NCBI GenBank assembly: GCA_963664815.2
Contig: CAXXHB010000002.1
Span: 512,001 to 576,000, forward strand
Direction: 5' to 3'
Source of the DNA: Spirochaetota bacterium
Lineage (GTDB): Bacteria; Spirochaetota; UBA4802; UBA5550
DNA: 64,000 bases
The position numbers and the translations under genes were made by a program. Below, piece by piece: positions 1 through 64,000 of this stretch (position 1 is its first letter; each line of letters starts with the position of its first letter). The notes beneath the pieces are model-generated. The model was not told the origin of the DNA and searched no databases. It was given only the letters and a program-made list of their open reading frames with translations.

Positions 1-80
1 TTATAATAGTAAATCACAGCCAAAGTAAAGAAAATCAGCTGTTTAAAACAGGAGATCAATGGATTTATTTAATTAAAAAC

Positions 81-1421
81 TCATATCTTGTTAGATCTTA
101 CCCACAATTTCATCTCCTGGGCTTTCTGTATAAGTTCCTCCCGGAAATCGGGATGTGCTATTTTTATTAATGCTTCAGCTCGTTCCCATGTTGATAATCC
201 CTTCAAAAAAGCAATTCCATATTCCGTAATAACATAATGTACAATGGATCTTGGTGTAGTTACAACTGTACCGGGTTGAAGAGCCGCGACTATTCTTGAT
301 TTGAGATTTCCCTCTTTATCCTTATAAGTAGAATCAAGTGCAATGATACCCTTTCCTCCACTTGAATTGAAAGCTCCAAGAATAAAATCGAGCTGACCTC
401 CTGTTCCGGATATCTGCCTGCTTCCAACCGATTCAGATGCAACCTGACTCAGAAGATCCACTTCAATGGCATTATTTATTGCGATTACTTTCGGATTAAG
501 ACATATAATACGGGGATCATTTACATAGTTCACAGGATAAGAAGCGCAGGTTGGATTTCTGTCAAGGAAATCGTATAATTTTTTTGTGCCGAGTGCGAAG
601 GTGTATGTCATCTTGAAATGATCTATCGATTTATTTCTTCCGGTAAATTTTCGGGCATTGTAAAGATCAACACATGAATCTGTAATCATTTCTGAATGAA
701 ATCCGAGGTCCTTAAGGTCGCTGTCCGCAATCATTTTTCCGATTATATTAGGAAGACCACCTATTCCAAACTGCAGGGTGGAACCATCTTCAATTTCATC
801 CAGTATAATTCGTGCGATTTTTTTTTCAATTTCATTTTCAGAAATCGGGGGGAGTTCAAGGAGAGGTTTATTTCTACCTTCAATTATGTAATCAATATTT
901 GATATATGCACGGATTCAAAATTGCCACCGAGGCAATAAGGTACGTTTTCATTTATTTCGATTATTATCTTTTTAGCTTTACTCATGTATGAACCACATA
1001 CAGAATTAGATATACCGAAATTAAAGTAACCGTTTTTATCCATAGGAGTCGTGGTTATAACTGCCACATCAGTATGCTGATATTTTCTAACAATTCTTGG
1101 TCCCTGGTGGTAGGTTATCGGATTGTAGCTGCACAAACCAAGGTTGAAAAGTTTTCTTGAATGCGCTCCGAAATGCCAGTCCTGCATTTTAATATGTTTC
1201 CTCTCCGGATCTTTCATTACCATTTTGGGAATATCTGTAAAGCATACACTTCTGAGATATAAATCTTTTAAGTCTTCTATCCGTACAGCGAGAGCCTCAT
1301 CAAATACTTCCGGGAAAAGTGTAAACTCGCTGTAATAAATATAATCTCCTGATTTTACAATACCAGCTGCTGTTTTAGCATCAACGAGTTTGGATTTGTA
1401 TTCGTTCATTAACGTATTCAT
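81..1421 (-). CDS. Acetyl-CoA hydrolase/transferase family (butyryl-/4-hydroxybutyryl-CoA:acetate CoA-transferase-like)
   Basis: Family motifs LQFGIGGLP, GFHSEM (catalytic Glu), SGTGGQLDF, VTTPRS, TEYG and IAHPDFRE. Confidence 0.9.
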   Translation of the reverse strand: MNTLMNEYKSKLVDAKTAAGIVKSGDYIYYSEFTLFPEVFDEALAVRIEDLKDLYLRSVCFTDIPKMVMKDPERKHIKMQDWHFGAHSRKLFNLGLCSYNPITYHQGPRIVRKYQHTDVAVITTTPMDKNGYFNFGISNSVCGSYMSKAKKIIIEINENVPYCLGGNFESVHISNIDYIIEGRNKPLLELPPISENEIEKKIARIILDEIEDGSTLQFGIGGLPNIIGKMIADSDLKDLGFHSEMITDSCVDLYNARKFTGRNKSIDHFKMTYTFALGTKKLYDFLDRNPTCASYPVNYVNDPRIICLNPKVIAINNAIEVDLLSQVASESVGSRQISGTGGQLDFILGAFNSSGGKGIIALDSTYKDKEGNLKSRIVAALQPGTVVTTPRSIVHYVITEYGIAFLKGLSTWERAEALIKIAHPDFREELIQKAQEMKLWVRSNKI

Positions 1422-1575
1422 AATTTTTCTCCCGTATTTTATTCAATAAATATAATTCTTAATTTGCTTAAAGGCAAGGTGTATTGAAAAAATATCTGAT
1501 CTGGCAATATCAGATTTTATTTGATAAAATAGACTTCAAAATGGTTAAAAAAGCCGGTAGAAATTGTAATAATAT

Positions 1576-3495
1576 TTAATGATGTTTCTTTTTTCTTATT
1601 AATTTTATCAGTGCATCTTTGGCGGAATTTTTTACAAATCTGTCCGGATCGTTTTTTGAAATTTTTTTTATAGCCTCAATCACTTCGTTTATGTAACCTT
1701 CTGGCCCGGTGATACTTTCAAGTGAGTTTACAGTAAGTATTCTCACAGAGACTTCTTTATCGGTTAGAAGTTTTAAAAGATGAGGTATTGCATTTTCAGC
1801 GTCTATTCCTAATGAACCCAGACTTCTTATTGTGCTGCTTCTTACCATGTCAGATTTATCCTTCAGTGATTTTACAAGTAGATCGACAATCTCACTTTTC
1901 TCCGCGATATTTAATTCACTGAGACCTGCTATTGCGGCACTTCTTATTTCCTGGTTATCTTCCTTTATGGCTTCTATGAAGAGTTTAAAGGATTCATCCG
2001 GAGAAAGTATGTTAATAATGGATCGGGATGCATTTCTCCTTATTACTTTTATATTGTCACTTAGTCTTTCCCTGAGAAGCGGAACTGATTCTTTTGCCTT
2101 TTCTCCAAGATTTCCAAGTTTTATAACTGCATTTACTCTTTTCATCGGGTCTTCTGAATTAAGTTCAGGGAGTATTTCATAAAACTCGCGGGTGAACAAA
2201 AAATCCGGATCAGACTCAACTTCGATTTCTTTATGCAAAATGGCATCAGGTGTATAATGGTTGTCATCCTGATTATATTGTGAAACGTTCTTTACTGTTT
2301 TTTTATGTTTAAAAGATGTCATAAAGTCTTTTTTTTTGTATGTCTGAACCAGGGAGGAAAACTCCAGCGGATTTGATACAGTTATTGTTCCGAAATTGAA
2401 AGATAAATAACGGCAACTGAGGAGCTCTGTTATTTCTTCACTGTTTTCTTCTTGTGACAGTTCATTCATTTCAATCAGTTCATCGAGACCGAACTGAAGC
2501 AGGGAGGGTTTTTTTCTTTTTAATGAAACTCCATCTTCAAGCAGCTTTGATTCAAGAAATGTAAACAACCTTGTGATGGGATTTTTATAACTCATCTGGT
2601 TTAATCTGACATGATTAAACCAGAGTCTCTGGCTTATGGATGTTATAATTTTTTTTATAAGATCCGGTGAATGTTTTATATGACTTTTAAAGATGTTCAT
2701 ATCAACTGGTGTAATTCTGGTTCCGCCGAAACTTACAGCAGTGGCGCTTCTTGGTGATTTTGTAAGAAGAGCCAGTTCACCGAAAATATCACCTTCGCCA
2801 AGTACTGCAAGCAGCATATCCCTGTTTTTGCTTTGCTTAATTATTTTAACCCGCCCTTCTACAATAAAGAAGAGATTTTCACCGGGTTCATATTCGCAGA
2901 AAATAACTGCACCGTCTCTGTAAAGAAGATCTCCTTTTTCATTTTCAAAAAAAAATGAATGATTAGATGGATCATCAGTATCATCTATATATTTTTGAAT
3001 GTCAGATATGTTTTCCGAATCAGGGAATAATTGCATATACCTGTTAAATACATAATTAGCCGGAGTGTTGCAGCCATTTTCAAGATAATATTCACCAAGC
3101 CGGAGAAGGCTCAGGCTCTGAGGATAGATGAGGCTAATAGGCTTTATACCCATAAGCACATTGTCGTATTTCTGCAACGCATGAGAATAGGAGTTCATTA
3201 TCTTCATTGCAATTTCTGTTTTATCATTGAGCATTTTGAAAAGAAGTTCACGGTCTATATCAACAACGATAGTATCCTGTATTGCAACTGCACTGCTCAG
3301 TCTGGGTTTGCCGGAAAATGCAGAGATAAAACCAAAAAAATCACCCTCTCCGGCGTCTTTCAATGCCGATGACAGTATCGGGGAGGAACAGATATGCGAT
3401 ACTTTTCCTTTTTTTACAAGGAAGACAGAATTAGTTTCTTCATCTCCTTCAATAAAAATATATGAACCTTTTTTGAAATATCTTTCATCTTGCAT
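1576..3495 (-). CDS. Tandem cNMP-binding (Crp-like) protein with central TPR-like helix pair and C-terminal HEAT repeats
   Basis: Two cNMP barrels (GDFFGF..PRLSSA; GDIFGELAL..PRSATA), YVFNRYMQLFPDS TPR-like segment, and repeats of the type L.D....VR..A...L at the C-terminus. Confidence 0.8.
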   Translation of the reverse strand: MQDERYFKKGSYIFIEGDEETNSVFLVKKGKVSHICSSPILSSALKDAGEGDFFGFISAFSGKPRLSSAVAIQDTIVVDIDRELLFKMLNDKTEIAMKIMNSYSHALQKYDNVLMGIKPISLIYPQSLSLLRLGEYYLENGCNTPANYVFNRYMQLFPDSENISDIQKYIDDTDDPSNHSFFFENEKGDLLYRDGAVIFCEYEPGENLFFIVEGRVKIIKQSKNRDMLLAVLGEGDIFGELALLTKSPRSATAVSFGGTRITPVDMNIFKSHIKHSPDLIKKIITSISQRLWFNHVRLNQMSYKNPITRLFTFLESKLLEDGVSLKRKKPSLLQFGLDELIEMNELSQEENSEEITELLSCRYLSFNFGTITVSNPLEFSSLVQTYKKKDFMTSFKHKKTVKNVSQYNQDDNHYTPDAILHKEIEVESDPDFLFTREFYEILPELNSEDPMKRVNAVIKLGNLGEKAKESVPLLRERLSDNIKVIRRNASRSIINILSPDESFKLFIEAIKEDNQEIRSAAIAGLSELNIAEKSEIVDLLVKSLKDKSDMVRSSTIRSLGSLGIDAENAIPHLLKLLTDKEVSVRILTVNSLESITGPEGYINEVIEAIKKISKNDPDRFVKNSAKDALIKLIRKKKHH

Positions 3496-3757
3496 TCTGC
3501 AGGTATGTCTCCATTTTTTTATGAATATATAGTAATGAAATGAGGGACAGTTTTCTATAGGTAAAAATTTTTTAATTATATAAATATGAAAGAAGGGAGA
3601 TTATAATGAAAGATACTTGATATTTCTTGTAATATAGTATATAATGTCTTAAGCTTAAACTTTGGGTTGCGCCTGTTTAGTGGAAACTGTTTGCAATTAA
3701 ATTCCATTTATAGTAACGGCCTGAAAAAATAATTAAATCAACTACAGGAGTTATAAA

Positions 3758-4201
3758 ATGAAAAAGTTTCTGGTAATATTTATGGTTTCACTGTCAGTTA
3801 TTGTGTCTGGAATAACATTCAAGGCATCTGCAGCAGATGATACTAAAAAGGTAAAAAAAGCTGCAACAGAAGAGAAAAAAGACAAGAAAGAAAAGAAATC
3901 TAAAAAAAATGATGCTAAAGAAGACGACAGCAAATCTGATAAGAAAAAGAAAAAAGAGAAGGATGATGCTAAGGAAGGAGATAAAAAACCTGAAAAGTCG
4001 GATAAACAAGAGAAAAAAAACAAAGAAGATAAATCTGATAAAAAAGAAAATAAAGATGTTAAACATACAAAAACTGGCGATGAAAAAGAGATTGGAAAAG
4101 ATGATAAAGGCCGCATGATTTATGAAGGTCCAAAAGGTGGGCAGTATTACTATACAGACCACAACACAAAGGTATATCTTAAGAAGGATGAGAAAAAATA
4201 A
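3758..4201 (+). CDS. Secreted Lys/Asp/Glu-rich protein with C-terminal PBCV-type basic adaptor-like motif
   Basis: GGAG RBS upstream, signal peptide ending ASA-A, KD/KE low-complexity stretch, GRMIYEGPKGGQYYY...KVY. Confidence 0.65.
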   Translation: MKKFLVIFMVSLSVIVSGITFKASAADDTKKVKKAATEEKKDKKEKKSKKNDAKEDDSKSDKKKKKEKDDAKEGDKKPEKSDKQEKKNKEDKSDKKENKDVKHTKTGDEKEIGKDDKGRMIYEGPKGGQYYYTDHNTKVYLKKDEKK

Positions 4202-4208
4202 CAATGAA

Positions 4209-4245
4209 GCATGAGAGCATGGGGATCAATTCTCTTTGCTCTCAT
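4209..4245 (+). terminator. Stem-loop downstream of the Lys-rich protein gene
   Basis: ATGAGAGCA...TGCTCTCAT inverted repeat. Confidence 0.45.
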
Positions 4246-4250
4246 TTAAA

Positions 4251-4595
4251 TTAAACTACATTTATCTGTTTCCATTTCCCGCCTTTATATCTGAATAACA
4301 GAACAGTACAGAAAATCATAAAGAATGAAACAAGTACTGTCTATGAGTATACAGCTGAAAGATTGAAAATATTAAACGTTATGTAGAGAACAGGTGCAAA
4401 AGACCAATGGAATATTACCGATGCGATCATTGTCCAGTGTGTATCACCAGCACCGCGGAGAACACCTAAAAGTGCAACCATCATAGCTTCTGCAAGGACA
4501 TAGATTGATGCAATTCTGATCATTGATATCGCCAGTGGAACAGAATTTTCAAAAACCGGATTTTGATTTGAGGTATGGAAGATCTATACTAACTG
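4251..4595 (-). pseudogene. C-terminal remnant of a MATE efflux transporter
   Basis: GVLRGAGDTHW and terminal RYKGGKWKQI motifs in one frame, with in-frame TAG at 4341-4343 and 4584-4586; N-terminal three quarters missing. Confidence 0.75.
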
Positions 4596-4654
4596 GTTAA
4601 TACAGTGATGTTTTACTGTCAGTTATTATAGAGATTGAACTGATAAGTATTAAA

Positions 4655-4918
4655 TTATGAATTAACTGAAGCATAAACAGTATAAGTATCACAGTTTAAA
4701 CATCGTACTTCCATCGTATAATCCGTTATATTTTCTATGTTTGTTTCGTGGAACTTTGATGAATCATAAATAACTATTCCTTTTTTACTTCCGCATTCAG
4801 GGCATGGAATAAATGATTTCCGGCTGGCAGATGGATCAGTGTAAATTTTTGTATTAAATGAATTTTTGCCTGAGCAGACAACAGTCCATTCATCTGAATG
4901 GTCAAACTCTTTACTCAT
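4655..4918 (-). CDS. Small zinc-ribbon protein (CPEC...CLNC), 87 aa
   Basis: Two CxxC pairs; GGAG RBS before the ATG at 4918 (ORF-track start 4972 less likely). Confidence 0.6.
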   Translation of the reverse strand: MSKEFDHSDEWTVVCSGKNSFNTKIYTDPSASRKSFIPCPECGSKKGIVIYDSSKFHETNIENITDYTMEVRCLNCDTYTVYASVNS

Positions 4919-5236
4919 GTTCAACTCCTTTGCATTATAACTAAGTGAAAATAATGCAATGATTTTTATCAAAGATACAGATTATGTTTGAATATTTAAA
5001 ATAATGCAGAAAAAAAGAAAGTAATAAACTATAGAAAAATAAAATATCAGATTTTAATTTGTTATAGTCAAATTTGATTTAAGAGAAATTATTGGTGTGA
5101 TTGAATAGTATGAGATTAATATATTAAATTCTTTCAGGAAAAGGTTCCAGCGAAGCCGGTTGTCTGCAAGGGTGTATCCAGTTTAAAATCTTATCCAGGT
5201 ATAGCTTATCGATGTCTGAACGATAAGGACTGTATT

Positions 5237-5392
5237 ATGAAATTTTATAAGTATAAGGATGCCGTGAGATTACAGTATACAAAGCCGTGGACCTCATTGG
5301 CAGCATCGAAATATGATTTAACAGTATATTTTAAAAAAGACAGAAAGGCTATCTATATGGAACCATGTTTGGAATGCGGTAAAGAGTCATGA
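5237..5392 (+). CDS. Possible 51-aa small protein (MKFYKYKD...EPCLECGKES), not in the ORF track
   Basis: TAAGGA before ATG; frame is open from 5120; single CxxC. Confidence 0.3.
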   Translation: MKFYKYKDAVRLQYTKPWTSLAASKYDLTVYFKKDRKAIYMEPCLECGKES

Positions 5393-5461
5393 AACATACA
5401 GATTCAGGCACAGTATTTTAAACAGAAATGGAAATCTGATATGAGTACGGGAGAAGAGTTG

Positions 5462-6499
5462 TTATTCCATGTCCCAAAAAAAATCTTTATTTGTAAGTTC
5501 TTTCTCTCTCTCTTTTTCATTGTTGTGTTTATAATCATTGGTATTTCCTGAATAAATAACATTGACCTGTTCTTCTAGATCTGAAGTTTCATTCTGCCAG
5601 TATTCTTCTGTTCCGAAGTGAGGAAAGATGTGAGAGAATGCAGGATCCTTCCATCGCCTGGCAATCCATGCAGAATAGTTAATGTATCTTAATCCACGAA
5701 GAGGTTCAATAAGTTTTAGCCATGAATCATCAAATTCACGAAATTCTCTGTAACCCTGAAGAAACAGATCAATCTCTCTCCGGCAACCAGTATCTCTTGA
5801 GCTGATAAGCATCCATATATCTTGAACAGCAGGCCCGGTTAAAAAATCATCAAAATCAAGAAAAAAAAAGGAGCCATCTCTTCTCAATAAATTTCCGGGA
5901 TGACAATCCCCGTGAATCCTGTGAAAGGGAACTTCAGGAATAAGTGATTTGTAAAGCATTACTATTTCATTTACAGCATCAGAATATCTTTTAATGTAAA
6001 TTGAAGGAATAAAATTGTTTTTTATAAGATATAAAAGAGAATTGGTTCCATAAGATTCTCCAGTTAGTTTTAATCTGTACCGGCTTTCTCTGGAAGCACC
6101 ATTATTATGAATTCGAGCAATAAGTCTTCCGATAGTTATCATATCGCCGTCAGAAAGTTCTTCAGGAATTCTGCCTCCTGTCCTGGGCCATACTGCGAAG
6201 AAGATTCCATTTAAATCATGAATACTTTTACCATCAGAAAAAGTCAATGGTGCACAAACTGAAATTTCATCTTCAGCCAGTTCATACAGAAATTGATGTT
6301 CTTCCATAATTTGTTCAAGAGACCATCGGCCAGGCCTGTAAAATTTTACGATAATATGGCTATCGTTTTCCAGTTTAAGATCGTAAACCCTGTTTTCATA
6401 ACTATTGAGAACCATGTAATGCCCGGTTAAAGAAAACCCGCTCTCTTCAACAGCTTTTATAACACGGTCTGGTGTCAGGTTGTAGAAAGAATTGCTCAT
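5462..6499 (-). CDS. srkA: Stress-response Ser/Thr kinase SrkA/RdoA (YihE)
   Basis: NSYENRVY, KFYRPGRW, HGDCHPGN, DFDD, WKDPAF motifs. Confidence 0.92.
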   Translation of the reverse strand: MSNSFYNLTPDRVIKAVEESGFSLTGHYMVLNSYENRVYDLKLENDSHIIVKFYRPGRWSLEQIMEEHQFLYELAEDEISVCAPLTFSDGKSIHDLNGIFFAVWPRTGGRIPEELSDGDMITIGRLIARIHNNGASRESRYRLKLTGESYGTNSLLYLIKNNFIPSIYIKRYSDAVNEIVMLYKSLIPEVPFHRIHGDCHPGNLLRRDGSFFFLDFDDFLTGPAVQDIWMLISSRDTGCRREIDLFLQGYREFREFDDSWLKLIEPLRGLRYINYSAWIARRWKDPAFSHIFPHFGTEEYWQNETSDLEEQVNVIYSGNTNDYKHNNEKEREKELTNKDFFWDME

Positions 6500-6728
6500 A
6501 CAAATCCTTTGTGTTTTTTGATTATTACTGAGTATATAAGCTATGTAAAATAAGGCAATCTGTTAATTTATGTTTTTCTTTTAAATTGCTTTCTGTTTTA
6601 TTATTAACTCTGTAATAGTAAATTTTTTATGCTGGCATATTTAGCGTGATCATTCAACAAAATGAAAATAAATGATCTGTCAGGGTGTTAAATTTTTTAC
6701 TGGAATGATAGTATATTATAAATTTAAA

Positions 6729-7412
6729 TTACTTTATTCCATAACAACATGGGCATATAGTTCTGCATGTTCTGCAGGTAGTAACTGGATATCCTTTTAG
6801 GGATAAACCCTCAGACGTATTACGGCATTTTTTTTGATCAACTGAATCATCTCTTATTGCTGAAGAGGGACAGTTTTTTCGACAGAGGAAACAGCTATCT
6901 TTACAGAAAGAGAAAGTTTGTATTTCATCCGGGTCAACTATGGTATCAATTAAGAGTGCTCCGAGTTTAATCATATTGCCATATTTATAATTGTATAAAA
7001 GATGATTCTTTCCGAAAACACCCAGTCCTGCATAATGTCCAGCATGCTTTAGAGACAGATCCCCCTTACCTGTCATTGTGTTTTTATCCCAGTAAGCATA
7101 TGGTTCTGTGTAAACCGGTATTGCTATAATACCTTTATTCTGAAGTATCAGTGAAAAGTTGTAAGTAATATTTTTTATCTGATCAGTCACTATTTCATCC
7201 GAAATGGAATAAGCAAAATTATTAGCGGAATTGACAGCTCCTGCAGGGAAACGGCGGGCGAATACAACAACTGATTTTGTATCTTTAAAAATATCTTGGG
7301 GATGAAATCCTGATGGAGCATTTTCAAATCTATCAATTGAAGCTATACCGCAGATATCTGAACCTAAAGAGAATGCAGTTTCTTTTATTTCGATGTTCGT
7401 TATCGTATTCAT
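6729..7412 (-). CDS. Epoxyqueuosine reductase (QueG)-like Fe-S protein
   Basis: SLKHAGHYAGLG..GKN.L and C..C..C...CP / C..C...CP cluster motifs. Confidence 0.75.
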   Translation of the reverse strand: MNTITNIEIKETAFSLGSDICGIASIDRFENAPSGFHPQDIFKDTKSVVVFARRFPAGAVNSANNFAYSISDEIVTDQIKNITYNFSLILQNKGIIAIPVYTEPYAYWDKNTMTGKGDLSLKHAGHYAGLGVFGKNHLLYNYKYGNMIKLGALLIDTIVDPDEIQTFSFCKDSCFLCRKNCPSSAIRDDSVDQKKCRNTSEGLSLKGYPVTTCRTCRTICPCCYGIK

Positions 7413-7463
7413 TTTGAAATAAGCTAAAATTTACTTTTTGTCTAAAAATTCATGAATAAATTA

Positions 7464-9014
7464 TTACTCTTTTCGTTTAAGTATGCTGGTAAGCTGATCT
7501 GCAGAATGTGCCATATTTTCTGATGATCTGTTTATGTTTTCAGCACCGTTAGCCAGATTCTGAGTGGATGCGTTAATAACTGATATGGATTTAGTGATTT
7601 CTTCAAGTGCAAATTTTAATTCCTGCATGGAAGATTTTATTTCAGTTGCACCGTTAAGGACATGAGTCGCATTCTCCTGAAGTGTTATATTCATGTTAAG
7701 ATCTTCTTCAGATATTTTATTAACATCAACTACAATTTCACCGAACCGGGATGCAAGTTTCAAAACTTCTTCTGAAGATGTATGAACATTTTTTAATGCC
7801 TGGCTCGTAAGTTTCATCTCTTTATCGGTAGTCTGGACAAGTGCGGTAATATCTTTTGCGTTTATTTGTGTTTTCTCTGCCAGCTTTCCGACTTCATCTG
7901 CAACAACTGCGAATCCTTTTCCATGTTCACCTGCCCGGGCAGCTTCAATTGATGCATTAAGTGAAAGAAGATTTATCTGGTCTGAAACATCATTTATCAG
8001 TGAAGTGGAATCTGTAACTTTACCGCTGCTGAAGATAACATTATCAAGAGCTTTTTGACATTTCATTATTTCATCAATTGCCTCATTGATTCTGCTGTCG
8101 AGACTGGTCTTCAGATTCAGAGCAATATCCATCTTATTACGTCCCGCTGATACAAAATCAAACATTTTTTTAAGATCCTGTATCAGAAGTGTAATTTTCT
8201 CATTCTGTGTGACTGTCATTTCAGCAGATGATTCTGATGAAGCAGATATCTCTTCAAGTGTTGATGTAATCTCTTCAACGCTTGCAGCCTGAGTCTGTGC
8301 ATTATCATAGAATGAAGCTGCATTTGATGAGAGGGAATTAGCTGTTTCAGCAACTGTATCAGCCACTGTTGAACAGGTTTTAACAATGCTGTTTATTTCA
8401 TCGAGATATTTCTTCATCTGATAATTTTTTGTTTCTGCTTCAATGATTGTTTCTCTTACAATTCTGAAAATTAAAAAACAGAGAGAGGAAATTGTAAGAG
8501 AGATTACTGATAAATGAGAAATTGTAACACCAACAAAGCGATTTTCAATTAATCCTCCGGTCGTTTTTGTTATTGCTATTATAATACCGATTGTCAGAAC
8601 TGTTGTTACGCCGATTGTAATTGCATTTCCATAGAGTGCCGCCATTACAGTAAATATTGCGAGATATTGAAGAAATATAAATTTACCGACTTGTGTATGC
8701 ACGAGACTTGCCTGGAACGCCACAAGAAACATTGGAATAATTATTCCGACATAAACAGCGACATTATATGCTCCTCTCCGAAGAATTAAAAGAGGGATTA
8801 AGAAACCGAATGCTATTATTATCATACTTATATTATATTTAAAAGTATCAACTGTTGATGAAAAGATATTTGTGCTTATACAGGCCAGTGTTATTAAAAT
8901 AATAAAAATAAGCTGCATCCACATGAAAACAAAGGTTCGCTGTCTTTTCATGAAATTTTCATTTTCATATTTTTTCAGGAAAAATGATTTTAAGGAAGTA
9001 TTCAGATTATTCAT
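7464..9014 (-). CDS. Methyl-accepting chemotaxis protein with multi-TM N-terminus
   Basis: [33 protein letters not shown] signature; about 5-6 hydrophobic helices at the N-terminus. Confidence 0.93.
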
Positions 9015-9293
9015 AATTTTCTCACAAAAAAAAATTTATATATATTTATTAATTGAACAATTATCAGCAGAATAATAAAAGCTCAAAACTACAATATGTA
9101 TTTAAAATGGTTTTTTTGTCAATGTACAATTTGCTTAAGTATGATAAATAACATATCACTCTTTGACGGAACATTCATTTTTATGTTCATTATTATATAA
9201 AATTATCAAGTATATATCATGGAATTATTAATGATGTGCTTATTTTGAATCAGAACTGGCTTTATTTAACCAGGAGTGAGGAATAAATTATTT

Positions 9294-9692
9294 ATGGCAA
9301 AAGGATACGAAGTGAGTAAAAAACGTCAGGAAGAGCTGAATATTCTTGGAAGAGTACTTACACGGAGATCAGGTTCAAAATGCGAGCTTTGCCTTATTTC
9401 GGGAGTCAGGTTGAATGTCTTTGAAGTTCCTCCAGTTTACGATAATCCGGAGTCCGGGAGATGCGTATTTATTTGTGATATCTGTTTTTCAGGAATATCA
9501 CAACCTTTAAAATTGAATGATCACTGGAGATGTCTTAATGAAAGTATCTGGAGTGAAATAAAACCTGTACAAATCATCTCGGCGATTTTATTAAAAAAAA
9601 TTTCTGAGGAAAAATCCTGGGCAAAGGATCTTCTGGATGAAGCTTACTTTGATGAAGATGATGAAGAGTGGATAGAAAAATCAGGATTGTAA
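9294..9692 (+). CDS. PhnA-like zinc-ribbon protein
   Basis: RRSGSKCELC, ICDIC, HWRCLNESIWSE..PVQ; likely start MAKGY at 9294. Confidence 0.8.
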   Translation: MAKGYEVSKKRQEELNILGRVLTRRSGSKCELCLISGVRLNVFEVPPVYDNPESGRCVFICDICFSGISQPLKLNDHWRCLNESIWSEIKPVQIISAILLKKISEEKSWAKDLLDEAYFDEDDEEWIEKSGL

Positions 9693-11093
9693 TATTTCAT
9701 CTGGTTTATTATGCTCTGTTGGAAAAATAATTGTAAAAATTGTTCCATCTTCCGAACTGTTTATCGACACATCAGCATTATGCTCTTTTATAATTCTGTG
9801 GCTGAGCGACAGACCAATTCCTGTTCCTTTTCCTTTTTGTTTTGTAGTAAAAAATGGAGTCCATATTTTAGGAATTATATTTTCAGGGATACCACCTCCA
9901 TTATCCTGGATAATCAATTTTACCATATTGTCATTAAATGTGGTTGTGATTTTTATTGATCCGTTAAAATCAGTATTTGATTCCATTCTGGTAGATATCG
10001 CGTCTTTTGCATTTAGTATAAGGTTAATGAATAACTGCTCAAGCGAAAGATTGTCACCGTAGATTCTTGGTATTGAGTCATCAAGAACAAAGATAAGATC
10101 AATTCCGCTATTGTTAATCTGGTTATTAATGAGATCAATTGCGTTGAGAATACAAGCATTCAAATCTGCTTGCTGAAAAGAGAAGCCTCTTTTTCTGGAA
10201 AATGTTCTGATATGATCTATTATTGAAGAAGATCTGTCAACAAGAGATGAAATTTTAACAAGATCCGAAACGGCCTGCATATGGTCAAAATCGTTGTAAT
10301 TAATATCATCAATCATATTTTGTGAGATACATTTTATTCCGGTAAGAGGCTGTGTTAACTCATGAGCTATCCCGGTTGTTACTTCTGCAAGACTTGCATG
10401 TCTTGCAATTTGCAGAAGTTCAATATCTTTTTGTGATATGATTTTTTTCAGAGTATCATTACTCTGCTTCAATCTTGTAATAATCTGGTTTAGTCTTTTA
10501 TTGAGTGCATTTATGCTGAGCAGTCTTGAATTAATAAATTGAAGCCGTCGTGAATATTCATGATATGCAAAGAAAGTGGATATTACACATAAAAGAACAA
10601 GAGAAATCATAAGATGTTGTGCTTCATGATAATGATTGTAATAAAAGAAAAGCGATAGTGAGGGAATTATCATATAGATCAGAATCTGAAATTTATTAAT
10701 GAATTTTTCTTTTAATGAGATATAGAGATAAGTATAAAGAATAAAATGCTGAAGCATTATTATTGATAAGTTCTGATAAATAAAATATAAAATCATGAAA
10801 AGTACAGAAATCAGTAAAGATTCAAAGAGATGACTCTTTTTATCAACAGGATAATAATCTATCACAACAAAAATAAATGGAAAAGGATATATCAACATTG
10901 CGGCAGAAGCGGCGTGATTGATATATGGAGATTCAAAACCGTGGTTTTTAAAAAAAAGGGATAATATAATTATAAATGATGGTATTAAATTTAGAAGCAG
11001 TAACTTGGCTTTTTTATTTCTTATAAAAATAAAAAGTTGAATGGAAATATAAAAGAGTAGAACTAAAAGGATTTCTATAGGAGAGCTTGTCAT
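9681..11093 (-). CDS. Membrane sensor histidine kinase (NtrB-like HisKA/HATPase)
   Basis: H-box IAHELTQPL, N-box QLFINLILNA, DNGGGI, PFFTTK, GTGIGL; about 7 TM N-terminus. Confidence 0.92.
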   Translation of the reverse strand: MTSSPIEILLVLLFYISIQLFIFIRNKKAKLLLLNLIPSFIIILSLFFKNHGFESPYINHAASAAMLIYPFPFIFVVIDYYPVDKKSHLFESLLISVLFMILYFIYQNLSIIMLQHFILYTYLYISLKEKFINKFQILIYMIIPSLSLFFYYNHYHEAQHLMISLVLLCVISTFFAYHEYSRRLQFINSRLLSINALNKRLNQIITRLKQSNDTLKKIISQKDIELLQIARHASLAEVTTGIAHELTQPLTGIKCISQNMIDDINYNDFDHMQAVSDLVKISSLVDRSSSIIDHIRTFSRKRGFSFQQADLNACILNAIDLINNQINNSGIDLIFVLDDSIPRIYGDNLSLEQLFINLILNAKDAISTRMESNTDFNGSIKITTTFNDNMVKLIIQDNGGGIPENIIPKIWTPFFTTKQKGKGTGIGLSLSHRIIKEHNADVSINSSEDGTIFTIIFPTEHNKPDEILQS

Positions 11094-11930
11094 TTAATCT
11101 TCCCTGGATATTTTACTATTCAGAATTATTAAATTTTCAGATATGGCAAAAAAATATGATACCCTCAATGTAAATGGTTTTTGTATTTTTTCGATTTTTA
11201 TTGTCCCGCTTGATGTTTTTTCTTTTATGTTTACATTTTTTACAATGAAAAATCTGTAAGCCATTTCTCCTTGTGTTATGTTCTGGTCGTTTATAAAACC
11301 GGAAAAAGGTTTCTGCCCGTCAAGAAGTAGGTTTTTTTCAGCATTACTATCTGATGTTATTATTTCTATGAGAAGCAGGCTGTTAGAAAATTTCTTAAAA
11401 TCAAGATCTCCATTAGTATTTAAACCTATAGTTATTTTAAGCGGATCGGAAGATATTTTTCTTAAAGTGAAAGGTAACCCTTTTTTTGAAACTCTGTTAA
11501 TATTGAAATCACCTGAATTATTAAAAGGGATGAGTACCTGGCTATTTGCAGTTGTTTTAATAAGTGGGGAAATTTGTTTTCCATCAATTGAAATTTTATT
11601 TCCGGTTAAGATTACTTTGAATGAGTCAAAAATATCCGAATTTCCATTTAAGTCGATATCCAGTTGTGAAAAAAGAAAATCTTTTTCTTTTAAAGTCCCG
11701 TGTTCGATTGTTCCATTAAGTAGATATTTTTCAAAAGGCAGGGTAATGTTTATTTTTGAAAACATATCATAATCGTAAGTGTTTTTTACCTGGTAATCCA
11801 GTAAAAAATTAAATGGTGAAACTTCAGATACATTATATTTGGAAATTGAAATTTCGTTTCCATCTGGAGTTAAAGCAATGGCGTATAGAGATATAGTTAG
11901 TATAATTATACTTATTATTCTGATTTTCAT
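11094..11930 (-). CDS. Hypothetical exported protein
   Basis: 278-aa ORF with signal peptide; tightly coupled to both neighbours. Confidence 0.6.
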   Translation of the reverse strand: MKIRIISIIILTISLYAIALTPDGNEISISKYNVSEVSPFNFLLDYQVKNTYDYDMFSKINITLPFEKYLLNGTIEHGTLKEKDFLFSQLDIDLNGNSDIFDSFKVILTGNKISIDGKQISPLIKTTANSQVLIPFNNSGDFNINRVSKKGLPFTLRKISSDPLKITIGLNTNGDLDFKKFSNSLLLIEIITSDSNAEKNLLLDGQKPFSGFINDQNITQGEMAYRFFIVKNVNIKEKTSSGTIKIEKIQKPFTLRVSYFFAISENLIILNSKISRED

Positions 11931-12427
11931 AAAACTTTTAATAGAATTTCATTCATATTGAGTCGTTCACTCACTACAACTTCATCAGGATAACCGAATG
12001 CTATTAGAGCCATGAATTCATTGGAAAAATCTATTCCAAGTAAATCATTAATCTTTTCCCTGTTTTTAAGTATTTCACCAAGCCATACAGATCCAATTCC
12101 GATGCTGTGAGAATATAGAAGCATATTCTGAATGCAGGCACCTATACTCATGATATCTTTTTCTCTGTGATAACCTGCTTGTTTGTTGTAAAAGACGGCA
12201 ATACAGAAATCGGATCCTGATACTATATCTGAATAATGAGTCATTTCTGAAAGTCTGCTTTTAAAGGATTTGTCTTTTATTAATACAAATTTCCATGGTT
12301 GATTATTCTTTCCGGAAGGCGCCCATCTTCCAGCTTCAAGAATTTCATTAATAAGTAAATCGGAAACTGTTTCGTGTTTATATTTTCTGATTGATCTTCT
12401 TGAGTTTATTAAATCAAGGAGTTTCAT
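11927..12427 (-). CDS. Nitroreductase family protein
   Basis: RRSIRKY, WAPSGKNNQPW, GIGSVW, FGYPD. Confidence 0.92.
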   Translation of the reverse strand: MKLLDLINSRRSIRKYKHETVSDLLINEILEAGRWAPSGKNNQPWKFVLIKDKSFKSRLSEMTHYSDIVSGSDFCIAVFYNKQAGYHREKDIMSIGACIQNMLLYSHSIGIGSVWLGEILKNREKINDLLGIDFSNEFMALIAFGYPDEVVVSERLNMNEILLKVL

Positions 12428-12466
12428 TTTGTTTTCCTGTTTCTCTAAGATTCTTTATAATATCGA

Positions 12467-13198
12467 TTAATTAGGGGTTGCGGCAATAAAATTTTTAAGT
12501 TTTTCCTGTTTTTTATCAACAGCTGTTATATGGGCATTAATTATTTTCCCAAAATCAAGATCGCCTTTAATTATATTATACCTTTCAGATTCAATATTAC
12601 TGAGATGAGTGGTAATTTTAATTTTACTCGATTCTATGGCATATTTTTTGGCATCTTCCCAGTAGGGAATGGCCTCCTGGTATAGTTTTTTGGATATATC
12701 TAGACTGTTGTTAATATCTTTGGCAAAAGTAGAATCAGAAAATTTAATATTTTTTTTATCATATTTTGATCCGATTTTCAGATAGTTCCTCATGATCATA
12801 AGGTTAATATGCATAAACATCAGTTCTCTGTATTTACGATATTCATCATCGGATTCAACTTTTATCAACGCCAGTGATGGATGACGGAATTTACATTTAA
12901 GCCCTATTTTTAACATTTCAATATTTTTTCTTAAAGAAGATTCGTTATAGTATAATTTAATACCGAAAAGCAGATAATAATCTTCAAGGTAATGAGGTAC
13001 CGTTTCGTAATGTAATCTGACTTTTGGTATATAATCTGAAAAAGGAACAGACTCGTTTTTTTCACTGAAATATTGATATTGATAATCTTCACCGGAGAGA
13101 TTCATTCCGGAAAATAATACAATGGTGATAAGTATCAGTATTTGAAATTTTTTAATTTTTAAAATCATTATCGATGTTGATTCCCATAGAATAATCAA
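12467..13198 (-). CDS. Hypothetical exported alpha-helical protein (spirochaete-type)
   Basis: Signal-like hydrophobic stretch; FRHPSLAL...YRKYRELMFMHINL..KYDK motifs; start uncertain. Confidence 0.6.
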   Translation of the reverse strand: MIILWESTSIMILKIKKFQILILITIVLFSGMNLSGEDYQYQYFSEKNESVPFSDYIPKVRLHYETVPHYLEDYYLLFGIKLYYNESSLRKNIEMLKIGLKCKFRHPSLALIKVESDDEYRKYRELMFMHINLMIMRNYLKIGSKYDKKNIKFSDSTFAKDINNSLDISKKLYQEAIPYWEDAKKYAIESSKIKITTHLSNIESERYNIIKGDLDFGKIINAHITAVDKKQEKLKNFIAATPN

Positions 13199-13414
13199 AT
13201 AAAGAAATATGTCTGCTAGCCATATTAATATCGGAAGAAAAATGAACTGAGCTTATAATTAAATTATGGAAGCTATGGTTTTATATATTTACTTAGAAAT
13301 ATTCCTGTTAATTTATTAGAGCCGAAAAGGTATTAGATCAGTTTATTTTGTTTTTCCCCGGAGAAATTGCTAAATTGAAAAAGGAAACTGATAAATTTTC
13401 TGCGGGAGGTTAAA

Positions 13415-13870
13415 ATGAAGAATAAAAAGCTAAAATTTCTTGTCGCGATTGGTTTCAGTGAAAAACCACAAGATGTTCTTGAAAAAGCAGTTGAAGTTGC
13501 AAGAAAATATAGGGCAAGACTTTATGCTATTCATATTATAGCAGAGATGCCTAAGCTTACTTTTTATTATGATGCTTACAGGCTATGGGAGGATTTCAGG
13601 GAAAGTGCAGTAACAGAGGCTATGGATCTTATGAAAAGATATATTGGAAAGATGGCTGAAGATTACAGGGATATTGAACCGATAATTGAAGTTGGAGATC
13701 CTGGAGTAAAAATCCTGGAAAAAGCGGAAGAATTGGATGTTGATATGATTATTATGGGGCATCATGTGAGAAGCGGATTAACACATATATTGCATCAGAA
13801 CAGTTGCGAGAGGATTGTAAGGTATTCAAAAAAATCAGTATTAATATTTAATATTACCGGAGAAGAGTAG
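13415..13870 (+). CDS. Universal stress protein (UspA family)
   Basis: LVAIGFS, VGDPG..IL..A....DMIIMG, ERIVRYS; GGAGG RBS. Confidence 0.88.
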   Translation: MKNKKLKFLVAIGFSEKPQDVLEKAVEVARKYRARLYAIHIIAEMPKLTFYYDAYRLWEDFRESAVTEAMDLMKRYIGKMAEDYRDIEPIIEVGDPGVKILEKAEELDVDMIIMGHHVRSGLTHILHQNSCERIVRYSKKSVLIFNITGEE

Positions 13871-14342
13871 ATTAAATATATTTTTTTTCTTTAAGTCCGG
13901 AGTCATGAGAGAATATTTTTATATCTCCCATAGCCAGAAGGTCTTTCATAGAATATTTTTTTATGTTGTTAAAATCATCTTTTACATGTCTTTTATACCA
14001 GTTATCAATAACAGGGAGAAGTTCATTTTTCCAGAAAAATCTACCCCCTTTTCTTGTTTTTTTAGATTAAAATCACTTTAGACTATTAGTCAAACTTTTA
14101 AATGTTTTCCGGAAATATGAATAACCGTAGTATGTCTTAAATGATTTCTAATTATAAATATACTGGAAATGTTCTTACTAGTGCATTACCTTCCTTTTTA
14201 TTGCTGGACAATCATAAACTATAAATTACTATATGAAGAAATTAAATAAACGCGCAACACTTTATGCAGTGAGAAAGGATACAGGGGTAAATTCTCTGTT
14301 TTTTAAATAATTTTATTACCTTTATAAACTTCTGGAGGTTTA

Positions 14343-15431
14343 ATGCCGGGGATATATACTCACAATTATATTTTTCGCAAATGCGTGGAAAATATTTCCA
14401 GAAACAGAACCAAATCATACATTAATAGGTCAATTGAAACTCTATTCGACACTCCTGAACATTTTAAAGCGGGACTGTTCGGTGCTATAGGTCCGAATAT
14501 ATTTGATTATATGTATTTTATGCGAAAAGGGGATGATTATTCAAACGAAATAACATTTTCGTTACATGATAAAAATTGCGCATCTTATCTTCAGCATTTG
14601 ACTGACATTGTAATGAACAGTAAAGATAGCAGAAATGAATGGTCCTCTGTCCAGCGGGGGTACCTTTTTGGGTATATCTCGCACATAATTTCTGACTCAA
14701 TTATTCACCCTTATATATTTTACAGTTCCGGCTTTCCTGATAAAATGAACAGAGGGGATATTAACTTTTACAGGAAAAGAAATTTGAAGTTTGAGTACAA
14801 TATTGATAATTATTTTCTCTACAGAGATGAACTGGGTCCTGTTATAAATGTTATTGATGAGATGCTTCCGGTCAGCATAATTAAGGGTAAAAAGGTTATC
14901 TGGCCTCCAATAAAATATCTTATTCTTGAATCATTGAAAAGAGAGAATGAGTTGTTCTTCTTGAAACATTTTAGGGATATAAAGCGGAATAAACTGGATG
15001 GAGATATAGGTCCGGTAAAAAACTTTGATAAAATCCCTGCGGGAATTTCTCTTAGTTACAGAATTAAACGTACCGTTAATCCTAAATGGATTAACGTAAT
15101 TGATAAACTGCATGATAATCCATTAACATATTCAGATTATCTGGTGAGATATCCTCCGCCTAAACGGGTTGATGAAGATGCTATGAATCTTCATCAGGGA
15201 AGATGGCAATATCCTGCACATCAGAGAGGATTCAGATATGAATCAGTTCTTCATCTGATAAAGCTTTCAATTGAACAGATTCTCAGAGTCTGGGAATCTA
15301 TTGAGCCTGCTGTTTATGGGGAAAAATCTTTCAGATTAACTGAATTTATAGCTTTAAGCGCTTATACAGGAGAAAAAGGGGTTTTTTTTGAGGATATGAA
15401 GATTAAAGACCCCGTTAAATTGAAGGTATAG
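14343..15431 (+). CDS. Zinc-dependent phospholipase C/P1 nuclease-like protein
   Basis: MPGIYTH start, GAIGPNIF, GYISHIISDSIIHPYI; GGAGG RBS. Confidence 0.75.
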   Translation: MPGIYTHNYIFRKCVENISRNRTKSYINRSIETLFDTPEHFKAGLFGAIGPNIFDYMYFMRKGDDYSNEITFSLHDKNCASYLQHLTDIVMNSKDSRNEWSSVQRGYLFGYISHIISDSIIHPYIFYSSGFPDKMNRGDINFYRKRNLKFEYNIDNYFLYRDELGPVINVIDEMLPVSIIKGKKVIWPPIKYLILESLKRENELFFLKHFRDIKRNKLDGDIGPVKNFDKIPAGISLSYRIKRTVNPKWINVIDKLHDNPLTYSDYLVRYPPPKRVDEDAMNLHQGRWQYPAHQRGFRYESVLHLIKLSIEQILRVWESIEPAVYGEKSFRLTEFIALSAYTGEKGVFFEDMKIKDPVKLKV

Positions 15432-15450
15432 TTATTAATAAAAAAAACAG

Positions 15451-15478
15451 TTGAAAAAAAAGAGATAGATATGATAAT
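15451..15478 (+). promoter_or_regulatory. Putative sigma70 promoter of the rimP operon
   Basis: TTGAAA-16 nt-GATAAT just upstream of the rimP leader hairpin. Confidence 0.4.
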
Positions 15479-15491
15479 GACAACTGGTTAG

Positions 15492-15517
15492 AGGAGTGGC
15501 GGCGCCACTCCTTTTTT
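15492..15517 (+). terminator. GC-rich hairpin + U-tract in the rimP leader (attenuator-like)
   Basis: AGGAGTGGC-GGC-GCCACTCCT-TTTTT. Confidence 0.7.
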
Positions 15518-15521
15518 ATGC

Positions 15522-15971
15522 ATGGAAAGGCATATGCTGAGAGATGAAATTTTAGAAATTATAAATAAAGCTGCAGAAAATTCAGGTTACTCGATTTATG
15601 AATCATCTGTATATCTTAGCGGAGCCAATACAAAAATTACAGTCCGAATAGATTGTGAAAAACCGGTATCTCATAATGACTGTGAATTATACAGCAAAGA
15701 ATTAAGTTTATTGCTTGATGAGTGCGGAATTCTACCCGGCTATTTCCTTGAAATCTCTTCACCAGGTCTAAATAGAAAATTGAGGAATATTGAAGAACTG
15801 ATAAGGTTTAGGGAAGCACCGGTTAAGGTTATTTACGATTTTAATGGAGATCATAGAGTAGTAAAGGGAATTCTCTCCGGAATTGATGAAAATGGAATTG
15901 AAATTTCCGAAGAAAAGAATAAAGTATTAATAAGTCATAATGATATTATTAACGCCAATTTAGATTATTAA
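15522..15971 (+). CDS. rimP: Ribosome maturation factor RimP
   Basis: DCELYS, YFLEISSPGLNRKL; first gene before nusA. Confidence 0.93.
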   Translation: MERHMLRDEILEIINKAAENSGYSIYESSVYLSGANTKITVRIDCEKPVSHNDCELYSKELSLLLDECGILPGYFLEISSPGLNRKLRNIEELIRFREAPVKVIYDFNGDHRVVKGILSGIDENGIEISEEKNKVLISHNDIINANLDY

Positions 15972-15983
15972 AGGTTTAGTGAA

Positions 15984-17321
15984 ATGAGTAACAACTTTTT
16001 TGAAGCATTACATCAGATTGCAACAGATAAAGGGATCACCAGGGATGAGATAGAGAGCATTGTGGAATCTGCCATGCTTTCAGCCTTTAAAAAGCAGTAT
16101 GGTGCAGTGGAGAATGTAAAAGTCGCTTTTGACAGGGATAAAAACACTGTTAAAATTGTGACAAAGAAAATGGTCGTAAAAAAACCTACTCTCCCTGCTG
16201 AAGAGATAGCATATGATAGAGCTCTCAAAATAAAAAAGGATGTTGAGCTTGGCGACGAAATATTTGTTGAAGAGAATCCATTTGATTCATTCGGCAGAAT
16301 AGCAGCCCAGACGGCTAAACAGGTAATAATTCAGAAGATAAAAGAAGCTGAAAAGAATATCATTTTCAACGAATATAGTGGCAGAGAAGGGGATCTCATA
16401 AACGGATACCTTCAAAGAAGGACAAGAGATAATCTTTTTATTGATCTGGGAAAAACTGAAGGTTTACTTCCTTTGAGAGAACAAAATCCTCTTGAAAGAT
16501 ATAAAATTGGGGATAGGATAAAAGCTCTGATTCTTTCGGTAAAAAGCAGTGCCAAGGGTCCGGATGTAATTCTTTCAAGAGCTCACCCTAAATTTGTAGA
16601 AAAACTTTTTGAGATGGAGATTCCGGAAATTTATGATGGAATTGTAAAAATAGTCAAGATAGTCAGAGAGCCTGGTTTAAGGACAAAAGTGGCTGTTTCA
16701 AGCGACAGGGATGATGTTGATTCTGTTGGTGCATGCGTAGGGATGAAGGGAATCCGTATTCAGTCGATTGTCAGAGAACTTGAGGGTGAAAAAATAGATG
16801 TTGTTGCTTATTATGAAGATAAAAAGATAATGGCTGCAAATGCGCTTACTCCCGCTAAAGTAAAAGAAGTTGTACAGACTTCCACCGGAGGAGTTATTGC
16901 GGTTGTTGATAATGATCAGTATTCACTCGCAGTCGGACGTGCGGGGCATAATGTGCGTCTTGCTTCAAGGCTATGCGGATTTGAAATAGATATTAAGACA
17001 GAGGAATCGTATCAGGCTTTCCTCGGTTCCAGCGAATCAAGATCAATTGTTGAACAGCTTTTTTCAACAAGTGAATCTGACGAGACACCTCTTGAAGAAC
17101 TTGTTGATCTTGAACCAAGAATTGTAAAAATACTGGAGAAAGCAGGTATCTTTTCTGTTGAGGATCTTGTTGAGAGATCCATAGAGGATCTTATGAGAAT
17201 AGAAGGAATTGGCGAGAAAACTGCACAGAGAATTATGGAAATACTGGCTGATGTGGTTGATTTTGGAGATGGAGAAGACCAGGAAGCAGATGGGAATTCT
17301 ACCGAAGATGATCACATATAA
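15984..17321 (+). CDS. nusA: Transcription factor NusA
   Basis: FGRIAAQTAKQVI, S1 and KH domains, GACVGMKGIRI, C-terminal HhH. Confidence 0.97.
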   Translation: MSNNFFEALHQIATDKGITRDEIESIVESAMLSAFKKQYGAVENVKVAFDRDKNTVKIVTKKMVVKKPTLPAEEIAYDRALKIKKDVELGDEIFVEENPFDSFGRIAAQTAKQVIIQKIKEAEKNIIFNEYSGREGDLINGYLQRRTRDNLFIDLGKTEGLLPLREQNPLERYKIGDRIKALILSVKSSAKGPDVILSRAHPKFVEKLFEMEIPEIYDGIVKIVKIVREPGLRTKVAVSSDRDDVDSVGACVGMKGIRIQSIVRELEGEKIDVVAYYEDKKIMAANALTPAKVKEVVQTSTGGVIAVVDNDQYSLAVGRAGHNVRLASRLCGFEIDIKTEESYQAFLGSSESRSIVEQLFSTSESDETPLEELVDLEPRIVKILEKAGIFSVEDLVERSIEDLMRIEGIGEKTAQRIMEILADVVDFGDGEDQEADGNSTEDDHI

Positions 17322-17343
17322 AATTTAAAAAACAGGATTGTTC

Positions 17344-20253
17344 ATGAAAGCTATTGACGTTGCGACAAAAAATTTTATTACTTTTGAAGATGTAATCGAA
17401 ATATGTAAAGAGCTGAATATTGAATGTAAAGATACTGCAGCTGAGTTGAGTGAACATGAAACTTTTCTTGTGGAAAGAAGAATTGAGAGCGTTAAAAAAA
17501 GACGTGTTGAAGATGCTGAGAAAGCAAAAAAAAATAAAAAAATTAAGCTTAAAAAGAAAGTAGATGTATCGAATGATATAAGGAAAAAGAAAGGTCTTGA
17601 ATTAAGGGAAGAGAAAGAAGAGGGAGAAGAGGATCAAGCCAGAGAAGATGTTCATGAATATGAAAAGACAGTTCCGAACACTGCGGTTGTACATGAAAAG
17701 GTAAGCATTCCTGAAGATAGAGAAAAGAGTATTGTATCCGGAGATGAGAATTTTCAAAAACAAGAAACAGAAAAAATAATACCGCATTCTCAACCGGCTG
17801 CGTTTGATAAAAAACCTGAATCAAGAACCGGCAGCGAAAGGACACCGTATGCGACAACTGGTTCAGAGAACAGGCCTTCACGCCCTCAGGTGCAGAGGAC
17901 TGACAACAGAACAGATGGAAGATCTCCTAGATCTCAAGGTCAGAAACCGGAGGGAAGAACGGATAGCAGACCTCCACGTCCGCAGGGGCAGGGGCAACGA
18001 CCATATAATCAGGGATCTTCGGATAGCAGACCTCCACGTCCGCAGGGACAGGGGCAACGACCATATAATCAGGGATCTTCGGATAGCAGACCTCCACGTC
18101 CGCAAGGACAGGGGCAACGACCATATAATCAGGGATCTTCGGATAGCAGACCTACACGTCCGCAGGGACAGGGGCAACGACCATATAATCAGGGATCTTC
18201 GGAAGGGAGATCACAGCGTCCTCAGGGACAGAGAACAGAAGGAAGGCCGGGGGGCGGAAGAGATGGTGCACAGAGGAGTGGTGGAATAGGAAGAAGGTTA
18301 AATGTAAAGGATGATACACCATCATCTATAGAAATAGATGATCAGGCGGCTAAAAAGAACAAAGGTTTAGATAAAGAAAAAGAAAAAGAAAAACATAAAG
18401 AGAAAGAATTCCGCAGATTAAACAAACGAGAAAAAGAAGAAGCTGAAAAAGCTCTGATCCTAAAGAAAAAACAGAATGCAGAAAGTAGAAAGGTTGCTAC
18501 ACCAGACAAAATAAATATTACCGAGAGTGTTACAGTCGGTGAACTTTCCAAAAAACTGAATGTCAAGGCAAGTGAGGTTATCAGTAAGCTGATGAAACTC
18601 GGCGTTATGGCAACTATAAATCAGGCAATAGATTCAGACACTGCATCAATCCTCGCAGCCGAATATAATACTGAAGTCGGAGTTGTTTCCCTTTTTGATG
18701 AAACTGTTATTAAAAACGAGCAGGAGGATAAGGCTGAAGACGCAGTAACACGTCCTCCGGTTGTAACAGTAATGGGTCACGTTGATCATGGTAAGACGAA
18801 ATTACTTGATGTGATAAGATCAACAAATGTAATAGATAGTGAGTTTGGCGGAATAACCCAGCATATAGGCGCATATACTGTTAATACCAGGAATAAGAAG
18901 ATAACATTTTTTGATACACCAGGCCATGCTGCTTTCACCACAATGAGGGCGCGAGGTGCAAGTATTACCGATATAGTAATACTTGTTGTAGCTGCGAATG
19001 ATGGTGTTATGCCTCAGACTGTTGAAGCTATAAGCCACGCGAAAGCAGCAAATGTTCCTATAATTGTCGCAATCAATAAAATAGATCTTCCTGAAGCAAA
19101 TAGAGACAAAGTCAGGCAGGAATTAACCGGTTATGGTCTTATACCGGAAGAGTGGGGCGGGACAACACTATTTGCTGAAATCAGCGCTAAGCAGAATTTA
19201 AATATTGATCAACTTCTTGAGCTTGTAATTATCCAGGCGGAAATGCTTGAACTTAAAGCGAATCCGAAACTCCTCGCAAAAGGAGCTGTAATTGAATCAA
19301 GGCTGGATCCGGGCAGAGGGGCGGTGAGTACGGTGCTTATACAGTCAGGAACACTTCATGTCGGTGATCCGTTTGTAGTTGGAGTATATTCCGGTAAAGT
19401 GCGGGCGATGTTTGATGATAAGCAAAATCCAATTGAGGAAGCAGGTCCTTCAATGCCGGTGGAAATTCTCGGAATATCAGGCGTTCCAGCTGCGGGTGAT
19501 CCGTTTGAAGGTGTTGAATCGGACCGTATGGCTAAACAGGTTTCCCAGAAGCGTCTTGAGTATAAGAGAATTGAATCTGCAAAAAAAGTGCGTAAAGTAA
19601 CACTTGAATCTCTTAACGAGATGATTAAAGAGGGTGAAGTTAAGGATCTTAATGTGATTGTCAAGGCTGATGTTGATGGTTCATCACAGGCATTGACTGA
19701 AGCTCTTGAAAAGCTATCGAATGAGGAAATAAGAGTAAGAGTCATTCATTCCGGTGCCGGAGGAATAAATGACTCAGACGTTATGCTGGCATCCGCTTCA
19801 AATGCAATAATAATTGGTTATCATGTTAGACCAACAGGTAAAGTATCGGATCTTGCTGATAAGGAAAATGTATCAATCAAGTTTTATAATATTATTTTTG
19901 AAGCTACAGATGATATCAAGGCGGCCATGGAAGGTATGTTGTCGCCGGTATTCGAAGAAAAAATTCTCGGATCTGGTGAGATAAAGCAGGTTTTTAAAGT
20001 ATCCAAGATCGGTTCAATTGCAGGTTCTGTCTGCATGTCAGGCAAGATAACAAGGAAGGCTAAGGTCAGAATAATGAGAGAGGGCGTAGTGGTTTTTGAC
20101 GGACCATTGGCTTCCCTCAAGAGATATAAGGATGACGTGTCAGTAGTTGAAGCGGGTCAGGAGTTTGGTTTCTCTACAGAGAATTTCAATGATATGAAAG
20201 AAGGTGATTCTTTCGAAGCGTATGAAATTATTCAGATAGCAAAAAAATTATGA
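17344..20253 (+). CDS. infB: Translation initiation factor IF-2
   Basis: [28 protein letters not shown]; start probably ATG at 17344. Confidence 0.98.
17961..18200 (+). repeat. Four near-perfect 60-bp tandem repeats inside infB ([20 protein letters not shown] x4)
   Basis: Unit GGATAGCAGACCTCCACGTCCGCAGGGACAGGGGCAACGACCATATAATCAGGGATCTTC, with single-base differences between copies. Confidence 0.97.
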
Positions 20254-20266
20254 AACAGAATTGTCG

Positions 20267-20680
20267 ATGAAATACAGAAAAGACAGACTTGAAGAACTTA
20301 TCAAACGGATAGTATCTGAAATAATAATGAGGGAGCTTAAAGATCCGAGAATTGGATTTATTACAATTACAGGAGTTGTACTTAATAAGGATTATACAGA
20401 AGCAAGAATAGGAGTATCTATACTTGGAACTCCAACTGATGTGCGCAAAAGCATGGAGGGAATAAGATCTTCAAGCGGATTTGTACAAAAGCTTCTTGGC
20501 AAAGAACTTAAAATCAGAAATCTCCCAAGAGTATATTTCTATCTTGATAAATCCGTTGAAGAGGGAGTGGATATGGTTAATAAAATTAGTAATCTCCCTG
20601 GTGTACTGGATAGAAAAGATAAAGATAATGAAGATTTAAAAATTAATGATGATGATTCAACCGGTGACGGGGAGTTATAA
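20267..20680 (+). CDS. rbfA: Ribosome-binding factor A
   Basis: KDPRIGFITITGV, IRNLPRVYFYLDKS; follows infB. Confidence 0.93.
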   Translation: MKYRKDRLEELIKRIVSEIIMRELKDPRIGFITITGVVLNKDYTEARIGVSILGTPTDVRKSMEGIRSSSGFVQKLLGKELKIRNLPRVYFYLDKSVEEGVDMVNKISNLPGVLDRKDKDNEDLKINDDDSTGDGEL

Positions 20681-20691
20681 GTTTTAGTTCT

Positions 20692-21615
20692 GTGAAAATA
20701 TGTGGTTTTAATAATGCGGTTATCCTGCTTGATAAACCCGAAGGTAAAACATCTTTTGATCTGATATCAGCCGTTAAGAGAATTACCGGAATAAAAAAAG
20801 TTGGTCATTCCGGAACTCTGGACAGATTCGCCACTGGCTTAATGGTTATATGTACAGGAAAGGCTACAAGACTTACGCAGTTTTTTCTTGAAGATGATAA
20901 AAGATATACTGGAAGGATTAAGCTCGGTTTAGAGACCGACACCTGTGATATAACCGGTGAGATAATATCAGAAAAATCGCTTTCATTACTGGATTGGAGT
21001 ACTGTTGCTGATACACTATCCGGATTTATCGGGAGTATAAATCAGATTCCACCGAAATATTCAGCATTGAAGATTGAAGGGAAAAGAGCTTCTGACCGAA
21101 TGAGGTCTGGCGAGGAGATTATTCTTGCCGGAAGGGATGTAGAGATATACAGTATAGATGTGAAAGGTATTGATTCTCTTGGAGGTTATATCGATTTTGA
21201 CGTTTCCTGTTCAAAGGGAACCTATATCAGGTCTCTTGCAAAGGATTTCGGCGAGAGTCTTGGGACTGGAGCGTGCTTAAGTTCATTAAGAAGAGTATCT
21301 TCAGGAAGTTTTAATATATCCCAGGCAGCAACAATTGAAGAAGTAGAGGAAACCGTCGTAAAGGGAGATTTTGAGAATAAATCGTTTTTACTTGATCCAA
21401 TAGAAGTTCTTAAAGGATTCAGCAGACTGGTTCTCAATGATTATGGAGCATCGAGAGTTTTAAATGGCGCTTTTTTCAGCAGAGAAGATGTAATTTTGCT
21501 TGAAAAGAGAGAGGAAGATTTTTTTACAGTAGCCGATAAACATCAAAATCTGATTGCAATAGCAGAGATAGATACTGATAAATGGCTGATTAATTATAAA
21601 TGTGTATTTAATTAA
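20692..21615 (+). CDS. truB: tRNA pseudouridine(55) synthase
   Basis: DKPEGKTS, KVGHSGTLD, PPKYSALK, CSKGTYIRSL. Confidence 0.96.
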   Translation: MKICGFNNAVILLDKPEGKTSFDLISAVKRITGIKKVGHSGTLDRFATGLMVICTGKATRLTQFFLEDDKRYTGRIKLGLETDTCDITGEIISEKSLSLLDWSTVADTLSGFIGSINQIPPKYSALKIEGKRASDRMRSGEEIILAGRDVEIYSIDVKGIDSLGGYIDFDVSCSKGTYIRSLAKDFGESLGTGACLSSLRRVSSGSFNISQAATIEEVEETVVKGDFENKSFLLDPIEVLKGFSRLVLNDYGASRVLNGAFFSREDVILLEKREEDFFTVADKHQNLIAIAEIDTDKWLINYKCVFN

Positions 21616-21654
21616 AAAATGAATTAACGAATCATCAGGAGGATATAAGAAGAA

Positions 21655-21912
21655 ATGACAACCAAGACAGAGATAATTGGAAAGTACATGAGACATGAAG
21701 GGGATACAGGCTCTCCAGAGGTGCAGATAGCATTATTGACAGACAGGATTAACCTTCTTACAGAACATTTTAAGGTACACTCCAAAGACCATCATTCCAG
21801 AAGAGGACTTTTAAAACTGGTAGGACAGAGAAGAAGGCTTCTTGATTATTTAAAGGGGAAAGATCTGGAAAAATACAGAACCATGATCAAAGAATTGGGT
21901 TTAAGAAGATAG
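21655..21912 (+). CDS. rpsO: 30S ribosomal protein S15
   Basis: [22 protein letters not shown]. Confidence 0.98.
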
Positions 21913-21991
21913 AGGGTGTAGTTTATTCACAAATACTGTTATTGTTTTATTATAAGATGATGGTATTAAAAAAGTATTGTGAGAGGTTTTA

Positions 21992-24070
21992 ATGACATTG
22001 GATTATAGTTTGGAAATTGGAAAGGGAAAACTGAATTTCAATACAGGTTATCTTGCGAAGCAGGCTGATGGTGCTGTTGCTGTATCGTATGGTGAGACTG
22101 TTGTTTTTGCCAGCGCTGTTGCATCAAGGGATGTGAAGGAAGGGCAGGATTTTTTTCCGTTGACAGTTGATTACAGGGAAAAATCCTATGCAGCGGGGAA
22201 AATTCCGGGCGGTTTTATTAAAAGGGAGAGCAGACCAAGTGATAAAGAGGTGCTTGTTTCGAGGTTGACAGACAGACCTTTGAGGCCTCTCTTCCCTGAA
22301 GATTTTGTTAACGAAGTGCAGATAATAATATATGTTCTCTCTGCAGATGGGATCAATCAGCATGATATTGTTGCTATTAATGCAGCATCAGCTGCGCTCG
22401 TAGTTTCTGGTATGCCGTTTAATGGACCTGTTGGAGCAGTCAGGGTTGGAAGAATTAATGGTATCATGATTGTAAATCCGACTTTCAGAGAATCAGAGCA
22501 AAGCGATATTGATCTTGTTGTTGCAGGCACAAAAAAAGCTGTTACAATGATTGAAGGTTGCTCAAAAAATGTCTCTGAAGAAGACATGCTTGCAGCCGTA
22601 CAGTTTGCACATGAAAATATTATAAAAATCTGTGAAGTTCAGGAAGAGCTGAAAAGAGCAGTGAATAAACCGGCTTTTTCTTATAAGCCTTATCTGCCGG
22701 ATGTTGACCTGAAAAAATTTGTAAGAGAAAGATATTATTTTGATCTTGAAGAACTTAGACATATCACTGTTAAAAAACCGCGTGAAGATAGATGGAATGA
22801 AATTTATGTAAAGGCGAAAGAGGAACTGAAAGAAGGCTTTCCTGATACAATCGGCCAGTTAAGAGGAATCCTTGATGCGCTTGATGGCGAAATAATGAGA
22901 AAGAGATGTCTTGAGGGGGGGGCGCGTGCTGATGGACGCGGACTTAAAGATATCCGTCCCATAGATATAATGACTGGAGTTCTTCCGAGAACGCATGGGT
23001 CTGCAGTTTTCACAAGGGGAGAGACACAGAGTGTTGGTATTACTACACTCGGCACTCTTTCAGAAGCGCAGAGAATGGATAATCTTGAAGGATCCAGCGA
23101 AAAGAATTTTATGCTGCACTATAATTTTCCTCCTTTTTCTGTTGGTGAAACGGGTAGAACAGGGAATCCCGGAAGGCGCGAAATTGGTCATGGAATGCTT
23201 GCGGAGAGGTCACTGGAGTATGTAATTCCAGATATAAATACTTTTCCTTATACAATAAGGCAGGTTTCGGAGATTTTTGAATCAAACGGTTCATCTTCAA
23301 TGGCAAGTGTGTGTTCGGGATCACTTTCACTGTTTAATGCGGGTGTTCCAATAAAAGCAGCTGTAGCCGGTATTGCCATGGGACTTATTATGGAAGATGA
23401 AAAGTATGCAATACTCAGCGACATTCAGGGGTTGGAAGACCATCTTGGAGATATGGACTTTAAAGTAGCAGGTACAGAGACCGGAATCACCGCTTTTCAG
23501 CTGGATATTAAAATTGAGGGCATTACACCGGAGATAATGAAAGCTGCGCTGGAACAGGCAAAAGAGGGGAGACTTCACATTCTCAAGACTATGAGCTCAT
23601 TCATATCAAAACCTGAATCGGCCGTATCGGTACACGCACCGAAAATAAAGACTCTTAAAGTAAGAACCGAGAAAATAGGTGAAATTATAGGACCCGGTGG
23701 AAGAGTTATAAAGAAGATTGTTGAAGAGACCGGTGCCGAAGTAAATATTGATGACACAGGAAAAGTTGTAGTTTCTTCGATAAGCCAGGAGGCTATTGAT
23801 AATGCTGTTAAGATAATTCTTGGAATAGCCGAGGATATTGAGATTGGCAACATATACAATGGTACAGTTAAAAAGATTATGGAATTTGGAGCATTTGTTG
23901 AAATAGCACCGGGTAAAGAAGGTCTTGTTCACATATCGAACCTTGATAACGCCAGGGTTAAAGAAGTTACTGATATCTGCACTGTTGGTGATAAGATGAA
24001 AGTAAAAGTTATAAAAATAGATCGTCAGGGAAGAATCGACCTGAGTAGAAAAGAAGCATTAGAAGAATAA
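21992..24070 (+). CDS. pnp: Polyribonucleotide nucleotidyltransferase
   Basis: FFPLTVDY, RREIGHG, ESNGSSSMASVC, EDHLGDMDFK; KH and S1 domains. Confidence 0.98.
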   Translation: MTLDYSLEIGKGKLNFNTGYLAKQADGAVAVSYGETVVFASAVASRDVKEGQDFFPLTVDYREKSYAAGKIPGGFIKRESRPSDKEVLVSRLTDRPLRPLFPEDFVNEVQIIIYVLSADGINQHDIVAINAASAALVVSGMPFNGPVGAVRVGRINGIMIVNPTFRESEQSDIDLVVAGTKKAVTMIEGCSKNVSEEDMLAAVQFAHENIIKICEVQEELKRAVNKPAFSYKPYLPDVDLKKFVRERYYFDLEELRHITVKKPREDRWNEIYVKAKEELKEGFPDTIGQLRGILDALDGEIMRKRCLEGGARADGRGLKDIRPIDIMTGVLPRTHGSAVFTRGETQSVGITTLGTLSEAQRMDNLEGSSEKNFMLHYNFPPFSVGETGRTGNPGRREIGHGMLAERSLEYVIPDINTFPYTIRQVSEIFESNGSSSMASVCSGSLSLFNAGVPIKAAVAGIAMGLIMEDEKYAILSDIQGLEDHLGDMDFKVAGTETGITAFQLDIKIEGITPEIMKAALEQAKEGRLHILKTMSSFISKPESAVSVHAPKIKTLKVRTEKIGEIIGPGGRVIKKIVEETGAEVNIDDTGKVVVSSISQEAIDNAVKIILGIAEDIEIGNIYNGTVKKIMEFGAFVEIAPGKEGLVHISNLDNARVKEVTDICTVGDKMKVKVIKIDRQGRIDLSRKEALEE

Positions 24071-25336
24071 ATGGTAATAAAATACAAACAGGATAACGGA
24101 TTTTCTGTTCTCCTTGAACCTGTTGAAAGCTCAGTTTCAGTTTCTGTAGGTCTCTGGGTTAATAAGGGTTCAAGGGATGAAACCCAGGATCAATATGGAT
24201 ATGCTCACTTTGTTGAGCATATGCTGTTTAAGGGGACAGAAAAATATACGGCAGGAGACATTGCGAGAAGTATAGATCGTGTTGGCGGGCAGCACAATGC
24301 AGCTACTAACAGGGAATATACATGCTATTATATAAATGTAGTGTCGGATTATCTGGAGCTTGCCCTTGAGATTCTTTCCGACATGTACTATAACTCACTG
24401 TTTGATCCGGATGAGCTTGAGAAGGAAAAAAATGTTGTCGTGGAGGAGATCAGGATGTATGAAGATACGCCTGATGAGTTTATCCACGATTTTTTCATGG
24501 AAAAAATGATGCAGGGACATCCGCTGAGTCATTCTATTCTCGGCACTATTGAGGGGATAGGGAAAACATCACGTGAAACAATTACTACGTTTTATAATTC
24601 TCACTATGTGAATGATAACGCGATTCTAGCTATAGCTGGAAATTTTAATATTGAAAATGTAAAAGAACTTATTTCTTTGTACTTCGGAAAAGAAAAAAAT
24701 GCGGTACTTCCTGCAACTTCTCTGTTAACGGGTATTCCTGCAAGAATTTCAAGAGAGCACCTGGAGAAGGATCTTGAACAGGTTCATTTCTGTATGGGTC
24801 TCGAAGGAATAAAACGCGGTGAAGATGATCGCTGGGGTCTTTATATTTTAAGTACGATTCTTGGAGGGAGCATGTCTTCCAGGCTATTCCAGAATATCAG
24901 GGAGAAAGAGGGCATAAGCTATTCCATCTATTCTTTTCATTCATCCTATGTTGATTGTGGAGTTTTCGGAATATACTGTGCAACGTTACCGGAAAAATTC
25001 GGTTTAACAGTTGATCTCATAATGAAAGAGTGCCAAAAAATGTTTTATGACGGAATTACTGATGAAGAGTTCCGGGATACAAAGACATATATGAAAGGCA
25101 ATTTAGCGCTCAGCCTTGAAAGCAATGAAGTAAGGATGAGCCAGCTTGCAAGAAACGAAATGACATATGGCAGCTATTTCAGTTTTAATGATGTTGTGGA
25201 GATAATTGATAAAATTACTCAGGATGATTATATGAGGGTGTGTGACAGAATTTTTAAAAATAAAACTCTCTCGCTTGTTTCTGTAGGAAAGCTGAAAAAG
25301 AAAATAAAACTTGAAAGTCTTGATCTTGCTATATAA
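24071..25336 (+). CDS. M16 (pitrilysin) family zinc peptidase
   Basis: HFVEH inverted zinc motif, EEIRMYED, GGSMSSRLF. Confidence 0.93.
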   Translation: MVIKYKQDNGFSVLLEPVESSVSVSVGLWVNKGSRDETQDQYGYAHFVEHMLFKGTEKYTAGDIARSIDRVGGQHNAATNREYTCYYINVVSDYLELALEILSDMYYNSLFDPDELEKEKNVVVEEIRMYEDTPDEFIHDFFMEKMMQGHPLSHSILGTIEGIGKTSRETITTFYNSHYVNDNAILAIAGNFNIENVKELISLYFGKEKNAVLPATSLLTGIPARISREHLEKDLEQVHFCMGLEGIKRGEDDRWGLYILSTILGGSMSSRLFQNIREKEGISYSIYSFHSSYVDCGVFGIYCATLPEKFGLTVDLIMKECQKMFYDGITDEEFRDTKTYMKGNLALSLESNEVRMSQLARNEMTYGSYFSFNDVVEIIDKITQDDYMRVCDRIFKNKTLSLVSVGKLKKKIKLESLDLAI

Positions 25337-25537
25337 TTTGTGTTTTTAAATAGTATTTGACGTAAAATCAATTATTTGATTTCTATCGTATAGAAAGGTT
25401 TTTATATTTTTCTTTTTTACTAATACATTTTTTGCTATATGAATTTTCAGTTATATTGTTGAAGTTCTTTAATAATATGTGCAATGTCAGCAGAATAATG
25501 GTATAGTAATAATTTTTCCAGTTTAATGGAGTTTTAT

Positions 25538-25951
25538 ATGGCAACGAAACCTGAAGGAATAAACAGTACAATCGGAGAAGGCTCAGTATTTGAAGGGAAA
25601 TTCTATATCAGCGGTTCTCTTAAAATAGATGGTAAGTTTGAAGGTGAGATTAAAACAGACGAAGAGCTTGTTGTAGGGGAAAAAGGGCGAATTAAAACTG
25701 ATATTTTTGCAAAATCCGTCGTTGTTGCCGGAACAGTAGTTGGAAATATTACTGCGGAAAACGAGGTAAGACTTCTTGAAACGGCCAAGGTGCTTGGAGA
25801 TATTACAGCTCCAGCTATATCAATACAACGCGGTGTTGTAGCTCATGGTAAGATAACTATAACCGGATTGAATAAAAAAGACCCCAAAAAGTATATAGAA
25901 GAAGCGTATTCCGGCTCATCACAGGCTGCTAAAGTGCCGGATAAAAAATAA
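25538..25951 (+). CDS. Bactofilin (polymer-forming cytoskeletal protein)
   Basis: STIGEGSVFEG, LKIDGKFEG, V.G.V.GNI.A beta-helix repeats. Confidence 0.9.
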   Translation: MATKPEGINSTIGEGSVFEGKFYISGSLKIDGKFEGEIKTDEELVVGEKGRIKTDIFAKSVVVAGTVVGNITAENEVRLLETAKVLGDITAPAISIQRGVVAHGKITITGLNKKDPKKYIEEAYSGSSQAAKVPDKK

Positions 25952-26021
25952 ATGTTAAGTATATTTATTATAAAGGACGATAAGTAATTATTATTATTTT
26001 TTTATAAGCAGAATTAATAGG

Positions 26022-27125
26022 ATGTTTAAAAAAGGATTTAATACATATAAAATTGGTAAACTTACTGTAAATATTTTTACGAACGATATAGTTCTGATCT
26101 ATATAGGTAAAAATGGTACTTATATAAAAAATATTTATAAAAAAGATTTTTCACGTCTTACAAAGGCTGTGGCGATGACTGCAGGATTTATAATAATCTC
26201 ATCTATAATTATTACTGCAATTCCGTCAAGTGAAGCGTCTGCAGGATCATCCGGGAGTGAGTATGCTGAATCTGCTGATGAAGACAATGAAAATAATGGA
26301 CTAATGGTTCTTGGGACTTCTGATATTAAAAATATTGAAGAAGATGAAAAACTTAAAAATGAACTTCTTCTTTCTGATAAAACAGATTTTTCTCTGCCTT
26401 CTGTAAATACTCCGCTAAAAATCAAAACACATAAAGTAAAACAGGGTGAAAGTCTTAATGGTATAGCAAAAAAATATGGTGTTTCTATTGATACAATTTG
26501 TGGAAGTAATAATCTAAAGTCGTATGATTATGTAGATCCGGGAATAACATTGAGAATACCCAATAAAGAGGGAATTCTTTACAATATGAAAGAAGGAAAT
26601 AATGTGGCAGGTTTAGCCGCTAAATATAAAATACCGGTAGAGAAAATACTTGCTGAAAACAATTTTAAAAATCCTGATTTTGTTTCAGAAGGAGAACTGG
26701 TTTTTATACCTGATGCGAAACCACAGAACATCTTTTCCGGTTTTTTATGGCCTGTTGACAGCAGAAAAATTACATGTGGATATGGCTGGAGGAGAAATCC
26801 CTTTAACTATGAATATAAAGAGTTTCATAGAGGTATGGATATATGCGCCAGATATGAATGGGTCAGGTCAACTAAATATGGACAGGTGACTTTTGCCGGA
26901 TGGATGGGGGGATATGGGAAAGCTGTAATTATTGCTCATCCGGGAGGATGGAAGAGTTTATATGGACATCTGTCAAAAATTATCGTTAAAGAAGGGCAGT
27001 ATGTTAAACAGGGGCAGAATATTGCAAAGAGTGGAAATACGGGAAGATCAACAGGCCCCCATGTACATTTTGAACTTCTGAAACAGGGTGAATATACCAA
27101 TCCTAAAAAATATCTGAAAAAATAA
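26022..27125 (+). CDS. Membrane-anchored LysM x2 / M23 peptidase
   Basis: HKVKQGESL..IAKKYGV LysM; HRGMD, YGHL, STGPHVHFE. Confidence 0.92.
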   Translation: MFKKGFNTYKIGKLTVNIFTNDIVLIYIGKNGTYIKNIYKKDFSRLTKAVAMTAGFIIISSIIITAIPSSEASAGSSGSEYAESADEDNENNGLMVLGTSDIKNIEEDEKLKNELLLSDKTDFSLPSVNTPLKIKTHKVKQGESLNGIAKKYGVSIDTICGSNNLKSYDYVDPGITLRIPNKEGILYNMKEGNNVAGLAAKYKIPVEKILAENNFKNPDFVSEGELVFIPDAKPQNIFSGFLWPVDSRKITCGYGWRRNPFNYEYKEFHRGMDICARYEWVRSTKYGQVTFAGWMGGYGKAVIIAHPGGWKSLYGHLSKIIVKEGQYVKQGQNIAKSGNTGRSTGPHVHFELLKQGEYTNPKKYLKK

Positions 27126-27492
27126 CATCATCAGCTTCAACATCTATATCTGTTTTAAAAACTAATTGACTCAAAAATAACCCTCTATGATATCACAATA
27201 TGTTTCATATTCATAAGTATAATATTTAGCGATTATTTGTTGTAAAACTAAAATCATCATAACTTATAGTTTTTGTGAATAATTAAGATAAAAATAGTCA
27301 TAATTTTTCTGTTTAATTTTTGATGTAATTTATATCATTATTGAGCCTTTTTATTTAACTCATTTCGACAAACTTAATACATGGCGTGGCCTTACATTGA
27401 AATGTATTGGTGATTAATTGTTCCGGGGCTTTCTATCAATCATTATAATCCCAACTATGCAAATTATATTAAATTATGTTCTGGAGTACGTT

Positions 27493-29571
27493 ATGCTGAA
27501 AGACGCGAATTTTTTATGTGAAATCGGAACCGAAGAGATCCCGGCAGGATATATTCCCCCTGCGATTAATTCTTTAAAAAATATATTTAAAGACAGATTT
27601 GCCGAGTTGAGAATTGATTTCAATAATATAGAAGTGTATGCGACTCCCAGAAGGCTGGTTGTTCTTGCTTCAGGTCTTGCAAAGTCGCAGAGGAGTGAGA
27701 CTGTAGAACTTAAAGGCCCATCGGCACAGGCTGCTTTTGATAGTGCAGGAAATCCGACAAGGGCCATGGAAGGCTTTTTAAAGGGAAACGGAATTGAGTT
27801 AAAGGATACATCTATCAGGGAAACAGATAAAGGGAATTATGTATATGCGTCGAAAATTCTTACTTCTGAAAAAACCGAAAAGATAATTCCTGAAATACTT
27901 GAAGGTTGCTTAATCAGTCTTCAGTTTCCAAAAAGAATGAAATGGAGCGATAAGAAAATAACTTTTCCGCGTCCTATTCAATACTTTGTGCTGATGTTTA
28001 ACAATGAAGTAATACCTTTTGAAATAGATGGAATTAAATCGGGCAATCTTACACGGGGGCATTTTGTACAGCATAACAAAATGATAGAGATAACTGACAT
28101 TTCAACTTATTCTGACAAGCTGAAGGAGAACGGAGTAATTCTTGATCAGGATGAAAGGAAAGATTTGATAAGACGAGAACTTGTTAAGGCAGCACAGGAC
28201 GCAGGTGGAATTCTTAATGAAGATGAGGAACTACTCGATACAGTTACATTCATTGTTGAAGATCCCCACATAATTACATGTGAATTTAACAAAGACTTTC
28301 TGGAAATACCAGATATTGTTCTTATTACTGAAATGAAGGAGCATCAGAAATATTTTGCGATACTGAGCAGCCAGGGTAAACTGATTAATAAATTTCTTGT
28401 TACGGCTAATAATCCTGAGAACAAAAATATTATAAAGGGTAATGTCAAGGTAATATCTGCAAGGTTTACCGATGCAAAATTTTTCTACAGAGAGGATGCA
28501 AAACTCAAGCTTGCACAGAGAGTTGACTCTTTGAAGAACGTTCTTTTTCACAAAGAGCTAGGAACTATTTATGACAAGATTGAAAGGATGAGGAAAGTTG
28601 CTTCGAATATATCCAATACACTGAATCTTGATGACAATTTAAAGGCGAAGATTGACAGGGCTGTTTATCTTTCCAAGGCAGACCTTGATACTGCGATGGT
28701 TTATGAATTTGCTTCTCTCCAGGGAAAGGTTGGCCGGATATATGCACTGAATGATGGTGAAGAAAAAGAAGTTGCAGAGGCTATCAATGATCACTACCGG
28801 CCGAGATTTTACGGGGATGCTGTTCCATCCGGAATTGTTTCTGTTGTACTTTCACTTGCGGAGAAGATTGATAATATTTTCGGTTCATATTCTGTAGGTA
28901 ATATCCCAAAGGGTTCTCAGGATCCGTATGCTTTGAGACGTCAGTCAAATGCAGTTGTTGAACTTATTATAAGAAACAATCTTTCGCTTGATTTGCATAA
29001 AATACTGGTGGATGTTTCGTCAAATTATAAAAACGGGAAAGAGATTGTTGATAAAATCGTTGAGTTTGTTAACGCCAGGGTGAAAACGATTTTTTCTGAT
29101 GAAGGATTCAGGTATGATGAGATTGATGCATGCATGATTGCAGGTAATACGAATTATCTTGAGCTTTACAGAAGAGCGAAAAGCCTCAACAGTTTCAGGA
29201 ATGATGAAAAATTTTCTGAACTTCTTCTTGGTTTTAAAAGAATGAACAATATAGTAAACGGATTCAGAAAAGAAAACAAAGATTATAAGCTTGTTTTCAG
29301 TGAGTCACTAATTGAGGGGAATGAAGAGAAAGAATTATTCAGTTTTTTCAGCACAAGGGAGAAAGAAATAGCAACACTCATTTCAGAGAGCAGGTATATT
29401 GATCTATTTAAACTTATATCTGAAGCGAAACAGTTTATTGACATTTTCTTTGATAAAGTCCTTGTTATGGATAAAAGGGTTGAAGTACGGGATAACAGGC
29501 TTTCAATTCTTGAGGGTATCCTGAGGAATTTTAAGAACCTTATTGATTTTTCAAAGATAAGTGACAAGTAA
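27493..29571 (+). CDS. glyS: Glycine-tRNA ligase beta subunit
   Basis: EIGTEEIP, TPRRL, HQKYF, EF..LQG, GSQDPYALRR, FFDKVLVM...RDNRL; GGAG RBS before ATG 27493. Confidence 0.96.
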   Translation: MLKDANFLCEIGTEEIPAGYIPPAINSLKNIFKDRFAELRIDFNNIEVYATPRRLVVLASGLAKSQRSETVELKGPSAQAAFDSAGNPTRAMEGFLKGNGIELKDTSIRETDKGNYVYASKILTSEKTEKIIPEILEGCLISLQFPKRMKWSDKKITFPRPIQYFVLMFNNEVIPFEIDGIKSGNLTRGHFVQHNKMIEITDISTYSDKLKENGVILDQDERKDLIRRELVKAAQDAGGILNEDEELLDTVTFIVEDPHIITCEFNKDFLEIPDIVLITEMKEHQKYFAILSSQGKLINKFLVTANNPENKNIIKGNVKVISARFTDAKFFYREDAKLKLAQRVDSLKNVLFHKELGTIYDKIERMRKVASNISNTLNLDDNLKAKIDRAVYLSKADLDTAMVYEFASLQGKVGRIYALNDGEEKEVAEAINDHYRPRFYGDAVPSGIVSVVLSLAEKIDNIFGSYSVGNIPKGSQDPYALRRQSNAVVELIIRNNLSLDLHKILVDVSSNYKNGKEIVDKIVEFVNARVKTIFSDEGFRYDEIDACMIAGNTNYLELYRRAKSLNSFRNDEKFSELLLGFKRMNNIVNGFRKENKDYKLVFSESLIEGNEEKELFSFFSTREKEIATLISESRYIDLFKLISEAKQFIDIFFDKVLVMDKRVEVRDNRLSILEGILRNFKNLIDFSKISDK

Positions 29572-29656
29572 CACATAGAAATCTCTCAGTGCTTGTAATA
29601 TGTTGTTAAGCATATGGAAAATTTTCTCGATAAACATGAGATTTAGTGATTGGAAA

Positions 29657-29697
29657 ACTCCGCCCGGAACCATGATTAAAAACCGGTTGAGCGGAGT
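29657..29697. terminator. Hairpin between convergent glyS and lipoprotein genes
   Basis: ACTCCGC...GCGGAGT inverted repeat. Confidence 0.45.
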
Positions 29698-29713
29698 CAA
29701 AGCAAAATTAATA

Positions 29714-30193
29714 TTAAGGAATTACAATTTGACCGTAACCGCTTATTGCATCAATATTTGTATATTGGTTATATTGTGATTGATTACTTGCATTATATGG
29801 AATGTCATTATCATCAGTATCGATATGAATAATTCCAATTCTGTAAAAATAAACTCCAGAAGATGTTGGAGCATCAACATTACAGCTTGTTGTTAAGCCA
29901 GATGATAAATCACCACTATTTAGCAAACTAGTAGAATATCTGCTTGCAACAAGTTCATAACTAGAGTACTCATCGTCTTTTTGTGATGTCCGATAGACTT
30001 CAATTCCCGCAAAAGTATTTGAAGTGTCTGTTTTATCCCAAGTTAATATTACATTACCGCCGCTATATGTAGCATTAACGCTGAATGATGACCTCTTTGT
30101 AATTGCCCCTTCAGCCATATCGGATACATATGAACATCCGGTAAAAATGGAACTTAAAAATGCAGCTATAATTATCAGTTTAAAATATCTCAT
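29714..30193 (-). CDS. Lipoprotein with Fn3-like fold
   Basis: Lipobox IFTG-C; VILTWD, GIEVYR, YFYRIG pattern. Confidence 0.65.
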   Translation of the reverse strand: MRYFKLIIIAAFLSSIFTGCSYVSDMAEGAITKRSSFSVNATYSGGNVILTWDKTDTSNTFAGIEVYRTSQKDDEYSSYELVASRYSTSLLNSGDLSSGLTTSCNVDAPTSSGVYFYRIGIIHIDTDDNDIPYNASNQSQYNQYTNIDAISGYGQIVIP

Positions 30194-30205
30194 ATTATTC
30201 CCTCT

Positions 30206-31480
30206 TTATATCCTGAAAAATAAACTACCTTCAACCGACCACTTATCAGATGCCTCCATAAGTTTTTTCAGCTCGGTTGAATAGTTATACTGGGTTTTTA
30301 AGTCGCCACCGTAATTTACAAAATCAGCTTCAGCGGCGAGAATCCATCCATATACAGCATTGCCTTTACTTGGTTTATCTCTATGTATCGCAATAGCCGG
30401 GTCCCAATACCAGCTCATACCTGTATATACCTTATATTTTGTATTTTCAGGCGGAGTGACAGGATCGAGGTTGATGAGGATATTCCACTCCTTTGATTTG
30501 GCGACATTTATTTTATTGCCGGTTGTTTTTGAGTATATATCTTTATTGATGTACTGGGCACCATAAAATCCTTCAATAGTAAAGAAATCGGATATTCTCT
30601 GAACCACTCTCGTTGAAAGTACATTAAGTGTGGCAGAATCTTTTACATAAGTGCTTGAAGAACCTTTTCCAGTTGCAGTATCAACCCACACAGAATCATA
30701 AAGTTCGTCGTTATATGCCATAGTTCGTTCATAACCTATTGAAAATACCGGATAGTATTTATTGGACACATCTTTTATATGGCTGAGAAGTTCGTTGATT
30801 TTGATTTCTGTTTTAGTTGATTGAGGTTTCCCTTCGTCTATATTCATGCTGAAGGCCATAAATTTCATCACACCGATGGCGTAGAAGAGTTTACTGTAGC
30901 TTTTAACAGGATCTGTATAATCCATGGTACCATCATTTTTAGGAGCGTATTCTTTGTTAAAAATCATTCCGCCATGAAAAGTAAAGTAATCTCTGTATAG
31001 CAATGAAAAAGCATATATGTCATCAAAAAACTGTGAATGTTTGTAATCGGTTACAGACTCGCTGCCGGCACTTCCCCTCCCTACTTCAATACTTTTAGTT
31101 AGGCCATAATGAAAACCGGTTGTTGTAAGGGCTAAAATAAAATCATGATCTTCTGCTTTTTCCCGGAAGCCGGTGATCGGTAATGCAACGGTCATACTTC
31201 CATATGTTCTTACAAGACGGAGTTCGGTAGATTCGGTTTTCCCGGTTCCGGCATTAACGGTATTTACATCAAAGTCGAAAACCCAGTTAATTTTTCCATA
31301 AATGTCGAAATAGAAATTCTTGTCCTGTAGAATGTCCCATCTTTTCATAAAAAGATCCTGAACAGTTTCCGATCTTGAAACGGAATTGTGAAGAGTTGAT
31401 GCTTCATACACCGCTGAAAATAGCGGGTTAAAAATAAACAGCTGAACTGTTATTGCAATGATTGTTAGTAGTTTTTTCAT
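30206..31480 (-). CDS. Exported protein, probable outer-membrane beta-barrel
   Basis: Signal peptide MKKLL...LFSA; alternating aromatic beta strands; C-terminus WSVEGSLFFRI. Confidence 0.5.
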   Translation of the reverse strand: MKKLLTIIAITVQLFIFNPLFSAVYEASTLHNSVSRSETVQDLFMKRWDILQDKNFYFDIYGKINWVFDFDVNTVNAGTGKTESTELRLVRTYGSMTVALPITGFREKAEDHDFILALTTTGFHYGLTKSIEVGRGSAGSESVTDYKHSQFFDDIYAFSLLYRDYFTFHGGMIFNKEYAPKNDGTMDYTDPVKSYSKLFYAIGVMKFMAFSMNIDEGKPQSTKTEIKINELLSHIKDVSNKYYPVFSIGYERTMAYNDELYDSVWVDTATGKGSSSTYVKDSATLNVLSTRVVQRISDFFTIEGFYGAQYINKDIYSKTTGNKINVAKSKEWNILINLDPVTPPENTKYKVYTGMSWYWDPAIAIHRDKPSKGNAVYGWILAAEADFVNYGGDLKTQYNYSTELKKLMEASDKWSVEGSLFFRI

Positions 31481-31953
31481 AGTTTTACACTCATTTTTAA
31501 TTGATAGTAATAAAATAATAATAAGAATCAAAGAGAAAAAATTTTTTACGGATTTAAAAAAAAGAAATAAATTTATATCTTTCTATGAAGGAGTGAAATA
31601 TAGAAAGGTATAGTAATTCAGGGTGGTCAAAATTATTTTTCTGACTAAATAGAGACCAATTTGACCATCTGAACATGAGAAGCAAAACGTTGCAGAAGGA
31701 TCCATAATTTTACGAATCCTTAGACCCTCAATTATGGATTATTGTTCCTGACTTTTATTTTTTTTCAACAAAATTTTATCCGGAATTAATTATTTTATAT
31801 ATCATATTTAATTTAAATATGATATATAAAATATAGAGTTGATAGATGGTTCGCATTTGAAAAGTATAATATTGTTGAATATTTGTCTAAAAGTTCTAAT
31901 ATAGAGACATTTTGTTTTTAATAAATAAATAATATTTAAGATAACTGTGAAAA

Positions 31954-33792
31954 ATGAATAAAAAATATAAGATAACTGACTGGCTACCTGTTTCAAAAAA
32001 AGAAACCGAAATCCGCGGATGGAGTGAACTTGATGTTATCCTGTTTTCGGGGGATGCTTATGTCGACCATCCATCATTCGGTAGTGCAGTGATAGGAAGA
32101 GTTATAGAGAGCCAGGGATTAAGAATCGCCATTGTCCCTCAGCCGAATTGGCGGGATGACCTGCGGGATTTTAAAAAATTTGGGGTTCCAAAATTATTTT
32201 TTGCTGTAACATCTGGATGCATGGATTCAATGGTGAATCATTATACTGCCGGGAAACGGCTTCGTTCTGATGATGCATACACTCCCGGTGGAAAAAGCGG
32301 ATTCAGACCGGATTACGCAGTTCAGGTATATTCCGGAATTTTAAAGAAGCTATTCCCCGAGGTGCCGGTAGTTGCAGGCGGAGTTGAAGCGTCACTGCGG
32401 AGATTTACTCATTACGATTATTGGAGTGACTCTCTGAGACCTTCTGTGCTTTCTTCAGGCACGATAGATCTTCTTGTTTACGGAATGGGGGAGAAACCTC
32501 TGATAGAAAGCATTGAATTAATGAAAAAAGGAGTTCCTTTTTCATCATTAAAAACGGTATCTCAGACCGGATTGAAAATATCAGGTATCGAGCAGTTTCC
32601 GCCTAATAAAAACTGGGAAGATGTTGAACTTTATTCACATGAAGAGTGTGTTGATGATAAGAGAAAATTTGCAGCAAATCATGTCCTTATTGAAAAATAT
32701 GTGTCATGCTATGAACAGGTAAGACTTATACAGAAAACGGGAGGATCGTCGATTGTTATAAATCCTTTCAGGGTTGAAGCTGAAAGTGATAATATCGACA
32801 TAGCTTTTGATCTTCCCTATACAAGACTTCCACATCCGAAATATAATTCGAAGGGTGGTGTGCCAGCTTACGATATGATTCGTCATTCGGTTACGCTTCA
32901 CAGAGGGTGCTTTGGAGGATGCAGTTTCTGTTCAATAACAATGCACCAGGGGAAAATGGTGACAAACAGATCAGAAGAGTCGATTTTACGAGAAATAAAA
33001 CAAGTAGCAGAAATGGATGATTTCAGGGGATATATCTCTGACATGGGAGGTCCTTCCGCCAACATGTACAGAATGGGAGGGGATGATACTTCTATATGCA
33101 GAAAGTGCATAAAACCTTCCTGCCTTTATCCATTAATCTGCAGAAATCTTGTTTTTAATCATAAGCTTCTTATTAATCTTTATAAAAAAGCGGAGAAAGT
33201 GCCAGGTGTAAAGAAAATATTTATCTCCAGCGGTATACGCTATGATATGCTTTTATGTGATGATCAGGAAAAGAGAAAAAAATATCATTGTAATGAATAT
33301 ACGGAAAAGCTTGTAAAGGATCATGTCGCGGGGCGATTGAAGGTTGCTCCTGAGCATACATCAGACCGTGTTCTTAAATTAATGCGAAAACCTTCGTATA
33401 AGTTGTTTGAAATGTTCAGAAAAGTTTTTGAAAGAATATCTGTCGGAGCAGGACTTCAGCAACAGATTCTTCCCTATTTTATTTCATCACACCCCGGATC
33501 AGAAATTGAAGATATGGCAGAGCTTGCAGCGTTAACCAAAAGCGGAGGATTCAGACTTGAACAGGTTCAGGATTTTACTCCGACTCCGATGACTCTGTCA
33601 TCGGTGATTTATTATACCGGATTCGATCCTTATACAAATAAGAAAATTTATTGTGCAAGAAGCAGCGAGGATAGAAACGACCAGAGAGGTTTTCTTTTCT
33701 GGTATAAAGAAGAAAACCGGGAAAAGCTGAAACGCAGGTTAAAGAAAATAGGCAGAGAGGATTTGATTAAAAAAATTTTCGGAGGGAAATGA
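31954..33792 (+). CDS. ygiQ: YgiQ (UPF0313) family radical SAM protein
   Basis: GDAYVDHPSFG, MDSMVNHYT, RGCFGGCSFC, KVAPEH, EQVQDFTPTP. Confidence 0.93.
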   Translation: MNKKYKITDWLPVSKKETEIRGWSELDVILFSGDAYVDHPSFGSAVIGRVIESQGLRIAIVPQPNWRDDLRDFKKFGVPKLFFAVTSGCMDSMVNHYTAGKRLRSDDAYTPGGKSGFRPDYAVQVYSGILKKLFPEVPVVAGGVEASLRRFTHYDYWSDSLRPSVLSSGTIDLLVYGMGEKPLIESIELMKKGVPFSSLKTVSQTGLKISGIEQFPPNKNWEDVELYSHEECVDDKRKFAANHVLIEKYVSCYEQVRLIQKTGGSSIVINPFRVEAESDNIDIAFDLPYTRLPHPKYNSKGGVPAYDMIRHSVTLHRGCFGGCSFCSITMHQGKMVTNRSEESILREIKQVAEMDDFRGYISDMGGPSANMYRMGGDDTSICRKCIKPSCLYPLICRNLVFNHKLLINLYKKAEKVPGVKKIFISSGIRYDMLLCDDQEKRKKYHCNEYTEKLVKDHVAGRLKVAPEHTSDRVLKLMRKPSYKLFEMFRKVFERISVGAGLQQQILPYFISSHPGSEIEDMAELAALTKSGGFRLEQVQDFTPTPMTLSSVIYYTGFDPYTNKKIYCARSSEDRNDQRGFLFWYKEENREKLKRRLKKIGREDLIKKIFGGK

Positions 33793-34232
33793 TAAATCAC
33801 AATTTCCCGATCTTTTGTATAATGAATATAATAAAGAACATTCGCGAGAAAGTTTTAAAATAGAGCAAAGCAACATTTAAAAAATTATAAGAAAGAATTA
33901 TAAAATCTCCCGCAAAAAATAGTCTGCTATTATAGTATAATAGATATAAAAAGGACGATAATAAAAAATATTTCTGCCCTAGGCTTATGTTTATTATCCA
34001 TCCTTGCACATTTTACTTATCAGACCTCATTTGAAAGTTGTTAGAAATATTAATATAACTTATTGAAAAAATGGATAGACATCTTTTTGTTTCAAAGTCA
34101 GATATTGCTGGATAATTATATTAAAAGACATATAATAACCGGCAATTGCTGTTATAGTGATGTGCGATTACGGAGTTGCTGAGCAAGAATGGGGCGCTGT
34201 CTCGTATATGAGCGCAGTTAAGGTATAAGCAT

Positions 34233-35009
34233 TTGTATTCAATCGGAATAGACATAGGGTCAGTATGCACTAAAGGTGCAGTATATGACGGAGAAAAACT
34301 TCTTACTGATATTATACCTACTGGATGGAATCTCAGAGAGTCGGGGGATACAATCCTCAGGCGTCTTGTTGAAATAAGCGGAATGCATGGGAATGACAGC
34401 CGGTTTATCACAGTAACAGGTTATGGAAGAGATTCTATCGTATTTGCTGATAAAAGGGTAACAGAGATAACATGTCATGCAAGAGGAGCTAATTTCTTCA
34501 ATCATGAAGCCCGGACGGTGATTGATGTAGGGGGACAGGACAGCAAGGCAATAGCAGTTGGAGAAAAAGGGCAGGTTATTGAATTTATCATGAATGACAG
34601 GTGCGCTGCCGGTACAGGAAGATTTCTTCAGGTAATGTCTCACATTCTTGGGAGTGAAGTTGATCAGCTTGAAATTCTTGCCGGAGAAGCCGAGCCTGCA
34701 ATGATTAACAGCATGTGTGCAGTATTTGCTGAGAGTGAGGTCATAAGCCTTTTAGCACGTGGTGTAAGTAAGGAATCAATTGCTGCGGGTATTCTTGAAT
34801 CCATATCGGGTAAAATTCTGCATCTTACAGGGAGAGTCCGTGTATCGGGATTGGTAGTTTTTACCGGTGGGGTCTCTAACAATTCAGTTATAAGGAAAAA
34901 TCTTGGTAAGAGAATAGGGGAGGAGATAGTCACCTACCCCGAAGCACAGTCTGCCGGGGCAGTTGGCGCAGCTTTAATCGGATACGATAGTTACTGGAAG
35001 ATTAAGTAA
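34233..35009 (+). CDS. ASKHA-type [4Fe-4S] ATPase activator (HgdC/DCCP-R-like)
   Basis: GIDIGS, TGYGR, TEITCH, DVGGQDSK, MNDRCAAGTG, SMCAVFAESE; TTG start. Confidence 0.92.
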   Translation: MYSIGIDIGSVCTKGAVYDGEKLLTDIIPTGWNLRESGDTILRRLVEISGMHGNDSRFITVTGYGRDSIVFADKRVTEITCHARGANFFNHEARTVIDVGGQDSKAIAVGEKGQVIEFIMNDRCAAGTGRFLQVMSHILGSEVDQLEILAGEAEPAMINSMCAVFAESEVISLLARGVSKESIAAGILESISGKILHLTGRVRVSGLVVFTGGVSNNSVIRKNLGKRIGEEIVTYPEAQSAGAVGAALIGYDSYWKIK

Positions 35010-35027
35010 AACATCAGGTAATAGTAA

Positions 35028-36170
35028 ATGAAATTTGACAAGTTATATCTTACAAAAATAGAAGAGGATATCTTCAGTAAGGGGATAAAACAGAAGGAAC
35101 TGGGCAAGAAAGTTGTCGGGACTTACTGTGCATTTACGCCTCCGGAAATAATTGCAGCAGCAGGCGCGATCCCTGTATCATTATGTGCAGGTTCTCAGAA
35201 ACCGATTCATGACTCGGAGAAACATCTACCCAGAAATCTCTGCCCACTTATCAAAGCAAGTTACGGTTTTGCTTTGACCGACACCTGCCCGTTTTTTCAC
35301 TATTCCGATTACCTTTTGGCGGATGCTACCTGCGACGGAAAAAAGAAGATGTTTGAACTTCTATCGAGGATTAAGCCTCTGCATCTGCTGCAGCTTCCTC
35401 AAACATCCGGAACAGATGAGAGTTTCGCTTATTGGTTGAATGAACTGTATAAAGTGAAATCCCTGATGGAAAATTTTACAGGAAAAGAAGTTACTGATGA
35501 TAATCTTTCGGCGCAGATTAAATTGTATAATGCCTGCAGGGATGCTACAAGGGAACTGTTTGAACTTAACACGGGGGTATACCCTCTTTTGTATGGAAGA
35601 GAACTTGATTATATAACCGGAGCGCGTGGTTTTGACTGTGATATACCTGAAAGGATTAAAGAGATAAAAAGCGCAGCAAAGGAAGCCGGAGAACGAATCA
35701 ACGATCTGTCGTTTATTGACGAAGTAAAATGCAGGCCGAGAATACTTATTACAGGGTGCCCGAATACCAACAAGAAACTGCTGGAAATAATTGAAGATAC
35801 CGGCGGGATAGTTGTTGCAATGGAAAATTGCGGCGGGCTTAAGACCGTTGGAGTTAATGTGAAAGATGATGAAAAACCGATGGAAGCGCTTGCGAGAAGA
35901 TATTTAAACATTGCCTGTCCATGCATGACTCCAAATGACGGGAGATTGAATATTATTGGTGATATAATCCGCGATTACAGAATTGACGGTGTCGTGGAGC
36001 TGACATGGCAGGGATGCCATACGTATAATATTGAAGCTTTCATGATCAGGGAATATGTTACTTCTGATCATGGGAAACCATATATCCAGATTGAAACAGA
36101 TTATTCTGAAAATGACATCCAGCAGATACGGGTAAGGATTCAGGCTTTTCTCGAACTGATGGGTGACTGA
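35028..36170 (+). CDS. Double-cubane cluster protein (DCCP)-like anaerobic reductase, 2-hydroxyacyl-CoA dehydratase superfamily
   Basis: GTYCAFTP, VSLC, LPRNLCPLIKASYG, DTCPFF, TCDGKKKM, ITGCP, ENCGG, CPCMTPN, CHTYNIE. Confidence 0.82.
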   Translation: MKFDKLYLTKIEEDIFSKGIKQKELGKKVVGTYCAFTPPEIIAAAGAIPVSLCAGSQKPIHDSEKHLPRNLCPLIKASYGFALTDTCPFFHYSDYLLADATCDGKKKMFELLSRIKPLHLLQLPQTSGTDESFAYWLNELYKVKSLMENFTGKEVTDDNLSAQIKLYNACRDATRELFELNTGVYPLLYGRELDYITGARGFDCDIPERIKEIKSAAKEAGERINDLSFIDEVKCRPRILITGCPNTNKKLLEIIEDTGGIVVAMENCGGLKTVGVNVKDDEKPMEALARRYLNIACPCMTPNDGRLNIIGDIIRDYRIDGVVELTWQGCHTYNIEAFMIREYVTSDHGKPYIQIETDYSENDIQQIRVRIQAFLELMGD

Positions 36171-36195
36171 ATATAATAATAAAAAGGAGATTGTA

Positions 36196-37305
36196 ATGAT
36201 AAAAAAAATGGCATCAATGATTGCTGTAATCGCTCTTTCAGTTTGTATTTTCTCATGCAAAAAGAGTGGTGGAACGGCAGAATTTAAAATCGGGATTGTG
36301 ACACCTTCTCTTTCCAACAGCGAAGAGGAATTCAGGGCTGCAGATGCACTTGGTAAAAAATATCCAGGAATGACAAAGCATATAATCCTTCCTGATAATT
36401 TTTCAAAAGAACAGGAAACTGGTATTACCCAGATTGCGAGTTTTGCTGATGATAAAGATGTAAAAGCAATAGTTATTTCAGCAGGAGTGAGCGGGATACT
36501 CCCGGCTATACAGAAAGTTAAAGAGAAGAGACCTGATATGGTTGTAATCACTGCGCCGATATGGGATGATCCCGACATGATGGCAAAGTATGTTGATCTG
36601 GCTCTTGATACAGACTGGGTAAGACGTGGAGAGTTTATTCCTGAAAAAGCAAAAAAGATGGGAGCAAAAACCTTAATTCACTATTCTTTTCCTACACATA
36701 TTGCCAAAGAGGTAATATCAAAGAGACGTGAAATGATGAAGCAGACATGTGCAAAAATAGGTCTGAAATTTGTGGAAGTGCTTACACCAGATCCGCAAGC
36801 CGGAAGCAACAGGCAGGCAATGCTTCAGTTTCTGCAGGAGGATATTCCGAGGCAAATAAAGAAATACGGGAAAGAAACTGCCGTATTTGGAACAAACTGT
36901 CCAATGCAGGATGTAATTATAGCAAAGGCGATGGAACTCGGTTTTATTATGCCTGAACAGTGCTGCCCTACTCCTCTACAGGGATTTCCTGCTGCGCTTG
37001 GACTTTCTATTAAACCGGAAGATACAGGAAATTTTGATAAGATTAATGCTATGATAAAAGAAAAGGTTAAAGCGGGGAACATGGCGGGAAGATTGTCAAC
37101 TTGGCCGGTTTCTGTAAGCATATTCCTGCCTACGTTTGCCTTTGAGCTTGCTAAAGCAGCTGTTGAGAAAAAAATAGATCTCAAGAATATAGATCAGGTT
37201 AAGGCAAAGGCTAAAGATGTAGCAGGAGTAAATGTTACATTCAATACTATGAAGCCGGGGATGACCAATTACTACTTGATTATTATTGACTCCATAATAT
37301 ACTGA
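36196..37305 (+). CDS. DUF3798-family solute-binding lipoprotein
   Basis: Lipobox IFSC; EEEFRAA, GAKTLIHYSFP, PDP....MLQFL.EDIPR, FGTNC, EQCCPTP. Confidence 0.8.
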   Translation: MIKKMASMIAVIALSVCIFSCKKSGGTAEFKIGIVTPSLSNSEEEFRAADALGKKYPGMTKHIILPDNFSKEQETGITQIASFADDKDVKAIVISAGVSGILPAIQKVKEKRPDMVVITAPIWDDPDMMAKYVDLALDTDWVRRGEFIPEKAKKMGAKTLIHYSFPTHIAKEVISKRREMMKQTCAKIGLKFVEVLTPDPQAGSNRQAMLQFLQEDIPRQIKKYGKETAVFGTNCPMQDVIIAKAMELGFIMPEQCCPTPLQGFPAALGLSIKPEDTGNFDKINAMIKEKVKAGNMAGRLSTWPVSVSIFLPTFAFELAKAAVEKKIDLKNIDQVKAKAKDVAGVNVTFNTMKPGMTNYYLIIIDSIIY

Positions 37306-37349
37306 GAAGTAATTATTTTTCAAATATGTCCGCAACCTTTTACGGTATA

Positions 37350-37436
37350 GGGCCGGAGTGTGGTGAAAATATATATGAGTTGCAACTTATTTTGCTTTGA
37401 AGCAGCAGACTTATATTTTCACCCCATTCTGGTCCC
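37350..37436 (+). promoter_or_regulatory. Long intercistronic hairpin between the binding-protein and ATPase genes
   Basis: GGGCCGGAGTGTGGTGAAAATATA pairs with TATATTTTCACCCCATTCTGGTCCC, with G-U pairs on the + strand. Confidence 0.7.
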
Positions 37437-37462
37437 ATCTATTAATGGATGAGGATAAATCC

Positions 37463-39025
37463 ATGAAAGAGCTTCTTAAAGTATCACATCTATCCAAAAA
37501 ATACAGATCAGAGTTTGCGCTTAAGGATGTTTCGATCTCTCTTGAAAAAGGAAGGATCCTCGGGCTGGTGGGAGCAAATGGGAGCGGCAAGAGTACACTG
37601 ATGCAAATTCTTGCCGGGAGCCCTGTTATTGCCGATACAGGCGGTTTTACAGGTGAGATATTTTTTGAAGGAAATCCTATCAGACCTCAAAAACCAGCCG
37701 ATTCTTTAAAGATTGGAATAGGAATGGTTTACCAGGAGTTCGCACTTATACCTTCATTTACAATAGCAGAAAACATTATGCTGGGGCGTGAAAACAGGAT
37801 CAGGGCATTCAGTAGGATGAATAATTTATACTTCCCGCTTATTGACAGGAAAAAGGATATGGAGGAAGCTGCTGCGGTTTTAACAGAACTGGGCTTGACG
37901 GATCTTGATTCCGGCCTGGATGTAATGAATTTAAACGTGGGATCAAGACAGTTAATTGAATTTGCACGTGTAATAAATTACGGAAAACTGAAACTCCTGA
38001 TGCTGGATGAACCAACTGCAGTTCTTGGAAGTGAAGAAAGCGTACGGCTTATGGATCAGGTTAAACGTTTGGCAGAAAGAGGTGTTTCTGTAATATTTGT
38101 TTCTCACAGACTGGAAGAGGTGATGTCATTGTGCAGCATGGTTGCAGTTCTGCGTGATGGAAAAGTTGCCGGATTGTTTAATACTGTAGATACAGACACT
38201 GAAGAGATCGCATGTACTATGCTTGGAAGTATTGGTAATATTGCCCGGAAGAATCATTGCAATAAAGAGGAGAACAGCGCAACTTTTCTTAAAATGGAAA
38301 ATATTAATTGCCACGCAGGGGGGGAAAAGCTTGATCATTTCTCTCTTGAAGTGCTAAAAGGCGAGATAATTGGAATAACAGGGCAGAGCGGACAGGGACA
38401 GATGTTGCTGGGTAAGGCGCTTATGGGACTCATTCCATGCAGTGGTGATATAACTATAGGAGCAGAAAGAATAATTCCGGGCGACATAAGCTCTTTTTAC
38501 AGGAAAGGTTTTTGCTATATCCCGGAGGAGAGACGAAAAGATGGACTGCTTCCCGATCATTCAGTTGCAGAGAATATTGTATTTACTTTGATAAGCACAA
38601 CAAAAAAGTTTACATCCGTATTTGGTTTGCTGAAGTTCAGAATGATTGAGAAAACAGCAGTATCATATATAAAAAAAATGAATATCAAATGCACAGGGCC
38701 TCACCAGAAAGTCTCTGAATTGAGCGGAGGCAATCAGCAGAAAGTGATAATATCTAAGGCGATATCACTTTCACCGGAAATACTGATGGTTTTTGAGCCT
38801 ACAAGGGGAATAGATATTGGTGTAAAAGAGATAATACTGAACCTGTTGCTTGAGATGAACAGAAACAGGAAAACTACAATTATAATTGTTTCAAGTGAAC
38901 TCGAAGAACTGATGAGAGTTTGTGACCGTATAGCTGTTTTGTATGAAGGGGAAATTTTCAGCATTCTTACACCGGAGCATCCTGCCGGTGAATTTGCACT
39001 TGCATTTGCAGGGAAAAATTGCTGA
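37463..39025 (+). CDS. CUT2-type ABC transporter ATP-binding protein (two NBDs)
   Basis: GANGSGKST, LDEPT, SHRLEEV, LSGGNQQK, EPTRGIDIG; GAGG RBS before ATG 37463. Confidence 0.93.
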   Translation: MKELLKVSHLSKKYRSEFALKDVSISLEKGRILGLVGANGSGKSTLMQILAGSPVIADTGGFTGEIFFEGNPIRPQKPADSLKIGIGMVYQEFALIPSFTIAENIMLGRENRIRAFSRMNNLYFPLIDRKKDMEEAAAVLTELGLTDLDSGLDVMNLNVGSRQLIEFARVINYGKLKLLMLDEPTAVLGSEESVRLMDQVKRLAERGVSVIFVSHRLEEVMSLCSMVAVLRDGKVAGLFNTVDTDTEEIACTMLGSIGNIARKNHCNKEENSATFLKMENINCHAGGEKLDHFSLEVLKGEIIGITGQSGQGQMLLGKALMGLIPCSGDITIGAERIIPGDISSFYRKGFCYIPEERRKDGLLPDHSVAENIVFTLISTTKKFTSVFGLLKFRMIEKTAVSYIKKMNIKCTGPHQKVSELSGGNQQKVIISKAISLSPEILMVFEPTRGIDIGVKEIILNLLLEMNRNRKTTIIIVSSELEELMRVCDRIAVLYEGEIFSILTPEHPAGEFALAFAGKNC

Positions 39026-40056
39026 TGAGAAGATATTTTCCTCCGTTTCCGCAGATGATAATAATAATTTTTACTGCAACTCTTTTTATTATTGCGCTGA
39101 AAATAAATGTAACACCATCTTCGATAGTGAATGATCTTATTGTACGACTTATTCTTAACTGCATACTTGTTGTTTCTCTCATTCCGATGGTAAACAGCGG
39201 CGCAGGCTTGAACTTCGGACTGCCCGTGGGAGCTATTTCCGGTCTGCTGGGGATGGTTATAACTGCAAACTTCGGAGGAAAGGGTCTTTCCGGTTTTATT
39301 GAATCTGTTTTGATTTCATTTCCGGTAGCTGTTTTTGCAGGTGTATTATACGGATATTTACTGAACAGGGTAAAAGGGAGGGAGGAGATTGCTGCAACAT
39401 TTACAGGCTTTTCTTTTGTATCGATAATGTGTCTTTTCTGGGTAGTGGCCCCTTTTTCTCATCCGCAGATGATATGGATTCTGGGTGGTAGTGGCTTAAG
39501 GAATACCATAGGGCTTAAAGATTTCTGGGAGAAATCGCTTTATAACCTTATACAGTTCAGAGCAGGAGAGATAATTATTCCGGGAGGTTCGATTATCTTT
39601 ATTGCGATGATTTTGCTGTTTCTTTATCTTTTTTCAAGAAGCAGGACAGGACTGCTTATGAATGCAGCTGGAGAGAATGAATCTTTCGCAAGGATAAACG
39701 GAGTGAACATTGCGCGGATGAGAATAATTTCTGTAATAATGTCGACTATGCTTGCCTCGACAGGGACATGTATCTACGCGCAGCAATATGGGTTTATTGA
39801 GCTTTATGATGCTCCATTGATGGCTGCGTTTCCTGCAGTTTCTGCTCTTCTTCTCGGCGGGGGCTCCGGAAGAAGAACATATCTCCGTCATGCGCTGTTT
39901 GGAGTTATTCTTTATCAGTCACTGTTCCTTCTGTCATTGCCGGTTGCCAATGCATTACTTATTCCAGAGATGACGGAGATAATACGAATGATAGTGACAA
40001 GTTTTGTAATTCTTTATGCTTTTGCAAAAAGAAATGAAGTTCAAAGGCATTCATGA
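39019..40056 (+). CDS. ABC transporter permease
   Basis: Multi-TM; GAGLNFGLP, LLNRVKGRE, A.GEN..FA...G. Confidence 0.88.
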   Translation: MLMRRYFPPFPQMIIIIFTATLFIIALKINVTPSSIVNDLIVRLILNCILVVSLIPMVNSGAGLNFGLPVGAISGLLGMVITANFGGKGLSGFIESVLISFPVAVFAGVLYGYLLNRVKGREEIAATFTGFSFVSIMCLFWVVAPFSHPQMIWILGGSGLRNTIGLKDFWEKSLYNLIQFRAGEIIIPGGSIIFIAMILLFLYLFSRSRTGLLMNAAGENESFARINGVNIARMRIISVIMSTMLASTGTCIYAQQYGFIELYDAPLMAAFPAVSALLLGGGSGRRTYLRHALFGVILYQSLFLLSLPVANALLIPEMTEIIRMIVTSFVILYAFAKRNEVQRHS

Positions 40057-41084
40057 TGAAAAGATTAAATCCGGTCCCGTTAATTTTTTTTATTCTGACA
40101 TTAATGGCATTTTCATTTTCCGGGTTAAGTGCAGGATTTGTGATTAACGAGGTAATAACGCGTATAATAAGGGATTCACTTCTTGTTTTTGCGCTTATTA
40201 TCCCGATAACTGCCGGGATGGGATTGAATTTTTCAATTATTGTAGGGGCAATGGCTGCTCAGGCTGGCTGGATAATCATGCTTGATCATAGAGTGAGCGG
40301 CATTGCAGGAATTGCCGGCGCTGTTTTTTATGGGATTGTTATTTCAGTAGCATGCGGTTATGCAATTGGATCATACCTTAACCGGGTTAAAGGTAATGAG
40401 ATGATTGCAACAATGATAATAGGAATACTTGGATCTGGATTTTACCAGCTGGTTTTTCTCGTTGGTTATGGGACATTTATACCGGCATCTAACAGTGAAC
40501 TTCTTCTTTCCAGGGGAGCCGGTATAAGGAATATGGTTGACCTGGCTCCATACAGGAATATTTTGGAAAGGCTGCTCCTTATCGATGTTTATGGTATTCA
40601 GATACCGGTTTTTATGCTGTTGCTGACAGTGGGGGCGGCTGGAAGTTTAAAAATTATTTTAAGTACACGGATGGGGCAGAAATTCCGTGCAGTGGGAGCT
40701 GATCAAGTATCGGCTGAACTTGCCGGTATCGATACGGACAGAACAAGAATAGTGGCGATCATTATTTCAACGGTGTTTGCATGCCTCGGTCAGATTATTT
40801 TTCTTCAGAATATAGGGATGGTCAATGTTTATACTGCTCACATGAATTCCGATATTTTCTCATGCGCGGCACTTCTCGCCGGAGGAGCAACAATTAAGGA
40901 GGCGAAAATACGTCACGCGATTGTCGGTATAATTCTTTTTCACTCGCTTTATATTGTAACACCTCAGGCCGGGCAGAACCTTTTCGCTAATGCGGTTCTG
41001 GGTGAATATTTCCGCAGTTTTGTTGCCTATGGATCAATAGCAATTGCCCTGATAATTAACATTAAGCATGAAAGTAAAATCTAA
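40053..41084 (+). CDS. ABC transporter permease (second subunit)
   Basis: GMGLNFS, LNRVKGNEMI, GQKFRAVG...AELAGI; overlaps the preceding stop. Confidence 0.88.
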   Translation: MMKRLNPVPLIFFILTLMAFSFSGLSAGFVINEVITRIIRDSLLVFALIIPITAGMGLNFSIIVGAMAAQAGWIIMLDHRVSGIAGIAGAVFYGIVISVACGYAIGSYLNRVKGNEMIATMIIGILGSGFYQLVFLVGYGTFIPASNSELLLSRGAGIRNMVDLAPYRNILERLLLIDVYGIQIPVFMLLLTVGAAGSLKIILSTRMGQKFRAVGADQVSAELAGIDTDRTRIVAIIISTVFACLGQIIFLQNIGMVNVYTAHMNSDIFSCAALLAGGATIKEAKIRHAIVGIILFHSLYIVTPQAGQNLFANAVLGEYFRSFVAYGSIAIALIINIKHESKI

Positions 41085-42160
41085 TACTCTCCGAATCTCA
41101 ATTCAAGGATCATATCCCAGAACCATGATTCGTCTGCGGGATTGTTTTTGTAGTATACAAGATCAATATTCTGGCTTCCTGTATTGTTATCCTGCAGGTT
41201 GAGCGGAATACCGGAGTTCTTTATAAGTTGTTTTGTTACATCACCTGTTGTAATTGTGTCGGTAACTACCGGGAGATCGGTAATAATTTTCATTCTGCTG
41301 AAACCTTTATCCGGCAAAAGTCTTTTAAGCCCATTTTTTCCTTTAAGTGTTTTTATTACGCGGAAAATGTTTTTTTCAGTACCGGAGCAGTATATATAGA
41401 ATCCTTTTTCAATTATCTCTCCATCATTGTTAACAGTCTCTTCAGAATTAAAGATTATAAGGAGGAATAATCCATCTGGTTTAACTTCTGGTATACATAC
41501 AGGGATCTCTCTCAATGATCGAATCTTCAGTCTGTCATCATACTGAACAGCGAAGGCGTGAATGTCTATCCTGCTTCTGTTCTCTTTCAGAGTTTCATAA
41601 AATGTAAAATCGGTATGATAATTCGGAAGAAATATTTCTATATCATTTTTAAGAACGAAAAAGACCAGTTTTCCTTTACCTGATTCAGCAAGAGATTTTA
41701 TATGTTCTGATGCACGTGAACTTACTGCGTCGGGGAAAGATCCTGTTTTCTTATAAAAGAGGGTGCATGATTTTAATTCAATGAATGATTTTTCATTGAT
41801 ATGCTTTAACAGAAAGTCAAATCTGTGATTCCCGTATACCGGTTCTCTTGTTATTGAATCAAAAAGACATAATTCCGGGACTTTTTTATTAAGGAGAAGT
41901 TCATAAAAGAGACTGTTACTGTAAGTTGAATCTATCATTACAGGGAAAGACTTTTTAATAATATAAAGTATTTTATAACGGTATTTTGCATTAATAGGAG
42001 AAAGAAGGATTTCACTTCCAGGCAGGGCAAGCTCGGAAAGGCGCCCGGTGTTGGGAACATATACATGAAGTTTTTTATTGTCGATCAGGATTTCGGCAAC
42101 GAATCTGTTAACTCTTTTTATCAGCGTCGCCTTCAGTAATGGGCTGTGCACCTTCTGCAT
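41081..42160 (-). CDS. sfsA: SfsA family nuclease-like protein with C-terminal extension
   Basis: RVNRF, VPNTGRLSEL, RFDFLL, FIELKSCTL, FPDAVSSRA..H. Confidence 0.85.
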   Translation of the reverse strand: MQKVHSPLLKATLIKRVNRFVAEILIDNKKLHVYVPNTGRLSELALPGSEILLSPINAKYRYKILYIIKKSFPVMIDSTYSNSLFYELLLNKKVPELCLFDSITREPVYGNHRFDFLLKHINEKSFIELKSCTLFYKKTGSFPDAVSSRASEHIKSLAESGKGKLVFFVLKNDIEIFLPNYHTDFTFYETLKENRSRIDIHAFAVQYDDRLKIRSLREIPVCIPEVKPDGLFLLIIFNSEETVNNDGEIIEKGFYIYCSGTEKNIFRVIKTLKGKNGLKRLLPDKGFSRMKIITDLPVVTDTITTGDVTKQLIKNSGIPLNLQDNNTGSQNIDLVYYKNNPADESWFWDMILELRFGEY

Positions 42161-42170
42161 TATTCAAAAT

Positions 42171-42196
42171 AAAACTCCGCCTGATGGCGGAGTTTT
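42171..42196. terminator. Bidirectional intrinsic terminator-like hairpin
   Basis: AAAACTCCGCC-TGAT-GGCGGAGTTTT. Confidence 0.8.
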
Positions 42197-42201
42197 TAAT
42201 T

Positions 42202-42981
42202 TTATTTATCATTAAATACAGGTTTTCTTTTTTCGATGAAAGCATTGACTGATTCTTGTTTGTCTTCTGTTCCGAAGCAGTAGATTGACTGTGCCTGTTC
42301 AAACATCAGGCTTGCATAAGTATTACCCTCAGCAGCAACATTTATTCCCCACTTGGCAAATCTTATTGCAGATGGCGAAAGATTTGCTACCCTTTTTGCA
42401 AGCTGTAGTGTTTTACTTTCCAGTTCTTCAGGCTTGACAAGATATTCAACAAGTCCAATCCTGTAGGCTTCGGCAGCATCAATCATCTCTGTGAAGAGGG
42501 AAAGTTTTTTTGCCTGTCCTATTCCAACGAGCTTTGTAAGTCTTGTAGTCCCGGTCTGATCTGCTGCAAGTCCGAATTTAACCTCAGGTAATGCAAGAGT
42601 TGCCCCCTCTGCCGCAATTCTTATATCGCAGCTCAGTGCAAGTTCAAGCCCTCCGCCGAGACAGAATCCCTTGATTGCTGCAATTACCGGCATCGGAAAC
42701 TCCTGGAACCTGCTGAAAGTTCTCTGAAGGAAATTGAGATTATCTTTTACAAATCTTGTATCAACTGTTTTCAGAAATCCGGTGTCTACACCTGCGGAAA
42801 AATGTGCGCCATCTGTACAGACTATTACGGCTCTCAACTGATTGTCTTTGGATATATCTTCCTGAATATCCGCAAGTGTTAAAATCACTTCACTATTAAG
42901 AAGGTTAAGTCCGCTGGGATCGCAAAATGTAATGGTTGCGATATAACCGTCTTTAGTAAGCTTTATTTTCGGGTCGCTCAT
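42202..42981 (-). CDS. Enoyl-CoA hydratase/isomerase
   Basis: FSAGVD, GGGLELALSCDIR, PEVKFGL, AFIEKRKP. Confidence 0.93.
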   Translation of the reverse strand: MSDPKIKLTKDGYIATITFCDPSGLNLLNSEVILTLADIQEDISKDNQLRAVIVCTDGAHFSAGVDTGFLKTVDTRFVKDNLNFLQRTFSRFQEFPMPVIAAIKGFCLGGGLELALSCDIRIAAEGATLALPEVKFGLAADQTGTTRLTKLVGIGQAKKLSLFTEMIDAAEAYRIGLVEYLVKPEELESKTLQLAKRVANLSPSAIRFAKWGINVAAEGNTYASLMFEQAQSIYCFGTEDKQESVNAFIEKRKPVFNDK

Positions 42982-43162
42982 AAATTTACCTCATTTATTT
43001 ATTATTTAACTGGAAAGAATACTATTATAATTATTTTAATCAGACAAAGTTAAACATATTAAATTATTATTCAAGGAATAAAAGTATTCTGACTTAATTT
43101 TTAAAAGGACATTAATGGCAGTTTTAAAAGTTCAGTTATTTAAAACTTTTGTAAATTAAAAG

Positions 43163-43483
43163 TTAAAATAATATCATTATTTTATACTCTCTTGCACTTT
43201 GTGAATGTTCAATTGATATATTTGTGAAAAAATTCTGTTCAAGCTGAAACTCAAAATCGGAAAGCCATTTTATAAATTCTTTTTTATCAAGAATAGATTT
43301 GCTGAAAGAAAGTTCAAGGTCGAATTCGTTTACTATAGTAAAAATTTCAATTAGGCTGTTGTCCTCTTTTGTAAGAATTGCTTTGAACATATTAATATCG
43401 AGGGCTTCAATTTTTATATGAGATGATGATTCAAGAGTGTGTGCGGCTATGTCCAGTACTTTCATGTAATCAATAGAGGGCAT
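43163..43483 (-). CDS. Hypothetical protein
   Basis: 106-aa ORF with AGGAG RBS, last gene of the tatD operon. Confidence 0.6.
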   Translation of the reverse strand: MPSIDYMKVLDIAAHTLESSSHIKIEALDINMFKAILTKEDNSLIEIFTIVNEFDLELSFSKSILDKKEFIKWLSDFEFQLEQNFFTNISIEHSQSAREYKIMILF

Positions 43484-43495
43484 ATAATAACTCCT

Positions 43496-43999
43496 TTATT
43501 TTTTCCGGAAAAGTTTCTGCCAGTATGAAATCTCTTCTTCTGAGATTGAAGGATTTTCTTTTTCAGCCGCAACTTTCTGAAGTTCCAGCTCCTTAAAATA
43601 AGTTTCAATAGTTGCATTCAGTGATTCGGCAAATTTTTCACTGGTTATATTTTTTGCCCCGAACCTGTTGATAAAGAATATAATATCTTTATCCGAAGTA
43701 ATTACAGTTGTCATTTTCGGATTCAGGTCTTTCTTTATAAATTGTTTTATAAGATAATCTGCAGAATAGTCAAGTGAATAATAGATATCAATTTTGCCTA
43801 TACGTTCGCTGGATGTTTCTATGGTTTTGTCTTTCTTGCCGTCAAAAACAACACTGATTGCAGTTTTCTTTATTTTCTGGAATTCCTTAAGTTTTTCAAG
43901 CAGACCTGCCCTTGCCGTATTAAGCTGGCCCATGTACATCATAGCTTCAAGGTCGGGAAATTTGTAAATAAGATTGAATCCGTCAATAAGTAAAGGCAT
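43496..43999 (-). CDS. YacP/Rae1-like NYN-domain ribonuclease
   Basis: LIDGFNL, VVFDG, ADYLI, ITSDK. Confidence 0.85.
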   Translation of the reverse strand: MPLLIDGFNLIYKFPDLEAMMYMGQLNTARAGLLEKLKEFQKIKKTAISVVFDGKKDKTIETSSERIGKIDIYYSLDYSADYLIKQFIKKDLNPKMTTVITSDKDIIFFINRFGAKNITSEKFAESLNATIETYFKELELQKVAAEKENPSISEEEISYWQKLFRKK

Positions 44000-44060
44000 A
44001 ATTACTACCGGTATTTAAAATTTAGACTTTTAATTAAACTGGCTTTGAATCAATATATCT

Positions 44061-44498
44061 TCATGTATCTTTATGGAGTTCAATTAAAGTCCGTTTTACT
44101 GTAAAACCATTATCAATGAAAAATTTTAAAGTTTCAGGAGATGTATCAGAAACAGCAAATATAAAATTTACAGCGCTTGATTTTTTTGATTTCAATATGA
44201 AGGATTTCAGAAGCTCCACCCTTATTTCGGTTTTGAGAAATTCAGGTTTTACTCCCATCCAGTGAATTAGGGAGTCTTTGTCACTTATTGAACCGATTAT
44301 AAAACCGAGTACTTTTTTTTTCCTGGCGGCAGTAAGTTGAATAGTGTTATCTGATGCAAAAATGTCCGCGAGATTTTCAGGGCTCATCCTAAATGAAAGA
44401 CTTATAAATGAATGTTCATCATTACCTAATAAATAGATCTGCCTCAGATCAGATTCGACAGTCTCCCGTATGATTATACCTTTTTCAGAAAGGCTCAT
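44061..44498 (-). CDS. GNAT-fold N-acetyltransferase
   Basis: IRE..ESDL, VLGFIIG, IHWMGVKPEF, KFF..NGF; motif A degenerate. Confidence 0.7.
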   Translation of the reverse strand: MSLSEKGIIIRETVESDLRQIYLLGNDEHSFISLSFRMSPENLADIFASDNTIQLTAARKKKVLGFIIGSISDKDSLIHWMGVKPEFLKTEIRVELLKSFILKSKKSSAVNFIFAVSDTSPETLKFFIDNGFTVKRTLIELHKDT

Positions 44499-45280
44499 TT
44501 CTTCAGCATCCGGGTAAAATTTTCAGTTACTGAATTTTCAAGGTATGAAAGCGGAATTTTTTTTAAAGAAGAGATAAATTTATATGTATGCTTGATGAAT
44601 TCAGGAAGATTCGGTTTACCACGCATGGGGACAGGTGAAAGAAAGGGTGAGTCAGTTTCAACAAGTATTCTGTCAAGCGGTACATAGTCGATTGCATCAT
44701 GCAGCTCAAAGGCATTTTTGTATGTAACATTACCTGCGAAGGATATCAAAAACCCCATATCCAGCACACGTTTTGCTGCTTTTGAATCTCCCGCGAAACA
44801 GTGCATAATCCCATATCCGCAATTTTTTCTTTTAAGAATTTCGAGTGTTTCATCCATGGCATTACGGGAATGAACAATCAGCGGAAGTTTAAATTTCTTA
44901 GCGACATCAATCTGCGTTTCAAATGAATTAATCTGCATAACCTTTGGCTGGTGCATACGATAATAATCAAGTCCGCATTCTCCAATACCGAAGAGAAGAT
45001 TACTGTATATGCTGTTCATCTCTTTATCAACAAATATTTCCAGATTTGATAGTTTCTGTTCCTGTGCCGGAGACGATGGGTGTATTCCTATTGTATAAAA
45101 AACTCCATTTTCAGAATTTCTTTTAGAGAAATCGCGGGACCAGATAAAATCTTTTTCTTCGATTGATATCTGAACTGCATATTGAAGATCATTATCTTTC
45201 AGGGATTTTATAAGGATCTCCTCGGAAAATTTATTATCGTCAAGTATTATGTTGAAGTGTACATGCGAATCGAGAATCAT
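44495..45280 (-). CDS. tatD: TatD family DNase
   Basis: DSHVH, GIHP, IGECGLDYY, HSRNA, MHCF, ETDSPFL. Confidence 0.93.
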   Translation of the reverse strand: MILDSHVHFNIILDDNKFSEEILIKSLKDNDLQYAVQISIEEKDFIWSRDFSKRNSENGVFYTIGIHPSSPAQEQKLSNLEIFVDKEMNSIYSNLLFGIGECGLDYYRMHQPKVMQINSFETQIDVAKKFKLPLIVHSRNAMDETLEILKRKNCGYGIMHCFAGDSKAAKRVLDMGFLISFAGNVTYKNAFELHDAIDYVPLDRILVETDSPFLSPVPMRGKPNLPEFIKHTYKFISSLKKIPLSYLENSVTENFTRMLKK

Positions 45281-45803
45281 CTTTTAACCTGTTTATTTAT
45301 GTGATTATTAATATTAATTTTAGCGTGGGTTTATAATCAAGAAGAAAATTTAAAATGATTCCAGATAAAAATTTCTAAAATAAAAAAGTTTTTAAAGATG
45401 TTATGTTTTTACAAGATGGATAGTTCTTTAGTAAATTTTAGTTTGACTTTTTTAAAGAAAAAGGATCTATTATAGACAACCTTATTTATCATCTGTTATG
45501 TGAATAATTATACTCAATTGATTTAATAATTTAAAATTCCGGTATATAGAGGTTGAATTAAAGTTTTACAGTTAAATAATTCTTCCTGGAATCTGAATAC
45601 AAAAAAGGCAGGAAATGATGATCAATGTAAACTGCTTGAATCCATTCTATGACATTTAAAATTCGTTGATTATTAACGCAGTGTTTATATCCGGAATCTG
45701 ACTTTAAGGGGTGTCCTTCAAATTATTAGCCACTGAAGTTGTGAAAGAACAGTTTTTAATTTAAATATTCGGAAAGAACCGGGAACAGCAGTCTGGAGGA
45801 AAT

Positions 45804-48800
45804 ATGAAAAAGAAATTATTACTTAATACAGGTCTTATCTTTGTTCTGGGATTTTCTGTATTCTGTTTAATGCAGAACTGGCGGATTCTTATTGGAAATC
45901 CCGCAGCGTCTAAAATTAAACTTGAGTTACCATCATTCGGATCTTCTGACGGGAAGGGAAATTATTATATCATTGATAAATCACGAAGGAGAGTTATATC
46001 CTCAGATAAAAATGGTATTGTTCTTTCAATTATTGATGGGGGGAGTAAAGATCCTGGAACTTTTTTTTATGCGAATGAAGTTATCGCTGATAAAGAGGGC
46101 AGGATATATATTCTCAACTGGGTTCTTGATAAATCCGGTTTTTTTATGGAACGTGAAGAGATACTTCGCTATAGCGTAGATGGTACGTTCGATAAAATAA
46201 TCTATTCAAAAACTTATGATGCAGAAAACAGAATTCCCACGCTCGTCCAGAGAGGACAATTAAGCGGACTTTTTTTCAGGGGAGATACAATCAACTGGTA
46301 TGATATAGACATTAAGGGTATATGGTCATATTCTTTGAATGTTTTGAATGGGACATTAAACCATATTCTTACAGTTGAACTCCATGATGCTAATCTGATT
46401 GTTTCAAGTATTGTATCTTCTGATAATGAAACAGTAATCTATGTCACAAAAAAAGGGGAGATTGTTGAAAAGAGAAAGGGTTTGTCTCCTGTTATAAGGT
46501 ATTCAGCGGATAGAGAGTCAGGAACTCTTTCCATACCATGGCATGTAGGGATTGATAAAACCGGGGTAATTTATTTTTCTGATATTGAAAAAAGAAAAAT
46601 AATGAAGATTTCAGATAAAGGTCAGATCTCTCCTGTTCTCTCGCGTGAAATTTTTGAATCTCAGAAGATAACAACGGATGAATTTACCTATTACAGATTT
46701 TCAGTTCTTCCGGACGGGCGGTTGACTACCTGCAATGACTCATATCTTGTTTCTCTTGACAGCAGCGGTAAAGTACTTATTCATACAGGTTTTTTGCAAT
46801 ATCCCGGATCAATGATTTTTAAAGCATTTATGATGTGGTTTATCTTTCTGGCCGGCATTATTTCATTTGTAGCATTAGGCTGGTTCTTTTTTACTGATGT
46901 AATGAACAGAAAAATACCTGACGTACTGCTTAAAGCTGCTGGTATTATTATAGTGATTGGTGTGTCGGCTGTACTTATTTCCAGTCTTATTGTGCAGAAC
47001 TTTTCATCCCGTTATCAGAAAGCAGCGCTAAATAAGATTGCCCAGATGGTACAGATAATTCCAAAAGTTATTGAAGCTTCCAATCTTGAAAAAATTACGC
47101 ATCAGAGTGATTTTCTTGGAAAGGATTACCGTGCAATACGGGAAGATCTTCTTACTTCGCTGAATTATAATAAAGATGAATGGAACAATAGTTATTATTT
47201 TGTTCTTTATAAGGTAATTAATGAAAGACTCTATGCTTTTATGTATCTCAACGGGGAAGTTGGTATTTATTATCCTTTATCATGGTTTGATGATCCTCAA
47301 AGTATTTATCACAGTGCATATAAAGGGGAAATTGTTACAGAATCTGTAAATGATCCATGGGGGAGCTGGCTTTACGGAGTGGGCCCAATCTGTAATAAAG
47401 AGGGTAAGGTAATAGCTTTGCTGGAAATCGGGACAGATTTTTACAGTTTTACGCAGGAGAATAACAGGCTAATCCGTGAAATTATACTTGATGTTGTGAC
47501 AATGCTGGTAATTTTTGTGCTTGCTATGATTGAAGCAACTTTTCTTATTGAAATGCTGAAGCAGAGAGAGAAACGGATCCGTCTCCTTGCAGAGGGTAAA
47601 ACTCTAAGAAAAGCAGATCATTATACCGATGCATTTCTTGCACGGCCTGTTACATTCATTTTCTTTACAGCAATTTCCATGTCTGTTGTATTTATCCCGC
47701 TGATGATGCAGAACTTTTATCATCCGGTTCCAGGTCTTTCAAAAAATCTTGTTCTTGGGCTGCCTATTTCATGTGAGATGCTTTTTTTCGGTATTTCCAG
47801 TATCTATTCAGGAACCCTGATTTCAAATCGTGGCTGGCGCTTTGTTGCACGTCTTGGCTTTCTGGTAACAGGAATCGGGCTGCTTGCTTCAGGATTGTCG
47901 AGCGGAATGATAACATTCCTTGCAGCGAGAGGGATAACAGGTCTTGGCGCTGGATTTTTCTTTATGTCCATGCGGGGATTAATTAACTGTGAAGGTATGC
48001 AGGAGATGCGGGGAGAGAGCTTTTCCAATTTTTATTCTGCAATGATTGTTGGTACTGCAATTGGAGCAGTTGTCGGAGGTATAATTGCTGATAAGCTTAG
48101 TTATTCTGCAGTATTTTATTTTGCCTTTGTAGTTCTTCTGGTGGCTTTTTTGTTTGATCTTTTATATTTCAGAAAAATGTCATTCATGGAAACTGCTGTC
48201 CATAAGATTCCTGAGAAGGGAGCTATTACATCAAGTATGAAAACATTTTTTTCAGATCCGCTTGTCATCGGTTTTTTTCTTCTTATTGTTATTCCGACAT
48301 ATGTAGCGAGTACATTTCTCACTTACTTTTTTCCGATTTTTGCAGAGGCAAACAAAGTTTCATCTTCGACAGTAGGACGTTTGTTTATATTAAACGGTGT
48401 ATTTGTCATTTATCTTGGTCCGGTTCTGAGCAGATTTTTCAGCAGTAAGATGAAATCCGGAAGTACTATGGTTTTCGGATCTGCCCTGTGGGCCTGTGCT
48501 CTTCTTATTTCGGCAATTACAGGCAGCTTTGCCGGAGCGGTTATGGCGCTTATTATTATGGGTATAACTGAAGGATTCTGCGTAAGCGCACAGAATAATT
48601 ATTTTCTGGACATGAAGGCATCCACCGCAATAGGAGAGGACCAGGCAATCGGATATTTTGAGATGGTGGGTAAATTTGCTGAAATGTTCGGGCCTATTTT
48701 ATTCAGTTTAGCGATTATTCTCGGTCAGCTTGCGGGGCTTTCCATAGTCGCGGCAGGAGTTTTCGGTTTTGCTGCATTATATATTTTTTTCGCAATGAGA

Positions 48801-48809
48801 AAAAATTGA
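45804..48809 (+). CDS. NHL/beta-propeller + Cache-like sensor module fused to a C-terminal MFS transporter (1001 aa)
   Basis: NHL-like D..G..YI.D repeats, TM pair, WGSWLYGVGPI...G.VIALLEIG Cache-like strand, then about 12 TM with ARGITGLGAG and G..IGAVVGGIIADKLSY; GGAGG RBS. Confidence 0.82.
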   Translation: MKKKLLLNTGLIFVLGFSVFCLMQNWRILIGNPAASKIKLELPSFGSSDGKGNYYIIDKSRRRVISSDKNGIVLSIIDGGSKDPGTFFYANEVIADKEGRIYILNWVLDKSGFFMEREEILRYSVDGTFDKIIYSKTYDAENRIPTLVQRGQLSGLFFRGDTINWYDIDIKGIWSYSLNVLNGTLNHILTVELHDANLIVSSIVSSDNETVIYVTKKGEIVEKRKGLSPVIRYSADRESGTLSIPWHVGIDKTGVIYFSDIEKRKIMKISDKGQISPVLSREIFESQKITTDEFTYYRFSVLPDGRLTTCNDSYLVSLDSSGKVLIHTGFLQYPGSMIFKAFMMWFIFLAGIISFVALGWFFFTDVMNRKIPDVLLKAAGIIIVIGVSAVLISSLIVQNFSSRYQKAALNKIAQMVQIIPKVIEASNLEKITHQSDFLGKDYRAIREDLLTSLNYNKDEWNNSYYFVLYKVINERLYAFMYLNGEVGIYYPLSWFDDPQSIYHSAYKGEIVTESVNDPWGSWLYGVGPICNKEGKVIALLEIGTDFYSFTQENNRLIREIILDVVTMLVIFVLAMIEATFLIEMLKQREKRIRLLAEGKTLRKADHYTDAFLARPVTFIFFTAISMSVVFIPLMMQNFYHPVPGLSKNLVLGLPISCEMLFFGISSIYSGTLISNRGWRFVARLGFLVTGIGLLASGLSSGMITFLAARGITGLGAGFFFMSMRGLINCEGMQEMRGESFSNFYSAMIVGTAIGAVVGGIIADKLSYSAVFYFAFVVLLVAFLFDLLYFRKMSFMETAVHKIPEKGAITSSMKTFFSDPLVIGFFLLIVIPTYVASTFLTYFFPIFAEANKVSSSTVGRLFILNGVFVIYLGPVLSRFFSSKMKSGSTMVFGSALWACALLISAITGSFAGAVMALIIMGITEGFCVSAQNNYFLDMKASTAIGEDQAIGYFEMVGKFAEMFGPILFSLAIILGQLAGLSIVAAGVFGFAALYIFFAMRKN

Positions 48810-48868
48810 ATTAACATCTCTCCGCAGAGGGAGGGGTTTAATATTAATGGATTGATTACAGGAGCAGT

Positions 48869-51658
48869 ATGAAAAGTAAGCATTATATTATGATGTCAGT
48901 ACTGGTTCTGGCAATTACAATATCAGGTATTATATCATATAAATTTTCTTCGAGTTTGTTTTCAAATCCCTTCAATAGAGATTTTCACTATGAAAATCCA
49001 TCCTACTCGATAACAGACAATGAGGGGAGTAATTATGTAATAGATCGCTCAATGAGGCGTATTGTTAAAATAGATGTACGTGGAAATCTTTCATGGATTA
49101 TTGAAGGGGGATCAAGGGAAAGAGGTTCTTTTTTTTATGCCTATGAGATAGCGGTGGACGAGCGAGGAATGCTTTATGTAATAAATGGTGTTCTTGATAA
49201 TGAAGGGTTTTTCATGGTAAGGGAGGAAATTCTCCGTTACAGTGCTGCCGGAGTTTTTGAAGAGGTTATATATTCAAAAAATTATAAATCTGAAGAAAGA
49301 GGTCCTTCTCTTGTTCAGCGCGGACAATTTCTTTCATTACATGCAGAGAAGCAGACAGTCGAATGGTTTGATATCGACAATCAAGGCATACAGTCAATAC
49401 GCGTTGTTATGCCTCAGAGATCTGTCGAAAGGAAGACCGGGGTCTTTTTAAAAAATGCCAACCTTCTTGTTTCAAGTGCAGTACGTCATTCAGATGGATC
49501 TGTCATCTATTGTACAAAAAAGGGAAAAATATATATATCTGCAGATCAGAGTGATGGATTATTATTATATTCCGCAGATGATCATAAAGAAGGTCTTTCA
49601 ATACCATGGTGGGTAGCAGTTGATAAAAAGGGGATTATATATTTTACTGATTTAGGAAGCCGCTCTGTATTGCGTTTAAATCCTGATAAAACTCCGGATA
49701 CAATTTTATCCAAAGAAATAATAGAAAAAGCTGGATTACAGACTGGTTCTTTTATCTATTACAGGTTCAGCATAAATAAAGATGGAATGATTACAACCTG
49801 TAACGATTATTATACTGTGGTTTTGTCAGCTGATGGGAAAAGCATTGTACGCTATTCAGATGGCGGCAGAATTTCTTTAAGTAATGTAATATTAAAAGTT
49901 TCAGGCTGGTCTGTTTTTATCATAGGAACAATATTTGTAATAATAGCTGCAATATTTGGTTATATTAAAATTCTTAACCGGCGTATTCCGCTTATGATAA
50001 AGCAGGTTCTGATTTTTGTACCAATGCTTATTGTATCAGTTGCATTACCCGCAAACATGATTATAGAAGATTTTTCAGAGCGTTATAAAGAAGAATTAAA
50101 CAAAAAAATTTCTCAGATGGTACAGGTGGCACCTAAAGTAATTAATCCTGATGATCTTAAACGGATAATCAAACATGAAGATTATATGAGTGATTCATAT
50201 AACAGAGTCAGGGGTTCACTGCTTGAGGCATTTAATTACAACAATGATGACTGGAACAGGGGATTCTATTTTGCAATCTATCGGGTTTATCAGGATAATA
50301 TTTATGGATGCATGTATCTTAACGGAGGAATAGGAATATATTATCCTTTTACATATTTTGATGATCCTCAAAGCATATATCGCAACGCATATAAAGGGCA
50401 AATTGTTACTGAATCGCTGAGTGATGCATTTGGAAGCTGGTTGTACGGTGTAGGTCCCATATATGACAGGGATGGAAAGGTGACGGCGATTATAGAAGTC
50501 GGAACAGATCTTTACAGTTATACCCAGGCGAATAACAGGCTTATTATGAAAATGCTGGTTCGTATATTTCTTATTACAGTTCTTTTTGTTATACTTTTAA
50601 TGATTGTAACCTATCTATTACTTGTCTCGATTAAACGACTCAGCTCCGGTGTAACCAGACTTTCTCAGGGGGAGTGGGAAACTAAAGTAAGTATTGGTAA
50701 ACGGAACGATGAGGTTTCGGACCTTGCGCAGGGTTTCAACAGGATGTCGGAGTATATACTGAATTATATTAATGAAATAGTAAATCTCAATAAAGGATAT
50801 CAGCGTTTTGTGCCTGAACAGTTTCTGCATTATCTGGACAAGGAGAACGTTACACAGGTTCAGCTTGGCGATCAGGTACACAAAGTGATGACTGTAATGT
50901 TTTCAGATATCCGTTCATTTACTACACTTTCAGAGAAAATGACTCCGAAGGAAAACTTTGATTTTCTGAATTCCTACCTTAAGCATGTTGGGCCGGTAAT
51001 ACGGGAAAACAACGGGTTTATTGATAAATATATTGGTGATGCTGTTATGGCGCTGTTCCCTCACTCAGCGGATGATGCCCTGGAGGCAGCTATAGGTATT
51101 TTTGAAAATCTTCATGATTTCAATGAAAACCGCGAGAAGATAGGGGAACCCCCTATTGAAATAGGATTGGGTCTTCATACCGGGCCTCTTATGATGGGAA
51201 TTATTGGTGAGGATGAAAGGATGGAAGGGACTGTGATCTCCGATAATGTGAACTTTGCTTCACGTCTGGAGGGACTTACAAAGCACTACGGAGCACGTAT
51301 ACTTATAAGTGAAATGACATATAAACAGCTCGCTCATCCGGAACGTTATCTTATACGGAACCTTGGAAAAGTTAAGGTTAAAGGGAAGAATGAACCTGTT
51401 TCAGTATATGAGGTAATGGATCCCCTTCCCTTCAAACAGAAATCAATGAAAATTAAAACAAAAGATGTTCTTGAAAAAGGGATAGCGCTTTATCAGCATA
51501 AACGGTTTTCAGAGGCGCTTGAAAAATTTAATAAAATTCTGGCTGTTGATAAAAATGATAAAATTGTAAACAAGTATTACAATATCTGCAATGTATGCGC
51601 GGAAAACCCACCTGACGCAGTTGATTGGGATGGTACTCTTGAAATGAGGGAAAAATGA
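48869..51658 (+). CDS. NHL/beta-propeller + Cache-like + HAMP + class III adenylate cyclase with C-terminal TPR-like helices (929 aa)
   Basis: N-terminus paralogous to the previous gene; HAMP RNDEVSDLAQGFNRM; FSDIRSFT, DKYIGD, TVISDNVNFASRLEG. Confidence 0.9.
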   Translation: MKSKHYIMMSVLVLAITISGIISYKFSSSLFSNPFNRDFHYENPSYSITDNEGSNYVIDRSMRRIVKIDVRGNLSWIIEGGSRERGSFFYAYEIAVDERGMLYVINGVLDNEGFFMVREEILRYSAAGVFEEVIYSKNYKSEERGPSLVQRGQFLSLHAEKQTVEWFDIDNQGIQSIRVVMPQRSVERKTGVFLKNANLLVSSAVRHSDGSVIYCTKKGKIYISADQSDGLLLYSADDHKEGLSIPWWVAVDKKGIIYFTDLGSRSVLRLNPDKTPDTILSKEIIEKAGLQTGSFIYYRFSINKDGMITTCNDYYTVVLSADGKSIVRYSDGGRISLSNVILKVSGWSVFIIGTIFVIIAAIFGYIKILNRRIPLMIKQVLIFVPMLIVSVALPANMIIEDFSERYKEELNKKISQMVQVAPKVINPDDLKRIIKHEDYMSDSYNRVRGSLLEAFNYNNDDWNRGFYFAIYRVYQDNIYGCMYLNGGIGIYYPFTYFDDPQSIYRNAYKGQIVTESLSDAFGSWLYGVGPIYDRDGKVTAIIEVGTDLYSYTQANNRLIMKMLVRIFLITVLFVILLMIVTYLLLVSIKRLSSGVTRLSQGEWETKVSIGKRNDEVSDLAQGFNRMSEYILNYINEIVNLNKGYQRFVPEQFLHYLDKENVTQVQLGDQVHKVMTVMFSDIRSFTTLSEKMTPKENFDFLNSYLKHVGPVIRENNGFIDKYIGDAVMALFPHSADDALEAAIGIFENLHDFNENREKIGEPPIEIGLGLHTGPLMMGIIGEDERMEGTVISDNVNFASRLEGLTKHYGARILISEMTYKQLAHPERYLIRNLGKVKVKGKNEPVSVYEVMDPLPFKQKSMKIKTKDVLEKGIALYQHKRFSEALEKFNKILAVDKNDKIVNKYYNICNVCAENPPDAVDWDGTLEMREK

Positions 51659-52779
51659 ACGGTGAAACTGACCCGCTGAAGAAAACTATTTTAAAGAAAA
51701 AATCTCTTAGGGTAGTAGCTTATCTGGGGCTTGACAGGCCTAACAGGTGCATTGATTATGGTGAACTGCTGTTAAAAAAATTAATTGCAAGTCATCATAC
51801 AATTGCAGGTCTTGTAATTCATCCATCAGACCGGCTTGCTGACCTTGCCCGTAAATACTCTATACCATATATCAGCATACCACAGGAACTCCTTCAACCT
51901 GCGGATAAAATTAAAAAAGCATTGGCAGAAAATCAGCAGTTTATTGAATTTTATAAAATCTGGCTTGGGCATATACGTTCGTTTGGAGCTGATATAGGTA
52001 TTACCATGTGGGCATTATGGATCCCTGCAGAGATCTTTTCAATGCCTCCAATGGGGTTTATAAATTATCATCCTGCCCCTCTTCCGCAGATGAGAGGAAT
52101 GGAACCGGATACCTTTGCAATTCTTGAAGGGCGTAAGGAGATATTCGGAGCTGTCCATAAAGTAAATCATGCATTTGACTGCGGTGAAATTGTATCATGG
52201 ACAAGACATATTAAAATTCACCGGTATGATACTCCGGTTTCTGTTCTTGAGAATCTTAATCGGGAGGGGATCAGCACAATCATACATGTTTTAAACTCGT
52301 TTGCCGATGGAACAGCAAAAGGAGTTCCACAGTATACTGGTGAAGGGACAAGGACAACGCGTGATATGGCGCGTAAAGCTTCATTTATTGACTGGAGGTC
52401 GGATACTGTTGAAATTATTGACCGCAAGCTGAGAGCGTTTTGCGGTCAGGATATAGGTATCAGACTCAAAGCAGAATACCAGGGAACCATTCATAATATA
52501 GTTGATCTTGAAGGATATCATGGGAATTTTTCGGGTAAACCGGGGGATGTACTGGGGTTATATTGCGGGAAAGGTTTTTTTAAAGATCAGCCTGTTATTC
52601 GGGTACTGGATGGCATTATTATTGCACATCTTGGAAAAGTGATTACTCCGCTTTCGTATTCATCAATTTTTTATAATGAATGTCCGCAGGAAAAACTGAT
52701 TCTTCCGGGCAGGAGAAAGAGAATCACAAATCACAAAATGGTAATCCGCAGCATAACGGGATTAAATCAGAAGAATTAA
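51655..52779 (+). CDS. Formyltransferase-fold (Fmt-like) protein
   Basis: GFINYHPAPLPQMRG and AFDCGEI carry the Asn/His/Asp triad; IDW and KPGDV C-domain; ATGA overlap with the cyclase gene. Confidence 0.8.
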   Translation: MNGETDPLKKTILKKKSLRVVAYLGLDRPNRCIDYGELLLKKLIASHHTIAGLVIHPSDRLADLARKYSIPYISIPQELLQPADKIKKALAENQQFIEFYKIWLGHIRSFGADIGITMWALWIPAEIFSMPPMGFINYHPAPLPQMRGMEPDTFAILEGRKEIFGAVHKVNHAFDCGEIVSWTRHIKIHRYDTPVSVLENLNREGISTIIHVLNSFADGTAKGVPQYTGEGTRTTRDMARKASFIDWRSDTVEIIDRKLRAFCGQDIGIRLKAEYQGTIHNIVDLEGYHGNFSGKPGDVLGLYCGKGFFKDQPVIRVLDGIIIAHLGKVITPLSYSSIFYNECPQEKLILPGRRKRITNHKMVIRSITGLNQKN

Positions 52780-52796
52780 TTTATCATGGAAATAAT

Positions 52797-54104
52797 CTAT
52801 TTCTCAGACTGCTGAAGGAAAGCATCAGGGAAATAACCTATTATTGTTTTAACACTGTTATTTGATATTGCCTTTGAGTCATGAATTATGTGTGAATCTT
52901 TGCCTGAGTTTATGGTCAGAGGGATGGCAATTTTTTTATTGCTCCATCCAAGCCATGAGTATTCCGGCAGGAACCGCACAAATCTGTATTTGTCTGAAGG
53001 ATTCATATCCTTCCTGTAGGCATTTCTGGCGTCTTTTATTTCATCGGTGGTGAAATCCACTCCCTTGTATCCTCCGTAGGCGAAAACACCGACGCCAAGA
53101 CCGACTGTTTCAGCGGATTCACCATAAAAACCAAGCGCCATAATTCCAACACCGGCAGCTCCAATAAGAGTAAAAATCAAAAGACCTCCTGCAATGCCGA
53201 ATAATATCCGGGATGTCATTTTTGTTGAACTTACTCCGAATTTTTCAGCATACTTAACATCATCGATAGTATCAGCTATTTCATTGTTACGCGTTTTATG
53301 CCTTGCATACCAACCCGAAGCATCGGGAGTAATAAAAAGATTCATTTTTATGTTTTCATCAATAGTAAGAGAAAGATGCGATTTGTTTCCCATGGCTTTG
53401 AAATCAACATCCCTGAAACCGCGAAGGAATTTATCACCCTTGGGATTCCAGTACGGCTGGTATCCTATACCTCCGAGGATCAGTGTCAGATTCGCCGGAG
53501 GTTCCTCCATTGAGATAAGCTCCCTGATCCATTTCATTGAAGGATTTAAAACAACTGCACGCCTGAAGTCGGCACGGGCATCATCCCACTCGCCGCACAT
53601 ATTCCACAGAACTCCACATATAACTCGCATAAATGCGTCATCGAATCTCCCTTCTTCACTGAACTTATTGCTTAAGAGTATGGCCGCTTTTTTTACCTCA
53701 ACACGGGCTTCAGAAAATTCTCCCCGAAGAGAATAACCCCAGCTTAACAGAAAATGCATCCATATGATTTCATGTTCAGAAGCATAGTAGCCTTCAGGAG
53801 TTTCTACAAAAAAAAAGGATTTTGCCTCGCGGGAAATTTTATATCGTATCTGCTTATCAATTTTTACTGCATAAGCTGCAAGTTTGTCTATGTCAGGATT
53901 TCCTGTTAAAAGATTAAGATATGTTCTTTCCATAACCGTAATGAACCCATTTCCTTCACCAGTTGGAAGAGATTCAATGGCTCTTTTAATATCGCCTGAT
54001 ATCATTGCAGATGATGAAAAATAGTATGAACTTTTTGTGTTTAATGTTGAACAGTTAAGAGTCATTAAAGACAGAATAAGGATTATTGAGATTATTCTAT
54101 TCAT
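52797..54104 (-). CDS. Helical lipoprotein (COG3014-like)
   Basis: Lipobox TLNC; YYASEHEIIWMHFL..Y....EARVE, DDARADFRRA. Confidence 0.6.
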   Translation of the reverse strand: MNRIISIILILSLMTLNCSTLNTKSSYYFSSSAMISGDIKRAIESLPTGEGNGFITVMERTYLNLLTGNPDIDKLAAYAVKIDKQIRYKISREAKSFFFVETPEGYYASEHEIIWMHFLLSWGYSLRGEFSEARVEVKKAAILLSNKFSEEGRFDDAFMRVICGVLWNMCGEWDDARADFRRAVVLNPSMKWIRELISMEEPPANLTLILGGIGYQPYWNPKGDKFLRGFRDVDFKAMGNKSHLSLTIDENIKMNLFITPDASGWYARHKTRNNEIADTIDDVKYAEKFGVSSTKMTSRILFGIAGGLLIFTLIGAAGVGIMALGFYGESAETVGLGVGVFAYGGYKGVDFTTDEIKDARNAYRKDMNPSDKYRFVRFLPEYSWLGWSNKKIAIPLTINSGKDSHIIHDSKAISNNSVKTIIGYFPDAFLQQSEK

Positions 54105-54318
54105 TTTTTATGTGCCTTTTAATGTTTATATCGTGTAAAAAATGCAGATAAAGCATTCCGGAACATTTATTTCAGTCGTTTTGAATTTATCAAAATATGG
54201 AATCCGCTATAAATAGAATTATGTTGGAACCGGAAATTATGCATATGTAAAAAACACAAACAGTAACATTTGCCGACTATAATTAAAGCTGCATGATGTT
54301 CATCATTTATAGTAAAAT

Positions 54319-54365
54319 ATTATTCTTATATTGACAAATCAGTTTTTTGTCAATATAAGAATAAT
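54319..54365. promoter_or_regulatory. Perfect 20-bp inverted repeat forming TTGACA-N17-TATAAG on both strands
   Basis: ATTATTCTTATATTGACAAA-tcagttt-TTTGTCAATATAAGAATAAT between divergent genes. Confidence 0.7.
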
Positions 54366-54828
54366 TAATTTCTGAGCAGAACCTGAATTTTATTATATAG
54401 TATTTGTACAACTGTAGTTTTACTGTGGTTTATAAATAAATCAGATTCTTTTTTTCTCACATAATAAAAAATTACTTTTATAGTTGTTTTTTATTATTAC
54501 ACTTTAGATCTATTGAAAATGTTTTATCTTTCCCGGTTTTAACCGGCTTTTCAACTCTGTTACAGAAGAAAATCAAAATATATTGCTCATGATTATAATA
54601 TTTTAATGAGATAAAAGATCTTGATTTATTTTTTAGATGGCTGTTAGTATAACAATTAAAGGAAATGCTGTTTTTAAAAAAATTTGCAAAAGCGTAGCAG
54701 TCAATTTAATCAAGAATGATATTAAATCTTTCTATCGATAAAATTCTGCGTAATCCATACGAACAACATGCAGAGCAGTATGTAACATAACTGCTGTCAG
54801 AATACAGCAGTGAATAAAGGAGAGTTTT

Positions 54829-55608
54829 ATGAGAAATATAAAATATGGTTTCTGTGCTTTAATGATAATGTTTACTGCATGCGCGAGTTTACCCCCTGAA
54901 GTTCCGCATGGAGAAAACAGCTCAATAATCGGGATTTCAGTCAGGGTTAACAGAATAATGTTCTCACCAAATCCCCACGCTGTTTATTTCATTAAACTGA
55001 ATGAAAAAGACAATATATATATGAGTGATGGTTCTTTCCTGAAATCAAATTTCCATGAAGGGGATCAGTATTATTTTCTTAATGCAGAACCCGGACGCTA
55101 CATTGCAGTTGCGGCATTTAAAGGAAGCGAAACAACAGACGGCCGTGGTAATACTGTAAAAGAGTCACCTGACGATACTGTATATTACTTTCCTCTTGAT
55201 ATGGTACAGTTCACGGATACAAAATTCAAAACAGGTGAAATAGCATTCCTGGGGAAATATACGTTAGATTTGCCTGTCAATTTTGAATATGGCCTTAAAA
55301 ATCCTGATGAATCACAGGTGTATTATTGTAAAAGGCTTCAGCCTAATAAAGCTGAGCCAAGTGCGCTTGGCTGCTGTATAGAGACTCTAATTGCCATTGG
55401 CGGGGGCACGGGTGAAACTGCTGAAGCTGTAAAACTGAAAATGAAAGACAAAAACAGGAAGGCAGAAACTGAGTTCTGGACAAAGGCAAAGAAACATTTC
55501 AGTGAAAGTTCAATACAGGGCGTGCAGGATAAAGAAGAATCAGATAAAATTAAAATCTGGCTGAATATAATAGACAGAAGGCTGAAAAAGATTTCTGAGG
55601 ATCAGTAG
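54829..55608 (+). CDS. Hypothetical lipoprotein
   Basis: AAGGAG RBS; lipobox FTAC; YFLNAEPGRY..VAA, GEIAFLG. Confidence 0.7.
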   Translation: MRNIKYGFCALMIMFTACASLPPEVPHGENSSIIGISVRVNRIMFSPNPHAVYFIKLNEKDNIYMSDGSFLKSNFHEGDQYYFLNAEPGRYIAVAAFKGSETTDGRGNTVKESPDDTVYYFPLDMVQFTDTKFKTGEIAFLGKYTLDLPVNFEYGLKNPDESQVYYCKRLQPNKAEPSALGCCIETLIAIGGGTGETAEAVKLKMKDKNRKAETEFWTKAKKHFSESSIQGVQDKEESDKIKIWLNIIDRRLKKISEDQ

Positions 55609-55718
55609 CAGCTAAATGCAGTATTGTTAAATAGCATAATTTAAGATTAATGCTATGCATGGAGAGAGGATTTATAAGCCTGTTTTCACTGCTGCATAAT
55701 CTTGTTTTGCATCACAGA

Positions 55719-58403
55719 TTATACTTTTTCCAGCTTTACTGCACAGGCTTTATATTCGGCAGTTTTTGTCTCGGGATCAAAAACGTTGTTTGTAAGCCAG
55801 TTGGCATTGCCTTCCCGGAAATGAAATGACATCCACACAAGTCCTGCAGATACTTCATCAGTAACCCTTGCCCGCACTTTCACTGAACCGCGGCGCGATG
55901 TAACCTTAACATAATCGTGGTGTTTTATGCCGAGCTTTTCAGCATCAGCGGGGGATATGTCTGCGGTCTCTTCGGAGAGCATCATGTCAAGACCTGATCG
56001 GCCGGTCTGTGTCCTGGTATGGTAGTGGTAAAGCCTGCGTCCTGTGCTGAGAATAAATGGATATTCAATATCAGTTACTTCCGCAGGCGGAGTCCATTCA
56101 ACTGAAGCGAAGAGACCCTTCCCTCGCGTGAATTTTCCGTTTTTGTGCAGAAATTTTGTACCCGGATGTTCCGTGTCAGGGCATGGCCACTGAAGACCGT
56201 CATTTTCGAGTCTGGAATATTTTATGCCTGACAGTGACGGAGCGAGTGTTGAAACTTCCTTATCCCAAATATCCTGCGCGCTTTCAGATTTCCATTCGTA
56301 TCCCATCCGCCTTGCTAATTCCCTGAATACCCACCAGTTCGGCATTGCTATACCTGGCGCATCTTTGATTTTCCTTACCCTGTTTACCCGGCGTTCGCTG
56401 CTGGTGAATGTCCCTTCATCCTCACACCATGCGGCAGCAGGGAAAATTACATGTGCGTACTTTGTCGTATCAGTGTGGAATATATCGTTACATACAATGA
56501 ATTCAGCAGATTCCAGTTCATGATGCACGTGATTCATGTTAGGTTCAGTGTTGGCCAGGTTCTCCCCGAATATGTAAAATCCCCTTATTTTCTTTAACGG
56601 GAGAGATGCCATCATGTCAGGTATCATTATACCAGGTTTTTCCGGAAGATTTGAAACGTCCCATGCTCTCATGAACTTTTCACTGGCAGCAGGATCGTCA
56701 ACTCTCTGGTATCCCGGGAACAGATTCGGTAAAGCGCCCATGTCGCAGGCACCCTGTACATTGTTCTGACCCCTGAGTGGGTTTACACCAGCGCTCTCCA
56801 TCCCCATATTTCCAAGCAGCATCTGGAGGTTTGCTATGGATATGACGTTGTTTTTGCCGCATGTATGTTCAGTAATGCCAAGTGTGTAGCAGACCATTCC
56901 AGGTTTCACTGATGCCATTGTGCGCGCGATAACTCTGATGATATCCGGGTCCACACCGCATATCTCTGACGATCTTTCCGGTGTATAATCCATAACTGTG
57001 GATTTCATTTCATCAAAATGCTCTGTGTTTTCTTCAACGAACTTTTTATCGTATAAATTTTCTGTTATGAGTACATGCATGATTCCGTTAAGGAACGCAA
57101 CGTCAGATCCTGCACGGATTTCTGCGAAGATATCTGCTCTTCGCGCAAGCTCATGCCTGCGCGGATCCACAACAATAATTTTAGCGCCTCGTTTTTTTGC
57201 CCGCTTGACGAAGTATGAAGCAACCGGATGAGCCTCGGTCATGTTTGTCCCTATAAGAAAAAACAGTCTGGCCTTTTCGAACTCAGAAAAAGAATTTGTC
57301 ATAGCCCCTGAACCGAAGGATGCTGCCAGACCGGCAACAGTCGGGGCGTGTCAGGTTCGGGCACAGTGATCAATATTGTTTGTGCCCAGCACCCCCCTGA
57401 AAAATTTCTGCATGTTATACGAGTCTTCGTTGGTGCTCCTCGCGCAGCTGACCCCTGCCAGAGCATCCGGCCCTGATTCATCAATTATCTGTCTGAATTT
57501 TGACGCAACAAGATTGAGCGCCTCATCCCATCCTGCCTCTCTGAAACTTTCCCCTTCCCTGATCAGAGGCGTTTTAAGTCTGTCGTCTGAATATATGAAA
57601 TCGTATCCGTAACGTCCTTTCACACAGAGGTGCCCCCTGTTGGGCTCTGCTCCCTCTGATCCTGTGACACGGATGATACGGTCACCCTTTACGTGCAGTT
57701 CCAGCTGGCACCCTACCCCGCAGTAAGGACATGTAGTACGTACTTTTTTTCTTTCCCACACGCGTCCCATACCTGCACCCTTTTTTTCGATAAGAGCACC
57801 AACAGGGCAGAGCTGGACGCATTCACCGCATTGGACACATGAAGATTCACCCATTGGCTTGTCGTCATCACATATAACCTTTGTAAGATCACCTCTGTAG
57901 CCGAAATCGAGCACCTCATTCACAACAAGATTGTTGCATCCCTCAACGCATCTTCCGCATTTGATGCATTTGTCCTGGTCGCGTCTTATAAAAACGGCAG
58001 AGTCATCTTTCGCAGAAAGCTCTTCTGCGATAAATGCCGGGGCTTCGATCCCCAGCCTGTACGCGGCATTCTGAAGCTCGCAGTCTCCGTTCATTTCGCA
58101 TGAGATACAGTTGTGTTTTCCATTCGAGAGTAGCAGGTTAACTATTAGTTTGCGGGCTTCCATTATACGGTTACTTTCTGTTGTTACCTCCATTCCCGGA
58201 AACGGAAGAAGAGAGCATGCAGTCTGAAGGTTCTGCATGCCTTCAACTTCTATAACGCAGATTCTGCACACTCCGGCCTGTCCTGTTCTCTGATGGTGAC
58301 AAAGCGATGGTATGTAGATTCCGTTTTCTCTTGCAGACTGAAGGACAGTTTTTTCTTTATCAACCGGGATTGCTGTTTTATTTATAAAAAATATATCGTT
58401 CAT
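55719..58403 (-). CDS. fdhA: Selenocysteine-containing Mo/W formate dehydrogenase alpha subunit (894 aa; joins two ORF-track entries)
   Basis: [2Fe-2S] and 2x[4Fe-4S] N-terminus, CPYCGVGC, DHCART-TGA-HAPTVAGL..SFGSGAMTN in frame, PLRGQNNVQG. Confidence 0.95.
57321..57339 (-). promoter_or_regulatory. Bacterial SECIS element
   Basis: UGUUGCC-GGUCU-GGCAGCA hairpin starting 11 nt after the in-frame UGA (57351-57353). Confidence 0.88.
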
Positions 58404-58424
58404 TGAGTTGTTTCCTCTTGTAAA

Positions 58425-60143
58425 CTAACATTTTATAAGATCATCAAACTCAGTCCTGAATTTTGAGATCATCGCAATTATCGGTACGGTGAAGGCTTCG
58501 CCCATAGGACAGATTGTAAGTCCACGGATGCTGCTGCAGGTGCGAAGAATGAGATCTATGTCATCCATTTTTCCTCTGCCCGTGACAATTGCACCAAGCC
58601 TGTTTTTTATAATACGAGTTCCCTCTCTGCAGGGGACACACTGGCCGCATGATTCATGATGGTAGAATTCAATTGTCCTCAGTGCAAGTTCCGGAATAGA
58701 CACGAAATCATTTATAACAATGACAGCACCTGAACCGAGAGATGTCCCTTTTTTCAGGCACGAGTCGTAATCGAGTATAAGCCCGTCAGCTTCACCGGCA
58801 GTAATAATTGCCGAAGAGAGACCTCCGGGAATAACTCCTTTAAGGTTTCCTTTCACTCCGCCGGCTGCATTAATCAAGACATTAAGAGGAGTACCAAGCG
58901 GATATTCAAAGATCCCGGGTTTGTTCACATGGCCTGAAATGCCGAAGAGTTTCGGTCCGGAGTTGTTCACTGTTCCAATATTTCTGAAAGCTGCTGCACT
59001 TTTTAAAATAATAAAAGGGACGCATGAAAGTGTTTCAACATTGTTAATCACAGTGGGGAAGCCATATAACCCGCTGTTTGCCGGAAATGGCGGCTTCATC
59101 CTGGGATTACCCCTTTTACCTTCGAGAGATTCTATCTGTGCAGTTTCATCACCGCACACGTATGAACCACCGCCACGATGCACAACAATCTCTGTATGGC
59201 TGAGCAATCCGGCATTCTTCGCTTCGTTTATTGCAGTTTCAAGAATATCTGCGATCCAAGAAAATTCACCGCGTATATATATAAATGCTTTTTCTGCATT
59301 TACCGCACTGGCGCTTATGGCAATCCCCTCAATAAGGAGGTGAGGGTTAAATTCCATTATCTGTCTGTCTTTAAACGTTCCAGGCTCACCTTCATCAGCG
59401 TTGCATATGAGGTAAACAGGACGCTTGTCGTCTTTCGGGAGATAAGACCACTTCAGACCCGCAGGGAAACCGGCACCACCGCGGCCACGTAAGCCAGATT
59501 CTTTAACTTCATCAATAATATCCTCCGGCTTCATGGACAGTGCCTTTGAGAGTGCGCTGTACCCTCCATGTTGTATATAATATGCAAGAGATCTGCATTC
59601 CGGGTTAGTTCTGTCATTGAGGAGTATCCCGAAATGCGATACAACATTTATCGAGGGATCATTAACGGGATCAGCTCCATTTCTCAGCGCGTCTATAAGC
59701 GCATCAATTTTCTCAATGGTCATGTTCTCAAAATAGCGGTCATTTACCTGCAAAACAGGCCCTGTTGCGGATGAACCGAGATCCTGCACAGAAGAGAGTG
59801 TAAACATCCCGTCTGCAGTGGTTTCGCCGTCGCTTATATAAAGTTTGTTGCAGAGATGTTCCATTATTGCATCAGCTCCATGCAGAAATCCAGGTACGCA
59901 TGTATCGAGCTGCAGGTGGTACTTTCCCACCGGCTTTGTGTTGAACATCGTGTAGTAGGTCGATATGCCGTAAACACTGCTCATGCTAATGCCTGTAATA
60001 GCGGCAGCCTTTGACCTGGCATTGCTGTCAAGATAATTGCTGTTTTCTTTCTGCAAATGCTGTAAAACAGGCATAATAGCAGATTTTTTTTCCGGATATT
60101 TATCTGAAATAAATGTATAGGTATTATTTTTTTCTTTTTTCAT
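58425..60143 (-). CDS. NuoE-NuoF fusion, NAD(H)/FMN-binding diaphorase subunit of the formate dehydrogenase
   Basis: TYYTMF...P.GKYH NuoE-like domain; GRGGAGFP, CNADEGEPGTFKDR, YVCGDE, ESCGQCVPCREG...CPMG; start 60143 or 60188. Confidence 0.9.
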   Translation of the reverse strand: MKKEKNNTYTFISDKYPEKKSAIMPVLQHLQKENSNYLDSNARSKAAAITGISMSSVYGISTYYTMFNTKPVGKYHLQLDTCVPGFLHGADAIMEHLCNKLYISDGETTADGMFTLSSVQDLGSSATGPVLQVNDRYFENMTIEKIDALIDALRNGADPVNDPSINVVSHFGILLNDRTNPECRSLAYYIQHGGYSALSKALSMKPEDIIDEVKESGLRGRGGAGFPAGLKWSYLPKDDKRPVYLICNADEGEPGTFKDRQIMEFNPHLLIEGIAISASAVNAEKAFIYIRGEFSWIADILETAINEAKNAGLLSHTEIVVHRGGGSYVCGDETAQIESLEGKRGNPRMKPPFPANSGLYGFPTVINNVETLSCVPFIILKSAAAFRNIGTVNNSGPKLFGISGHVNKPGIFEYPLGTPLNVLINAAGGVKGNLKGVIPGGLSSAIITAGEADGLILDYDSCLKKGTSLGSGAVIVINDFVSIPELALRTIEFYHHESCGQCVPCREGTRIIKNRLGAIVTGRGKMDDIDLILRTCSSIRGLTICPMGEAFTVPIIAMISKFRTEFDDLIKC

Positions 60144-60564
60144 AAGGGTCTTTTTTTTAAATATATTAATTTCTTTTATCAATTTCATCAGCGGAATATG
60201 TCAATGGTTTTACAAAAGACGATATAAAATATGATCAATAATATACACTGTGCAATGAATTTAATAAAGTCAAACATGTTCAGGTGAATCAGCCAAAAGT
60301 ACAATGCAGAAGCATTTATTCAATATCTTAAACCGGGTAGTTCTTCAAATAGGCTGCTTCTTGCAGAAAAAAGCGAAGACTTTACGCAAAAAGAAATTCA
60401 TTTTATCGGCTGCTTTTAATTAATTTGACAATGGGATAAAATTTTTTTGGAAAATTATTAAATTAAATATGACTAAAAAGTCATTTATGTTTATCATTTG
60501 ACAATTCCAAGGTATAAATATACCAATTATCAGGATTATTTTATATGCAATATGGAAATCTTTT

Positions 60565-61302
60565 ATGAAACTTGCTGAACTTGCTGATTTAAAAGAACTT
60601 CAGAAACTCTGTGAAAGCTTTACAGCATTCACCAATGCCGTAACAGCAATAATTGATCTGGACGGAAATATTTTTACATCAACAGGGTGGCGGGATATCT
60701 GCACAAACTTCCATCGTGTTAATCCCCATACGGCTTTAAGATGCAGAGAAAGCGATACAGTTCTTTCAGAACAGATAAATAACGGGGATACATATAAAGT
60801 CTACAAATGCAAAAACGGACTTATCGATGTTGCCGTACCGCTTATTATCGGAAATCAACATGTTGCTAACTTTTTTACCGGTCAGTTTTTTTTTGAAAAA
60901 CCGGACAAGGATTACTTTATATGCCAGGCTGAAAAATTCGGATTTGATAAAAAATCCTATATGGATGCACTTGACAGAGTACCAGTCTATTCCGAAGAAT
61001 ATATCTTTAAAATGATGAATTTTCTTACAAATCTTGCTCGCGTTATAGGTGAATCAGAGATGGCCCGGAAAAAAGTTGAAGCCATCCGTGAACAGCTTAT
61101 AATCGAATTGAACAATTCAGAAAAAAAAATTAAGACTCTAAGCGGGCTCCTCCCGATATGTGCTTCTTGTAAAAAAATCAGGAATGATGAGGGTTACTGG
61201 GAACAGATAGAAACATATGTCAGTGAACACACTGAGGCTGACTTCAGTCACAGTATCTGTCCTGATTGTGCAAAAAGACTTTATCCTGAACTGATTATTT
61301 AA
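60565..61302 (+). CDS. PocR sensor domain protein with C-terminal Cys/His zinc-binding module
   Basis: WRDICTNFHR...CRESD, YKCKNGLIDVAVP, FTGQF; tail LLPICASCKKIR..GYWEQIE.Y....FSHSICPDC. Confidence 0.85.
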   Translation: MKLAELADLKELQKLCESFTAFTNAVTAIIDLDGNIFTSTGWRDICTNFHRVNPHTALRCRESDTVLSEQINNGDTYKVYKCKNGLIDVAVPLIIGNQHVANFFTGQFFFEKPDKDYFICQAEKFGFDKKSYMDALDRVPVYSEEYIFKMMNFLTNLARVIGESEMARKKVEAIREQLIIELNNSEKKIKTLSGLLPICASCKKIRNDEGYWEQIETYVSEHTEADFSHSICPDCAKRLYPELII

Positions 61303-61742
61303 ATTTCATTTAAACAGAATCGTATTGAGTACTTAATGTCTGGATTGATACGATTTTCCATAGACCCGCTTTTGCTGAAATACGAAAAAGTAGATTTGTT
61401 TTTCACTATAAGTCAGGTCTTTCTGTGTATCACACGGTAATTATACTACACGAGAATATAATATACAGGTTATTACAATGTATTACATGCATGTAAATAT
61501 TTAACGTAAAAAACGTTTAATAAGAATCATCAGATATAATAGATTACAAACCCAAGTATAGAAACAACATGCATCAATTTTTATTGTTACACCGTTGTTA
61601 ATTATAGAGCTCTCTTTCTGTATATGCACTGTAACTCTTGACGGCATTTAAATTGTTTTTTTCATATAATGAATCATATGTTCGTTTTCCGGTCTTATCA
61701 GAGAGGAGAGAGAACATATACATTTAGCTACATATTTATTAA

Positions 61743-62120
61743 ATGGAGAAAACCATGAAGATGCTTATTGTAGACGATTCATTTGTTATCCGCAAAACAA
61801 TTGAGAAATATGCTGCTGAACTGGGAATAGAAAATATTCTGACTGCTCATAACGGCATCGAGGCGATAAAAATATTTAAAGCAGAGTTGCCATCTCTGGT
61901 AACCATGGATATAACAATGCCGGAAATGGATGGAATACAGTGTCTTGATGAAATAATGAAGATAGACCCTGACTCGAAAGTAATAATGATTACAGCCCTT
62001 AAAGATAATTCTACCGGCATGCTTGCATTGAAGAAAGGGGCTTCCGGATTCCTTCATAAACCATTTACGTCTGAACAGATAAGAGATGAAATAATGGCAG
62101 TTACCGGAGCAGAACTATGA
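61743..62120 (+). CDS. Single-domain response regulator (CheY-like)
   Basis: IVDDS, MDITMPEMDG, MITA, KPF. Confidence 0.92.
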   Translation: MEKTMKMLIVDDSFVIRKTIEKYAAELGIENILTAHNGIEAIKIFKAELPSLVTMDITMPEMDGIQCLDEIMKIDPDSKVIMITALKDNSTGMLALKKGASGFLHKPFTSEQIRDEIMAVTGAEL

Positions 62121-62563
62121 CAGAACGGGAACTGAAGTATTTTATTGATGTTGTAGTAAACTATTTCCGCAATATTTCTGGTGAGCCTTCAGAGATGGGT
62201 ATACCATTTATCAAAGAAAAAGAGAATACGTTGCTTGACTATACCGGGCTTATCGGCATTTCCGGGGCAAAAAAAGGTGCTATATATCTGACATCGACAA
62301 AAGAGATGCTGGCTGATATCACATCCATTCTTCTTGGAGAAGACAGTCCAGGGGAAGAACTGATTGTAGATATGGCCGGAGAGATTGCAAACACTGTTGC
62401 AGGGAATGTTAGAGAGAATTTTGGTTCTTCTTTTATGATATCAGTTCCTATAATACTTAAAGGGAGTCCGGATGATGTTATTATAAGGATGGTCCCTCCG
62501 ATATTTATTATACCAATAAAATGGCGGGTATTCAGCGCCTATCTTGCCGTTGGTCTTGAATAG
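62117..62563 (+). CDS. cheX: Chemotaxis phosphatase CheX
   Basis: YTGLIGISG..KG, GEIANTVAGN (ExxN), ISVP; ATGA overlap. Confidence 0.88.
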   Translation: MTERELKYFIDVVVNYFRNISGEPSEMGIPFIKEKENTLLDYTGLIGISGAKKGAIYLTSTKEMLADITSILLGEDSPGEELIVDMAGEIANTVAGNVRENFGSSFMISVPIILKGSPDDVIIRMVPPIFIIPIKWRVFSAYLAVGLE

Positions 62564-62574
62564 GAGGATTGTTA

Positions 62575-64000
62575 ATGGAAAAGACTTCAATAGATATATT
62601 GTGGATATTGACTGCGTCTGCGCTGGTATTTGTCATGAGAGCCGGATTTGCCATGCTTGAATCCGGTATAGTCCGTTCAAAAAATTCAATTAATGTTTCC
62701 GTAAAAGTTCTTTCTGATCTGGCAATTTCTCTTGTCGTGTTCTGGCCCATAGGTTTTGGTATAATGTTCGGTTCTTCATGGCATGGGTTAATAGGTACAA
62801 ATTTTTATTTTCCACATCTGTCAGGAATGTATATATCGGTATTTTTTCTTTTTCACGCGATGTTTACATCCACAAGTGCAACTATAGTTTCCGGAGCAGT
62901 TGCCGAAAGGATTAAATATCCGGCGTACCTGATAATCACTCTGATCTTTTCAGCTGTGATTTATCCGGTATTTGGCCACTGGGCATGGAATAATGGAATA
63001 TCCGGTAGTACCCCCGGATGGCTCGTTAAACTAGGGTTCATTGATTTTGCGGGGAGTACTGTAGTACATAGTATCGGAGGATGGATGTCCGCTGCAGTAA
63101 TTTTAATTCTGGGTCCAAGGATCGGCAGGTATAATGAAGATGGTTCAGTAAACCGTGTGACAGGTTCTAATACCCAGACGGCGGTTGTAGGAACGATATT
63201 GTTATGGTTCGGCTGGATCGGGTTTAACGGAGGATCGACTCTTGCGATGAATGATGCAGTCCCGGGAATAATTGTAAACACATGTCTTTCCGGGGCAGCG
63301 GGATTTGTTGTGACACTTATTGCGGGATGGTATATCCGCGGATTTGCTGATGTTGGTCTGGTTGTAAACGGGACCCTGGCGGGTCTGGTTGCTGTGACGG
63401 CATCATGCGCATACGTTAATGAATGGCAATCTATGGTTATCGGTGCAATTGGTGGACTGGTAATGCTTCTTGTAGAATGGCTGATAGACAGGCTGAAAAT
63501 CGATGATGCGGTTGGTGCCATCCCTGTTCACCTGGGAGCCGGGATCTGGGGTACTCTTGCGGTGGGTCTTTTCAGCGACATGAAGCTACTTGGAACTAAC
63601 CTAACAAGAATTCAGCAGACAGGAGTTCAGCTGGCAGGGATTCTGGCGGCAGCTGTCTGGGCTTTCGGTGTAGCCTTTATTGTCATCTGGACGATAAACA
63701 GGATTTTCCCTATACGTGTGAAACCTGAAGATGAATACCAGGGCCTGAACATTTCGGAACACAGGGCATCGACTGAAATTTATGATCTTTACAATTCGCT
63801 GGAGGAACAGGCGAGGACAGGAGATCTTTCAATAAGGATACATGAGGAACCCTTTACAGAAATGGGACAGATCGCAAGACGTTATAACCAGGTGATAGCC
63901 ACGCTGGAGGAGAACCTTGTAGCAAAATCTGATTATGTAAGCATACTGGATAATGTCAGCGACGGGCTGTTCCTGATGGACAGGGATAACAGAATTGCAC
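62575..64000 (+). CDS. amt: Ammonium transporter (Amt) fused to HAMP-like and PAS-like domains; truncated by the window end
   Basis: Translated by hand: AGFAMLESG.VR.KN, SGAVAER, DFAGSTVVH, WFGWIGFNGGS, DDAVGAIPVH, RV..EDE..GLN.SEH, then GDLSIRI..EPFTEMGQIARRYN and ILDNVSDGLFLMD; AGGAGG RBS; no stop to 64000. Confidence 0.92.
   Translation, partial: MEKTSIDILWILTASALVFVMRAGFAMLESGIVRSKNSINVSVKVLSDLAISLVVFWPIGFGIMFGSSWHGLIGTNFYFPHLSGMYISVFFLFHAMFTSTSATIVSGAVAERIKYPAYLIITLIFSAVIYPVFGHWAWNNGISGSTPGWLVKLGFIDFAGSTVVHSIGGWMSAAVILILGPRIGRYNEDGSVNRVTGSNTQTAVVGTILLWFGWIGFNGGSTLAMNDAVPGIIVNTCLSGAAGFVVTLIAGWYIRGFADVGLVVNGTLAGLVAVTASCAYVNEWQSMVIGAIGGLVMLLVEWLIDRLKIDDAVGAIPVHLGAGIWGTLAVGLFSDMKLLGTNLTRIQQTGVQLAGILAAAVWAFGVAFIVIWTINRIFPIRVKPEDEYQGLNISEHRASTEIYDLYNSLEEQARTGDLSIRIHEEPFTEMGQIARRYNQVIATLEENLVAKSDYVSILDNVSDGLFLMDRDNRIA

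Follow-up and report, generated by a model that had tools for sequence, protein, structure and literature searches.

The window, a stretch of 64,000 nucleotides from a Spirochaetota bacterium (Genbank assembly GCA_963664815.2, contig CAXXHB010000002.1), carries three neighboring genes on its forward strand that we analyzed as a unit. Gene 1 (positions 45804–48809) encodes a 1001 amino acid protein in which a sensor module precedes an MFS transporter, as judged from its open reading frame, translation, Pfam matches, and a BLASTP comparison with gene 2. Gene 2 (48869–51658) encodes 929 amino acids comprising a sensor module, a HAMP domain, a class III adenylate cyclase, and a TPR-like tail (open reading frame, translation, and Pfam). 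Gene 3 (51655–52779) encodes a divergent formyltransferase of the Fmt/ArnA/FDH type with 374 amino acids, assigned from its open reading frame, Pfam, and the conservation of a catalytic triad. A 59-nt spacer carrying GGAG lies upstream of the start of gene 2, and the start of gene 3 overlaps the stop of gene 2 within an ATGA.

We compared the N-terminal regions of genes 1 and 2 using BLASTP. Residues 29–582 of gene 1 align collinearly with residues 30–584 of gene 2, with 236/555 identities (43%), 64% positives, one gap, and an E value of 2e-157. The earlier note on this DNA had proposed a common module of ~580 amino acids in both proteins, and the alignment bears this out. The blocks it quoted are visible in the alignment, namely GFFMEREEILRYS/GFFMVREEILRYS, LVQRGQ, LSIPWHV/LSIPWWV, FDDPQSIY..AYKG.IVTES, and GSWLYGVGPI. 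A hydropathy scan places four TM segments in each module. The host genome has just two copies of the module; a third match (E value of 5.8e-4) spans merely 75 residues.

AlphaFold2 was used to model the 590-residue module of gene 2, with a pLDDT of 85.5 and a pTM of 0.85. This pTM over the whole module suggests a fixed arrangement of both ectodomains and the TM bundle. The first ectodomain (residues 38–335; 48980–49873) is modeled as a β-propeller with 24 strands, which DSSP resolves into six blades plus closing strands. Its best Foldseek matches are the NHL domains of TRIM71, Thin, Brat, and Lin41 (E values of 2e-10 to 1e-8), and by sequence it has only sub-threshold Pfam matches, to TEN_NHL and SGL. 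The second ectodomain (residues 401–547; 50069–50509) was modeled with a pLDDT of 79.6 and adopts a PDC fold between two TM helices, with a long N-terminal helix followed by a five-stranded antiparallel sheet and flanking helices. Foldseek matches this region to a WalK model (9a5d, E value of 1.3e-07), the sCache formate chemoreceptor 8py0 (5.7e-06), CitA (8biy, 1e-05), and DcuS (3by8, 3.5e-04). No curated Cache sequence family was found over residues ~400–560 of either protein using Pfam (E ≤ 0.1) or NCBIfam.

Alignment to the modeled twin, together with the twin's NHL matches, places an extracytoplasmic six-bladed NHL-type β-propeller at residues ~37–333 of gene 1 (45912–46802). Similarly, the alignments, the twin's fold, and hydropathy indicate a single extracytoplasmic Cache/PDC-like domain at residues ~399–545 (46998–47438), preceded by a TM segment at 379–397 and followed by another at 564–582. 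The models and Foldseek matches thus agree with the earlier reading of the module: a TM hairpin separates the propeller from the Cache-like domain, here a single Cache/PDC domain, and a final TM helix follows. The twins are 53–60% identical in the Cache domain and 43–45% in the propeller, and only 14–22% in the TM segments. Ectodomains so much more alike than the TM segments fit a common ligand, and the twins most likely share an extracytoplasmic small-molecule ligand or recognize closely related ones. Typical ligands of Cache domains are small solutes.

After the last shared TM helix the two proteins diverge, and the outputs are those named in the earlier note. In gene 1, Pfam identifies an MFS_1 domain (PF07690) at residues 616–964 (47649–48695) with an E value of 2.8e-27 and 96 bits against a cut-off of 33.4. 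The match covers the whole profile (4–347 of 347), and decay is not apparent. A Kyte-Doolittle scan gives at least 10 separate hydropathy peaks over residues 613–983, twelve TM helices being the family expectation. Against the NCBIfam subfamilies (MdtG, Bcr/CflA, EmrB, and others), all scores fall below the curated cut-offs; the best are 30 bits against a cut-off of 131 and 28 against 571, which are weak and DHA1-like. The sole solved-structure match is sialin (E value of 0.004). Neither comparison gave a clue to the substrate. Since the weak likenesses are to DHA1-type exporters, we lean slightly toward export as the probable direction of transport.

Gene 2 continues into a HAMP domain at residues 582–630 (50612–50758; PF00672, E value of 3.7e-08, scoring 34 bits where the cut-off is 25) and a class III cyclase catalytic domain at residues 670–843 (50876–51397; Guanylate_cyc, PF00211, E value of 2.2e-20, 73.5 bits against 21.9). 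The nearest solved chain is CyaB of P. aeruginosa (3r5g, E value of 3e-27). In class III cyclases, two Asp residues bind metal, Lys and Thr/Asp determine substrate specificity, Asn and Arg act on the transition state, and a homodimeric mechanism is expected. All seven residues are in place in gene 2 (D680, K720, D724, R784, T788, N795, and R799), including the Lys and Thr specificity residues pointed out earlier. A C-terminal TPR-like tail of ~75 amino acids follows (51422–51655), recognized from a TPR_2 match at residues 870–897 that is under the Pfam cut-off (E value of 0.0037) and from a tail profile that matches 55 of 57 cyclase-type family proteins, the other two being truncated. Searches of the host genome gave 10 matches to cyclases and 25 to cNMP-binding domains; 23 of the latter exceed the cut-off, which indicates that cAMP is in use in this organism.

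Gene 3 matches Formyl_trans_N (PF00551) at residues 74–212 with an E value of 4e-12 and 46.7 bits against a cut-off of 26.1. An Asn-His-Asp catalytic triad is a feature of the Fmt/PurN formyltransferases. In gene 3, N137 and H139 align with the INVH motif of Fmt and D175 with the Asp of its DTG motif, and all three are invariant in 10/10 orthologs. The closest relatives are Met-tRNA formyltransferases, and the protein also matches the formyltransferase domains of ArnA (E value of 9e-08), in NCBIfam as well. Gene 3 falls short of the methionyl-tRNA formyltransferase equivalog TIGR00460, scoring 71.1 bits against a cut-off of 201.5. A separate fmt-like gene of normal size is located elsewhere in the host genome (G000:C3:571984-572412, in a frame of 329 amino acids).

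Next, we searched for the module in other genomes. The profile search returned 717 clusters at E ≤ 1e-30. Among 170 proteins examined, 79 carry an MFS output and 71 a cyclase; the MFS fusion is both the module's commonest and its least expected partner. Of the 15 remaining propeller and Cache proteins, 13 were scanned, and 9 of these combine HAMP with an output of the histidine kinase, SpoIIE/PP2C, or MCP type. These additional outputs mark the module as a true modular sensor. Some receptors of the module family adjoin unrelated genes, such as QueH and Peptidase_C39_2. The cyclase residue set is complete in 17 of 58 aligned family domains; one further domain carries K in place of R784, and another is truncated. 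In 38 of the 58, from Bacillota (Paenibacillaceae plus Desulfocucumis), both metal-binding Asp residues are lost, with N/A instead. There the conserved partnership cannot run on cAMP from that protein, so cAMP is less convincing as the core logic across the wider family.

Within the Spirochaetota, the module is present in 19 of 301 genomes. In the tree, the MFS-linked and cyclase-linked N-terminal modules form sister groups (support 94 and 97), and by this tree the twin pair is retained from an old duplication. N-modules accompanied by a formyltransferase cluster apart from those accompanied by a GNAT or DUF2156 protein, with weak support (76). The retention of the pair, the constant adjacency of the twins, and their still 43–60% identical ectodomains would all be expected of an obligate heteromeric receptor, in which the twins pair through their N-modules and cAMP synthesis is controlled by flux through the carrier or by its occupancy, after the manner of co-sensing transporter/sensor pairs. 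We consider this arrangement unlikely. The MFS fusion occurs alone in the genome of Chromatium weissei and in a planctomycete MAG, the cyclase form occurs alone in Paenibacillus sinopodophylli and Cohnella cholangitidis, and several Spirochaetota genomes have a single module gene. Furthermore, in the GNAT variant found in the same genus, the propeller has been lost entirely from the partner cyclase, and conservation between the twins is lowest in the TM helices, a likely dimer interface. Because each half stands alone in other genomes, the heteromeric receptor suggested in the earlier note is not supported in its obligate form for the family.

The trio itself is conserved elsewhere. An ortholog of the formyltransferase is found in 8 of 301 Spirochaetota genomes, exactly the eight with adjacent twins, and in 0/293 others. 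Among the nearest 41 genomes, it is found in six, all with twins, and in 0/35 others. The order MFS, cyclase, formyltransferase recurs at further loci (L022, L023, L024; L031–L034; L099–L102), as well as in a Cardiobacteriales (gammaproteobacterial) MAG (L040). Several Spirochaetota families and this MAG keep the same fixed order, with overlapping or abutting junctions. The trio is very probably a real functional unit. Alternatively, the genes could be co-regulated neighbors only, sharing an operon in which gene 3 is metabolically unrelated and the twins are two receptors for one cue. A physical or biochemical link is itself hypothetical, and some family members have no transferase neighbor. 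We nevertheless think this very unlikely given the exact co-occurrence, the fixed order with tight junctions, and the separate housekeeping fmt-like gene retained in the host genome.

Sister systems have a different third gene, for a GNAT acetyltransferase or a DUF2156 protein, which likewise overlaps or abuts a receptor gene. Of 62 loci, 48 have a receptor gene with a same-strand formyltransferase, GNAT, or DUF2156 gene within 200 bp, and 4-nt overlaps are frequent at these junctions. Of the 14 loci without such a neighbor (among those lacking a transferase are L048, L051, L054, L061, L064, L071, and L076), four stop at a contig edge. These loci were found by a Cache-domain motif and related Paenibacillaceae dominate them, so the counts do not amount to a census, and related loci are not independent cases. 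A search for RNA data came back empty. That a GNAT or DUF2156 protein fills the formyltransferase slot lends support to the earlier idea of a modifying enzyme. The three kinds differ in fold and donor, and one common substrate class for them is therefore a guess.

The nearest solved structure to the GNAT profile is a putative D-alanine N-acetyltransferase (2r7h, E value of 9e-12), followed by the protein N-alpha-acetyltransferases Naa10, Naa30, Ard1, and RimI. The latter raise the possibility that the transferase caps the N-terminus or an alpha-amine of a protein (with a formyl, acetyl, or aminoacyl group), either the receptor or a signaling target, instead of a cargo, and that the MFS domain is a sensing or scaffolding membrane domain and not a carrier. 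The action of gene 3's best relatives on the alpha-amine of Met-tRNA fits this, as do the Paenibacillaceae receptors, in which the cyclase-like domain is catalytically dead, yet the GNAT neighbor and C-terminal tail are kept. We assign this reading little probability, as the likeness of both the GNAT and the formyltransferase to alpha-amine-modifying enzymes is distant, far under the family cut-offs, and the MFS domain is intact across its profile. A receptor-transferase fusion was also looked for and none was found, which is weak evidence.

The DUF2156 protein (PF09924, phosphatidylglycerol lysyltransferase C-terminal, with a tandem GNAT fold) is encoded in one variant by a gene that overlaps the stop of the MFS fusion and there resembles a split MprF. 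Together with the ArnA matches of gene 3, this could point to envelope modification, in which the transferase would add a formyl, acetyl, or aminoacyl group to a lipid or to a lipid-linked precursor of the envelope, much as MprF or the Arn pathway does. We regard this as improbable. Its extension, with the MFS domain as a flippase for that lipid and the ectodomains as sensors of the envelope state or of cationic agents, seems equally so. At E ≤ 0.01, the DUF2156 protein has a single solved relative, 2hqy (E value of 1.6e-38), which is a soluble hypothetical protein and not MprF; glycosyltransferase, deformylase, and other Arn-type genes are absent from the loci inspected; and the small solutes typical of Cache domains also argue against it.

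Our best overall explanation, which we put forward tentatively, is a self-contained three-gene cassette of sensor, carrier, and amine-modifying enzyme. The twins would be paralogous inner-membrane receptors, each with four TM helices and the same propeller and Cache/PDC assembly. Occupancy of the cyclase twin by its ligand would be relayed by TM4 and the HAMP domain to an adenylate cyclase that is class IIIb-like and presumably homodimeric, raising cAMP. The MFS twin would have this ectodomain wired straight to a 12-TM-type carrier, which the ectodomain may gate or for which it may capture the substrate. Gene 3 is predicted to be a cytoplasmic formyl-tetrahydrofolate-type transferase that would N-formylate an amine of the transported compound or its intracellular form; our working guess is that it acts on an amino acid or short peptide, at the alpha-amino group. 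An N-alpha-acetyltransferase-like GNAT or a DUF2156 protein occupies this slot in the sister systems. This sense, transport, and amine-capping mechanism, as worded, we give slightly less than even chances. It is more doubtful that the cassette represents a new class of receptor-wired carriers, with a ligand-gated or ligand-capturing MFS, a twin that reports by cAMP, and an interchangeable alpha-amine capping enzyme, to "sense, cap and move" amino acids or small peptides, possibly D-amino acids.

Full-text literature searches gave no description of such a trio, in line with the earlier note, to which no described system with this layout was known. Like the receptor-type class III cyclases (extracytoplasmic sensor-TM-HAMP-cyclase; closest solved catalytic domain CyaB, 3r5g), gene 2 has a HAMP domain and a complete catalytic domain with Lys and Thr. 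However, its sensor of propeller, TM hairpin, and Cache lies outside all Pfam and NCBIfam models, its tail is family-specific, and its paralog puts the same sensor on a transporter. Blt-BltD of Bacillus subtilis is an operon of an MFS exporter and a GNAT, and MprF combines a synthase with a flippase. In both, a cytoplasmic acyl or aminoacyl transferase is genetically tied to the carrier of its substrate or product. We propose the same logic for gene 3 and for the GNAT and DUF2156 proteins that replace it. Neither Blt-BltD nor MprF has a receptor ectodomain or a cyclase, and the sequence comparisons revealed no membership in either.

DcuS-DctA and UhpC-UhpB are co-sensing transporter/sensor pairs or transporter-derived receptors, in which the carrier itself is the sensor. 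Sd-Amt1 is described as a sensor Amt-like protein with a HAMP-linked second-messenger output (PMC11152129). As proposed for the trio, transport and signaling for one compound are membrane-coupled in these systems; unlike them, gene 1 has a separate receptor ectodomain fused before the carrier, and twin pairing is not supported as obligatory. Solute-binding proteins are described as feeding transporters and also stimulating receptors (PMC9602780). Similarly, a transporter and a signaling enzyme in the trio both seem to receive input from one type of extracytoplasmic binding module. Here, in contrast to one shared soluble protein, there are two copies of the module, each joined covalently to its own output, and the carrier is of the MFS instead of the ABC or TRAP type.

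Lastly, in 34 of 40 Paenibacillaceae-type loci, a match to an MFS/TLC-HEAT-cNMP-binding query follows the sensor-cyclase(-like) gene and its GNAT (Pfam confirmed in three), so an MFS-superfamily transporter again accompanies sensor and transferase. Major et al. 2017 describe the function of NTT-HEAT-cNBD fusion transporters as unknown (PMC5381601). The HEAT-cNMP-binding transporter of these loci has no sensor module and no detectable relatedness to the MFS domain of gene 1 (BLASTP E value of 6.1), and the cyclase-like domain adjoining it, unlike that of gene 2, is without metal-binding residues.

The sensor pair and its enzyme are encoded by three genes on the same strand of the window. Gene 1 (45804-48809) is a 1001-aa ORF with the sensor module and an MFS domain, gene 2 (48869-51658) is a 929-aa ORF with the module, HAMP, and a cyclase, and gene 3 (51655-52779) is a 374-aa formyltransferase. 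Residues 29–582 of gene 1 align with residues 30–584 of gene 2 at 43% identity with one gap (E 2e-157), and this alignment contains all of the shared blocks quoted in the earlier note. C-terminal to the shared part, gene 1 matches the whole MFS_1 profile (residues 616–964, 96 bits). Gene 2 continues with HAMP (582–630) and a class III cyclase domain (670–843, 73.5 bits), with a TPR match at 870–897 that falls below threshold. Gene 3 matches Formyl_trans_N, and its start overlaps the cyclase stop as ATGA, as had been noticed previously. The MFS and cyclase genes are spaced by 59 nt, and GGAG precedes the start of gene 2. No small ORF in the 523-bp spacer upstream of the trio is a credible candidate for a peptide precursor, and promoter-like sites were not enriched (43 versus 36 ± 6 in shuffles). 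Beyond these two genes, the source genome (5.2 Mb, 3 contigs, 96% complete) has no other copy of the module. The sequencing runs listed comprise five DNA holders from two studies and none for RNA.

Neither ectodomain is covered above threshold by any Pfam or NCBIfam model. We describe the module from an AlphaFold2 model of residues 1–590 of the cyclase twin, built with 13 homologues as input (pLDDT 85.5, pTM 0.85). The modelled chain starts with TM1 and 24 strands that form six blades, with closing strands in addition; a TM hairpin then leads to a domain made of a helix followed by a sheet, and the last TM ends the module. Foldseek groups the first ectodomain with the NHL six-bladed propellers TRIM71, Thin, Brat, and Lin41 (E 2e-10 to 1e-8). 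The second ectodomain, modelled separately with its TM helices (pLDDT 79.6), matches WalK, an sCache formate chemoreceptor, CitA, DcuS, and KinD; given these matches, the modelled domain is a single Cache/PDC domain. Both folds proposed in the earlier note, propeller and Cache, are thus seen in the models and their matches. A hydropathy scan of both twins gives four TM segments per module, a topology that is predicted to place both ectodomains outside and HAMP or the N-terminus of the MFS part inside.

The gene 2 cyclase has D680, K720, D724, R784, T788, N795, and R799, a set that covers both metal-binding Asp, the Lys and Thr specificity residues read earlier from the sequence, and the Asn and Arg. 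Its closest relative is P. aeruginosa CyaB. A tail of ~75 aa C-terminal to the cyclase domain is present in 55 of 57 cyclase-type members. The Asn-His-Asp triad of the formyltransferase is kept in 10/10 orthologues; its score is far below the fmt equivalog cut-off, and among solved structures it is related to Fmt, FDH, and ArnA. The MFS domain gave no substrate clue from NCBIfam (just DHA1-type matches far below threshold), the PDB (only sialin, E 0.004), or the ESM Atlas (generic MFS clusters). Elsewhere in the window, a 639-aa ORF on the minus strand (1576-3495) carries two cNMP-binding domains at 2686-3486 (G000:C2:514686-515486 in source genome coordinates). The source genome has 25 PF00027 matches and 10 cyclase-family matches, so its cAMP signalling is, judging by these profiles, extensive.

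The trio is kept well beyond this genome. The order MFS fusion, cyclase, formyltransferase was found in the same genus and another family (loci L022-L024), in four further Spirochaetota families (L099-L102), and in a Cardiobacteriales MAG (L040). Among the 41 nearest genomes, 11 have the module and six have a true formyltransferase orthologue (E ≤ 1e-74), all six with the twins; the remaining 35 have only an fmt-like gene of ~313 aa. Of 301 Spirochaetota genomes sampled evenly, 19 contained the module (15 of 126 genera), and the eight that have the formyltransferase orthologue are exactly the eight with two adjacent module genes. In Chromatium weissei (L035), the MFS fusion stands alone and its start is overlapped by the formyltransferase. 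At three loci, the receptor genes are broken into several ORFs: both twins in L046 and the MFS fusion in L071 (Salinispira MAGs), and the cyclase-type gene in L066. L046 also has formyltransferase pieces close by, and L066 has a neighbouring GNAT. The split genes are either pseudogenes or assembly frameshift errors.

That bacterial sensors can be modular is well established. A profile built from 13 N-terminal modules retrieved 717 cluster representatives (clustered at 50% identity) at E ≤ 1e-30. We sorted the outputs of 170 family proteins using the window's own domains as queries: 79 join the module to an MFS domain, 71 join it, or its Cache part, to a cyclase, and 15 have propeller and Cache with another or no C-terminus. 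Pfam analysis of 13 of these 15 showed HAMP-histidine kinase (two), HAMP-SpoIIE (three), kinase-receiver-SpoIIE (three), and HAMP-MCP (one), plus fragments. This range of outputs marks the module as a genuinely modular sensor. At 79 of 170, the MFS fusion is its commonest partner compared with cyclase, kinase, SpoIIE, and MCP outputs, and apart from MFS its outputs are the standard signalling ones.

In sister systems, within the same genus and beyond, the formyltransferase is replaced by another transferase. One variant (L026-L028, L042, L047, L050, L052) has a GNAT of 165–173 aa that overlaps the stop of a single MFS fusion, and the adjoining 555-aa cyclase keeps the Cache part without the propeller. 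In another (L025, L043, L044), cyclase and MFS fusion are followed, in that order, by a DUF2156/PF09924 protein, and in Desulfocucumis palustris (L038) the order is cyclase-like gene, GNAT, MFS fusion. A formyltransferase, GNAT, or DUF2156 gene lies on the same strand within 200 bp of a receptor gene at 48 of 62 loci, a count that is not a census because the genome scan used a Cache-domain motif as query and 40 of the 62 are related Paenibacillaceae-type loci. The other 14 comprise four that reach a contig edge, three with broken genes or a truncated locus and a transferase nearby, and seven in which the transferase is truly absent. The GNAT is nearest by profile to a putative D-alanine N-acetyltransferase, then to N-alpha-acetyltransferases; the DUF2156 protein has a soluble hypothetical protein, rather than MprF, as its sole match. 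Fused forms of the formyltransferase longer than 655 aa were not found, in a search that is weak evidence. Alanine-racemase-like genes come after a family member in two loci, L051 (9917-13838) and L091 (313-7893), a weak lead toward amino-acid substrates. Past this gene, L091 also encodes a protein with an ABC_sub_bind domain and an MFS protein of 837 aa that is extended by a long stretch at its N-terminus.

In the three twin pairs of this genus, the Cache domains are 53–60% identical and the propellers 43–45%, compared to 17–21% for TM1 and 14–22% for the TM hairpin. A quick tree places the MFS-linked and cyclase-linked modules of the formyltransferase-type systems as sister groups (support 94 and 97), apart from the GNAT/DUF2156-type modules, with weak deep nodes. 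Both results fit an old duplication that may have been constrained to one kind of ligand; they are not proof of a complex. The earlier note had raised a heteromeric receptor, and an obligate pairing of the twins is unlikely, since there are whole genomes with one half but not the other: only the MFS fusion in Chromatium weissei and a planctomycete MAG, and only the cyclase form in Paenibacillus sinopodophylli and Cohnella cholangitidis.

The best-supported reading of the trio is a self-contained cassette for one extracytoplasmic compound. Beyond the architecture, we infer that the common ectodomain would inform both carrier and cyclase of this compound and that the cytoplasmic enzyme would cap an amine on it or on a derivative. 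Distant similarities point to an amino acid or peptide alpha-amine as the possible substrate class, and the interchangeable formyl/acetyl/DUF2156 slot offers a handle on the substrate. Full-text literature searches turned up no account of the module, of its MFS fusion, or of the trio, in agreement with the first impression that no such system had been described. What the searchable literature lacks is an MFS carrier that bears a fused receptor ectodomain and sits beside a paralogue that would convert the same signal to cAMP. Were the carrier to be gated or fed by its ectodomain, the system would provide a simple natural case of ligand-controlled secondary transport and a direct route to study how transport and a second messenger are coordinated for one compound. 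Members of this large family in the cultured genera Paenibacillus, Cohnella, Chromatium, and Desulfocucumis make it testable at the bench.

Loci L045-L089 (Paenibacillus, Cohnella, and related Bacillota; for example, L058:9929-16282) combine the same sensor module with a cyclase-like domain. Both metal-binding Asp and the Arg are missing (N/K/A/R/N pattern) in 38 of 58 aligned cyclase-type domains, including that of Desulfocucumis L038. At 32 of 40 loci, a GNAT comes after the cyclase-like gene, and at 34 of 40 a ~1010–1040-aa protein follows that matches the L058 MFS/TLC-HEAT-cNMP-binding protein by phmmer, an assignment checked with Pfam in three of the proteins. From sequence, the arrangement looks like a pseudo-cyclase receptor adjoining a cyclic-nucleotide-binding transporter. 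This Paenibacillaceae transporter and the window's MFS domain are not orthologous (BLASTP E 6.1). We also rejected, as stated, the idea that in the Paenibacillaceae the sensor cyclase supplies the transporter's cNMP-binding domain with cAMP, because both metal-binding Asp are absent from those cyclase domains. PMC5381601 states that the function of NTT-HEAT-cNBD fusions is unknown. Catalytically dead cyclase variants next to cNMP-binding transporters are a separate puzzle.

Two further features of the window lie downstream of the trio. A 20-bp inverted repeat with a 7-nt loop (54319-54365) was detected on both strands by a terminator scan, in an AT-rich spacer between an ORF end at 54104 and an ORF start at 54829. 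On the minus strand, two ORFs (57351..58403 and 55719..57302) read as one 894-aa formate-dehydrogenase-type molybdopterin enzyme (55719-58403) with an in-frame TGA at codon 351 (context CARTUHAP), likely a selenocysteine site. NuoF-like and 2Fe-2S genes adjoin it (58425..60188).
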